A stretch of DNA of 64,000 nt, taken from NCBI GenBank assembly GCA_001179505.1, contig CDMY01000613.1, positions 1 to 64,000 of the forward strand. Direction: 5' to 3'. The DNA is from Vitrella brassicaformis CCMP3155 (taxonomy: Eukaryota > Protista > Chromerida). The notes under the pieces are model-generated. The model searched no databases. It was not told where the DNA came from and worked only from the letters and a program-made list of their open reading frames with translations. The position numbers and the translations under genes were made by a program. This document shows, piece after piece, positions 1-64,000 of the stretch (position 1 is its first letter; each line of letters begins with the position of its first letter).

Positions 1-235
1 TCTTGCCTCAAGGGACTTGGAGGAGCAAGAAGGAATACCACGAGGAGCCAAAGGCACAGAGAAACGGTGCAGATCACTGCCGAATAAAGAAAATGTGCCT
101 CTTTTGAGAACCGTCTCGAATTCTCGCCAATAAGAAATTTACACGAGCGGACCGGATGTGGCCAGCCAACGTCATCGTGTCTCCTTCGCGTGCCAGCCCA
201 CCCTTCGCAATTGCCCGTGTGTCTCAGCACATGCA

Positions 236-545
236 GGCAACGGGCCTGCAACTGCAGACAACGGGCCTGCAATACAAGCGACTTGTGCGCCAAAGCTGTC
301 CCTGCGGCCGGAAGGCTGCATGTCCGCCTGTGGGACGAGCCCCGCAGCCAGAAGGCAAGCCCTGCCACAGGGCCAGCCCTGCACTCACGGGGCCGGGCCA
401 GTGTTGCACTGGGCCAGCCCTGCAGACACAGGGCCAGCCCTGCACAGATGGCCAGCCTTGCACTCACAGGGCTGGACATCCACCTGCAGGGCTGGCCCCA
501 CGGGCAGACATGCCAGCCTTCCGGCCGCAGGGCCAGCTATGGCGC
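236..545. repeat. Imperfect ~20-21 bp tandem repeat (core GGGCCAGCCCTGCAC / ACGGGCCTGCAA)
   Basis: Repeated units such as gggccagccctgcac at 369, 411 and 431, and acgggcctgcaa at 240 and 261. The overlapping ORFs are repetitive and look non-coding. Confidence 0.7.
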
Positions 546-2649
546 ACAAGTCGCGCCTATTGTGCGGGAACGAAAGATGCAGTCCCCACTTTGGCAATGA
601 TGTAATCCCAGAGGCGCGGGGGTGGACTTTTTATACACCATGCACGAAGCTTTTGACCAGTTTCTACTTCCGTTGCACTGGGTCATGAGCCACAGGCCCG
701 CAGCGGCTGAAGGGACGAGTAGGTGTCGGGAGACATACATGCTATCATACATGCCAAAAGGTGGCTGCATGGACTGCTTCAAGTTTGTTCAGTGTTTTGC
801 CAGCGGCTTCACGACCGCTGAATGAGTCTCTAGTCTGCAAAGTGGGGAGAGACGCACCTCACTACAGGTGGAGTGACGTGTCTCCTCCCCCATAGCAAGG
901 CTGGACAACTCGGAAGCTGTCGCAAGGGGGAGCTATAGGCTTTGACATGCGGTGCGAGTATAAGTGGGCCATCAATATGAGTATACACTGTTCCAGCTTC
1001 ATGCAGGCCCTCAGCTTCAGTCACAGCTCGGTTCGTGTGCCAAGCTGGTCATGAGCGCTCATTTTATGACATTGGTTGCGCCCATTTTATGACGGACGTG
1101 TGTGTGTCTGTGTGTGTGCATGTGTGTCACTTTGTGTGTATGTGTGTCACTGTGTGTGCATGGTTGGTTGCAGTCAAATGAGTCTGTGGTTGGTTGCACT
1201 CAAATGAGTCTGTGGCGACTATCGTCTGTTGCACACTCTACCGTGCCCTGGTTCCCCACAAGTACAGCAAACGGAGGCCACGTCAGGTGGTGCGAGTAAA
1301 ATCAACTGGCGAGTAAAATCAACTGGTGCAGCGGCTCGGCACCCACCGAACAGACAAACGACGAAGTAAAAAGCCACAGAAGATCCCTGCTCGAAGACAG
1401 ACACGCCGTGTGCATTCTCGTCCCGTGTCCCTTTGTCTGGCTTGCAGCTCACCGTGAATGGCTTGCCTTTCTTCGAGAAAGAGAACGCCCAGCTCGTCCC
1501 AACCCCTCTCTCCAAAGGTCAGGACATAATGAGGGAGCCGAAGAGCTTCCTGCTTTTCCTGCAGCGATGCTGTCCTTCATCTCCGCGCGCCGTGGCAGAC
1601 GCGGGGGAGTGACGAAGAAGCACGCTGCAATGGCGACCAGCGTCGCCTCACTGTTACTTGCTCCATTTCTCGGCTGCTCTTCTATCAGCCATTCGCGTTC
1701 AACGTCCACCTTTCCAAATTCATTGGCTGGCATTGGCGTTCGTCGACAACATGCGCTCCTCTGTCGGCTGACTGAAGGAAGTGTCGGTGGCGGAGCCGAA
1801 GAAGGACGAATCAACTCTCAGCTGGCCGGCTCTTCCGCGGTGTTGCCCTCCGACTGTTGCTGTTGGCGGTCGGATGGAAGTCCTTATAAGTCGCTGCTCG
1901 GAAGTTTCTCTCTCAGCCGCTCCCCTTTATGACTTGCACACTGATTTGCTGCGGCCTCGGCCCTCCCTGACCCTGACAGGCTCCACCAGCTGCAGGCCTT
2001 GGCCGCTGCGGCTCTTGTTCCGCCACTCTTGCTACTCCATATTGCGGCTGGCTGAAAGGAGGCAATAGAGGGGCCGAAGGGCGACTGTTCAGCTCGGCAG
2101 TGCCGCAGCTGTCATCATTCGCTGTTGTCACACACTCGCCTCCGTTCTGCAGGAGCTGAGTGTCGACTGCAATGGTGGCCGCTAAGGAAGAGAGGAAGGA
2201 GGGACGGCTGGCGCCAGCCGGAGAGGAAGGGAGCTGGCAAGCTTAGCTCGCAAGTGACAAAAAAAAAGCTCTCTCACAAGGGAAAAAAGAAGCAGAGCTA
2301 CGACGCTTGCAGTGCTATCCTCCTCACCCCTTCCCTGATCTACGCCATTTCTGCCGGCGGTTGAGTCGCACCTGTGCTGCCGACACGATGATGCTGCCCT
2401 GTGCGAGATGGGATGTGCGCCGGCTCTCGTGGCTAGTGAGGCGTCCTGGGCGTGCCAGATCTGGTGCTGCTGGTGGTGCGCGGCGTGTGGTCTCCCCGAG
2501 GGACTCGCTCTCTAGCCTTGGAGCTTCGGCTCTTGCTAATATGTCCTTCGATGCCTGTCACAGCACAGTTCGGCGTTCTTACCGACGGGCAATCTTATTG
2601 GCTCCAAGTTTTTTGATCGACAGCTCGCTTTTGGGGGCAAAATCAGAAG

Positions 2650-5600
2650 ATGGGCAATTGCTGCAGTCGCTTCCCAAGAGTGACATGGGGGACGTGTGAG
2701 TGGTCGTGTTGCTGTCCACGACAGCAAGACGACCACTCACACGTGCCCCATGTCGCTGAGGCCAAGGCAGAGCCCCCGGCTGAGACCAAGGAGCAAGCCA
2801 AGGAGAAAGAGAACGCCAAGGCTGTTGAGGAGGCCCTACATGCTCCTGCGGCTGAGGAGGCCAGGAAGGCACCCGAGGCACCCGAGGAGCCCAAGAAAGA
2901 GCCCCCAGCCGAGGAGGGAGAGGTGGCCGAGCCCTCAGCGCCACAGGAGGAGGGCCCACCCGAGCAGCAGGAGGAGGCAATGGTTGTGGAGAAGAAGGAA
3001 GAGCAGAAGGAGACATCGGAGACCAAGTCGGAGAGGTGCGACGAGGAGACCTCCCCCGAGGAGCCGCCGGCAGGGGTCAAGAGCCGGGCGCCCGACATGA
3101 AGGAGACCAAGGATGAACAGTAAGTGCACATGACACACAGTGTGCAACACAGCACACTGTACCACGACGTCATTCTGTCTGTCTGCCTGCCTGTCTGTCT
3201 GTCTGTCTGTGTAGGAACGAGGCGGTGTTGCTTACGTTGAAGGGCATTTTGGACGAGCTGACGACCGTAACGTTCGACCGGCTCTACCAACAGATACTCG
3301 ACGCTGGAATCACTCAAAACTCTGAGGTGAGTCGGCGAGGGAGTCAGGAAGAGGCAGGGAGGTCCCGTGTGTGTGTTTGTGGATGCATGTCATGTGTGTG
3401 TCGATCAGATTGAGTCGCTCGTGGGGATGGTCTTTGAGAAGGCCACCACGCAGCACGACTTCATTGAGGTGCCCACCCACCCACACACACACACTCTGTC
3501 TGTCTGTCTGTCTGTGTCATCGATCAATCAGATGTATTCGCAGCTGTGTGTGCGTCTGAAGGACGATCTGAAGGCCATCATGGACCAGGGGGGCCAGGGG
3601 GACAAGGCCGACGGAAACAAGGAGGGCACAGAAGAGGACAAGGAGTTCAGAAGGTGTGCACTACACTCATCCATTCTTGCAAGTGTCTTCTCCGTGGTTA
3701 TGCGTGTGTGTGTGTGTGCGTGTGTCGTCGCAGGGTGCTGTTGAATCGGTGTCAGGAGTCGTTTGAGAAGTACCTTAAGCCGCCTGACAATCTCAAGGAC
3801 CTCACGGGTACCCTCCCACGCCCACCTGTCCAGAGCTCCATCCATTCACTCACCATAAACGGCCCTCGGCCATCTCCATGCCATGTGTTGTGTCGGTGCA
3901 GGTGGCGCTTTCGCGGTGGCTTACTTCGATTCTTACTACCAGATGCTCGGCAATTTCAAGTTCGTGGGTACGTGGATGCCACACCTTCGTTGACGCAGCA
4001 GACACGCACACACACAGCTCACCTCTCTCTCTCTGTCTCTCTCTGTCTCTCTCCCTCTCTGTATGTGTGTGGTGCAGGTCAGTTGATGATGGATGGTATG
4101 TTGAGCGCCAAGGCGCTCTTTGTGTACCTCGACGAGCTCTGGGACCACGGCGAGAAGCAGGGCAAACAGGGAGAGGCACAACTCGTAAGATACCGACGCA
4201 CACACAGAGCACCCTCCATCCATCCATCCATACCTCGGTGTGTATGTGTGTGTGCAGGAGTGCGTGTGCACCTTCCTCAAGACCATCGGCCCCGTATACA
4301 ACATGGCGCAATACGTGAGCAGCCACCCTTACACAACATATCTACTGGCCATCTGCCCCTTCATGCATCTGTGTGTGTGTGTGTGTGCCATCCATCCATC
4401 GACCCATCGATGCAATGGAACCAGCGAGCGGATCTGCAGCAGTGGTTCCACAAGCTAGCGGAGAAGTCGCGCGACGCAACCCTCGGCAAACGTGTTAGGC
4501 GCCTCATGAAGGTACGTGTGCGTCCGCACCGAGGCAGACAGACAGACAGAGGCGCCATAGACAGAAGATTGTATGTCTGTGTGCATGTTTGGCTATGTTG
4601 GCTGGTTGGCTATGGTGGTTGGTCGTAGGATGTGTTGGATCTGCGAACCGACGGTTGGCGCCAGGTGGTGAAGCCGGGCAAGGTGCAGGGCCCCTCCAAG
4701 CTGAGGGACATCCACAGACAACACGTCGAGGAGGAGGGAGAGAACATCGAACTCAGAAACTAAACCTGGTGCGATTGCCCCTGCCCCCAAGACACACAAT
4801 CATCTCTCTGTGTGTGTGTCTGTGTGTGCAGGAGTCGCGCGGGTTGGCTCCCCCATCGGAGGAGGGTGTGTTGCCGACCCCCAGCGCTGGCCCCAAGCCC
4901 CCCGCCGCCGCTGCTGCTGCTTCTGCCAGTGTAGGCGAGACAACATAAGACAACACACCGCATTTTCTTGCCGATGAGTGTCACGTTAGTGTGTCTCTCC
5001 ATCTCTCTCTGTTGTGTTCGTCAGTCATCCCGTCCCCAGGAGGCCTCTCGCGTCCAATCCGGCACCCCCGGGCAGCCAACCAGGTACTGTATGGCCCGCG
5101 CACCGCGTCCATGCGCCTCGGCACTTGTGTCCCGCTACTGTACCTGCAACCACCGGATGCCTTTCTGTCCGTGTCTGTTCTGTGCAGTGTGATAACGTCC
5201 CGCCGTGTGATCAAGGGCAGCGACCTGCGGGGCGATCGCGACGACGAGCGGCGGGAGAGGCGGCAGCGTCGCGAGCGCGAGAAGGAGGAGATGGCCAGGG
5301 GCACTGCCACCACCCCCACACCCCCGCCCACGCAGCCAACGGCCGCTGACGAGAGGTCCACGTCACCAACAGCTGCAGCAACAGCAGCAACAGCAGCGGG
5401 GGGTGGTGCAGAGGAGGGGACGAGCCCTCAGCCTGCGCCAGCGGCCCCTACTGATGAGGACCGGGTAAGGCAAAGAGGCCGGCAGGTGATGAGGTGGATT
5501 CTTCATTCCTTTCTCTGTTGGCTAATGTGGGCGTGGTTCGGTCGTCATGTCAGCAGGATTTGGCCACGCCCGTGGGCGCCACCAACAACCGCGAGGCCAC

Positions 5601-6369
5601 CATCCACCTCAAGTCGATCCTCGGCATAGGGAGAAGGGACCTTCATGACGGCGAGGAGTCGTCGGTGGCTGGCGAGGGAAAGGGCCGCAAGGCGTGGGCG
5701 GACGTGAGCGACGACGAGGACGTCCTGCCGCAGCACCACCAGCACCGCGGCGAGAGTGGAACCCCGCAAAGGCGTGACGGTATGTCTGTGGGCGAGTTCA
5801 TCGATGGACACAGCCTGGTCGATCCCTCGTGTGTGCGTGTGGCTTGCTTGGTGCAGAGGAGGACGAGAAGGAGGAGGAGCGCTGTGGCGAGCGAAAGCGT
5901 GGCGGTGGCGGCGATCGGCCCTCTCGTCCGCCGGGCAGGGACAGATACGACGAGCATGACGACAGACGTGAGTCGAGTCGAGTCGAGAGAGTGACACACA
6001 CACATTCATTCATTCAGACACTCATACGACGACACGCAGACACAGACACGGCCAGGCGTCACATGATCTGGTGTGTGTGCAGGTCGTGGCGGTGGAGGTG
6101 GCGGTCGCGGCCCTCGCCCGCCGCTGGGGAGGGAGAGGTACCCGCCCGTCCCGGCAGCCGTAAGCAGTGTGATCCATCCATCCATCCATCGAGTGGTTCG
6201 TGTGTTGGTTGGTCAGTATAAAGGCCCGTATGGCCTTATCCTCGACAACATCCACTACGAGGCCACCAAACGCGACGTGGAAGTCTTCCTTACACCTTGC
6301 AGAGTCAGACAGACAGCACAGCACAGCCACCCATACAACCCTCCCTCCCACGCCCACCTTGTCTGTGCA

Positions 6370-6403
<34 letters not shown>

Positions 6404-6931
6404 TGTGTGCCGTGTGTGCGTGTGTGGCTGTGCAGGTGGACCACATGATGTTGGAAGCCGACCATCGCAACCCTGTCAAGAACCTCGGCAGATGTGAGCG
6501 ACCACACACATGCACACACCCCCAGGCGCCTCACCGCCTTGTCACATGTCGCGCACACTCAGGTTACGTCCAGTTCGACAACCGTCGCGACTTTGAGGAG
6601 GCATGGACATACGAAGGCCGGGTGGGTGCGGACACACTCACACACAATCTTCAATCAGACGCAGGCACACACTGCCTCCATCCATGTGTTTCAGATGATG
6701 CTGGGTCGGAGAATCCGCATCAGCACCGCCGACGAGATGAAATACGCCGTCGGCGGCCGACTGGACCCAGCAGCCGCAATCCGCTGCAACGACAACAACA
6801 CTACCACCAGCAGCACCACGAGAGGCCGAGGGCGGGCCAACGGGGCCTTGTTGCAGAGGACGCCCAATGGCAGAGGAGGGAGAGAGGGGCGCGGCCGAGG
6901 TCAGAAATACATACACAAACCAGATAGATGA
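2650..6931 (+). CDS. Multi-exon MIF4G-domain (eIF4G-like) protein with N-terminal MGNCC acylation motif and C-terminal RRM (eIF4B/eIF4H-like); one -1 frame break near 4735
   Basis: Spliced exons give LKGILDELTTVTFDRLYQQI, VGMVFEKATTQHDFIEMYSQLC, MLGNFKFVGQL, RVRRLMKDVLDLRTDGW and GPSKLRDIH, typical of eIF4G middle domains. The RRM is LILDNIHYEATKRDVEVFL...GYVQFDNRRDFEEAWTYEGRMMLGRRIRISTAD. GT-AG introns are phase-consistent from 4832 to 6931. Confidence 0.8.
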
Positions 6932-8301
6932 CAACCAAAACACCAGCTTAACCGCATTGCATTGCTTGCTGTGTGTTTTTGCCGTTGCTGTGTGTGCAGC
7001 CTGGCCGGGAAGAGAGTAAGGGTATTTCTATGTGTGTGTAGTGGATTGATTTGTCGCGTTGATACCTAATCTTTCTCTTTGTTGCCTAGTCAGTGCCTGG
7101 CTCCTTGCCCGCATCGCCCGCCTGTTTTGCGTGTTTTGCTCACCTACCTTTGCCTGACCCTGACTGTGGCCGTGGCGTGGCTATTTGCTGCATCCTTCCG
7201 GTGCCGGCATCCCATCCTCCTTCCTTACCTCCTGTTGGCCTGCCTGCCTGGGTGTGTGTGTTATTTGCCGGCCAGTCAGTTACATCGTATCAGTAGAGGG
7301 TGAGTGCCACTATTGATTGAATATATATGTTGAAACGAACAAACGGGTCTCTCTGTCTGCCTGTGTGTTTGCGTCTTGGTGGGGGCGTGGCGGGTGTCTG
7401 TGTCTGTGTGGCCGGATGGATGGAGTGGTGTACTTGAGTGTCTTTGTTGCGCCGCGGGCAGGGCTCCATCCCTCTCCCTCTACCTCTCTTGCCTACGCCC
7501 GCGTCTGTTGAGTGCAATACGTGCCAGTCCATTGAGTCCGTGACACAGACAGCCAGACACACAAACAAACAGACAGACAGACAGACAGAGGGGTGCCGTC
7601 CCATTGTAGCTACCCATACAGACAGACACCCACACGCCCGTATGCCACACCACGCCACACCATGCACCGAACCAGCCAGGCAGCCGCTCGAGAGGCATTA
7701 GGTGGATGTCGTCTGTCTGGTGTGTTTGTGTGTGATGTGAATGGTGTGGTGTGTCGTGTTGTGCTGTATTGTATTGTATTGTGCTGTGCTGCATAGGACG
7801 TTCCTTCCTTCATGCGCGCGTGTGTGAATGGCTGGTTGCCTTGCCCTGCCCTGCCTGTCTGCGTATGGATGGATGCCTGTTTGCTTGTGCCGTTTGCCTG
7901 TGATCTGGGTGTCTGGCTGTCTTGTTGTCTTGCTAGTATTTCTCGACTTCTTTGCTTTGATTGGATGTGTCTGACTAATCTTTCTGGACATCTCAACAAT
8001 AATGTTTCGGCCGCCTGATAAGTATGATTCACGTTGAGGTCAACAAAGACAACATTGCCAACCACACACAGGAAACATAAATGCAGGCAGCAAATCATAG
8101 TCATGGTCAGCGAAAACACCACGTGTGGACGCATTCGTGTCCCTACCGACGATACTTTACAGACACATCCTGCCTGCCTGTCTGCCTGTCTGCCTGTCGA
8201 TGGATCTTTCTGCGCGCATCTCCACTCCATCGTCGGACCACGCCGCAGTCTGTAAGTGCCCCCCACCGACAGCAGCAGACGGCCGGCGGTTTTGTATGTG
8301 G

Positions 8302-9123
8302 TCATGCTACATCTCTCCACAAGTTGGTGGACTTCTTGTCCGTGTCGACGCCATGCACAACTATGCTGCTCACACATCACACACACAGTTATCATGCCGT
8401 TTGTTTGCCTCACGTGTGGTGGTTCGCTTCTCTCACCTGAACGCAGCGCTGCCGAGGACGGCCGTGGCAAAAAAGTTGGCCGACTCACGACCAACTACCG
8501 AACTGCACACATACACACACGCACCAGACAGCACCACTTGCAGACCTTTCGTCTGTGTGTGTGAGAGTGTGTGTGGCGGTTTTCTCCCTCACACGAGTGC
8601 GCCGGCCACAGCCCCTCCAGTGCCGGCGTCCAGCGGGTAGGGCACCCCGATGCGCCGCAGCGCACACGACATGAACGACGTCACAACTGAACCAACGCAC
8701 ACAGCCAACCGTCCATCAGACACACACGGAGAGAATCCGACAATAAAGCAGCCTGGCTTCCCTGTACTGAGACCGTGTGTGTGTGGCTGTTGGATGGACA
8801 GATGACTTACAGCACCAAGATCCAAAGTACAGGGCGGTCTTGCCCGTCAGCAGACTCCGACGACCAATCCACCGCACGCCGCGCAACACTGACGAGTGCG
8901 GCCAAATGTTGCCCGAAGAGGGCGGCCGAGATGCTGACGCGCCTGCACTCGGCTGCTGATGAGTGGGAGTGGCACTGCTGCTGCTGCGAGGTTTGCGCTT
9001 GGGTGTGTTGAGTTCTTTGGCGAATAGAATGCCGAAGACTGTGCCCGATACGATGCCGCGGAAGAAGGACTCGACGCTGCCGTCCAGACAGGCCACCTCG
9101 GGCGGCACCACCACCAGCGACAT
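8302..9123 (-). CDS. Small membrane protein, probable Tim17/Tim22/Tim23-family member (4 exons)
   Basis: CLDGSVESFFRGIVSGTVFGILF, KTALYFGSW, SFMSCALRRIG, DAGTGGAVAGAL: Gly-rich TM segments in the Tim17-family arrangement. The spliced model ends NLWRDVA*. Confidence 0.5.
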
Positions 9124-9639
9124 CGATTCGATGGACAGACAGAAGATGAGATGGATGAGGAGATGAGATGAGGAGATGAGATCTTAACTCACTGCCGATT
9201 TCTCACTGCCCGCTGCAGGACGGAGGATGTCATGTTAATGATCTCTCGCTGGGGAAGGATTTTTCTCAAGGGAAAGGGCCAGATGCCAAGCTCGCAATGG
9301 AAGGGGCAAAGAACTCGTTGAGAATGCAAACTCACGGTATCTGGTCTGGTATCCGGTGCAGTCGGCAGAGAGAGTGCTGATATACACATAGGCAGACAGA
9401 TATGCACATTCATTCGTGATGTGATTGATTATGGAGAGTCACGTTGTCACTGGCAGGCAAGCAGGGAAGCAGGCAGGCAGGCCCTTCATTGGCTCGCGTA
9501 TGACTGACTGACTGAGTGACTGTACATCGACAGACTGACACGAGCGAACACTCCACTTGCGGATCAGTCATTGGCACGCAGATCGATGCAGCGCATCAAG
9601 CAATACATGCGCTGGCTGGCTGGCTGGCTGGCTGGCCAA

Positions 9640-10450
9640 TCAGAGGTAGCCGTCCGGATACCGCCACCTCTTCAACATCTGATTGTACCTGAAGGCAGCC
9701 CAGCCACACACACACACACACACACTGACCGGCCATGTGGTGGATTTGCCGTCGTGTGTCGTTCTTTCTCCTCGCCTGCATGTCCGCAGCGGTACGCCAG
9801 CCTTCTTGCGGCACTGGTTCTCAATCATGCACAGCCACATCATCAACTCGTGACGCGTTGACACCCTGAGAATGCAACCAACACGGCGGAACACATGGTC
9901 ATGACGCATTTCCTGTGCTCGGAAGTGTGCATTTCCCTCCCTCTCTGTGAGACGACCTTACCTTGGCGGGAACTGCTTGACGGCCTCTTTATAGCACTTT
10001 GCCGCCGGCCCCTCTGTACACTGGTCTGGGAAGTAGCGAAAGAACACGGCACTGTCCCGCTGCTGCTGCTCGCTCGGCCTTTCGTCCGTGTAGGCAGCAA
10101 ACGTCCACAGCTGACAAAACACACAACACACAACACACAGGCCTGACAGCAAATTTTCCCTCTTCTCCCTCCCTCACCAGCAGCCACTGTGCGTTGCACA
10201 GATCTGTGGGCTTGTTGGTGAACTCACAAAAGTGCATCACTGGCACCGAGGGCTTCTTGTCGGCCCGTGCTTGGGGTGATCCATCTGCTGATGCTGATGC
10301 CGATGCTGCAGCGGCGTCCGACTCGCGCGACGACTCAGATCTCGTCTGCGGGGCTGCTGGCGAGGAAGCTGAAGCGGATTCTCCTGGTGAAGTGGATGTG
10401 CTGGGTGTAGCCACCGCATCAGCGGATCCACGCGATGACTCATTGCCCAT
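9640..10450 (-). CDS. Erv1/ALR sulfhydryl-oxidase-fold protein, degenerate active site, N-terminal MG
   Basis: Spliced WLLLWTFAAY...YFPDQCTEGPAAKCYKEAVKQFPPRVSTRHELMMWLCMIENQCRKKAGVPLRTCRYNQMLKRWR matches the Erv pattern (PP.V.SR.EL..W.C..HN.VN..LGKP..C...RW), with the CX16C pair retained. Confidence 0.7.
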
Positions 10451-10466
10451 TTCCCTCCGGGAGAAA

Positions 10467-10492
10467 AGCTCGCAGCATTTGCGAGCTTAGCC
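10467..10492. promoter_or_regulatory. Candidate bidirectional promoter element: inverted pair AGCTCGCA-N5-TGCGAGCT(TAGCC)
   Basis: Lies in the 109-nt gap between the divergent ATGs at 10450 and 10560. The same 8-mer recurs upstream of six other genes. Confidence 0.55.
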
Positions 10493-10559
10493 GAAAGAGC
10501 CGCAAAGAGCAAAGAAAGAGCGTTCCTTCCAACTCATCATTCGTCTCACCGATAACGTC

Positions 10560-11689
10560 ATGCTTCTGTCGGTTCTGCTGATCTGCGTCGGCGGCGTGTC
10601 TGCCGTCGACAATGTCAATGAAGGTCCCAGCCTGTTCCTGAAGCAGGCCAGCGGTGCGGGTGAGGGCATCGCTGACTACCAGGTGAACCCCCTCCAGGCT
10701 TTCCCCATGCCTCAGCTCAGCAACCCCTTTGGACGGGTCGACACGGTCAAGGAGCTGATCACTGAGAAATACCTGGGCAGATGGTGAGTGACCCCACAAA
10801 CACAACACGGACGCACGCACATGCGCATGCACACGCATGTGTTCTGATTGGGGCTCGGTGTTGTGTGTGTCTTTCCCTCTCTATCGTTGTGTGTATGTGT
10901 GTGCGTGCGTGTGTGTGCGTGTGTGTGCGTCAGGTACCTGATGTATGGGAGTGTGGCCTCTCAGATCATCACTGGCAACCTGGACTGCCAGACGGCCGAC
11001 TACTCGATGCGCATGGACGAGAGGATCGGCGTCGTCAACACGGGCGTCGACCGGGACGGCAAGCTCACACAGATCAAAGGATACGCATACACACCCGACC
11101 CCAACGAACCCGGCGCCCTCAAGTCAGTCAGCACACTCACGCACACGCACACACATGCACACACATGAGGTCGCGCTGATGTCTGTCTGTGTAGGGTGTC
11201 GCTGGGCGGTGTGCCTGTGGATGGGGACTACGACATAGTGCAGCTGGGTCCGTTTGGCAGCGACGGCAAGTACGAGTGGGCGATTGTGACGGATGAATTT
11301 GAGGTGTCGCTGTTTGTCCTGGGGAGAGACGTTCAGACCTTCAAAGACACCTTCGAGAAGGATGTATGTGAGCAGGCAGACACACAAACCAAACCAAACC
11401 AGCTTACACACTACACTCTCACCCTTCGCCGTGTGTGTGTCTGTGTGTCTAGGTGCTCGATGCGTGTGCGACTCTCGGCTTCACCAGGTAAGTCTGTCTG
11501 TCCATCTTCGGTCGCCTCTTCCATTGCATGCACTCCTGGAGCCTGCCGCACAACCAACTCGTATGTATGTTATGGCTATGGCTGCACAGGCCGTGGAACA
11601 GGCCCATCCCTATCAAGCAAGGTTCGGGATGCGAGTACGCGCCACTGCCGCCACCCGAGGGGGCGGAGGGCGGACAGATGTACGTCTGA
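10560..11689 (+). CDS. Secreted lipocalin (ApoD/Blc-like)
   Basis: Signal peptide MLLSVLLICVGGVSA; SCR1 motif KYLGRWY; YDIVQLGP...YEWAIVTD; LFVLGRD; C-terminal PWNRPIPIKQGSGCEY in the last exon. Confidence 0.85.
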
Positions 11690-12343
11690 CAAACGAAGCG
11701 AGCCAGCCACAAACATGTGCCGGCCGGACTGTATACGTGCTGGGTGGTAAGGTGTGTAAATATGTATGTGGAGGGGAGCGGGAGTGTGAGTGGTGGAGGG
11801 GAGGGGGGTCGCATATATCGGTTTTTTGTTGCTGCTAGTGAGTGATAGGCTTTGTGCGTCATGAACGAATGGCGTGACGAGAGAGAGGCAGTCAGGAGGA
11901 GGAAGGCTCGGGTGACAGACAATTGCTGGCTTGACCTGAAGGGCCGGCCTTTAACGCCCCTGTTTGTTTCTTCGGCTGCGTGCGCACTCGTTTGGTTGAT
12001 GCCCACCTATATAGGTGTATGTGTTGAAGGTCGAGGGCACTCTTGGCAGCTCAGCTGACCCGCTGGCCGCTTTTGTGTGTTGGTCACGTGACCTTTGGAC
12101 ACCACACCTGCCTGTGGTTTAGTCACATCCATGCGCACAGATCCGTTCCGGTCGACGCAAAGCTTACAAACACACACATCTATATCTCTCACCCGAGTGG
12201 AGAAAAGGTAGGTCTCTGTCCACACACGACATCACACAGCATCACACCACTCGCACAGGCAGCCACCTCGACCTCGTGGCTGCCCCCCTCCCTCCCTCTC
12301 CACTCGTTCACCTCTCCATCTCCTTATCTCAATATCTCTTTGT

Positions 12344-14790
12344 CTATCTCTTTTTGCCCTTTTTCTTCTGTTTAGTGCCGTGGACCGATCCGCCCTGCAT
12401 GTTGGGGTCCGCGAGGGCCTGCCGCCTGACCTTGATGTGATGCTCCAGGTCGCGTACCTCCCCCTGCAGCTCCTCCATACGCTCCTCCTTGGCCCGCCGA
12501 CGCGCCTGCTGCCGCGCATTCTCCTCGCCCTCACGCAACTCGGCCTCCAACCTACACACACGAACACGCACACCCACACAGGCACAGCTCTCTGTGTGTG
12601 GGAGGGAGGGAGGCGGTGTGTCTTGTCTGTGTGTCGTACGAGCGTACTTCTGTCTGTCGCTTTGGAATTCGATTTGTTTCTGCTGCTGGGTGAGTGTGGC
12701 GCAGAGCTTCTCGAGTGAGGCGTGCTGGCTGCGGAGTTTCCGCTCCTCCGCCGACAGAGAGGCGATGCTGTCGTCAAGCTGACATGCACACACACACACA
12801 CACACACGGACAAGGACAGTGAGACATATCATTGCCAATGTTGTTTATGCCTTCACATTGACACGCACCTTTGTCTTTTGTAGCTGCAGGTGGCTGAGCT
12901 GCTTGGTGAGCTGCTCAACCAGCCGCTGCGCCTCCCTAACCTGCTCCTGACCCTCCTAGTCAATGACACACACACAGAGGCATGCAAGCCAAGAAGTCCA
13001 CACACCATCGCCCGTCCGTCCGTCTCTTTCTCACCCGTTGTTTGGCCTCGAAGGTGGACAGCTGTATGGCGAGCTGCTGCTCGTAGTAGTCCCTCTGTCC
13101 GTCGAGCTGCGACGCCAGCAGCTGGTTGAACTCGGCCAGCCAGTTCTCCAGCCGCCCCTCACGCAGCAGCTTGTTGTTAGTGTTATGGCCCTCCCTCCCG
13201 CCACCACCACCAGCCCCACCCCCGCTGCCCTCACCCCCCTCACCGCCCTCCACAGACAGCGAAAACGACACCCGCCGACCCCACGTCTGTGTCTGCGGCG
13301 TGCCCTCGCTCTCAGACGACCCCCCGCCGCCCATCCCCATCCCCATCCCCATGCCCAGGCCTCCGCCGCCGCCCTCGCTGCTGCTGGTGCCGCTCGCGCC
13401 GTCCTGCGAGCCGTCGGGCGGGACCACCTCGACCATCTTGCCGTCCAGCTTGTTCTGGATGAGTCGGTGGACGTAGCCGTCCCTCGCGTAATCCCACACG
13501 CGCTGCGTCTGGGCCACGATGGCGTAGGTGTGGCGGGTGGTCTCGTAGTGCTGACGCGCATGACCGCCGCGAGGACGGGGGCTGGCGCTCGGAGTGGCCA
13601 CGGGGAGGAGGCGGTCTTGAGCTCCTGTCGGTGTGTCCCTTCTCTTCTTTCTGGTCTTTTTGCTGTCGACTGCGTCTGTGTGGTTGTCGGACGGTGGGAG
13701 GGCCGCGTCGCCCCCCCTGTCGCCTCTATCGCGAGCTGTGGTGTTCGGGTCGTCGGCACATCCGATGAAGCCGCAGACCAGGCAGATGTGGATGTTGTCC
13801 ATGCTGCCGCACACGTCGCAGCACGACGCACGGAAGGGGAACTGCTGGAACCGGCAGACCGGACAGGACGTGTCGCACCACCGCCGGAGACAGTTGGCGT
13901 GGAAGGTGTGGCCACACAAGACATTGAGCGCCACGCCTGTGCCGCCGTCCTTGGCTGCTGATGCCTCCGCCGACTCGCCTGGCACGGTTGACAGCGACCG
14001 CCCCCTCTCAGCAGCACCACTCGTGTCGTCACCCTGAAGGTCCCGCTTGCCCTCGAGCATCTCCAGGCAGACGGCGCAGTACTGGGGCGACTCCCACTTG
14101 CCGAAAATCGTGTGCGGGGGGTTGAAGACGGTCTTGGTGGTCAGGGGGGCGTCCTTGTCGCCGCCCGCCGTGTCCTCAGCGATCTCCGTGATGCTGATCT
14201 CCGTCACCAGGTGGAGCCTGCACGCGTCGCTCTCGAGAGGGTTGTAGGCCTTGCCGTCACACGACCGGATCAGCCGCTCGGCCGTCGACTGGGTGCACAG
14301 AAGCAGCATCAGATAGACGTCGGCCTCAGGGCCGTGCAGCACCTTGGCGAACTCCAGCGAGATCCCTTGAAGCTGCTGCTGCTCCTGGTCCTGCTGCTGG
14401 TGGTGGTCGTCATCTCGCTTGGCCTCGTCTGCCGATGCAGTGATGAAGTCGAGCAGTTCTGTGGGCATCGTGTGGGAGGGCACGCGGCTCGCCAGGACCA
14501 CTGCAGGGTCGGATGGGGAGGTGGTGGATGGCTGATTGGAGGAGGGCGGTGGTGGGAATGTGCGCCAGTATTTGATCTTGCCATTGGTGATCTCGATGGA
14601 CGGGTTGCCGGACCAGTACTCCACCTCCTCCTCGTCTGTTGATACCGACAATGCCGCCGCTGCTGCTGCTGCTGCAGATGCTGCTGGGCAGCCACAAGGA
14701 TACGTGTGTGTGGTGGAGATGTGTGTGCGGTGCTTTTTGACTGTTCGTACCTGCTGGCGCTTCGCTGGTCTGGAACTTGTTGACGCTCAT
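12344..14790 (-). CDS. BRAP: BRCA1-associated protein 2 (BRAP2/IMP/ETP1)-like RING + UBP-type zinc finger + coiled-coil E3 ligase
   Basis: WSGNPSIEITNG N-terminal motif; RING CAVCLEML...LCGHTFHANCLRRWCDTSCPVCRF; ZnF-UBP CDVCGSMDNIHICLVCGFIGC...GHARQHYETTRHTYA...QRVWDYARDGYVHRLIQNKLDGK; C-terminal coiled coil. The start codon at 14790 is tentative. Confidence 0.92.
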
Positions 14791-15005
14791 AGAAAGACGA
14801 TGAAAGTGGCAAAAACGTTGACCCTCAACGTCTGTGTGTGACAGCTGACTCCTCCTTCCCTCCTCCTCCTTTCCCCCCCTGCATCCCAGCTCGCAAATGT
14901 GAGCGATAGGGACTAGCTCCTTTTCGTCCACCTTTCTCTGCAGGAGAGCATAGGTCTTCCAAGCCAGCGCCGCTGTACTGTTTGATGCAGACGTCTTCAC
15001 GACCG

Positions 15006-16270
15006 ATGCTGCGGATAGCGTGCCGAGCATCAGCCAGGGCGCCACTGAAGACAGCGGCGGCCTCCCACGCGTCGAGGAGTGACCCCTGCCATCCTCAACA
15101 CGGGGCATTCCCTTACCACACAGGCAATGGGTGCCTACAAGTGTCTGTTCCTTCGCTGGTGGGACGGTCCAGGCGGCGGCTGATGCATCGGGATATGGGC
15201 GTTCGGCACGCTGCGTCGGCTGCATCCACGACCACCCGCCCCGTCCCCCTCATCCACGTCGAGGTTGAGGAGCAGCCATCGCGGTCTGATCTCACTTCCC
15301 TCAAAGAGGCAATCGACATCAACGGTGAGATGCCCCACGACGAGCATCACGAGGAGCGGCCAGAGGAGCCCACAGAGCCCCGTTTCCCCCCGCCCCCTCC
15401 CCGCCCTTATCCGCGACATGTGATCCAGCTGGTCGACCGGCTGATGGAGCTCTCACAGGCCGAGGCAGATCAGCTGTGTCAGCTGCTGACCGAGAAGATG
15501 ACCCCCCGGCCTGCGGCGAGCGTCAGCAGCAAGGGCAAGGGGAAGGATAAGTTCGAGCCGAAGCCTGTGGCGAGTCGGGTGCCCTTCCCACATCCTGCGG
15601 GCATGTTTCTTGGCGTCAGGGCGCCGCTTGCTCTGGGCATGCGGCCGCTGACGTTGCCGGGGGTGGGGGCCGCCATTGCTGCCAAAGGAAACCTGGTGGG
15701 TGTGAGGGCATAAGACAGCCAATGGATGGATGGATGGATGGATGGACACAGAGATGATCGTGCAGTTACGTGTTTGTGGGTCTGTCTGTGCAGGAGCAGA
15801 TGGCCGCCATGCAAGCCAACATGGCGGCCAATCCAGAGGCATATGCAACATCGGGGGCCGCCCCACCCCCTGCCCAGCCAGTTGCGGCAGCAGCCGACGA
15901 CACCGAGGCGGCATCGGCTGAAGTTTATCCGAGCAGCGGTGGTGCTGCATCGGCGAGTGCGGCAGAGGAGAAGCCTGTGGTGGGGTTGAAGCTGCACAAG
16001 CTAGGCGACGCGAGCAAGAAGATCGCTGTGATCAAGGAGGTCCGGGCGCTCACCACAATGGGGCTCAAGGTGGGCTACACACACGGACGCACTCGTAAGA
16101 ATGAGATCGGTCCATCCATGTGTGCGTGTCTATGTTTTCGTGTGTGTCAGGAGAGCAAGGAGCTGGTAGAGTCGGTGCCCAAGATGCTCAAGCGGGGGAT
16201 GGCCAGGGAGGAGGCACAAACATGGAAAGAGAAGCTTGAGGCGCTGGGCGCAGAGGTCACCCTGGAATGA
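15006..16270 (+). CDS. MRPL12: Organellar (probably mitochondrial) ribosomal protein L7/L12 with long N-terminal extension
   Basis: C-terminal domain [57 protein letters not shown]; dimerisation helix VIQLVDRLMELSQAEADQL; Arg/Ala/Ser-rich presequence. Confidence 0.9.
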
Positions 16271-16529
16271 ATGAACCAGTGCCTGGCCTGCATTGGACGC
16301 GGCGAGGCGAGGCGAGATGAGACGAGGCGGCGAGTGCAGCATGGCACGCATGATATGTCACGTGCGTGCGGCGCGGTGTGCAGGGGGCGGCCGAGGGGGG
16401 AAGCTTTTCGGTTTATGGTGTGTCTGAAACAAACCGGATGATGCGAGTGGATGGGTGGAGGGATGGATGGGCGGATGGGTCGGGTCGCTCTATCGGGGCA
16501 TGGAAGACATTTCTGTGTGTATGCGCCAG

Positions 16530-16614
16530 GAGGAAAGGTCCCAACTGACCTTCTTTTTCTCGTCGGTGCGTGAGGAAAGGTCCCAACTGACCTTCTTTTT
16601 CTCGTCGGTGCGTG
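16530..16614. repeat. Perfect 42-bp tandem duplication in the convergent intergenic region
   Basis: gaggaaaggtcccaactgaccttctttttctcgtcggtgcgt occurs at 16530 and 16572. Confidence 0.9.
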
Positions 16615-17052
16615 TGGTGGAGGCGTGTGGCGTAAGAGAGAGAGATGGATGGGATGGGCATGGGTGCGTTGACGGGGGGACTGATGGGCAGATTGGGACG
16701 TGGGGGAGACAGAGAGAGAGAGAGAGACGTCACTACCTACGTCGACATTACGGATGGATAAGAAGTCGTTAAACTGAAACTGGAATCGGTCATTCATTCA
16801 CACAGTCACGTAACACCCAAACATGCGATCGCAGACAGTGCACGGCGGCCGAGATGGCCACACGTGCAAGCAAGCCAGACTGTCAGACAGACAGTCGGAG
16901 GATGGATAATCAAAGCATCGGAGGACTAGACACACACACCCCCTTGCACAGCATGCAACCAAGCTGACTCGGGTGCTGTGGTGTGGTGTGTGGTGTGGTG
17001 TGGAGACACAGTGTCCCTCAGACAATGGCCGGCCGGACGTCTGTGTTGTAAG

Positions 17053-19280
17053 TCATGTTTTGTTGGTAACCCACTTGGCGAGGAACCCTCTGGCGGTCTT
17101 CAGGTTGGCCTGATGAACATCGCCGCAATCAATCACGCGCACCCATGCAGTATTCAATGGCTGACTGACTTCGTGCAGACTCTTGCCGGCCCGCATGTGT
17201 GTCCGGGTGGTGTTGGTCTGTGTCTGGTCCACTGCACCCACCCACAACGGAAACACGGGGAGGGGGGGACAGCTGAGGTTTTTTATCGTCCTTCACGCAT
17301 TCATGGCTACCCGGCTGTGGGCGGGTGACGATGTGGCCGACAGGCTCAACCTGGGCAGTGCAGCGGAATGCACAGCAGCCAGGTTATTTGCTGCGCCGTC
17401 GCTGTGTCTCTTTCCCTTCCTTGCTTCTACCTACCCTGTGAGCGGGGGGTGTGGGCGCCTCCTCGGATACTTCTGATGTTTCGTTGCCCTTGCTGCTGGC
17501 TGTCTGAAGTCTCTCAGCGTCTGGGGCGGTGGCGTTGAGCTCAATGGGCGGGGGTGTGGTGGCTGTTGTCAGGATGCCGGGAGGGGCCGCCGCTGAGACA
17601 TAACACATACATAGTGACGACACGTGTTCGTGTGTGTTGTCTTCCGTCCTCACTTGTTGGGGGCGGTTTGGGGGTTGCAGGTGGTAGGGTGACGTTCCAG
17701 TTGACCACCTCCTTGCCCTGTTGCTGACCTGCGTCGCGCCCTGCCTGCCGCCCCGCCTCACGTGCTGCCGCCTCTGTCGCCTCATCAGCCGCTGCTGACG
17801 CACCCGCCTCCCGACCTGACACATGCCCACAACACAGACATGGCGATCTGTGGGGGTTTCTCCTTTCTGCGGCGTGTGTCTGTGCCCACCCACTCACCAG
17901 CTTGTCTGCCGAGGTGTTCGCCGGCTTGCCCGCCTGCTTCATGGCCAGATTGCCGACCTGCGGTGGCCCCCGCCTCGGCACCTGCGGACGCGCCGATCTG
18001 ATATGCGGGATTGTGTACCGGGAACAGCGCAAAGGGGAAAGAGAGAGACATGTAGAGACATGTAATGCTGCACCTACCTCTTTGGCCTCAGCCTGTGTGA
18101 GGGGTGCTTTGGTTGTGGTGGATGTGGTGGTGGTTGTGGTGCTTGGCCTGTATCCAATGGAACAGCGCAGAGAGGGGGAGAGGGTGACACAGAGAAGCCG
18201 ACACGGCATTCATGCTCACGACGACGTAGTGGTAGTGGTAGTGGTAGTTGTTGTTGGCTCTTCTTTCGGCGCCACGGTGATCCCTGCAGACCACACACAG
18301 ACAGGACACAAACATATCGGTGGGATGAAGCCCTCACACCACACATGGGTGTGGGAACGCACCGCCGAAGTGAGCCTGCCACTCTGCTTTGCTGACTTGG
18401 CCATCCTTGTCCCCATCCAAGGACTGTTTGGAACAAAGGAAACCAGTGGCGTCCTGGGGCTGTCACATCTATCTACATCTGTGCGTACTTTGAACAGGGT
18501 GTCTACTTCCTCTGGGCTGCCGGCGATACGCAGCTGCTGGGCCAACGCGTCTACCTCACCGTGGGTCAGATTCCTGAATGATCCGCGCGCGCAGAGAAGC
18601 TGATCCACATGCGAGTGTCTCTTCCTCATATGTACCCGTCACTGTTTGCATCCGCTGCTTTGAAGCTTTGTGACCACTGGTTGAACGCCCCCTCCATCTC
18701 ATTTGTCAAGCGGTCAACCATCTCTGTTTACAAACGAAACGAGCACCAACAGGAAGATGCCCTCATTGATTACTGGTTCGTTCGTTCACAGACCTTTGGG
18801 TGGTGCGGTGGTCGAAGCCTTCAGGGCCTTGAGCTGATGAAATGAAAAAGGTGGAGGGAGGAAGGGAGAGACATGTGAGACGCGTGCACAGAAGACCCCT
18901 GGCAGTGTGTGTATGTGCCTCTTCGTCTGTTGGAAGCTTGTCTTTGTCGAGGGTAGGTTTGGTCACGATCGGCCCGGCAGCGTTGTTCAGCTCCTCCTGG
19001 GCCTTGGCAGCCGCCTGCTCTGCCTCCACAGCCTGACGAGCCACACACACACACAGGAAGAGAAAGAGACACCATCAAGACCACGGAAACAGCCCCAACA
19101 TCCGTCCGTAGCATGTGTGTACCTTCCTCCGTTGTTCCTCCTCTTTGGCCTTCTGCTCGTCAAGCTCCCTCTTCGCACGCTCCTCGGGACTCATTTCCTC
19201 CTCTTGAGCCTTCGACACCTGCTGGCCCTTGGCAGCCTCCTCGTGCACCTTTAACCTTCCCGCCATGTCATCTGCCGCCG

Positions 19281-19312
<32 letters not shown>

Positions 19313-20799
19313 GTGCTGCTCTCAGGTGGAGTCTCCTTGGGCGGGTGTGTGTTGGTGTCTGTGTGGGGGTGGGTGATGATTGGGTTGGGGCTGGTGGTTG
19401 TCGGTGGAGGGCTGGTGGTCGTTGTCGGGGGCACTGTAGTTGGCGGGGCGAAGTGTGCGTCCCATTCGGCTTTGCTGATCTTGCCGCTTTTGTCCTCGTC
19501 GAAGGCCTGAGAAGCCGAAGCCCCATTATTATGCTTGGACAATGGCCACAGATGGCCATCCATCTTCTGTGCTGACCTTGAAGAGTGCATTGATTTCCTC
19601 TTGGCTGTATGCGACGCCTAGGTGGCTGACCAACACATCAAACTCAGCCTGATCAAGGTACCTGCAACACACCACAACACACCACACCCACATCGAGACA
19701 ACAATGAAGGACCAGAGAAGAAAAGTCGCTCCTCCGCCGTCCCTCGCCCGTCATTGTTCTTGTCTGAGTCATCGAATGCCTTCGCCGGCTCCCTATATGT
19801 CGACGCAAGGGCGTCATAAAAGTCTTTGAGCAGGTCTGCAGAGAGAGACATCCACATGTATGGATCACGTTCAGGCGAGAGCCACAAGAACAGACTCCGC
19901 ACCTTTGAGGCTTGCGTGTGGGTGGACGCCCCATGGTTTCCTGTTGTGGTGGTGCTCAAACATCTCAAGCAGATAACACGAGTGCAGCGTGTCGATATCG
20001 TCATGCGCTATGGAGTAATTGAGGAAGCGCATAAACCGGCTGCAGTAGTGCTGACGACAGACACCACCTTTATGCCCACAACCAGCCCCGCATCTTCTTG
20101 TCGCTTGCCCACCTCTCCTCGTGTGTGGTGCACTCTCATGCAGGCTCCATAGGCCAGGTCAGCCACAGGCTCGGACCGCAGGAGCCTGTCCATCGTGTTG
20201 CTGCAGAACAGCGCCTCCCCCACATTGGAACAGAACTTCCCGCCATCCACACCCACGCCTAGCCTTCCGGCCCGCCCACGCGCAGCCGCATACGCCCGCG
20301 CAAAGAACAAGCACCGGGGCTCCTCTGTGAACGACTCATTGCAGGCCTTCCCCGCGGCCGCCTCAGCGGCCTTGAAAGCAGTCAGGTTCTGTTGGTTGAG
20401 ATCGTCGACGATTTCGAGACACTCGGTCTCCAGGAAATCATCTTTGGTTGTGTTGCCGAATAGGGCATCCCAGAATGACCAGTCAGAGGATGTGTTTGAC
20501 GAGAGGCTGGGCAGGAGAGCTGCTTGTGGCGATGCTGGTTGGAGAGATAAAGGTAGGGGAGCGTTGGGAGTGCTGGGATCGATGGTTTGGTCGGCATTGA
20601 GCAAAGGGCTGGTGCGGGGAGACCTCAGGGAAGGGGAAATGCAGCATGCTGGCTGGACCTGATGGATGCATAGATGGATGGGTGGATGGATGGATGCACA
20701 GACAGACAGACTCATTGTGGTGCGGTGTTTTTGTCGTACCAGGTAGACCGATTGTAAGATCAGCAGGAAAAAGAGGCTCAGCAGCCTTGCTGCATCCAT
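17053..20799 (-). CDS. Secreted protein: signal peptide, Cys-rich domain, two EF-hand pairs, Thr-rich mucin-like linkers
   Basis: MDAARLLSLFFLLILQS signal. EF-hand loops DSDKNNDGRYLDQAEF, DEDKSGKISKAEW, DANSDGNLTHGEV and DGDKDGQVSKAEW lie in phase-consistent exons, with poly-T stretches between them. The 3' end is tentative. Confidence 0.7.
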
Positions 20800-20901
20800 G
20801 CTGCAACCAATGGACCTCCGCCGCATTTACATGCATTTACAGATGCTTGAGTTGCCGAACTCCTTCCCCCTAGCCAGCGTCGTCCTTACGGCCGCGGTGC
20901 G

Positions 20902-22669
20902 ATGGCGGCATCGGCGGAAGGGCAGGAGGGGCAGGGGAGTGTGTGCGACCAGCTGGAGATCCTGCCGGGGAGGCTGGAGTGGCGCACATTCGACCCCGAC
21001 CACCCCGACCCCGACGCACCTGCCCTCAACTCCTGGGACGGGCCGCACAAGGTCTACTGCTGGCACCCAGATCTCACCACCAGCTACGAACCGGTCAGGG
21101 GAAGAGGATGGGCAGCCAGCCATCGATGCCACTGGATGGACTGGATGGATGGATGATGGATGGATGGATGGGCCTTTGTTGCAGTTTCATAGCGATTTCG
21201 GGCCGCTGAATCTGGGGTGCACCTGGCGGTTCTGCGAATGGGTGGACAAGTTTATGCAGGTGAGCATATGGGTGGGNNNNNNNNNNNNNNNNNNNNNNNN
21301 NNNNNNNNNNNNNNNNNNNNNNNNNNNNNNNNNNNNNNNNNNNNNNNNNNNNNNNNNNNNNNNNNNNNNNNNNNNNNNNNNNNNNNNNNNNNNNNNNNNN
21401 NNNNNNNNNNNNNNNNNNNNNNNNNNNNNNNNNNNNNNNNNNNNNNNNNNNNNNNNNNNNNNNNNNNNNNNNNNNNNNNNNNNNNNNNNNNNNNNNNNNN
21501 NNNNNNNNNNNNNNNNNNNNNNNNNNNNNNNNNNNNNNNNNNNNNNNNNNNNNNNNNNNNNNNNNNNNNNNNNNNNAGTTTATGCAGGTGAGCATATGGG
21601 TGGGTGGGTGGGTGGGCGAGTGGGGCTGTAAAGGCCGGCAGGGAGTGGCATATGTGTGTGTGTATGCCGTGTGCCGGTGGATGTATGTCAGCATCAGAGC
21701 GATGGCAAGCTCATCTACCATACCCAGAACACGCCTGAGCAGCGTACGTAAATGAATCCCACACCCCCTCACACCAACACCCACACACCCCCGCGCAGCC
21801 AGCTTCGGATACCCATCTCTTTCTCTGTGTGCGGTGTGTGGTGTGGTGTGGTGTGGTGTTGTATGTTGGTCAGGTTCGAACGCCGCATACCTCATCGGAG
21901 CCTACCTAGTACACACATCCATCACATGGATCTCACTGCAATGGCCCTCCCTCTATGTGTGTCGGTCCCTCTCAGGTGGTCATGAAGGGCTGGAAGTCGA
22001 CGGACGTCTACGCCCTCTTCGCAAGTGTGCCTGCACATAATAATAGCATTCTCAACACACACACGTCCCTGCACACAGACGACTGACTCTTCGGATGTGT
22101 GCGGGACTTGTGTGTCGTGCAGGAGTGTCGGCAGGGTTCAAGATGTACCGCGATGCGTCATCCATGCCAGAATCCACATGGGATATGGACGTAAGGACAC
22201 AACACGGCACGCGACACGCACACACTCGGGCGTCATGTGTTGTCTGCTATGTGTGTGTGTGCGTTCGTGTGTGTATATGTGTGTGTGTGTGTTGTGCAGC
22301 TGTTGTGCTGCTATCAGGGCCTCGAGAAGGCGCTGGAGTTCGGTATGTCACTCGCTGGCTGGCTGGTGTGTGGTTGCGCGGGGGCTTGTATGAGGTGTGT
22401 TGTGTTGTGTTGTGTTCTGTTCTGTTCTGTCGTGTGTGCAGGTTGGTTTGACTTCCGCACGTTCGACATCAGACAATACGAAGAGTTCGAGAAAATAGAG
22501 AAGGGTCAGCAAGTAAACCAGAGAGAGCTCTAAATGGACGTATTTCTTGCCCGGCCACCTGCTGTGCCATGCTGTGCTGTCTTGTGCTGTGCTGTGATGT
22601 GTTGTGTGTTCAGGCGACATGAATTGGTGGGGGACACACACACGGCAGCTGGGTGCAGAGGGCCCGTAC

Positions 22670-22703
<34 letters not shown>

Positions 22704-25108
22704 CTGGGGTGTGAATCGTGATTGTGTGTGGTCAGGATCCTGCCTGGCAAGTTCCTGGCGTTTTCGACCCCCACGAGCACACCCGAGCTGGCCGAAACCC
22801 TCAACGGACAGGTGGTATACCCTCCCCTCACACACACCCATCGAACCACGCAGGCACACGATGTGTGTTGGTGCAGGTGTTTTACACCAAGACGGCGTCC
22901 GACTACGCCGACGTGTTCAACACGCTCAACCTCAAGGTGGTGGTGCGCCTCAACAAACACGAGTACCACAGACAGGTCGGTCCGCACGCAGACTTACACT
23001 CACACACAAATGTAGGTGTCTCTCTCTCTCTCTCTGTGTGTGTGTGCGTGTGTGTGTGTGTGTGTGGCGTGACAGGATTTCCTCAACCGTGGGATTCAGC
23101 ACGAGGAGCTCTTCTTCCCCGACGGTAGCTGCCCAAAAGACGTATGTCAGCGACACACACATTCACACCCACACCTGCACACCCTACCCCTTATACAAAC
23201 ACACACACACACACGTGTGGCTGGCATGTGTGTGCTGGTGCGTGTGTGTGTGCGTGTGTGTGTCAGAACATCATATTTCAGTTTCTGGAGGTGACTGAGG
23301 AGGCCCACCGCAGCGGGGTCGGAGTGGCCGTACACTGCAAAGTACGTCAGTACGTCACGTCGGCCGCCCCACACACACCAACCAACACTCACACCACCAT
23401 CAGATGCGCCCGCCCGCCCCTATGTGTCGTGTGTTGTCCGTCCCTCCATCACTCCATCCATCCATCCAACAGGCAGGTTTGGGGAGGACAGGGACGCTGA
23501 TCGGACTGTATGCGATGAAGAACTACAAGTAAGTGACTTAGGGAACCTTAGTGGCCATGCAAGACAAGACACACCGGGAGGGAGGGAGGGAGGGAGGGAG
23601 AAAGGGAGACGGTGACCAAATCTGTTTTGTGTGTGTTGGTGTGTCAGGATACCTGCTAGCTCGTGGATAGCCTGGAACCGCATCTGTCGACCGGTAGCTA
23701 CTAATGCAGACTACACTCACGCGACACACACACAACATGTGAAATTCCACCCTATCTCTTTTTATGCCTCGCTCAGGGGAGCATCTTGGGCCCCCAGCAG
23801 CAGTTTCTGATCGTGAGCACACTCCACCCACCCCACCTGCACTGCACCCACACAAACAAACATACACACAGCCGTGTGTCGTGTCTCGTCTTCAGGAGAA
23901 TGAGCGGCGTTTCCACGCGTTGCCCTCTGCCGACTTCATCCGCGCCGAACTCATGGCCAGACAGAATGGGTACCATCTCTACCTCTGCCACACAGCCATG
24001 CACACACACACACACGGAGAGAGAGAGAGCATGACAAAAAAAAGAAAGAAACCTCCATCTTTTGCTGTCCTCTCCCTCTCTCTCAGTGTTCCGTTGCCGG
24101 CAGCCATCATCAACAGCGGCCCACCTGCCGCAAACACTCGCTCGGTGCACACACCCTTCCATCCATCCATCCATTGATGTCTCTTGATGCCATGAATCGA
24201 TCAGCATCGCCCGCTGGCCCGTCCGACGAGTCCTCCACCGGGTCAGACAGGTGCCCATCCCCACGCCCTCCCCCTCCCCCACCCCCACCAGCAGTACCGT
24301 CGCAACCGGCTGCTGCCGACCATGCTGCAGCTCGACGAGATGGACAAAAAGGGCGAGGAGGAGCGCGCCAAAAGGGACGGACGGAGTGAGTGAGCCAGAG
24401 GGCAGGCAGACAGGCAGGCAGGCAGGGAGGGAGGGAGGGAGGCATCAAGCGACACAGGAGGAAGGTGCGTCTTCTGTCTGTGAACAATGCAGAGTCTGCC
24501 GCTGACATAGCTATGTTTGGAGAGGAGGGCCAGGGCGAGAGACTCCTGGGCGCAAAACGGTCAGCACCCAACCCTCCCCTCCCTCGCCCCTTGCCCCCAC
24601 TACACACACGCCTTCCCTCTGTGTGTGTGTGTGTGTGTGTGTGTGCCTCAGCCGTGACACGAATGCGCGTCCAGTGTCTCCCCGTCCGCCCCGCAGTCCC
24701 CGCCGCGAGGGGGGCGGCCGCGAGTCGCCCGACTTCTCCCTCTCCCCACTCACACTCGCACCAACACGCGGCAAAAACAGACGCAAGAAGAAGCAGCAGG
24801 CTGGCGGCCACGGCACCACACACGCCACCACCACAGCAGCAGACATGGACATCGACCACCACCACCACCACCAGCAGGGACAGCAGCTGCAGCAGCAGGT
24901 GGCCGTGTCGCACACGAGCAGCAGCACCACCGCCGGTCTCGCTGCTGCCGCTGCCGCTGCTGCCAATATGGGAGTGGGTGCGGACGGGGGCCCGGGGCAG
25001 GGGCAGCGAGGTAGCGGCGAGGGTGAGGGTGAGGGTGTTGGTGTGGAGGAGGTAGAGATGGCGGAAGGCCAGGAGGGGGCCAACAATGAGGCAGACTGCC
25101 AGCAGTGA
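20902..25108 (+). CDS. CDC14: Cdc14 dual-specificity protein phosphatase (spans N gap 21277-21576)
   Basis: FHSDFGPLNLG, NAAYLIGAY, RILPGKFLAFSTP, catalytic HCK|AGLGRTGTLI, WNRICRPGSILGPQQQFL, GQGERL, and a low-complexity tail. Confidence 0.95.
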
Positions 25109-26050
25109 GGGAGGGAGATATGGGGGTCGACGTAGCTCCAATATATTGCCGTCTGGCTGGCTAGCTTGGCGTCTTTGTTGAAGGAGAATTCTCTCGAGCT
25201 GGATGGATGGACGGACAGATAGAGGGAGGGGGAGAGAGAGAGAGAGAGACGTGTTAGCACAGTATACCATTGCAGAGGGGGGGTGGGGAGAGGGGCTATT
25301 CCCGATCGATTCATCACTGCCCCTGGTGGCTGCGTGCGTGTGTGAGCGTGCAGAGAGAGGCATCACCACGCAGTCAGACAGACAGACGAGGCGCGTAGAT
25401 ATGACCCACAGCAGCGGCGGCAGCACACTCGCACACAGCAAGGCCCCCGACGCCTCACACACACACACATGTGGCTGCCTGCTACAATCGTCTGCCTGGC
25501 CTGGTGGTGTGGTGTTCGATGTCCCGACCGTGTTACTTCAGCAGCCTGCATGTGCAATGTCCCTGGTGCATGGTGCCGTCCTTACAGTTATTTGGCAGCA
25601 TGTGTGTGTGTGTGTATGTGTGTGGATGAGAGCCCTGATGGACTGACGACCCTTTCAATCACTCACAAGATTGTGTCCTCCAGCTCCGCCGTCGTGTCCG
25701 TCAAAACACACACACACACACACATCCACAGACACACACACACACACACATCCACAGCCACAGCAATTAAATAAAACCACACACATGGATGCAGTCAATC
25801 ACGCCGCCTCCCCCCTCCTCCCCCGACAGCCACACAAAACATCAAAGGACACAAGTCAGCCAGCGCAGTACGCACACGCACCCGGACGGACACACACACA
25901 CACACACCGATGATAAGCGCGCCTTTGCACCGCTAAGCGGACAGATCTCTCGTCTGCCCCGAGCTAAGCTGCGTCTACGGACCACACACACACACACACA
26001 CACGTGTCACATCGGTCAGCCATCCACACACGCGGCATCGCGTCGCAGCA

Positions 26051-27979
26051 TCAGGTGCGTGTCTTGACGAGGGAGGTCTTCATGTGATGAAGGTTGGCCA
26101 GCGATGCGGTCAGGATCAGACGCGACACCCACTTGGGAAAGTCGCCTCGCAAATCAGCCTGCAGTACTTAATCCAATCCACACAGACAGACAGACACTCA
26201 GACAGGCAAGGACCTATACCCACCGAGTGCACCCCATTCGCCCACTGACCTGCCAGACAAAGTAGAGCCTGCAAGAGCCGTCCTGCACCCGACGGCAGTC
26301 GAAGCCGCCGATGTGGGCGTGCGCCCGAATGCGGCCCGTGAGCATGCCGACGGCGTGGCGCCATTCGATAGACCGAGAGACACACACACTGTGGTCGTCA
26401 CTGAACTGAATGCATAACACAAGCCACACAACACACACACACAACATCTTGCTGCTCTGCTCATCAACCGCCCCGCCCAGCCGACCTGGTGTTGGCTCCC
26501 CGACAGGCAGAAGTCCCTCCCAGGAATGCCGAAGCCGCCCCTGTAGGACTGGTAGTAGGCACAGACGCCGCAGCTGCCGTCCTCACGGTAGGTTCGGAGC
26601 CTGAACTGGGTCTCCAGCAGCGGATTGTACTGCCTGGGGTCGGTGTGCGAGTAGAAGAAGTTGATGACCTCTCGGGGGCTGAAGGACCCGCCGATGTCGA
26701 TGTGGCCCAGCACGACGGGCGACTGGCCGGGCAGGTCCCTGATGAATTGCTGACATACATATGGCCGATAGACAGACAGACAGACAGAGAGACAGACAGA
26801 GGGAGGGGAGAGCAAACAAACAGGCATGACATGAGGCGTGTAGCGGGTTGAGTTGAGGCCGGGGTCTGCACAGACATACCCTGACGCCGTGCTTCATGCC
26901 CAGGCTCTTCCACCCGTCGGTCGAGTTGATGATGGCATTCAGCTCGTGCGCTGCCTCCTCTCCCTACACACACATAGGCACACTACATTCAATGGATGGA
27001 TGTATCCCCCTCCCCCTCCCCCTCCCGCACCGACCAGTGCCTGTAGGCGTTGGCCCATGAGCAGCTCCTCATCGGTCAGCCCCGGCAGCCACACCACTTC
27101 CCCGTCAGCCCCACCCGCCACAGACGGTACACAGGGGGGCGACAGCACACACGTCTGTCCAGGGCTTGTCGTCACCGATGTCAGCATGTCGCCGTCATCG
27201 CACTCACTCGAAGTGTCACTGCCCTCCGTCGATGGGGCGGCGTGTTTGTCGTCGTGACCACCCGCACCCTCCTTGTCGCTGTCATCATCGCTGGCCAGCT
27301 TCGGCAGCAGTGAGTGTGGCGTCGGTGGCACTCGGTAGGGGAGGGAGACGGGTGTGCTCGGGGGAGGCGGCACGAGGCACCTGGGCGACGGATGGGATGT
27401 CTGTTTCACACATGCTCCTCGTCGCTTGCTCTTCCAGAAGCGAGGCAGCCACCACCAGCGGCGCCTCCGCTTTCCCTTTGCCACGGTGGCCGTCTTGTTC
27501 GGTGCTGGCGTTGATGGCTCGTGTGACACGGTTGGCTGTGCCGACGTCGATGCGTGTGCGAATGGGCAGGCTGCTGTGTGGGGGAAGTCGGGGTAGCTTG
27601 CCGATTGCTCATCAGACGTGATCAGCACCGGAGGGTTGGCGAAGGAGAGGGTGTACACTGCGCCATCTGGGAGAGGCGGGAAGGACCTCGGCGGGTCGCA
27701 GTACAGGCAGCCCACGATGCTGCAGGGCTGGTCTGCCGCCGAAGGACCCTCCTTTGCCGCCGACGCCACGCTGCTGAAGGGGTCTGCCTTGACGACAACG
27801 TCGCTCAGTGGCTGCGCTTGGCAGCATTCGGTGGTGCTGGTAGGTGTGCAGGCGTGCAGGCATCGCAGACTGAGCCTCAGGCCGCAGGCATCGCCCGCCG
27901 CCTGCCGGATGTAGGCCTCGATGGCGTGATCGATCAGGTCGGGGGACAGCTGGCAGGGAGGATCTTCCACCAGCGCCAT
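26051..27979 (-). CDS. START lipid-transfer domain protein with long N-terminal extension
   Basis: DGWKSLGMKHGVR, YYQSYRGGFGIPGRDFC, IRAHAHIGGFDC, QADLRGDFPKWVSRL. Confidence 0.8.
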
Positions 27980-28103
27980 CGTCGTCAGCAGCACGGAATG
28001 GGAAAACCGGAGTCTGCTGAGCCGTGGGGATCAATCGAGGCGCGTACCGATTGTAAATTCTCAACGGTTTTCCGGGCAAATACCGATTTTAGCACTGAAC
28101 GAA

Positions 28104-28700
28104 TTGATGAATCATTGTCATTCAATTCATTCGTGCTGTGGTCTTGGCGTAGCGGGTCATGAGATGGCAGGCCTTCGAACGAGGCAATGGGTGGCCCTTT
28201 CCAAATCCGGACATTGCCTCGATGTGGAATCGGCAGGCTCTGACCTGACGAACTCCTGTCTCACACGAGACAAGACAAGGACACACACAGGGTGGGACAC
28301 GTAAGTTGTTGCAAAGACATCTGAGTCGCTGTGGCTTGCTCCTTCTCACCACGACGTCGTTGGCCATGCACCAGGTCTCCGGACCCCATGCAGCGGACCG
28401 GCATCACACGAGCTGAGTTGCAGTGTTTGGCTTCGTCGTCTTCTGTCTCCAATGCCCCGCATGTGCCCACTCCAATGTCATTCGGTCCATCAGCCATCCG
28501 TTGGAGAGACAGACAAAGGGCAGACATGAAACGCTCCCGCATCTATCGATTCCTAGCTCACCTCGTTGACGACACAGGTCTGTTTGTCTGGGTACTTCGG
28601 GTGCCACATCTGGTGCCCGTAGATCTGTTCCTGTATACCGACGACACCAAACAGAGCAATCGAAGGTTCTCTTGTGCTTGTCGTGACGTGAGGGGGGGGA
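28104..28700 (-). pseudogene. Degenerate tandem paralog of the 29212-30202 gene
   Basis: Homologous exons (EQIYG...QTCVVNE; GVGTCGALETEDDEAKHCNSARVM) and introns are present. There is a 1-nt insertion before ccggagacctggtgcatgg, and the AG acceptor near 28503 is lost. The 5' extent is unclear. Confidence 0.55.
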
Positions 28701-29211
28701 AGGGGACGGTGATTCTACCTCTTCACTGACGATTGCTGGAGAGTTCTGGCCTGACCGAGCGATTCGTCGTTTTTCGGCGATGCGCGGCAGAGAGCCAGAC
28801 AATACTAGTAACTGCCTGTGGTTGCAGGCGGCGTGCAGACGGGTGTGGGACGCTGAGTGTTTGGGCGCCTGCCTGTTTGAGCGGGGCACCTGGCCTGTCT
28901 GCGATGACAATGCGGTCAATCCGTTGGGGATCTCTCTGTGTGTATGTCGATCTGCGGCCGACAGGCACACACAGCTGTACGTGTATGGGTGTGGAATGTC
29001 CATACGGTGAGGCCGACTGCCCGACTTGTTTGGTCCGCTCGTTCAACGAAAACGTGTGAGGTCTGTCATGCACTCACTGACCCCGACTCTCTGAGTTTGT
29101 CTGTCTGTCTGTCTCGGTGTGATCCTTCTTGATCGATCCTCCTTTGGCACACAGTCGTGAAAAGAAATAGCAGCCAGTCCATCTCTGTCCACTCACTCAC
29201 TCAGCCGTCGG

Positions 29212-30202
29212 CTAGTGGGCTCCGTACATGAGGCTCATGTGCTCTTTCTCTGCCCGGAGCCTCATGTCTTCCTCTTTCTGGAGCCTCTTGTGTGCCTCTT
29301 TGGCAGCCTCTGCATAGCAGACAGAAGACACACATTCGTGCATGTGTGTAAGTAGCGATCAAGTAGGTTAAAATGCAAACGGCGGGCGGGGGGCTCGGCA
29401 GGTATTCTTATCCGTCTGTCTGTCTGTCTCAGAGTCTGACTCAGAGTCTGACTCACCTCTGTCAGGGTCCCACTTCGGGTGTCCACCGAAGAACTTGATG
29501 ATCTCCGTGTCGCCCCACGTCTCAATGGACATGAGGCCAAACATGGACATGAGGTCGTCCTCGTACCTGACGGTTGTAACGGAGTCCCGCCTCACGACGA
29601 AGTTCTGTCTCACACGAGACAAGGCAAGGACACACACAGGATGGGACATGTAGTTGTTGCAACATCTGAGTCGCTGTGGCTTGCTCCTTCTCACCACTTT
29701 CTTGGCGGCCATGCACCAGGTCTCCGGACGGTTCCAGCCGACAGACATCACACCAGCTGAGTTGCAGTGTTTGGCCACCTCCTCTGCGTCCTCTGTCTTG
29801 AATGCCTCGCATGTGCCCACTCCCTCGTCAACCGATCCGACCGGTCCGCTGTCCATCAGTATCTGTCGTCCGGAGAGACAGACAAAGGGCAGATATGAAA
29901 CGCTCCCGCATCTATCGATTCCTAGCTCACCTCGTTGACGACACAGGTCTCTTTAGGTTGGCACTCCATCCCAGAGGACATCATGCTCCCGTACATCTGT
30001 GCCTGTGTGCAGACGACACAGAAGCGTCGTAAGGCCATCTTGTGCGACGTCTCACCGTTTTTTTGGTTCCCGTGCGTTCGGTGTAGTAGGCTATCATGCG
30101 GACTTCGCACGGTTGGGGCTGGATGTTCTTGCAAGTGGCCAGGGCGACGCAGGAGGCGACCACCAGGGCCTTAAGCAGAAGGGCCGGCACGACGGATGCC
30201 AT
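29212..30202 (-). CDS. Small secreted Cys-containing protein of unknown function (5 exons)
   Basis: Signal MASVVPALLLKALVVASCVALA. Phase-consistent exons CEVRMIAYYTERTGTKKT | AQMYG...ETCVVNE | ILMDSGPVG...WCMAAKKV | NFVVRRD...WDPDR | EAAKEAHK...YGAH*. Confidence 0.7.
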
Positions 30203-31164
30203 CTGCAATGACATGCCAAACAGAACAGAGCCATCCAGTCCTACGGCCCCCTGTGACGGCGTGGCAGTCAGCCCCCGGCCGCCTCGTCTCGCTCACCGTC
30301 TCGAAAGCCGCAGGAAACTCAAATGGTGAAGAAACGCTTAGTCAGGGACACTCAGAGAGGCTTCCGAGACCGCAGAAATGAAGGCGGCAGGCTCTGCGGC
30401 GCTCCCTGGCCTGGTGCGAGGCGCAATGCGAGGCGTTGTGTCACAGGCCTCGTGGCAAAGCCCCCAGTGACAGGCACCCGTGGGCTGCAATATTGCTCAA
30501 GACAGCGGAGACCCACCGTGAACTTGAACAAGGCCACTGGTGCAGGTCGAGACGCCCCCACGTTTGACACTCGAAATTGTCGATCCGTGTCTCGTGTTCC
30601 CCTCCCGCCGACGAGACAATGCACCTCTCGCATGCCATGGCTCGCACGTCACGCAATCAATGCGCGCAATGTGACGAGCGGTGAGGGAATGCATCTAGTC
30701 CTTAACCGACTGTGGTCATCCACGGGTGGTCATCTCAGAAGAGCCCATCAAAAGGACCAAGACCCATTAATTGTGCGAGTGAGTGCCATCCATCCATCCA
30801 TCCATCTATCCATTCATCCATCCATCCGCAAAGACGATTATACAACATGAGCCTCAGGGAGACCGCCGTCTCGCCCACAAATATGCAGTGCACCAAAAGA
30901 GCGCATTGCACCTGCACTCATCTGCTCTGTGTGCACAGAGTTGGCTGCCCTCTCCCTCTCTCGCTCTCTCTCTCCCTCTCCCTCTCCCTCTCCCTTCAAA
31001 CTACAAACACACAGACATCCATCCATCCGTCCATCCATCCACCCATCCGCTCCTAGACAGAGAGAGAGAGACCACGCCGGTCACATCAATGACATCACAT
31101 CACACTCCACTCCACCCCACCATCCGCACCACTTACTGGCCCACCTCACCTCTGTGCCATCACC

Positions 31165-33604
31165 TCACTCACGCGCGTCGGTGACGTGAGGGAATCTGAA
31201 AATGGGCAGGGGGTGCGCCTCGGTGTTGAATACCCACTCCGAGAGGTCGAACGTCCATCGGGGAGAGAAGAGCAGATAGAAATACTTGAGCACCTCGGCC
31301 GTCCAGAACGACTCGGTCTCGTCACTCTGATGAGAACCGTCAGCCTGCAGATATATCGGCACACACACACACACACACACACATACACACAGAGGGAGTT
31401 GGCCTCTCCAATATGTCTGTGTGGATGTGTGTGGTGTCTGTCTGTCAGTCTGTCAGTCTGTCGGTCTGTCGGTCTGTCTCTTGGGTGCCTTCCTTTCCTT
31501 ACGCTGTTGACTTGTTCGACGAATGCGTAACCGTATTTGGCTTTGCAGTGTTTCTGGATGGCCCGCCATATCTTGTAGCCCCACTGCCGGTAGGTGGGGT
31601 CGCCCGTGTAGTACCACAACAAGTAAATCGACTCGACAGTCTCCGGCCTGGTGGGCCACAGGCATGCATGCACCACATCCATCCACTCACCGCATTCGCC
31701 TCCCCCCCTGTCGCACCTGAGCTTGTAAGTGTCCTTGTAGCCGAAGAACACCTCGGGATCCTCCTGCTGTGGGCTGTTCCGCACGCCAACAAACTCAGGA
31801 CTCAACCCTACACACACACACACACACACACGCACACACACTCATAGACATCCACAGCCCCTGTGTGACCTGTCTTGTGCTGTTCGTGTGGTGCTGCCGA
31901 TCACCTCACCGACCAGTAGCAGTTCGCGCGTATCCCTCATAGCAGGTCTGCGTGATCTTGTGCGATGCCCTGTCCCACTCGACCCACCGCCGCTTCCGCG
32001 CCGCTGCCAACTTGGTGTCGTTGGCCGCGGCCGCGGCCAACAGCTGCTGGTCGTGGGGCCTGCCCTCCTCCACACCAAGCTTGAGCAAGCCGCCCATGAA
32101 ACACACCAGCTGCTCCATCCTGATCAATGGACACATGGATGGAGTGGGTGGTTGGGGTGGTTGGGGGCTGTTGACGCACCTACCTGGGGTCGTGTTTGAC
32201 GTTGGCTGGTGTGTCTGCGATGAACATGAGCTGCGAGGGGCCGTGGGACGTGCCGACGAGAAAGGTCATCATGCCGTCCATCGCTCGCTGCCACAAATCG
32301 AAGAAACGGGGCTCAGTCTGCCACAGAGAGAGAGAGACAGCCATACAGGCACTGAGGGAGGGCACTCTCCATGCTGTGTGGTGTGTATGTGCTGACTCTG
32401 TCTGTGCCCAGGCCACCCCCGCACCGACCTTTCCGGTTTGTATCCACTGTTTGAGGAGGTACTCGTAGTAGCTGTCGGCCATACCGCCCACCGTCGGATG
32501 ACCACCCGCACGACCTGACCAAGGGGAACATCCAGCCAGGCATCCACCCACCCATCGGCCATCCAGGCAGTAAAGGCTCTGCCCCTGTCTGTCTGTCTGT
32601 CTGTCTGTCTGCTCACGTGGTGCTGGTTGTGCAGCCAGGTGGGTGAAGGGCAGCAGATGGTCGCCCCCTGCGGCCTGCACGCACACACAGACAGACACAC
32701 AGCCGTCTCCGCTCTCTCCGTCTGCCCCTCGTGCGAGCAGCTCACCTGCCGAAGACTGTTGAAGGCCCCATCGGCTGCACGCTGATACCTGACAGCCACA
32801 ACAGCCACAATCCGCCCGTGTGTGGGCGTGTGTGTGAGTTGCGTGTTGGTGACTGACTTGGGGTCTCCCGTGAGGAATGAGAGGCACCTGAACTCCAGCT
32901 GAAACGTGCCGGCAGAGGCCATGATGATGTTATTGGTGAAGCGGGTCGTTCGCTGCGCTATGTTGACGTCGTCACTGATCGACCGCCCACACACACACAC
33001 ACACACACGTCCATCCATCCATCTCTCTCTATGTGTGTCTGTCTTACTTACTTCGGGAGGTATGAGCCCTTGTTGATGGCGGCCATAAGCCTGTCGCCCA
33101 GATCAGTGGCCTTGAGCAGCAAGCCCGGCCGGCCCGAGAGGGCGTGGGCCGACAAAAGGCCGCCCAGCACACGGATGACAATCTCAAAGAAGAAGTACTG
33201 CCGCGCGTAGTCGAATGAGAGCTCATTCTCGGCAAAACTGGCCGCCTGACAGACAGTGGGGAGGGAGGCAGGAAAGGAGAGAGCACCAATGGCCTCCCTG
33301 GACCTATGTGTGAGTCTTGGCGCACCTGCTCGAACTCCTTTGTGAGGTTCATCATGTAGAGGGTGGAGAGGGAGTCGACCAAAAAGACAGCAGAGCTGAA
33401 TGAAGAAGGAGAGGACAAAGGGGGCACGGCACAGTGACCGTCGTCAAGGAAGGCTGATTGTCTCTCTCTCTCTGTATGTTCCTGTTGTCTCACTTGAGGT
33501 CTCTGACAGGTCTGCCTGAGAGCGGCAGCACCCTGTCGGACCCCAGCCCCTTCTCGGAGTACATCTGCCACGTAAATCGAGTCGCCTCCACAACCTGACA
33601 CACG

Positions 33605-33635
<31 letters not shown>

Positions 33636-34510
33636 GATCCCATGGCGCCACCCCCACTCTCCTTCCCCCCTGCACCACCTACCTCTTCCCTCTGCTTGAG
33701 CGCCTCTCTATCCCACTTAACAAGCTGGTCCACACCGTAGGTGTCGATCCACTGCTGTGGGTACGGGTATGGCTGCTCCTTCCCCCCCGCGAACCGCTCC
33801 CACTCGTCCAGCGAAGGCACGGCCGGCGGCCGCCAAGGCTTCCTAATCGTCACCTGCGTCATGGTGGTCGTGTTGCTCACGCTCACGAGGCTGTGCGGGT
33901 CGTAGTACAACCGACCATCGTCAGCCAGGGCCGAGCTGCTCTTGTCTGTGCGTGGAGGGGAAATGGCGACACCCCCCACCTGAAGAGGAGGCCCCTTTGC
34001 ACCACCACGCAGGCTCGGAGGTGGTGGGGGCGGCGGGGCGATGGCCCGCTTGACGGCGTCCCGCGCCCGTGACACAGCGCCCCTGACAGCCTTCCAGCCG
34101 CGTGAGTCCGTCAAGGGCGCCCCCGGCACCCGCACAAACATCGCCTCCGCCCTGCCATCACCACCATCATCACCATCAACACGGTCACCACCATCTCCTG
34201 CCGTTCCAGCCGCATCTGCATCGCTCCTCGGTGACGCCCCCGCCCCCCGCCTCGGCCACTGGATAAAAGCTGAATTCACCACAGAAGCGTCGGAGTCGAT
34301 GGCGCCCGCTCGATGCACGACGATAATGAGGTTGAGGACGATAATGCTGCCGAGAACAGCCAGGCCGATGATCACACAGGACCGCCGGAGAGAGCGGCGG
34401 ACCGACGGCAGGGGCGTCCATTTGGGTTCGTTCTCGAGGCCGTGGTAGGGGTGGGTGGGCGAGGACGGCCCAGGGCTCACTGGGGCGGGGTCCGAGCGGG
34501 CAGAGAACAT
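31165..34510 (-). CDS. MNS1: Glycoside hydrolase family 47 alpha-1,2-mannosidase (type II membrane)
   Basis: N-terminal TM; [110 protein letters not shown]. Confidence 0.96.
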
Positions 34511-34668
34511 CGCAAGAATGGGATAATATGATGGCAGGCAGCGATCAGACCAATGGGATCAGACCAAGATGCTTCAAGGCCGTAAGGTGGCGAGGAGGAG
34601 GAAAGATTGTCGAGCTGATCAACTGCTGTCACTGACGCCTCAAGCGCCAACCCCTCTCCGTTTACCTC

Positions 34669-34681
34669 TGCGAGCTTAGCC
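34669..34681. promoter_or_regulatory. Candidate promoter motif TGCGAGCTTAGCC
   Basis: 13-mer identical to 10480-10492, in the 197-nt gap between divergent GH47 and UEV genes. Confidence 0.55.
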
Positions 34682-34707
34682 AACTTTGAAAGGGAAGGCG
34701 TGGCAGC

Positions 34708-37178
34708 ATGCGTCGTCTTTTTGACTTCGGTGGCGAGCGGAGGGCATCAGACTCGCCCGGACGACAAGATCAGCAGCAACAGCAACAGCACGGGTGGCGC
34801 CTGCCGAGTTGGGAGAGCATCACCGGCGCGGCGATGGGCCACCACCCCTCACACACATCCGTGGCTGCCGCTCCACAAGCCTACCATGCCTCACAGTCAG
34901 GTGCATAACACACAAGAGAGGGAAGAACCAACCTTACACATCTTCCTTCCCTCCCTCCCTCGTCCATTTGTGTGTTTGCTGTCGACGGATCCGTGCGCTT
35001 GCAGGTCCGCTGATGGGCGGAGGGGACAGCTCCCCGTCAGTGGTGGCACTGGAGCGTTCCCGTGCCATTCAGGAGATCCGGATGGCCAAGGAGCTGTCGG
35101 TCGTCATGGCGCTCAACGACGAAGGGTTCACCATCGAGCAGGTCGAGCAGGCCGTCGCGGGGCAAATCAAGGTGCGGGCGGCAACAAACACAAGGGCGAC
35201 AAATGGACGGATGGATGGATGGACGCAAGCAACACACGTGTGTGTATGCGTGAACGTATGTGTGTGTGTGTGTGTTCAGGTGACGGTGCCGCGTGTGATG
35301 CTCAAGGACGACCTGAACGGTGACATATCCTTCACAGTGGCGCCCTCGCAGCAGTTCCCATTCAAACCGCCACACGTCTTCTGCCTCACCAGAGTGAGTG
35401 AGTGACTGAGTGAGTGGGTGGGTGGGCGACGGACATGCCTGCACGCCCACTGCCCATGCGTGTGCGCTCTGCTTGTGTGTGTGCGTGTGTGTGTCAGTTT
35501 TGTTTCCCTTCGTTGGCTGATGGTCGCGACCTGGTCTATGACGTCATCCGAAAAGACTGGTCAGTCAGACGTGATGGAAAGATCGGGATGTGACGACGCA
35601 CAGATATGTGTGTGTGCTGCATTGTCCTCCTCTCCCCTGCCCTCCCCTCACACACAGGGTGCCATCCACCACCTACGCGTCAATCATCCGGCAGCTCCCT
35701 GGCTTCATCGGTAGGTACACTCACCCACCCCGCTCATGCAATGCACACCAGACATATATTCCCCTTCTCCCTCTCCCCCTCCCTCTCTCCCCCTGTATGT
35801 GTGTGCATCAGACCGTGTGCTGGAGGTGTCGCGTGAGAAGGGCCCGCAGGCGATGCTCTTCGGCTTCTTCGACGGCAGCGTGTCCATCGACCGGTACCTC
35901 AGGGACCCCAATGCATCCGTCATGCCCTGCCAGAAGGTCGACCAGCTGTCGCACCGCAGCGTGCCGCGGTTTGTGGTCCTCACAGAGGGGGCGCTGCTGG
36001 TGCTCGAGGTGACGCAGAACTCATCTCCGCAGCGGTTTGGCGAGATTCGGTCATGGGCGCACCTCTCGCAGCTCACTAGCGTGACGAGAAAGGTACAAAC
36101 GGCCGGACATCTATCTACCTGATGGGGTGAACGAGCCAGTCTTCCGATGTGTGTCTTGTGTTGTGTTGTGTTGTGTGTTGGTGGTGTTCAGAAAAACACG
36201 GGCGTGGTGACGTTGCGCGTTAGGGGGTACGGTGCCGGACAGGGAGACAAAATTCAGGTCAGAGAGAGGGAGGGAGGGAGGGAGGGAGGGATTGCGACAC
36301 ATGGGCTGTCTGTCTGTCTGTCTGTGGTTGGGTCGGGTGGTTGGTGCAGACGTTTGTGTTTGAGGACCCCGAGACCTTCATGGCTGTCCTCCAGCACCAC
36401 ATGGCCTCCCTTGGGGTCGATTCATTCAATGCCAACGCCAACGGTAGACAGACAGAGAGAGAGAGGAAGAGATGGGCAGCGGCACAAGTCATCTCGGCGC
36501 GTGTGTTACCTGTTTCATGTCCATCAATCAGAGTCCCTCGAGAACGTCTCAGTGGAGATCATCAGGATGCGCAGCATTGTTGACGACCCCAATGCGCAGG
36601 AGCCCCTCTCCATCTCGTTCGTCCAGCGGCTCATGGCGCTCTACCAAAAACAGGTGGGGAGAAAGACCAGAAAATAGCCAGACACATCACATCACAAAAT
36701 GCACCTCTCTCTCTCTGTTCATCAGATTGAGTTGTATTCGGCGCGGAGCGATCCGGCCTACGAGACCGCCCTGCAGTCACTCAAGGAATTCCTGCAAAAC
36801 CCACGCGTCAGTGCCGTGCTCGACACACACCACCACCACCAGCACGGGCAGCAGCAGCAGCATGAGCACGAGCAGCACGAGCAGCACAGAGGCAGCGACA
36901 CGAGCAGCTCACGGCACGCGGACCACATCGCCTTCGTGCCCACCGTCTACGAGAAGAAAGACAGAGACCAGCGGAGCAGCGTCCACGTCGAGTCGGCACA
37001 GGCGGCGAGCGAGGAGGCCCTGGCCGGGCCGTCCACCGTGCTACCACCACCACCACCACCCCCTCCGCCGCCCGATCTGCTGACGACCGAGCAGCCAGCG
37101 ACAACAGAAGACACACATCAGGGGGAGGGGGCTGACGCGAAGAATGGAGGCGGCCAGGGCGCCCCGGATCTTTTGTGA
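34708..37178 (+). CDS. Protein with catalytically dead UBC/UEV-like domain followed by a PH-like domain and helical C-terminal region
   Basis: PSQQFPFKPPHVFCLTR|VSFPSLADGRDLVYDVIRKDW|VPSTTYASII resembles the E2 fold without the catalytic Cys. PRFVVLTEGALLVLE...WAHLSQLTSV suggests a PH-like fold. Confidence 0.6.
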
Positions 37179-38193
37179 GTGGCTGGCTGGCTGGTTGTCT
37201 TTCGCGGGCGGCAAGTTTTTCGGATGTCAGCGTACGCGCATGTGCTGTGCATGAGAGTGGGTGGCTACGAGCAGATATGACGGGTGTTCGTTCGTGTGCG
37301 CGTGGGGTATGCGCCAGTGTGGTCTTTTTCGTTGTGCGACGTGTTTGTTGTCCCATACACTATGCGCTCTTCTCCCTATTTGTCATTGTCACTTCTCACC
37401 TTCTGTCTGTCTTTCTCATCGCACAAAACACCTACCCATCTATCTCTCACTCTGTGACGCTCGGGTGCGCTCGCTGATCGAACGGATGACTGACTGGCTG
37501 AGTGTTCGTCCTCTCTGGTTATAACTGAGCCAGCATCCGTAATCCTTTCCCCCTCTCAGTCTTTCGCCCGACCCTCCTCCCTCCCTCCCTCCCTCTCTCC
37601 CTCCCTTGACTCGCTACACCACACACATGCACTCAGCACTCTCTACAACCACACAACATACATACTGACAGAGAGAGAGGTGTGCAGGGCACACAGGAGG
37701 ACGGACGGGCTTTAAACCGTTGCGGCTGTTGCAGCTGCATTGGGTAGTAAAATCGTGAGTAGTGGGACACATACACATCCATCGGATACATACATGTGGC
37801 GATAGCCACCAACCAACAGACACACACATGGACCCACACAACACAGCACAGCACAGCCCAGCACACGAGGCTGAAAACTCCCCCCGCGCCTCAGTCTGTC
37901 TGTCTGTGTCTGCGTCGTGCCTAGCTGTCTCGCCAGGCAAACAGATGGATGGATGGATGGATGGATAAGGAACCCACCACACATCACATGATACAAACAT
38001 GACATGGATATCAGTGGGCCCATCGATCAGAGTGAATGTTCAAAACCAGCCACCCATTCATTGTATGCCCGCCCCGCCCATCCACTGCCCGTGACCGAGA
38101 CAAAAATCCCTCGCGCCCGTCTCCCTCCCTCCCATGCACACACGCACAATCCATTGTCTCGCGTAGAGATCCCTCGCTCCTTCACTCATTCAT

Positions 38194-38999
38194 TCACTCT
38201 CTGGTGAGCTCCTTCTGCGGCTCCTTCTCCCTGGTGGCCTGCGCTGGCGGACCATCACCGTCTCTCGGGGGCGGCCCGGTGCCGGTGATCTTCCAGTACA
38301 CTCCCCTGATGAAGTAGTATGTCAACTCGATGATCGACTGAGCCTGCAAGGAGCGACCAAGATTGCTCTTGCTGGAATGTTTCCGGTGTGTGCGTGTGGG
38401 TGTGGTGTGAGTGTGTCTGCGTCTAATACATACCGGGTATATGATGAGTATGGCGAGGACGCCGGCCTTTGTGACGAGCGACGGTGTCCAGTCCCTCCCG
38501 AGTGCGGTGAACCAGTACTCGTTGGTGGCGGGTATGTCCAGAGGGATGTCCAAGGCGAAGGCCGGCGACGCCAGGAACAGACACCCAAGGCCCATCAGCA
38601 GGGGAAGCGCCACACTAGACCTGCAACAAACAACAGCAACGACACACATTGCCAACCGACAGTCATGCCTGTCCGTCCATCTGTCTGTCTGTCTGTCTGT
38701 CAGCCGATGACGTACGTGTCTTCTTCGAAAGTAGTCAACAACTCAGCATCACCGTCGTTATCCGGCCGCCGCTCACCAGCAGCAGCAGCGGGAGACGCCG
38801 CAGCATCCCCTCGGGCATCAGGAGGCGCCATCAGCAGATCAGACGTGCCGGACGGCTTGGCATGTAGGCTGCTCATGGCTGTCCGGCGCAGCATGGCGGT
38901 GCTGCGGTGGACGGCGGGTGGTTGCTTCGCTGCAGGGGGTGTGAAGGCATTCACGACCACTGCGGTGGCCAGCAGAGCGAGGGCGGACAGACGCAGCAT
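38194..38999 (-). CDS. Small plastid-targeted, probably thylakoid membrane protein of unknown function
   Basis: Signal peptide ending VVVNA|FTPP (ASAF-type Phe at +1), a Ser/Ala/Arg transit region, a second hydrophobic segment ending SPAFA|LD (AxA thylakoid peptidase type), then a TM segment. Confidence 0.65.
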
Positions 39000-39158
39000 G
39001 GCTGACAATGAAGGTGATGCGATGCTGTCAGATCTGCGGCCCTCGGTCCTTCGTACGGATCTCCCTCGAGCTCACGAGATTCAGGGTTTGAACCCTGAAC
39101 CTCCGAACCCTAGCAGAAAGCTGAAGAGGAGGAGGACTGCAGAGGCCTTTCTGTCCCA

Positions 39159-40327
39159 ATGGCTCTCTTGCTGTTCGTCCTGTTCGTCTGCGGAATGCTG
39201 CCCATTCATGGCTTCGGCAAGACGTCGGCACACAGGCGGCAACTCGGAGTGGCTGTGCTGATCAAGAAGCGACCGGTGCTCATCACAGATGTACACCATG
39301 ATCCGGCAAAGAGGCGCCGCGGCCGGAAGTGCACTTTGGAAGCAGCCTCGAGCCTCGCTGTCGATGTGCCTGTGATCGGTGGAGTGCACTTCGAGGTGAG
39401 TGAGGAGCGATGGATGCACAGATCCCCAGATATATGCCCAGACAGATGCACACACGAAGAAAGGACAATAACATGGAAGCATTGCAATGCAGAGATGCCG
39501 ATCTCCTTGTGTGTCTGTGGCGTCCCTGTGTGGTCAGGAATACCTGAGGTCTCCTGATTCGAAGGTGGCGCTGCTCAACACTGACGACTATGAGGATGTG
39601 GGCGACCACAGCTACAGGTAGGTCAATAACAACCGCCGCACACATAGCAGCCCGCCCCACTTCTTCGTCCATCCGTGTGCCAATCAGGTGTCGTATGAAG
39701 GGCATCCACTTCTGGTCTCTCCACATCACGCCGATCCTCACCTTCCGCATCGACAAGCACATCCACCGGGGAGTCGCCAACATCCAGGCCATCGAGGCGG
39801 ACATCGAGGCACGCGCCAACACACGACACCATGGCAACGGCAAGGACGGCACATCATCCGCCAGGATCGCTCTGCCAGACCAAACCCGACAACGTAACGG
39901 CAACGACCACCACCATTCCCACAGCCACAGCCACGACGCCCACCCAGGTCTGCATGCCCTGACGTACCCAGTGGAGATCGAGGCTGAGAATACCGTCAGG
40001 TGGTGCCAATCGCCCACACACACGTACACACGGACCACCACCTCCACCAGCAGCAGCAGCAGCAGCAATAAGGGGGCCCGGCCGTCATTCCGTCTGTCGA
40101 GCGACCTGCGTCTGAAGGTCAGCATCCACAAGCCGATCTGGGTGCTGCTTCCTGCCCACTTAATCGAGGTGGGCGGCAGCGCCATTCTGCGGCGCGCTTT
40201 GCGAAGCACTCTGCCTGAGTTTGTGGGCGGTTTGAGGACGGGCTATGTGGAGTGGGCGCATCGTCACCGGCATTTGTCGCTGAGAGAGAGGCTCTTTCGC
40301 TCGTCACACTCAGATGAGAAGGCGTGA
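39159..40327 (+). CDS. DUF1997-like (START/polyketide cyclase-fold) protein, probably plastid-targeted
   Basis: Leader MALLLFVLFVCGMLPIHG|F; CRMKGIHFWSLHITPILTFRI; LPAHLIEVGGSAILRRALRSTLPEFVGGLRTGYVEWA resembles the DUF1997 C-terminus. Confidence 0.65.
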
Positions 40328-40949
40328 TATGTGCGTGGGTGTGTGCGGATTTAGAGAGCGGTGCACGTGTGTGTGTGTCGATGACATTGAGGGAGGACAG
40401 GCATTTTGTCGTGGTGGAGGGTGGTGGGGTAGTGGGTGAGTGGACTGCGTGCATTCAAACAACCGGCCTCGTCATCAGTCTGGTGTGCGAGTCCATATTA
40501 TCGAGATCTGGTGCTGTCTGTCTATATGTGATTGAAAACCCAGCTCCTATATGATGTGATTGATTGAGAGCCTCTCTAAACCGCAAAAACTTCCAATTAG
40601 CTCCTTCCTGCCGTCCTGCCTGACTGCCTGATCTCTGATAGACTCTGAGCGCTAGAAAGCGTGTAGATAAACCGAAAAAAGCCTATGGTAGCCGCCCTTC
40701 GTGCAGCAGAGCGCGCTTCCGCCACAGCACCCTCACCACACGCACAGGCATCTAAATTGCAATGCAAAAACAACGAAGCCAGCCACCCATTCTGTGCCCA
40801 CCGAGGAAAAGCGCATCTAATCATTCGTCGGGCTAACGGACACAGAAGCTTATGTCAACTGCTGCCCGGCCCACACACACAGCAGCAGCACAAGAAAATG
40901 GGTGGATCATTCCCGCGCCCCTCCCTCCCTGCCTGCCTCCCCTACTGCC

Positions 40950-42094
40950 TCAGAGATCCTGAGACGCTACTCGCCTGGGGCTCTCGCGCGTCGACTCGGC
41001 CAGGTCAGCCACGCTGATGGTGTGCGACCGGCTCAGCCCCCCAAAAGACGTCGGCTGCTGCTCCTGCTGCTGCTGCTCGTAGTGCTGCTCGTGGTGGTGT
41101 TGGGCCGGTGTGATCTTCTTGCTGGCGTCTGGCGATCGGTCTTTGGGTGTTGCCGGTCGCTTGTTCATGGGGGGCAATTCGTGGGCCCACTTGGAGAGCC
41201 GCCGGCTGTGGGCGGCGGGCAGCTCGGTGGTGGGCGCCATCAGGCTCTTGACCATGCTGTCGTTGGACGCGCCGGCCTCGCCGTTGAGGACGTCCTCTGG
41301 CATCTCGATCTCGCCCTCAGCCCCCTCTCCCTCTCCCTCTCCCCCCTGCTCGGGCGACTCTCGCTCGATGTCGCTCGTCTCGGCGTCACTGGTGGGCCAT
41401 ATGACCTCGTGAGGCGTCTCAGCGCTCGAGCTGACGAGCAGGTTGGCCTCGCCATTGCCGATGCCGATGTGTGGGAAGTGGGGGACGCCGACCTCGCGGG
41501 TGGACAGGCGCTGCAGCCACTTGACGGGTGTGCTGTCGTTGTTGTCGAGGAGGGGGGCGTTTTGGCTGTCGCGGCCGTTGGCTGCCTGTGCGTGTGGGGG
41601 GTGTTTGGCGTGGTGGGTCTTGGAGGTGAGGCGGCATGCGGTGGGGATGTCGATCATGCACGCCAGACGCTTGTTGTAGTCTGCACAGCACACAGTACAC
41701 CAACACGATGGATGGATGGACCATCGTGCGTGCGGACGTACCTTCGTGCAGCTCGGCAAGAGGAAGGTCGTTTGCCCTCGTGCCGAAGGGAGTCTCCATC
41801 TCTGCACACACACACGTACGCACACACACACACGCCCTCCATCCATCCAACAAGCCGGTCGATCACATGCTTGTGGCCATTCCGTCCGGTATGCTTACGC
41901 AGGGAGCAGTCGACCATTGCGTGGAAGCCGCCGACAGCCAGTGCGGCGACGACGGGCGCGAGGTAGGGGTCCTCGATGAAGGAGGCCGACACGATGGGGA
42001 CCATGAAGGCCAGGATGAGCTGGAAAGTGTGCACCAGCTGCACATAGGGGAAGGGGAACGGGGTGTCCTGCCACACACACACACACGCACACAT

Positions 42095-42126
<32 letters not shown>

Positions 42127-43306
42127 GGACTACAGTACACCACGTGTGTGTGTGTGTTGGTGCTGGGTGTTTGTCTCACCCACCCCACCCACCCACCTCT
42201 ATTTTACAGGCTTGATTGTACGCCAGCATGGCGTTGCTCAGCTCTTGGAACAAACGCGTCTGTCACACACCAGACACCACACAACCGCACTCGTTCGTTT
42301 ATCGACCAGACCAATGAATGCATGGCCTCCTCTCCCCTCCTCCCCATTCCCTTCCCTCTCTGCCCGTACGTACCCACCCCGCCCACCTCACCTGTATGGG
42401 TGGCGCCACTGCCAGCCCGCCCTCGTGGCACCGCTTGACGATGCACTTGTTGAGCCAGTGCACCACCACATACGCCTGGTCCTGCACCTTCCCAAGCTTC
42501 ACCGTCTCCTCTTCGGATATCCCCCCGAAGATGGTCAAAGGGACCTGCCCACGCAGCAGGTACTGGATGGCCACGCCGTGCAGCAGCGACATCAGGTGCA
42601 GGAACTTCGCCCTGAAGTCGACGCCGCCCTTGACCGACTGCACGTCGGAAATCTCGTCAAACCTGCAACAACCAACCAACCACACACGCCACACAATACT
42701 TCTCCGTGTTGGTCAGAAAAGTGACGGATGGATGGATGGATGGAGTAGGGTGCTCATATCATGCAAGCTAAGGTCGTACGCGATTCCTTGTGTGGCGACG
42801 TCAGCGAGTTTGCTCGAGAAGGCCTGGATCTGTGTTCGCGCCTCCCAGTACCTCTGGTAGGCCATGTTGGTGTGGAAGACCGTCATGAAGGACACGACTA
42901 GGATGAAGGCGTGGAGGGGGTAGGGGTGGTACATCAGCCCGCCGCCCATGTCCTCGATCGTCACCTTCCAGTACTTGAGGGCGAACGTCAGAAACGCCGC
43001 GAATATGGCACGGGGGAGAGTCAGGTGCAGCACGGAGCCGCGGATGATGGGGATGAACCTGTAGCCCAGACACAAACAGACCAGACACACAATGTTAATG
43101 TCTGTCTGTCTGTCTGTCTGTCTGCCTGTGTGCTCCAAGGTGTGTTCGCCACCCACCGGAAGAACAGGCACTGGAAGCGCTGAAATGAGAAAAGCACAAC
43201 ACACACACACACACGCACACACACAGGCAAATCAGATCTCCACCATGGCATGGATGGTGCATGAGGCGTGCAGAGGATCCGGCTGGCTCACCTTGTAGCG
43301 GATCAT
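40950..43306 (-). CDS. Bestrophin-2/UPF0187 (YneE/VCCN1-like) anion channel
   Basis: MIRYK|RFQCLFFR|FIPIIRGSV; VFHTNMAYQRYWEAR; TPFPFPYVQLVHTF; ETPFGTRANDLPL; long disordered C-tail. Confidence 0.88.
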
Positions 43307-43545
43307 CGTTGCTCTGGCTGTGAGTGAGTGAGGGTGTCACACGTTCGTCGGAAGGGGGAAAGCTTCGACCTTATGGAAGCGGCACACAGCCTATGCTATG
43401 GCCTTGATTCTCTCGCGGTTTAACGTTCACCAACGTCTCCTTGGAGCGGTTTCAGGCAGCACCCTAGGCACTGCGAGCTTGACAGTGAGGACACACAGCC
43501 ACATCCCTAACACCGCGCGGGGTGAAGGAAGAACGCAATTAAAAG

Positions 43546-45531
43546 ATGATTCGGCAACCGCTGAGGAACATGCTCAGTGGAGTAGCAGAGCCGTTTCTGT
43601 TCCTTGTCGTCTTGACCTGCTGTCTGCCGGACGCAGCCGTGTGCCAGCCCAGCGGCGGCAGCGACCTGCAACTGCCGTTCGAGCTGCGTCGATTGGCGTT
43701 CGGCAGCTGCGCCAAGCAAAAGTACGTTCGGCAGCCCATATGGGACGTGGTTGCGGCCACTCAGCCTGATGCCTTCATCTGGACCGGCGACGCACACTAT
43801 GCGAGTGGACATCTGTCCAAGGAAGGGAAGCACACGAATGCATTCCATTTTGTGTGTGTATGTGTGTCAGATTGTTCGAGTGTGGCGTGTCTGCGGGAGG
43901 GGTACGCCAAGCAGTCGTCCGTGCCCGAGTACGCGGCCTTTGTGGGGAGCAAGGATGCCGATGGGCGGCCGGTTGTCGGCGGCATGTGGGACGACCATGA
44001 CTATGTATGGGATTCTCCACACACACACACATCTATCCATCTGTCTGTCTGTCTGTCTGGGTGGCTGGCTGCACTCGCTGCAGGGTGTGAACGACGGCGG
44101 CCAGTTCTACTCATTGAAGAACACCTCTCAATCGCTCTTCCTCGACTTCATCGGCGTGCCCACAGACTCGCCCCGCCGCTCACGGCAGGGCGTCTACTCG
44201 TCACTCTCATTCGGCACACCGCCACACAAGACCAAGCTGCTGATGCTCGACACGCGCTTCTTCCGTGACTGGCCCCTGCTACCCTCGGTGGGCTCCATAC
44301 GGCTGCCGGGCTCTGCCTTCATTGGCGCACTGGTGCGATTCAGCCTGGCTTTCTTCGGGTGGGTGGGTGGCTGGGTCTGTGTGGTCTGCCGGTGCATTGA
44401 ATATGTGTGTGTGTGTAGGTTTGGTGAGGGCTACAGCGGTGACGTGTTGGGTGAGGACCAGTGGATGTGGCTGGAGGAACAGCTGACGCACTCGGACGCG
44501 GCGGTGCACGTCATCCTCTCATCCATACAGGTAGCCAGCCAGCCACACGAGTTAACGAGTCGTGTGCGCGAGGGCGTGATTGATTCGTATTTTTATGTGT
44601 GTAGATCATGACAATGTGTGCCGTCTTTGAGTCCTGGGGGCACTTCCCCATCGCTAGGTACACACACACACGCCATCAGACACACACGCGGTTAGTCCTG
44701 TCTGTCTGTCTGTCTGTCATCAGGCAGCGTCTGTTCTCGCTCCTCCAGCGCACCAAGCCGAAGGGCCTCATCTTCATCAGTGGCGACGTGCACTTCGGAG
44801 AGGCCATCGGCAAATCAGTCAGCCTCTAGCTGACTGACATGGCACGTAGCCGCCGACCACTCACCACCCCATTTTTCCTGCTCTTTGCGTACGTGCAGAG
44901 TGGGGTCGTGGAGGTGACGTCGAGCGGCCTCACCCACAGCTGCGCCACAGCCACGCTGGTCGGCCCACTGTGCGAGCCCCTGCTCGTCAGGTGCCCACAC
45001 ATGAGGCTCGACCACAATGCCACCGCGTACTACGTGAGGGAGAACTTCGGTCTGCTCGATGTCCGGTTCGAGCCGCCGGATGCGCCGACGCCCAAGCGGG
45101 TGCACCTGCATGCGGCCGTGTTGGATGAGGATGGGAGGGAGCGGATCACGGCTAATGTGACACGAAGGTAAGGTATGGACCAGACAATCAGTCGCGGTGA
45201 CGCCTGGCAATGTCGTCTGTGTGTATGTCAGCCTCTCTGATGATCCGTCTGTGCCTCTGCGGTATCTGGATGAGGTGCCATCCTTAATTAGACACACGTA
45301 CGTGACGTGAGCCTATCCTCCCACACATGAGAGCAGTGCCCTCAGACACGTCCTCCCTCTCCCTGCCTCTGTGTGTGTGTGTGGGTGTTCAGGTCTCCGG
45401 TGACCAAAGGGGCGGTTTTTGCTGTTTTGGGGTTGGTGATGCTTGTGGGTGGGCAGGTCTTTGTGGTGCTGTGTGTGTCGATACTGCGGCTGTGCAGTGG
45501 GAAGAAGAAGGGCAAGAGGAAGACTGGATGA
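43546..45531 (+). CDS. phoD: PhoD-like alkaline phosphatase with signal peptide and C-terminal TM anchor
   Basis: LAFGSC, FIWTGDAHYA, MWDDHDYGVNDG, LDTRFFRD, LGEDQWMWLEEQL, SSIQV, ESWGHFP, FISGDVHFGE, EVTSSGLTH. The last exon is hydrophobic and ends KKKGKRKTG*. Confidence 0.93.
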
Positions 45532-45965
45532 AACGGGTAGGTAGAGTGTCGGATGTTCACGTGATAGAGACTTCTGTGTGTCCGAATCAATCTAATCTAT
45601 CTGCCGATCGATCAAAGCACACACAGGAAAAAGAAAGTGGCATCGCTATCGCATCTGTCTGTCTTTCTGTCGCTACAAACACACAATCAGTACAGACTCG
45701 CATCACTGCATCATCAATCATCCCGCTCCTGAGCCCCTTCCTCCTCCAGGCTGATACTCCCTCCTCAAATTGCGCCTCCTGTGAAATACATTCACTCATA
45801 GCGCAACGGCATGCAGGCAGAGTCTGTCGGTCTCTCAAGAAATGAACTGCGTCAATCGACCAACCCTCAATCATGCGACACACATGCCAGCACCATCCTC
45901 CTCCTCCTCCTCTTCTTTCTTCTTGGCCTGCTCCTCCCTCTCCCTCTTCTCCCCACCCGCATCCT

Positions 45966-46245
45966 TCACCCTGTGCGGCTCCACACGCACCACACCAGAC
46001 TGAACTCTGAGGCCGGCGGGCTCCATTCAAGCACAGTCGCGCGCCCCCTCTTCTTCATCTCAAAGTCGTCGTCATCCTTGACCTCGCTCCACGGCCTGTC
46101 GTAGACCTCCCCGATGATGGCCTTGGCCCTTGTGAGGGCCGTGGCCTCCGTGTCAAACACGCCGGCGATCTTGCTCTCCGGAACATCTGAGGTGTGGAAG
46201 CCGTCAGGGCGATATCCGACGGTTTGGAACACGATCCAGACCTCT
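45966..46245 (-). CDS. Host-like exon of a small unknown protein (EVWIVFQTVGY...GVFDTEATALTRAKAII), in frame with the retroelement RT ORF
   Basis: Codon usage switches abruptly to GC3-rich host style after a pyrimidine-rich ...tgtgccag acceptor-like site. No similarity to typical LINE C-termini is apparent. Confidence 0.45.
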
Positions 46246-49200
46246 GGCACACAATAAATGAACACAATTGGATGTGACCTGCGCCACAGACGATAACTAC
46301 AGGCATCAGGGGCAGTCACGCCATGCCGACCGACAATTGTGTGCAGAGTGTCCCGCAGAGAGCGATACAATGGACAGGATGCAAAAATATGAGACTCATC
46401 CTCAATGGGAGGGCGGGTGATTGATTGCCCAGTAAGGCTCACGGCAGATACGAGCAAGTCAGTTCTGTGCGAGCAAAACGGGCAGACGCTGCCCTCTCGC
46501 GGCCGGCCAAGGATGCGTCCATCCATGATGGCAGAAGGATAGCAGCCCACACGAAAAAGAAACAGAACACGCCGCTTACGAAACGGCAGTGACAGGTAGG
46601 AAGGAAAGCACGGCAACGGCTGAATGAGGCGATGGAGCCAGTCTTGCCCTTGGTGCACCACATGCATATACGCAGCAGCAGGCGCATATGGCGCCATACA
46701 CACAATCGAGTCGATGTCACACGGGCAGTCACGTAAGGGAGACGGAAAGGAACGATGTAGGCGAGGAAATGCTACAAGAAAGGCATGATTGAACAGAGAG
46801 GATGGCACGAACAGCTCCTTGCGTGCCTGAAAGAGGACCCAACGAGTAACAGCTGTCTGACCACACGCATATGTGCGCCAAGGCAGTAAGGATATCGCCT
46901 CGGCGGAGAGAGAGAGGGGCGGAGGAAGTGAGGGAGTGTTACGCATATCAGGCAACCGAGCACGATTCCATCGCTCGGTCAAAATACGAGCAAACCCTGC
47001 CTTTGTGTGCGCCGTGATCATCTGTTTGGTATCGATAGCACTCAGCGGGCCAATCCGACTAATCCGGACACGCTGGCCTATGAAATCGAATGTGCGTGCA
47101 AACAGAGTGAATGTGTTGTGTTTTTGCATGTAGAAGTAAGCGTCGTTGCCCTGCATGCATCGGAATGACGGAGCAGACCGATACGCATGCTGTGCAACAG
47201 CAAAAGCCTTCTCTGCAGGGATGCCAGCTCTGCGATTGCGCAGGCGGATATAGAAGGACAGCTGACGACAACGCGCCTCGAAGAGCACCGAAAAACGACC
47301 AAGCTCACACAGCAAGGCCCCAGTAGAGACCCGACGAGTGACCCACATACATGACAGCAAGTAGTGCCGATGGAGACGCTCTAGAGCATCACAGTTAGTG
47401 CCCGCCCACAACTCACTACCGTACAGGTAGACAGGCGCCACTGTGGCATCATACAGGTGGAAGCGTGTCTGTAGGTCAAGGGCAGGAAGCTGTCTAAGAC
47501 GACGTCGATATACCGCTAGCGCAGCCACCCCTTTCTTGGCCATCATGTCTGTATGATGCTTCCACCCTCCCCTCTCCATGAAACCATACACTCAGATAGC
47601 GGACCAACGGCAGTCGTTCTAGTAGCTTATCTGGCGTCCCAAAGTAGAACTGTCTGTCTGCCTCACTCGATGGCACCCGATCAGGATGAAACACAACAAC
47701 TTTCGTTTTGTCTAGGTGCACATCCATGTGGTTGACACGGCACCACTGAAACAAACGATCCAAGCTAAGTTGAAGCCCAGCACCAGTAGNNNNNNNNNNN
47801 NNNNNNNNNNNNNNNNNNNNNNNNNNNNNNNNNNNNNNNNNNNNNNNNNNNNNNNNNNNNNNNNNNNNNNNNNNNNNNNNNNNNNNNNNNNNNNNNNNNN
47901 NNNNNNNNNNNNNNNNNNNNNNNNNNNNNNNNNNNNNNNNNNNNNNNNNNNNNNNNNNNNNNNNNNNNNNNNNNNNNNNNNNNNNNNNNNNNNNNNNNNN
48001 NNNNNNNNNNNNNNNNNNNNNNNNNNNNNNNNNNNNNNNNNNNNNNNNNNNNNNNNNNNNNNNNNNNNNNNNNNNNNNNNNNNNNNNNNATATGTGCGCC
48101 AAGGCAGTAAGGATATCGCCTCGGCGGAGAGAGAGAGGGGCGGAGGAAGTGAGGGAGTGTTACGCATATCAGGCAACCGAGCACGATTCCATCGCTCGGT
48201 CAAAATACGAGCAAACTCTGCCTTTGTATGCGCCGTGATCATCTGTTTGGTATCGATAGCACTCAGCGGGCCAATCTGACTAATCCGAACACGCTGGCCT
48301 ATGAAATCGAATGTGCGCGCAAACAGAGTGAATGTGTTGTGTTTTTGCATGTAGAAGTAAGCGTCGTTGCCCTGCATGCGCCGGAATGATGGAGCAGACC
48401 GATACGCATGCTGTGCAACAGCAAAAGCCTTCTCTGCAAGGATGCCAGCTCTGCGATTGCGCAGGCGGATATAGAAGGACAGCTGGCGACAACGCGCCTC
48501 GAAGAGCACCGAAAAAAGACCAAGCTCACACAGCAAGGTCTCAGTAGAGACACGACGAGTGACCCCCATACATGACAGCAAGTAGTGCCGATGGAGACGC
48601 TCTAGAGCATCACGGTTAGTGCCCGCCTACAGCTCACTACCGTACAGGTGGACAGGCGCCACTGTGGCATCATACAGGTGGAAGCGTCTTTGTAGGTCAA
48701 GGGCAGGAAGCTGTCTAAGGCGACGTCGATATACCGCTAGCGCAGCCACCCCTTTCCTGGCCATCATGTCTATGTGATGCTTCCACCCGCCCCTCTCATG
48801 AAACCATACACTCAGATAGCGGACCAACGGCACTCGTTCTAGTAGCTTATCTGGCGTCCCAAAGTAGAACTGTCTGTCTGCCTCACTCGATGGCACCCGA
48901 TCAGGATGAAACACAACAACTTTGGTTTTGTCTAGGTGCACATTCATGTGGTTGACACGACACCACTGAAACAAACGATCCAAGCTAAGTTGAAGCCCAG
49001 CACCAGTAGTGTGCATGAGAGCGAGGTCATCAGCATACAGCAGGCAGAAGACGAGCACATCGAGTAAACGGAGAAGGTCAGGTGGAGATGCATGTCCATC
49101 GCGAATGAAGCCAGGCAAATCATTAACAAAGAGGGAAAACAGCAAGGGGCCCAGAACATCGCCTTGCTTCACACCATGCAGCTCATTGAAGACGGTAGAG

Positions 49201-52200
49201 AAACCCTCATACCCGCCATCCACACAAGCCTCTACATTTGCATACAGGGCCTCGAGAGCTCGAACGAGTCGCTCGCTAATGCCACTAGCACGTAACTTAC
49301 ACCACAGCAGGCTACGATTGATCGAGTCGAACGCCTTGCGAAACTCAACAAAACAAACATACAGAGGGGAGTTAGCTCGCCTGGCCCGCTCGATGAGCGA
49401 TGCCAAGACAAAGCACTGACCGATCGTGGAGTGGTTTGTGCGAAAACCTGCCTGCTCAGGGCATATTGTTGACTGACGCAGCAGCTCTGACTGAAGCACA
49501 TTACCATACAGCTTCATGAAGACAGGCAGTAAGTGAATCNNNNNNNNNNNNNNNNNNNNNNNNNNNNNNNNNNNNNNNNNNNNNNNNNNNNNNNNNNNNN
49601 NNNNNNNNNNNNNNNNNNNNNNNNNNNNNNNNNNNNNNNNNNNNNNNNNNNNNNNNNNNNNNNNNNNNNNNNNNNNNNNNNNNNNNNNNNNNNNNNNNNN
49701 NNNNNNNNNNNNNNNNNNNNNNNNNNNNNNNNNNNNNNNNNNNNNNNNNNNNNNNNNNNNNNNNNNNNNNNNNNNNNNNNNNNNNNNNNNNNNNNNNNNN
49801 NNNNNNNNNNNNNNNNNNNNNNNNNNNNNNNNNNNNNNNCAAAGTAGAACTGTCTGTCTGCCTCACTCGATGGCACCCGATCAGGATGAAACACAACAAC
49901 TTTGCTTTTGTCTAGGTGCACATCCATGTGGTTGACACGACACCACTGAAACAAACGATCCAAGCTAAGTTGAAGCCCAGCGCCAGTAGTGTGCATGAGA
50001 GCGAGGTCATCAGCATATAGCAGGCAGAAGACGAGCAGATCGAGTAAACGGAGAAGGTCAGGTGGAGATGCATGTCCGTCGCGAATGAAGCCAGGCAAAT
50101 CAATTAACAAAGAGGGAAAACAGCAAGGGGCCCAGAACATCGCCTTGCTTAACACCATGCAGCTCATTGAAGACGGTAGAGAAACCCTCATACCCGCCAT
50201 CCACACGAGCCTCTACATTTGCATACAGGGCCTCGAGAGCTCGAACGAGTCGCTCGCTAATGCCACTAGCACGTAACTTACACCACAGCAGGCTACGATT
50301 GATCGAGTCGAACGCCTTGCGAAAATCAACAAAACAAACAGAGGGGAGTTAGCTCGCCTGGCCCGCTCGATGAGCGATGCCAAGACAAAGCACTGACCGA
50401 TCGTGGAGTGGTTTGTGCGAAAACCTGCCTGCTCAGGGCATATTGTTGACTGACGCAGCAGCTCTGACTAAAGCACATTACCATACAGCTTCATGAAGAC
50501 AGGCAGTAAGTGAATCCCTCTATAATTGCCAGGGTCATTCAGGGGGCCTTTCTTATGGATGGGATGAATGAGAATGCGATCAAATGAATATCCCCAGTGA
50601 GACGCCCGAAAGAAAGTGGAGAACACAGCAGCGAGATCATGCAGTAGTGGGTCCCCCATTTGACGGACCACAGAGTAAGTAATCCCATCCATGCCTGGTG
50701 CACTCGACTTAGAGCAGCTAGTCAGGGCACCATGCAGGTCGGCAGAAGTGAAGGGTTGATGTACCTGCCAGCTGACTACCAAAGGCGGGCCACGCACCGC
50801 CTCATTCAGCAGCTCAGCCAGCGCAGGAGACATTGCATTGAAGTACGGTACATTGAGGCCTTGAAAAAGCTCGGCAAACGCACCAGCGAACACATCAGCT
50901 GACGGACAGTCAACAGGCAACCGAGATGATGTGCCGGGGGGGGAGAGCAAGCGCCAGAAGTCGCGAGGGCAGCGGCGCGAAAGGGTCACCTCTCGCAACA
51001 ATGCACTGGCCCGAGCAGACTTGTGGCTACGACAGACACGATCACGATAGCTGCGGGCACGCAATGACTCATCTAGCATGCGGGCAGTATCCTGTGCAGA
51101 CCCATATCGTAGCGCATATATATAAGCACGGTATGCATGAGACGCACGCGAGATTGCACGATTGACCTCAGGGGAGCGAGGACATTTAGACACGCCAAAA
51201 TGACGGCCCTTGCCTTCTAGCTGGTTGAGGAGGGTGTGTGCAGCCCTCGCTCGACAGTCGATAAGACGACCGTGCCGATGCAAGAGACGAGTCAGTGAGT
51301 CAAGCAGTGCTCGCGCGCAGGATGCCGCTTGAACGGCATCCCCACGTCGACATGCATCAGAATGTGCTGAGCGCAGATGAATGTGAGCAGGGTCAGTCGC
51401 CAATGATGCACGAATAGCACCGACAGCCTGCGCACCCCACACGTATCTCACCCTACCCTGCCTTTTGACAACAGTCGTACTGGTGACGAAAGTATCCTTG
51501 GGGACGAAAATAGGGGCCGTTGGCGGGTTCAGATAACTCCAGGTGTGCAGCATGCCTTGCTTGTGGGCAGGCTGGTAGGGTGGGAGGCTGGTAGCTGTCT
51601 GCATGGACGCCAGCGACGGGTTGCTCGTGGAGCGAGAGAAGATTTGGCCCTCACGGTCGAGCTCCTCCTGCTGCTCCTCCGTGATTGGCGTCAGCACGGG
51701 GTGCGACGCGTTGGCACTGTGCGCTGCATGGGGTGGGCAAGAGGGGAGCGGCTGGTCAGGGGGTGAGTAGGGGGTGGGATATGGGCATGTGGGCGGGTGA
51801 GAGAGTGGGGGCTGCTGATGCGGTCCAGAGGGAGTGGACGACGCCGCCGGCATGGACGCGACAGACGCACCGGGAGGGAGGAAGGGGACATACGGCATGG
51901 GCGGCGCCATCGGCGCCATATATGGCGCCGATGGTGCCATCGATGTGCCTGGCGCCGAGGACCCTGACGGCCTCAATGGCGCGACGGCCATGGGTGGGCC
52001 GGCCGGCAGGGGCGGCATCGGTACACTCGCCGGCATGGACGCACTTGGCGGGCCCATTTGGGTCGGCAGGCCCGCTGTACCCGATAGCGGCTGCGGGTAC
52101 GTCTGCGGATGCGGCAGAAGGGGTGCCGCCTGCTGGATTGGCCCACGGCGACGTTGGCATTGGTTGGGCGTCGGTCGAGGAGGGCGAGAGGATGGGGCGG

Positions 52201-53610
52201 ATGGGGGAAAGGCATCAACAGCCTCGTTGAGTGTGTGCACTCTCTCTGTATAGTCACGCGCAGACACTCGGGGAAGGGCGACCGCGGCAAGGGTGTGCAC
52301 GTCGTAGGTGGAAGCGGCTCTCGAGATCGCCTCAGCCGAAGGGATGGCTAGCGCGGGGCCGACATAGTTGTCATCCGCCTTTTGGGTACGCTCTGCCAGG
52401 CGCAATCCGTACTTGAGGTGGTCGCCAGCCGTTCTCTCAGTCAGCAGCAGGTAGGTCGGTCCATTGAAGAGCTGCAGGCCATGACCGCTCTCCATACGTG
52501 CATGCAGGGCTGAGGCCAAGTCGCCATCGTGGAAGTGGATGATGACATCGCGCGAGCGGGAGCCCACTGCAAAGCACGCGAAGCTGCGTGTGTCGAATGG
52601 GGGGAGGGAGGGGGTGGCGTTGGCCAGGAGGCTGCAGATGTACGCCTTGAGGTGGGCGGGGGGAGGGGAGGGTCATTGGGGCGTAGCACGTTCTTGATGC
52701 GAAGCCGCCCTTGAACAGCCTCTTGCTCGATGGCGTCCAGGCGGCTGTCGTGGTGGATGGCGACCGTGGTCATGTTAGCAACTGCTCGGCAGACGCCGCC
52801 CAGCAGCTGCTCGTGCTTGTGCCCGAGATGGTTGACGGTGTCATCGAGGCTGCGCATGGAGTCAGCCGTTGTCTCCTGGACATCGGCCACGGCGTCGGGG
52901 ACGATGTCGGCGGTCGCTCGAATGGCCAAGTCGTAGCTGCACGCTGCAGCCGCCACGCCGACCTTGATGAAGTCGTTGAAGTGTGGAGAAGTGCTCGAAA
53001 CTCCAAGGTGCATCACCAGCTGCTTGATGGCGGTCTCCATTCCCGCCATCTTCTGCCCGTCAGCCGGAAGGTCTGCAGCTATCTGCTTGCCGAGGATGCG
53101 CTGTTAGAGTGCTGCTCGACGAGCTGGTGGATCATCGTGGGAAACAGCCATGGGGGATGGTGCAGCGGGTGAGGGAGCGTCCATTGCGAAGGGGAAGTGA
53201 GAGGGGGTGGGCTCGAAGCTGCGCTATGACGTCACGGCAGATTGGCCGAGTGAGGGGCCTCAGGGGATGATGGTGCGGGTTCAGGACCCACACCGGGTGA
53301 TTTTGCCGAAGGCGGCAGTGGGAAGAGCCCGAGCGGAGCGAGGGCGGCCCGAGTGGCAGTGGGAAGAGCCCGAGCGGAGCGAGGGCGGCCCGAGTAAATG
53401 GCGCACACCTGATGTAGAGAGCGACAATGGCGCACACCTGATGTAGAGAGCGACAATGGCGCACACCTGATGTAGAGTGCGGTGTAGGAATCTCTACGAA
53501 GATATGCGTGAGCCCGTGCCTCCGTTGGCTCCTGACTTGGTTTGCCTTCCGGCGTCTGTTGCGAGCTTGGAGGCAAGGTGTGGCTTAGAGCAATCTCCCG
53601 AAAATGGCAG
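46246..53610 (-). mobile_element. Non-LTR retrotransposon (LINE), assembled as overlapping fragments across two N gaps; ORF1p-like region + RT + CCHC knuckle, no endonuclease recognised
   Basis: RT motifs APGMDGI, HPIHKKG...PGNYRGIHLLPVFMKLY, QAGFR, CFVEFRKAFDS, GVKQGDVLGPLLFSLFVNDL, LLYADDL, YLSVWF; knuckle CPFC...EDESHIFASCPLY; ORF1-like coiled coil SRLDAIEQEAVQGRLRIKNV. The RT call is firm; the boundaries are inferred. Confidence 0.93.
53314..53477. repeat. Tandem monomers in the LINE 5' region: 41 bp x2, then 29 bp x~2.8
   Basis: ggcagtgggaagagcccgagcggagcgagggcggcccgagt at 53314 and 53355; aatggcgcacacctgatgtagagagcgac at 53397, 53426 and 53455 (partial). Confidence 0.92.
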
Positions 53611-53718
53611 GACCTCTCTCTCCTCCTCTCGCCGGACGCACATCCTTTGGCACTGGTATTGTATGATGACTGCCATCAGTAACCCGCCCTGGATCTGCCA
53701 AGGCAAGAGAGTAGGGTG

Positions 53719-54391
53719 ATGGGATTGCGACTATCCGTTGCGGCTGCGGTATGCTTCGTCGGCCTGCCCGCTGCCGTCTGGGGAGATGAGCATGCCGTCG
53801 TTGTCAGCGCCGATGGATCGGCGCCACCCGCGGCCACCGCAGCGACAGATCACGACGCGCCACACAGACGGGTCAATCAGCACAAACACGGGAATATGGA
53901 AAGCCACGCACGGCCTCATTGTCTGTCTGTCGTGCCTGTCTGTGTGCGTCTGTTGGTAACAGATCCGCGGCCAGTTGAGGTCGCCGCCGGCAACTCATGC
54001 AGACCATTCTTCTGGACAGTCAGCAGTTGAGGCTGCCGACTCAGTACACGACCCGTCTCTCCCTCATCAGCGGACTCTGCAGATCTCGAGACGGAGGCGC
54101 AGTCGTCGGAGGCTGGACGACGATGAGGATGAGGATGAGGACGAGGACGACGACGACGACGACGACGAGGAGGACGAGGATGATGATGAGGACAATGGCT
54201 TTGGCGGCGGGTTTGATGACGACGACGATGATGATGTAAGCACACTGGCATGGCATGCAGACAGGCATTCCGGCCGGCAAATCGAACGAACGACCATGCG
54301 TGTGTGTTGCGCTGGCTGGCTGCAGCCGTACGAGGATGACGATCTGGACAGGAGGCACGAAAGGCCAAGGCCAAGACCAAGACTGCCGTGA
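53719..54391 (+). CDS. Small secreted, highly acidic protein (3 exons)
   Basis: Signal MGLRLSVAAAVCFVGLPAAVWG; phase-0 introns; basic RRRRSRRRL followed by ~35 Asp/Glu-dominated residues. Confidence 0.7.
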
Positions 54392-56306
54392 CCCTCTCCA
54401 TTATACACACTAGGGTAGATGGATGGATGTACGTGTACCTTACCGGCAGCAATCACTGCGTACCGACGACACACAACCATACAAATACAGGGAGGGAGGG
54501 ACAGAAAGGCCGGGTGGGTGGGTGTGATGGTGTGAGGGTAGGTAGGTAGGTAGGTAGGTTGGTAGATGCAGGCAGGGCTTTTGTGTGTGCGTGTTGCCTG
54601 GTTGGTTGGTTGGTACGTGTGTGCGTAGGTATTAGACAGACTCCGACTAGGAAGATATGACCCCGGTGCGCAGAGAAGGGTGCGCTGGCGGCTTGTTGTG
54701 TCTTCCTCGTCACCTATTAAAGGGCGGGCGGGAGGGGCGGACGGACGGACGGATGGATGGATGGATGGGCGAGAGGAGGGGAGAGGGGGGATGGGTGGGT
54801 GGGCAGAGAGGTAGGGGTAGGGTACGCGAGTCAGTCAGTCAGCCACTCACTGTTTGTGTGGTTGCTGTTTTCTACGGCCGGCTATCTATCGGGTCGTCTC
54901 TCTTTGTCTTTGCAGACAGAAGGCATTTATGTGTCTGTCGCGAGGCGAGGCACCTACCCTACACACCTAAATGCACACACGATATTCACACACATGTGCG
55001 CACCGCACCTGCCTGCCTGCCTGCCTGTTTTCTGGCTCTTTTGCATGTGAGTCCCTCAGCCAGCCAGGCAGGCAGCCAGGGGTGGAGGGAGGGAGGGAGG
55101 GATTCAGCCAGCGAGGAGTGTACCCGCCCCGCCGGCGATGTATTCCCTCCCTCCCTCATTCACTCATCCACTCATCCACTCCCCACGTATCTATGTGCGG
55201 CTGCCAGCCAGGCAGCTTTGATGATGTGCGTACCTGCGTATCATTTGGGGCCTTTATAGTCCTTCAGTGCTGCAAATGCATCCATTCGTGATATGCCATG
55301 CCATGCGGTCAACACTCACGTGCGGGTGGGATGGGTCAAGCGGGGTATATGACAGGTGGGGGAGTGTGTGGAGTGGAGGGCGTTATTTGCCGTCATTTGA
55401 GCATGCACAGCAGGGACGGACGGACGCCATCCATTTTTCTCTCTGTGCAGTGAGTGAGTGCATGGCCACAAACGAGAGAGCAGGGGGGGACAAGGCAGAC
55501 TGTGAGGGATGATGCGTGTGCTGTCTGTCGATGACACTGTCTGTGGTGACACTTTGGCCTCTTTTGTGTCGTTTTTATCGTGCGTGTACAGTGATCGATC
55601 GATCAGTCGGTGGGGTTGTTCGCCTGCCCGGCCTGCCTCTCCTTCCCCCTCCCCCTCCCCCTCCCCCTTGTATGTGGCTGCAAGAGATCGATCACTTGAG
55701 TGTGCGTCTGTACGTATGTGGTGGTGTGTTGCCCTTTCATCCGGTGGCTTGGTGAGGGAGTCAGTCAGTGTAAGCTTTATAAACAATCCTGGCCTGCCTG
55801 CCTGGTTTGTGTCGTCAGTCTCTGTCTGTCTGTCTGTCTGTCTGTCTTTGTCTGCCTGGGTGCCTGGTGTCTGTCGGTGGTTAAGGCAAGGAGTGCCTGT
55901 GCGGTGCGTGTGGTGCGCTCCAAAGGAACCGATTGCTGCATTCGTGCAGGTGTGCATGCCGTGCCGTGTGCCTGTCTCGTCTGCGTGGGACCGACAAGTT
56001 GAGCAGTGAGTGAGATGTGTCGACTGGCACGGATTTTCACTGCTCACTACAGCCATGCGAACCGATCTGTTGCTATCCGAGCTCATAGAAAGAAACAAAC
56101 CATTCTTTGCCGCGAGCCAAGTGTCTCGTCAAACGCCTGAATCGACCGACCGACCGACCGCTAGAAAACCGCAACAGGGTGGTCATCAACATACATAGGG
56201 CAAGAAGGTATGAAAGCAATGGATGCATCGAAAGATCTCCATCCATGCATGTCGCTTCTTTGTGATCTTGTGGATGTTCGATTGTGTCGATAGATCAGGC
56301 GAGGCG

Positions 56307-58190
56307 ATGGATGGGGATCAGCCGACGGCCCGCCAGCCTCAAGGCTACGTGCATCTGGCCGACAACACCAAGGCAGACAGCAGAGCACTGGCCGACGCAC
56401 CAGCGGCGGCAGAAAAAGCCTCAACATGGCCGCAGTACACCAAGACGCTCTCCGTACTGGCTGTTGCCTTGCTCAGCATGCTGTTCGGCGCCCTGATGCT
56501 GTTCTCCTGCTCCATGGCCTACTTCCGCGGCCGGTCAGCCGGGCCCATGTACCTCTCTGGCGACTACGACGTGTGCTATTACCCGGACTACAGCAAGAAG
56601 ACGCTCAAGACGGCATACGAGGAGACGGTCTTTGCGCTGCTGAGCGACACGAGGGAGGAGAAGAAGTTTGAGGCGTCTGAGGTGATCTATGTGAACGAGA
56701 CCTTCTGGGTGGTGTGCGACAACAGCTGGGCTCTGGGCCGCTTCGACCGCACACTCAGGCCCTTCTCGCCAGACAACCGGCAGATTGGAGACCCCAAGAA
56801 TGAGGCCAAGGGGGGCGACTCGCAGTGGGAGGCACTCGTCTATGACAGACAGGTGCAGTGCGTGACATCAGCGAGGCGAGGCACGCACGCGGGCACATGG
56901 ATGGCCACACATGAATGACTGCATGCTTGTCTGTGTGGGTGTGCGTGTATGTGTGGTCTGCTGTGCTGCAGCGTCACCTCTTTCTGGCCGTGCAGGAGGC
57001 CGTCCCTCTCTCAGAACTGCGGAAGGAGAGAAAGGGGCACAAAGCTCTCAAGGGCAGCGAGCCTGAGAGCGGCTTCCGAGGGGTGGTGCAGGAGCTGCGG
57101 CTCAAGGGCCATGGCGGCAAGGAGGGATACGTCATCGATCGCGAGTGTGAAATGGACTTCACTTTCGAGGTGCGAAGAAGAAAATCATTCAGCATGGACA
57201 GTCTACGCGTGTGTAAGGATGGATGGATGGAATGATGGATGGATGTGTGTGTCATTGCAATCTGTGTGTCCCCCTGTGCAGCATGGGAATAAGGGGTTTG
57301 AGGGTGCCGTTGGCCTGCGTGACACCAAGGGGGAGCTCTACCTTCTTGGTCTGTGCGAGGGCAACTTCTGCAAAGGCGGCAAAGAGGGCAAAAGGCCAGG
57401 TACGGTGCGTGCGTGCATGGCATGGCGAGCAGACACACGTGCGGGGTGGGGTCCTCAGTTGCATGTCTGTCATGTGCCTCGTGTCTGTCTGTCGTTCGTT
57501 CAGGCAACGGCCGGATGATCCTGTTGAGAAGAGACGACACAGACGGCCGATGCCAGTGGAAGTCCATGCGGGTACCGTCCGAGCAGCACGCTGCTTGCCT
57601 GCCGTATGGATCGATGGCGTGCCATATATGTTCGTGTTATGTATCCCTTTCAGACGATCCCTCTGCCTGAAGAAATCAGCTTCATAGACTACTCGGCAGC
57701 AGCCATCAGAGGCTCCAGGATCGCCATCACATCTCAGGCAGGGGCGGCACACAAGAGATAGATGAGTACCTGCTATGCTCTGCTCTGCTCTGTTCTGCTC
57801 GCCTCCGATATATGTGTGTGGATGTGTGTGTGCAGGAGTCGTCTGCTGTGTGGATTGGCGAGATGAAGGTCAACAAGGACGGCTCGATTGACCCAAGTAG
57901 CTTCGACATCCTGCCAAAGGGGCAGATATACAACTTCCCACGGTGAGCATACCATCCTGTCTGTGTATGTCCGGAGGACCCTCTGGAGATTAGATTAAGT
58001 GCTCTGTTGATGTGATGTGTGTCTGAGCAGTGACGATGAGTGTCGAGTAGAGTACTGCAACATTGAAGGGGTGGACTTCATCAACGACCGGCTGCTGGTT
58101 GCTGTGTCGGACAAGATGAAGAGCAGGGGCAGGCAGGACTTCAGATGCCTCCAGAAAGACCAGAGCCTGCATGTCTTCGCCATCCCATGA
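56307..58190 (+). CDS. Type II membrane beta-propeller-like protein of unknown function
   Basis: N-terminal TM; repeated blade-like motifs KFEASEV, QWEALVYD, KGFEGAV, LCEGNFCKGG, FIDYSAAAI...RIAITSQ, YCNIEGVDFI...VAVSDK, KDQSLHVFAIP*. Confidence 0.7.
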
Positions 58191-58461
58191 GACAGACAGA
58201 CAGACAGATTCGTGTGTGTGTTTTATTAGTTAGGCAATGGCTGGATCTACCCCTCTCTCCTGTGTGTGTGTGTGTGTGTGGATGCGTGTGGACCGGCGGA
58301 CAGAGGAAGACTCGTCCTTCCTCATGCATGTCCCCATTTATTTATGTCCACTCGACCGACCGGAGAAGAAGAGAAAAATGACACACACACACACACACAC
58401 ACACATGCACAGATTCCCCCTCCCCCCAAGATGCCACTTAGTAAGTCAGTCGAGAAGTCTC

Positions 58462-61400
58462 TCACTGTCTGGTCACGTACTCATCCATATCTCTCAGGGC
58501 GGCCGCCTTGGCCCGCACCACATCAGCCCTCTCCCTCGATGACGATCGATAAGGCACCACTGCACGACATCCCTCAGACCCCACCCTGTCGCCCCTCCTC
58601 CGCACACCCACAAGCGACCCATGGCCGCGGCCGTAGATCTTGCATGCAGCATCAAAGGATTTCCTCCCCACGTGGTGTCTGTCCTCGGTGTCGGGTCGCC
58701 ATGCAGGTCCATCACGCAGCGGCCCTGGATCAACCCACCTCTCGCGGGCTGACGGCTGACGAGCCGTCAGGGGCGGCTTCTGTGTGAGGGGCGGAGATAA
58801 GATCGCCAGCGCAGACACAGGCCGTACGCGGTGGGTGGCCGGTTCGCTGTCGTGTCTCCTCTTCACTGTTGCCGTCGAGGGCCTGGCAGCAGCAGCAGGT
58901 GAGGTCAATGGCCTGGCTGACGGCCGCGGAGAGGGGGAGGCACTGGCGGGCCGTGCACGCGCCTTGAGGGTGGTGGGAATTGCGGACGCAGGGCGGGATC
59001 GGACTGGTGGGGAGGACCGTCTCCGTCTTTGAGTCATCGGATCGGCGGATTGCGGCCGGCTGGGCGTTTTGTCGCCCTTTCCCTTGGTGCTGCCACTGGT
59101 GCTGAGCCAGTAGATGGGCGTGGAGGAGGGGCGTAAAGAGGGCCGCCAGACGGGCAGCGGCATGGTTGGGGGAAGTGGCAGCGGCATGGGTATGGGTAGA
59201 GAAGATGACGGACGCTCTGCGGCCGACCGCATAGTGAATGTCTCGGGGTGCTCCAAAGACAGCAGCCATTCTTCGTCGCTGATGGTGGTCTCCTCATCCA
59301 TGTCTTCCTTGGCGGCCGACGCGGTGTCCTCGATCATCATCACGCCGGCCCTCCGCCCATCCACCACAGGCGGGGCGGAGGGCGGCCGTATCCTCCTGCC
59401 CTTTTCCTTCTTTTCGTGTCTTTTGTCTTCTCCCACCAATCGCGTCACGATGGCAGCCGAGACATCCTCCCAGGGCTTCGACACGTCCACACAGGGCAGC
59501 AAGGGGAAGTTGGGCGGGTATTCGACAATCGCTCCCTCGGTCTCGCCTGCTCCTCTGCGAACAACATCCATAGCCGACGATGGCCGGCGAGACCTCTCGT
59601 GTGCGTATTGCGGTGGTGGGCTGATGCGCAGTCTGTGCAGGTCGATGTCTCGGTCGAGCAAAGGCGGCTTCTGCCCTTGTGTGTGGTCTGTGTAGGCCCT
59701 CTGGAGCGCCCTCCATCGGTGCTCGGGGGGGCCGATGTCGAGTGCAGAGCGGAGAGACATCCGCAGGATGGTCACCTGTTAGTTAGGCGGAAGCAGGAAG
59801 AAATTGACAACTTCTGTATCTGCGTGTCCTTCATTGCTCACTCACCTTTTCTGCGATTTGTTGTCTGGTGGCTCTGAGCTGCTGGATGTGCCTGAGCTGA
59901 GCTGCGATGCGGCCGTACTTGGCTTCTTTGCGCTCGAGACGCAGTCGCTGAAACAAACACTCACAATGAGACAGACAGACGGTAGGGCGTCTTCCTCATG
60001 GCAGGTCGCTCACGTCGTCGTAATCGCGGGCTCGCTTCTTCCTCGCGATCTCTTGGGCACGCTCTGAATGTGGAGAAAATTGAATACACGCCGGATGAGT
60101 GGATCCGTGGATAGGTCATTGTTTGCATACCAAACATGCGCAGCCTGTTCCCCTCTGCCCGTATCTCGTGATTGATGCGAGCCAACCGCTCTGTGGGTGG
60201 GGGAAAACACAGTAAGCACACAGTAGCAAAGCGGTCTGCCGAGGTGACAGCGAGAGTGTGTGTGGGTGACCTCTTTCGAATACAAGGTCTCTCTCGCGCA
60301 GCTGGCGGCCCATCAACGCACCTGCACAAGGCATACCATACCGAACACAGTACTTCGGTCGCACCGACCTGTGTTTCTGTTCTGTGTGTGTCTTATCGTT
60401 TGCTTTACGTCTCTGTTTGAGGGATTCCTCTCGGGCGCTTGCCACGGCTGAGGACGCACATACAGACAGACAGTCCACATGAGGGCCCGCCTATTCATTG
60501 GTCGAGTGTCTGTCTCTACCGTCGTCTTTCAATTGCTGTCTCGCCGCACGGTCCTCGCGCATCTGCTGGACACCAGCCTCCCTGAGAAAGCAGGCAAGTC
60601 CGCTCAACAGATGTGTTTTTAGACAGGTGTAGTGTAGCTCCTGACCTCTCAGCCATCTTCCGCGCGAACTTCGCGTCATCCAGGTCCAATCTGTATATAT
60701 ACGCACGCAAGGCATAACAGAGACACGCAGTACAGCACCGGTGCACCGAACATGGCTATTCTCCGCCCGCCGTGGATAGGTACATGTATCCTCCCACCGT
60801 TCCTGTATCATCATCTTTTTCTGTTCCTCTTGTGTGATGGCCTTTTGCATGTAAGCCGCGCGCCTTTTCGCGAGCTGCTCGGCCCGACGCCTGTACACAG
60901 AGGGAGGGCATGACAAGCAACAAATCGACACACACACTTGTTGTATCGTATTGTGTAGCTAGCTTACTGTCTCGCTGCGCGCCTCTCTGCCATCTGCAGC
61001 TTGTGCCGCTCAAGGCTGGGTAGCAGAACACAGAAGGAGGACAATACCAGCCACCGATACCTACCGCAAGATGGGTGGCTTACGTGGCCATTTCCTTGGC
61101 GTGGAGCTTCTTGGCCAATTGCCGGTACTCTTCTGCCAGGGCCCGCTCACGCTGCTCCTGAATAAAGCAAATGTGACCATCAACCGACGCCCCTTTGTTT
61201 GCTGTTTACCCGTCTCCTCTGTCTCTCGAGCGCCGCCTCCAGCAAGTAATCGGCACGCCGCCCAGGAGACACCGAAACCAGTGCCGTCATATCGCCGCCA
61301 TAACTAATCAACAATGACACCTCGTTCGTTCGTCTGTCTGTCTGTCTGTTTATCTGTCTGTCAGTCTGTCCGTCTGTCCATCTAGTTATCGTCACCCACC

Positions 61401-62810
61401 GTGGAGCTGTTTCCCGCTCTGCAGACACGGGCGATGTCAGTGCAAAGATGTTCCCCTCACCAGCGAAACCATCTCGCTCATCCCGTCTGGGCGACCCTGA
61501 TGCCGACGCCGCCGAGGCAGACGAGCCGCCCAAGGACGACCGGCGCGGGCTGACGTCGTCGCCTGGCGCATGATAGGGGAGGGAGAAGGGTGAGGAGGGC
61601 GGGATGGGCGAGGGTGGGCAGGAAAGGGAGAGGGTCTCAGCCAGGGGATGATGTATCTGCAACAGCCGGGCGGCCCGCAGTCGGTCAGCAGTCTAGACAA
61701 GAAAGGGAGATTGACATAAATGACATTGGGCAATTAACTGTGCGTGATGTTCTTTCTCATGCCTACACTTCGGGCGGCGAGTCTCTCTTGTGCCCTCGAC
61801 TCCAATCTACACACCACAGCATCCACGGATTGCAATGAGTGGACGCACACAGACTTCTCCTCACACCTCTCCCTCTTCTCGGCATATCTTGTCTCGGTCA
61901 TCCGTCTGTGTCGATATCGACCGTCGCTCATCTCGTACCGCTTCTCCACTTCATCCGCCACCCTCCGCCTCACGCGTGTCTCCCGACGCTGCATCGCAGC
62001 CACGGCTGCGAACTGGTGGACGTCACGCTCCAGTGGCGGCTGCAGAGACTTCTCAATCGAGCGCCGACAGCTGCACATGAACGAAATGCCAGGCCGCTTT
62101 GTGTATGTGTGTATGTGTGTGTGTGTGTGTGTACCCACCGCTTCTGTGCCTCCTGTCTGTCTTTGTCGCGCTCCTCCTTCCTTATCTCCTTTTCGTATTC
62201 CTGGAGGCTCGTCCACTGCGACAGTTTCTGCTCCTTGCGCATCTGCATGTCCCTCTCCTGCTGCTCAGCAGCAGCCGCAACCCTCTCAACCTTCTTGCGA
62301 CCGATGGCGTGGAGCAGCTCTGAACCAACAGCAGCACACTGCAAGTCTTAGACGGCGGTGTAATACTATGTGACTGACTGACGTCCCTGTCGCTCTTACC
62401 CTTTCGTCTCCTCTCCCTGTGCTCATACCGCATCCTCGTCACTTCCGCCGCACATTCGGTCGGCACAGGCCGCAGCGGCACACATCCCCTCGGCAGACCC
62501 AGCGTGGCGACCGGCGGATGACACCGCCTCGCCAGGGTGGCATCAATCAGCGACTGGAGCCGTCTCTCGCCCCTCTCCCTCTCTCGCCGGGAAGGCCCAG
62601 GCCCCGTGGACGGTTCCGGTGAGTAGAGGAGGGAGATAGGCGGCCGGTGGGCCAGCTCTTCAGGTTTGATGCCCAATATGTTGCGGCTCTCCTTGGAGCG
62701 GCTTGTGAGGTCTTGGGTGCGCTCAGTCTCGGGCATCTCGAGGACCGCCTCGATGGGGATCAGGGAGCGTCGACGACGCATCTCTCCTTACTCTCCCATC
62801 AGTCTTCTTA
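58462..62810 (-). CDS. Large multi-exon coiled-coil protein with Pro/Ser/Arg-rich tail; 5' end hidden in N gap 62816-63115
   Basis: Phase-consistent E/K/R-rich exons (LGIKPEELAHRP...RMRYEHRERRRK; EQRERALAEEYRQLAKK; ERAQEIARKKRARDYDD) lead into the 437-aa last exon. Confidence 0.65.
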
Positions 62811-63215
62811 CGTCTNNNNNNNNNNNNNNNNNNNNNNNNNNNNNNNNNNNNNNNNNNNNNNNNNNNNNNNNNNNNNNNNNNNNNNNNNNNNNNNNNNNNN
62901 NNNNNNNNNNNNNNNNNNNNNNNNNNNNNNNNNNNNNNNNNNNNNNNNNNNNNNNNNNNNNNNNNNNNNNNNNNNNNNNNNNNNNNNNNNNNNNNNNNNN
63001 NNNNNNNNNNNNNNNNNNNNNNNNNNNNNNNNNNNNNNNNNNNNNNNNNNNNNNNNNNNNNNNNNNNNNNNNNNNNNNNNNNNNNNNNNNNNNNNNNNNN
63101 NNNNNNNNNNNNNNNGGGTAGGGGGGTACACCTAAGCGTGCGAATGAATCAGCCCCACTGCATGTTCCCGATCGCGCTCAGGAATTGCGCGCTCCATTTT
63201 GTGACTCAGATCTCC

Positions 63216-64000
63216 ATGGATCACGCCATGGACGACGTGCCGGAGGGCGGGGCAGCTGCGGCTGCATCACCAGCCCCAGCACCCTTCGACATCCGCCAAG
63301 GCGCCGTGCCAAAGGATGGATGCCCTCATGTGTTTGTGGGATCTGGCGCTCCCAAGGATGCAGACTGCGCTGAGGTGCCCCTTGACATCGGCAAATATGG
63401 CATTCATCCAAGGGTCGTCGCCGGATACCACAGGAAAGGTACAAGCCAAGCGAGGCACACACAGACAGATGCATATGGGTGAATGTGTGTGTCCACGTTC
63501 TGACCTGACGTGTGTGCAGGTCTGAAGCGTCTGTATCGGTGGCAGGCTGAGTGCCTGTGTGTGCCCGGAGTGTGCGATGGCCACAACCTCATCTACTCAG
63601 CACCGACAAGCGGCGGTATGCGAATGCCAGCCACACAGACCACACCGAGAGGGAACATCTCATCTCACACCGCCGCCATCTTGGCTGCGCTGCGTTCAGG
63701 CAAGACCCTCGTGAGTGAGGTTCTGCTCTTCCGGCACCTGTCCGGCGGAGCCTCCTCATTCACCACTGCCAAGATGGTGATGGTCGTCCTGCCCTTCGTG
63801 TCGGTGGTGTCTGAGAAGGAGCAGCAGCTCAAGCGCGTGGTGCCGTCAGATCTTTACTCCATCCAGGGATTCTATCACGGGTCGGCTCACAAGCTGGGCG
63901 ACTCGCTGCTGTCGACCGACCCCACCGACCGGCAGAGGACGGACATCGCCGTGTGCACGATAGAGAAGGCCAACGGCATCGTCGACTTCATGCTCAGCAA
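63216..64000 (+). CDS. POLQ: Superfamily-2 helicase of POLQ/HELQ type (N-terminal part; truncated by window end)
   Basis: LYRWQAECL, NLIYSAPTSG|GKTLVSEVL (Walker A), VLPFVSVVSEK, IAVCTIEKANGIV. Confidence 0.85.

What the first reader, a model, noticed from the sequence alone, without database searches (positions are those of the whole stretch)
2650..6931. N-acylated eIF4G-like MIF4G domain fused to an eIF4B/eIF4H-like RRM
Seen: MGNCCS N-terminus, an acidic linker, a MIF4G domain, then in-phase exons through an Arg/Gly-rich region and a WADVSDDED motif to an RRM. Established: MGxC(C) signals myristoylation plus palmitoylation in alveolates (as in GAP45); MIF4G binds eIF4A, and eIF4B/H RRMs stimulate it. 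Inference: a membrane- or pellicle-tethered scaffold that supplies both eIF4A partners, i.e. a localised translation-initiation module I do not recognise as described.
Basis: partly seen in the sequence, partly recalled or inferred. Interest (0 to 1): 0.72.

Follow-up and report, generated by a model that had tools for sequence, protein, structure and literature searches.

The report
Young eIF4G–eIF4B chimeric gene, frame-broken
In the alga Vitrella brassicaformis a 2.5-kb piece of the eIF4G gene was copied between a new lipid-anchor-like first exon and an eIF4B/eIF4H-like gene, but the joined reading frame is interrupted and both domains have lost key conserved residues, so it looks like a young, probably decaying gene chimera and not an established membrane-bound translation module.

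Summary
These are the MGNCCS start, an acidic tract, a MIF4G domain (Pfam 2e-24), the WADVSDDED motif and an eIF4H/eIF4B-type RRM. The window is Vitrella brassicaformis CCMP3155, and the fused 841-aa model is already a public unnamed protein (CEM26085.1).

- Window 3097-5563, which holds the MIF4G and the linker with their introns, is a DNA-level copy of the alga's own eIF4G gene (78.6% identity).
- A 1-nt deletion puts a TAA at 4761-4763, just before the inherited splice donor. The public model avoids it only by using a donor weaker than all 31 reference donors.
- Transcript contigs from a near-identical Vitrella source confirm splicing from exon 13 to the 3' end. They also carry a different frame break, between the WAD exon and the RRM exons.

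The MIF4G copy changed about five times faster than its parent. It lacks the conserved eIF4A "Site 3" tryptophan and several invariant residues. The RRM lacks two of three RNP aromatics.

Against pure decay, exonic indels are few and nearly all in frame.

Best reading: a lineage-specific chimeric duplicate that is relaxed or decaying.

The parts
2650..3119 (+). Exon 1. Holds the MGNCCS start (2650-2667), a Cys-rich stretch and an acidic low-complexity tract. Only the last ~23 nt (3097-3119) are eIF4G-derived.
   Evidence: GC1/2/3 = 70/49/74, as in the other coding exons. No relatives found.
2679..2757 (+). Near-perfect inverted repeat inside exon 1 (38-nt arms, 3-nt loop), covering codons 10-36.
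   Evidence: 92% complementary; the 151-nt window folds at -93 kcal/mol, z = -10.8. Unique in the window. No Rfam family.
3097..5563 (+). Segmental copy of the internal part of the Vitrella eIF4G gene, exons and introns together.
   Evidence: blastn against L001 12338-15029: 78.6% over 2760 columns. Exons 91.2% and introns 84.4% identical, with a mosaic of 70-100% tracts.
3215..4763 (+). Exons 2-10: MIF4G/HEAT-1 domain and its C-terminal extension, ending in TAA.
   Evidence: model. (Pfam MIF4G, 86.8 bits). (DAP5 4IUL 2e-24, eIF4GII 1HU3). (82% aa identity to parent).
4755..4763 (+). Site of the 1-nt deletion relative to the parent (parent CTCAGCAAAACC, window CTCAG-AAACTA) and the resulting in-frame TAA at 4761-4763.
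   Evidence: The parent reads ...VLSKTNL|ELRGLAPP through the homologous donor.
4724..4725 (+). Donor used by the public 841-aa model (CAC|GTCGAG).
   Evidence: P0005 joins ...HRQH|ESRG.... (score -1.1, below all 31 reference donors).
4768..4769 (+). Inherited donor (CTG|GTGCGA), homologous to the parent's donor.
   Evidence: (score 5.1).
4832..5464 (+). Exons 11-13 (4832-4930, 5025-5083, 5188-5464): the eIF4G post-MIF4G linker, in phase with everything downstream.
   Evidence: 90% aa identity to parent; indels of 3, 54 and 12 nt.
5291..5293 (+). Derived in-frame ATG (the parent has AGG). First Met downstream of the TAA and a possible start of a 337-aa eIF4B-like product.
5557..5779 (+). Exon 14: N-terminal motif of eIF4B-type proteins, with WADVSDDED at 5695-5721. 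Homology to eIF4G ends about 5563.
   Evidence: Canonical eIF4B hits carry ..SLxDFL..SWADE.. at their N-termini. The exon 13|14 junction is seen in transcripts L002 and L003.
5857..6159 (+). Exons 15-16 (5857-5967, 6083-6159): Arg/Gly/Asp-rich tract.
   Evidence: Junctions seen in L002/L003, but there exon 14|15 is 2 nt out of phase.
6217..6899 (+). Exons 17-20 (6217-6303, 6436-6493, 6563-6621, 6695-6899): eIF4H/eIF4B-type RRM and an RGG tail.
   Evidence: 2DNG 2e-6; 2J76, 1WI8, 6FEC. (family alignment). (beta-alpha-beta-beta-alpha-beta, core pLDDT 88-95).. Junctions confirmed by L002/L003.
6999..7019 (+). Last coding exon (..AWPGRE, stop).

Best explanation
The locus is a Vitrella-specific chimeric gene.

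How it arose. A 2.47-kb genomic piece of the alga's canonical eIF4G gene (the MIF4G domain plus the following linker, twelve exons with their introns) was copied. It landed between a young 5' exon and the body of an eIF4B/eIF4H-like gene. The 5' exon has a MGNCCS start, a Cys-rich stretch made by a 38-nt inverted duplication, and an acidic tract. The copied splice sites let the insert be spliced in frame, and the open frame was kept for most of its history.

Its present state. In CCMP3155 a 1-nt deletion places a TAA just before the inherited exon-10 donor. The default product would therefore be a 429-aa protein: the acylation motif, the acidic tract and a degenerate MIF4G. The 841-aa MIF4G-RRM protein needs a very weak alternative donor. 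In a near-identical Vitrella source a different lesion separates the WAD exon from the RRM exons.

Conclusion. The MIF4G copy has lost conserved eIF4A-contact features and the RRM has lost RNP aromatics. The most likely state is a transcribed duplicate chimera under relaxed constraint and beginning to decay. Any activity would probably be that of a weak or altered eIF4G-like module, not a dedicated localised initiation machine.

Shown: origin by duplication, the stop, donor strengths, residue losses, the RRM family, and splicing of exons 13-21. Inferred: which donor is used, acylation, and loss of function.
For: Identity:
- P0005 (CEM26085.1) equals the spliced model.
- The parent eIF4G is P0003/CEM00964.1.
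- DNA homology covers 3097-5563 including introns.

Stop and donors:
- the annotated donor scores -1.1, against 5.1 for the inherited donor and 0.3-9.9 for the reference donors.
- The assembly was iCORN-polished and the models came from Augustus, which avoids in-frame stops (PMC4501334).

Relaxation of the MIF4G copy:
- Pairwise dN/dS is 0.44-0.69.
- With 115 outgroups, 25 polarised changes fall on this copy and 5 on the parent. They include R163L, N170D, K171E, E175V, K176T, H211D, K291Y and D352N in columns 88-100% conserved.
- The Site-3 Trp motif SxxSW, >=80% conserved, is absent (its role is described in PMC9177959).
- The Pfam score drops from 115 to 87 bits.

RRM:
- RNP1 reads LGRCYVQF and RNP2 reads LILDNI, and it falls below the Pfam cutoff.

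Second lesion:
- L002, L003 and the MMETSP ORF P0127 all show the exon 14|15 junction 2 nt short and the RRM frame without a start.

Lineage restriction:
- A whole-library HMMER search finds close relatives only in Vitrella, and none of 10 long hits has a MIF4G.
Against: - Exonic indels relative to the parent are few: about 6 in 1283 nt, against 36 in 1177 nt of intron. Five of the six are in frame, against 22% in introns. My binomial estimate is p about 0.003.
- No nonsense substitution occurs in about 407 copied codons.
- All splice sites are kept, and one lost acceptor (exon 9) is replaced in frame 9 nt downstream.
- The ORF from exon 11 to the end is intact in CCMP3155.
- The RRM exons are about 99% identical to the transcript contigs, against about 96-98% in the UTR.
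- These points argue that the reading frame was, and may still be, under selection. Gene conversion from the parent (perfect tracts up to 82 nt) could also explain part of them.
- The deletion could be an assembly artefact caused by the near-identical paralogue.
- The weak donor could have RNA-seq support that I could not see.
Confidence: 0.58

Rival explanations
1. One 841-aa (or about 857-aa) protein is made, N-myristoylated and palmitoylated. It uses a working MIF4G and a working eIF4B-like RRM to hold and stimulate eIF4A at a membrane or the pellicle.
For: - The public model is fused.
- The N-terminal motif fits the myristoylation consensus: G2, S6, a basic residue at 7, and Cys4/5.
- The open frame is preserved on both sides of the stop, and indels are in frame.
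- Transcripts join the eIF4G-derived exon 13 to the WAD exon in frame.
- Exon 1 has coding-like GC periodicity.
Against: - The TAA lies before the inherited donor, and the needed donor is weaker than all 31 references.
- The Site-3 Trp and many invariant MIF4G residues are lost, and the branch is about 5-fold faster than the parent.
- Two of three RNP aromatics are lost.
- The RRM is out of frame in three independent transcript assemblies from a near-identical source.
- There is no such architecture outside Vitrella.
- A strong 38-bp hairpin sits 29 nt after the AUG, in sequence made by a recent inverted duplication.
Confidence: 0.14
2. Two products from one region. The first is a 429-aa MGNCCS-MIF4G protein ending at the TAA. 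The second is a separate eIF4B/eIF4H-like protein of about 337 aa started at the derived ATG at 5291, from an internal promoter or by reinitiation. The RRM gene would then be the alga's working eIF4B-like factor, with captured upstream exons as leader.
For: - The TAA at 4761.
- ATG 5291 is a derived change (the parent has AGG) in a good context, and the ORF from there to 7019 is intact.
- Canonical eIF4B proteins carry the WAD motif within about 30 residues of their N-terminus, so exon 14 looks like an original N-terminal exon.
- Both transcript contigs begin inside exon 13.
Against: - The contig starts differ (5329 and 5416) and lie where the sequence becomes near-identical to the parent, so they are more likely assembly breaks.
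- Exons 11-13 keep canonical splice sites and in-frame indels.
- In the transcript contigs the RRM frame has no start at all.
- No promoter evidence is available.
Confidence: 0.15
3. The stop is an assembly artefact. The true genome has one more base near 4756, the inherited donor is used, and the gene is an intact ORF of about 857 aa.
For: - The site lies 24 nt from an 82-nt tract that is 100% identical to the parent gene, where read mis-mapping during polishing is possible.
- One added base would restore ...EL-x-KLNL|ESRG..., parallel to the parent's ...VLSKTNL|ELRG....
- Downstream frame conservation fits an intact ORF.
Against: - The assembly is Illumina-based and iCORN-corrected, and the site is not a long homopolymer.
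- The other signs of relaxation (residue losses, the second lesion in related transcripts) are independent of this base.
Confidence: 0.12

Closest known systems
Vitrella brassicaformis eIF4G (CEM00964.1 / A0A0G4ETI0, 2107 aa)
   Same: Source of window 3097-5563. It has the same exon-intron structure. Amino-acid identity is 82% over the MIF4G part and 90% over the linker.
   Different: The copy lacks the long N-terminal region, the Site-3 Trp and the C-terminal MA3 domain. It carries substitutions at invariant positions and a 1-nt deletion before the exon-10 donor.
DAP5/eIF4G2 and eIF4GII HEAT-1 domains (PDB 4IUL, 1HU3)
   Same: Best solved sequence relatives of the MIF4G part, at E = 2e-24 and 7e-19.
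   Different: Those proteins keep the eIF4A contact sites and are followed by MA3 and W2 domains. Here the domain is followed by an eIF4B-like module.
eIF4H and eIF4B (PDB 2DNG, 2J76, 1WI8, 6FEC chain u)
   Same: Top four sequence matches of the RRM. The PPY-type lead-in, the RRM fold and the N-terminal WAD(E) acidic motif are shared.
   Different: RNP1 has Phe replaced by Arg and RNP2 has Tyr/Phe replaced by Ile. The domain is below the Pfam RRM_1 threshold. The WAD motif lies about 600 residues from the annotated N-terminus instead of about 20.
Dual-acylated alveolate N-termini (GAP45, ISP, CDPK type; from my own knowledge, not tested)
   Same: An MG-x-C(C)-S start followed by an acidic tract.
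   Different: No homology was detected. The Cys-rich stretch here is the product of a recent 38-nt inverted duplication.
Young chimeric genes made by partial gene duplication or exon shuffling (jingwei-type; from my own knowledge)
   Same: An internal gene fragment with its introns was copied into or next to another gene and spliced in frame. Protein evolution is fast while the frame is retained.
   Different: Here one frame-breaking lesion is already present in each of the two sampled sources.

Membership tests
eIF4G-type MIF4G / HEAT-1 domain | Pfam PF02854 match above the gathering score | tested here: met
   86.8 bits against a cutoff of 30.8, residues 165-392.
eIF4G-type MIF4G / HEAT-1 domain | Closest solved relatives are eIF4G or DAP5 HEAT-1 | tested here: met
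   4IUL, 1HU3, 6ZMW, 8OZ0, 8HUJ and 2VSO.
eIF4G-type MIF4G / HEAT-1 domain | Conserved Trp of eIF4A contact Site 3, N-terminal of the domain (yeast W579) | tested here: not met
   The SxxSW motif is >=80% conserved in 111 homologues and present in the parent (ENSWVAS). The window has KSRAPD. Role described in PMC9177959.
eIF4G-type MIF4G / HEAT-1 domain | Invariant first-helix motif R..K.ILNKLT.EKF and the FEKATTQHHF motif | tested here: not met
   The window has L..K.ILDELT.VTF and ..QHDF, with R163L, N170D, K171E, E175V, K176T and H211D.
eIF4G-type MIF4G / HEAT-1 domain | Binds eIF4A | not testable with these tools
   Needs a binding assay.
eIF4B/eIF4H-type RRM | Pfam RRM_1 above the gathering score | tested here: not met
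   13.6-15.7 bits against 20.7, although profile positions 3-70 of 70 are aligned.
eIF4B/eIF4H-type RRM | Best sequence relatives are eIF4H or eIF4B RRMs | tested here: met
   2DNG 2.2e-6, 2J76 6.7e-5, 1WI8 1.4e-4, 6FEC_u 7.5e-4. Fish eIF4H at 1.3e-4.
eIF4B/eIF4H-type RRM | beta1-alpha1-beta2-beta3-alpha2-beta4 fold | tested here: met
   AlphaFold2 model with core pLDDT 88-95. 343 PDB RRM matches, with 1WI8 at rank 2 and 2DNG at rank 6.
eIF4B/eIF4H-type RRM | RNP1 and RNP2 aromatic residues | tested here: not met
   RNP1 is LGRCYVQF against KGF[CG]YVEF. RNP2 is LILDNI against AYVGNL. Two of three aromatics are lost.
eIF4B/eIF4H-type RRM | Acidic WAD(E) motif upstream of the RRM | tested here: met
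   WADVSDDED at 5695-5721. About 20 of the HMMER hits have SWADE at residues 2-45.
N-myristoylated and palmitoylated protein | Met-Gly start, small uncharged residue at 3, Ser/Thr at 6, nearby Cys | tested here: met
   MGNCCSR. It is the first in-frame ATG after a stop, with A at -3 and G at +4.
N-myristoylated and palmitoylated protein | This ATG is the start actually used and the protein is acylated | not testable with these tools
   No transcript or protein data cover exon 1.
Single-ORF fusion gene | Uninterrupted frame through ordinary splice sites | tested here: not met
   TAA at 4761 with the inherited donor. The bypass donor scores below all references.
Single-ORF fusion gene | Transcripts joining the parts | tested here: inconclusive
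   Exons 13 to 21 are joined in L002/L003 but with a frame break at 14|15. Junctions 1|2 and 10|11 were not covered, and two metagenome scans found nothing.
Decaying duplicate (unprocessed pseudogene in the making) | Frame-disrupting lesion(s) relative to the parent | tested here: met
   A 1-nt deletion in CCMP3155 and a different 2-nt phase break in the related transcripts.
Decaying duplicate (unprocessed pseudogene in the making) | Neutral protein evolution with no frame constraint | tested here: inconclusive
   Branch omega is about 0.8-1 by polarisation. However, indels are scarce and in frame and the splice sites are kept.

The most novel reading that the evidence does not exclude
The 841-aa protein is really made, through the weak donor or because the deletion is an artefact. 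It is dual-acylated and acts as a membrane- or pellicle-anchored, neofunctionalised eIF4G/eIF4B hybrid that recruits or sequesters eIF4A or mRNA locally. Its fast evolution would then reflect adaptation and not decay.
Probability: 0.1. Interest if true: 0.7.

Novelty: new member of a known kind. Interest (0 to 1): 0.3.

Why it matters
If the fused protein were functional, it would be the first natural covalent pairing of the two eIF4A cofactors, on a lipid anchor. That would give a direct handle on localised translation in the relatives of apicomplexans.

As the evidence stands, the value is different. The locus is a dated, well-resolved example of how a genomic fragment with its introns can be dropped into another gene and spliced in frame. 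It also shows how such chimeras start to fail.

It is a warning as well. Striking domain fusions in the Vitrella annotation can rest on ORF-maximising splice choices. Earlier notes of this scan list several other eIF4G, eIF4B and MIF4G chimeras in this genome, so fragment shuffling of translation-factor genes may be a general feature worth a systematic study.

Tried and rejected
- Pfam on single exons and on intron-containing ORFs by reference found nothing.
- The search for related loci with P0005:1-470, and a degenerate DNA pattern for GWRQVVKPGKVQGP in metagenome contigs, found no relative.
- The look-up of encoding contigs for P0001 found nothing on record.
- A 7-nt direct repeat, GGGCGCC, flanks the insert at 3086 and 5574. 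I considered it as a target-site duplication defining an in-frame host gene and rejected it, because the phases differ.
- Programmed frameshifting at the TAA was considered and rejected. There is no slippery heptamer, and the +1 frame closes in exon 13 (reading).
- The N-terminal 150 residues have no usable relatives in Pfam or the Atlas.
- Rfam has no family for the exon-1 hairpin.
- No paper names the protein or this architecture.
- There is no second copy of the locus in the window.
Full report
**What is in the sequence**

Reading 2000-7600 and splicing in a local script gives two chains of canonical GT-AG exons.

- Chain A has ten exons: 2650-3119, 3215-3326, 3409-3468, 3532-3653, 3734-3807, 3902-3967, 4078-4184, 4258-4314, 4425-4511 and 4629-4763. 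It encodes 429 residues. These are MGNCCS, a Cys-rich stretch, an acidic tract and a MIF4G domain. It ends in TAA at 4761-4763.
- Chain B has ten exons: 4832-4930, 5025-5083, 5188-5464, 5557-5779, 5857-5967, 6083-6159, 6217-6303, 6436-6493, 6563-6621 and 6695 onward. It is in phase throughout. It carries a basic linker, WADVSDDED (5695-5721), an RG-rich tract and an RRM.
- The ATG at 2650 is the first in-frame ATG after a stop 36 nt upstream. Its context is AAGATGG, and there is no ATG in the preceding 98 nt.

The joined model was built only inside scripts, for translation and local comparison. It was never typed into a search tool. Exons were searched by reference (no hits). Later searches used the id of the public protein, which turned out to equal the model.

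**Organism and public record**

- A word search with an intron-spanning ORF by reference found a Vitrella brassicaformis transcript protein. Its cluster holds the 2107-aa eIF4G of strain CCMP3155 (P0003, CEM00964.1).
- A search with part of that protein returned P0005, which is CEM26085.1 / A0A0G4GAR0 (841 aa). It is 100% identical to chain A residues 1-417 followed by chain B.
- The window is the start of contig CDMY01000613.1, and the annotated gene spans 2650-7019.
- The fused architecture is therefore already in the public annotation, as an unnamed MIF4G protein. No paper mentions it.

**Domains**

- Pfam gives MIF4G at E = 2.1e-24. It gives RRM_1 only 13.6-15.7 bits, below the 20.7 cutoff.
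- The RRM is nevertheless real and of the eIF4H/eIF4B kind. Its four best solved sequence relatives are eIF4H 2DNG and eIF4B 2J76, 1WI8 and 6FEC.
- It aligns with canonical eIF4B/eIF4H RRMs, including the PPY lead-in.
- An AlphaFold2 model has the beta-alpha-beta-beta-alpha-beta topology with core pLDDT 88-95. The model matches hundreds of RRM structures, with eIF4B and eIF4H among the top six.
- Many HMMER hits are canonical eIF4B proteins with ..SLxDFL..SWADE.. at their extreme N-terminus. Exon 14 therefore looks like the original N-terminal exon of an eIF4B-like gene.
- RNP1 (LGRCYVQF) and RNP2 (LILDNI) have lost two of the three canonical aromatics.

**Origin of the MIF4G half**

- blastn of the window against the eIF4G locus (L001) aligns window 3097-5563 with L001 12338-15029. 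Identity is 78.6% over 2760 columns, introns included.
- The copy starts 23 nt before the exon-1 donor and ends about 6 nt into exon 14.
- Ungapped exon identity is 91.2% and intron identity 84.4%. Identity is mosaic, with tracts from 70% to 100% and a perfect 82-nt run at 4651-4732. This suggests gene conversion.
- The MIF4G and linker are therefore a DNA-level partial duplicate of the alga's own eIF4G. The fusion cannot be old or shared with Chromera or apicomplexans.
- A whole-library HMMER search with the WAD-RRM part found close relatives only in Vitrella. None of ten long hits contained a MIF4G.

**The break**

- In the parent, the frame runs ...VLSKTNL|ELRGLAPP... through a donor homologous to window 4768/4769. 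A transcript-derived protein (P0001) is identical to the parent across it.
- The window lacks one base (parent CTCAGC AAA.., window CTCAG- AAA..). Exon 10 therefore reads into TAA 5 nt before that donor.
- The public model avoids this by splicing at CAC|GTCGAG (4724/4725).
- I built a position weight matrix from 31 donors of this gene and its parent. The annotated site scores -1.1, below every reference donor (range 0.3-9.9, median 6.8). The inherited donor scores 5.1.
- The same GT exists in the parent and is not used there.
- The genome paper states that models came from Augustus with RNA-seq intron hints. It also states that the Illumina assembly was iCORN-corrected (PMC4501334). The deletion is therefore probably real, and the weak donor may be an ORF-saving choice. 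I could verify neither point.

**Transcripts**

- The RRM part retrieved a JGI protein (P0125) whose 2633-nt contig (L002) is a spliced cDNA.
- It maps to exon 13 from 5329, then exons 14-20, then 6999 onward. It runs on into the convergent Tim17-like gene.
- A second contig from another sample (L003) is 99.7% identical to L002. An MMETSP ORF (P0127) agrees with both.
- These contigs confirm all junctions from 13|14 to 20|21, including the weak exon-17 donor and the AWPGRE end. They show the eIF4G-derived exon 13 spliced in frame to the WAD exon.
- In all of them, exon 14 is joined to GAGAAGG..., 2 nt short of phase. The WAD frame then stops 14 codons later, and the RRM frame has no start.
- The contigs differ from the window by 1-8% depending on region. 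They come either from a sister strain or from a second near-identical copy, and I cannot tell which.
- Nothing covered junctions 1|2 or 10|11.

**Selection**

- Against the parent, dN/dS is 0.44-0.69 for the MIF4G exons and 0.37-0.56 for the linker exons.
- Polarising with 115 alveolate-type eIF4G homologues puts 25 changes on the window copy and 5 on the parent, with 26 ambiguous. Many fall in invariant columns: R163L, N170D, K171E, E175V, K176T, H211D, K291Y and D352N.
- With dS split equally between the two branches, this implies omega of about 0.8-1 on the copy. This figure is an inference.
- The SxxSW motif holds the tryptophan of eIF4A contact Site 3 (PMC9177959). It is >=80% conserved and present in the parent, but absent here.
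- Against simple decay, exons carry about 6 indel events where intron density predicts about 39. Five of the six are multiples of three, against 22% in introns.
- No nonsense substitution has occurred. A lost exon-9 acceptor was replaced in frame 9 nt downstream.
- Frame maintenance or repeated conversion is therefore evident, while residue-level constraint is weak.

**Other features**

- Codons 10-36 of exon 1 lie in a 38-nt-arm inverted repeat (92% complementary). It forms a very stable hairpin, z = -10.8. This marks the N-terminal coding sequence as recently made.
- Exon 1 does show coding-like GC periodicity.
- A derived ATG at 5291 (AGG in the parent) could start a 337-aa eIF4B-like product.
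- A 640-nt piece of the RRM region, partly duplicated again, sits inside another messy Vitrella gene model, P0129 on locus L005.
- Earlier notes of this scan report several other eIF4G, eIF4B and MIF4G chimeras in this genome, some of them broken. I did not test those.

**Verdict**

- The locus is a lineage-specific chimeric duplicate with a frame-breaking lesion, degenerate functional residues, and a second lesion in related transcripts.

Noticed in passing
window 2679-2757: A 38-nt-arm inverted repeat (92% complementary, 3-nt loop) lies inside the annotated coding sequence, 29 nt after the start codon. It encodes the Cys-rich stretch. The surrounding 151 nt fold at -93 kcal/mol (z = -10.8). 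There is no other copy in the window and no Rfam family.
   Followed up: partly
window 4415-4425 and L001 13815-13832: The parent's exon-9 acceptor (cag|TGGAAT) is mutated to caa in the window. A new AG 9 nt downstream is used, which removes three codons in frame.
   Followed up: yes
window 3902-3967 (exon 6): Exon 6 is only 75.8% identical to the parent although the preceding intron is 95.7% identical. This is a fast-evolving patch (GAFAVAYFDSYY against DDYTEAYFKYKN) within a mosaic of conversion-like tracts.
   Followed up: partly
L005 9847-10703 (CDMY01000176.1; protein P0129 = CEL93512.1): Another Vitrella gene model contains a copy of window 6179-6819 (RRM exons 17-20 with introns) at 89.8% identity. 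It is preceded by a 79% partial repeat of the exon 18-19 region. The annotated protein reads through intron sequence.
   Followed up: partly
window 5291-5293: An in-frame ATG created by a derived change (the parent has AGG) inside the eIF4G-derived linker. It is the first Met after the TAA.
   Followed up: no
window 6998-8816 and L002 962-2633: The transcript contig runs from this gene's 3' end into the convergent Tim17-like gene (annotated 8302-9123, minus strand; introns 8369-8436 and 8503-8592). The two 3' ends overlap, or the unstranded assembly merged them.
   Followed up: partly
window 5857-5860 and L002 330-345: A tandem acceptor (cagAG|) sits at the start of exon 15. Use of the second AG would give exactly the 2-nt phase shift seen in the related transcripts.
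   Followed up: no
L001 6001-16223: The canonical Vitrella eIF4G is 2107 aa, with a very long low-complexity N-terminal region before the MIF4G and an MA3 domain. No W2 domain was detected by Pfam in residues 1300-2107.
   Followed up: no
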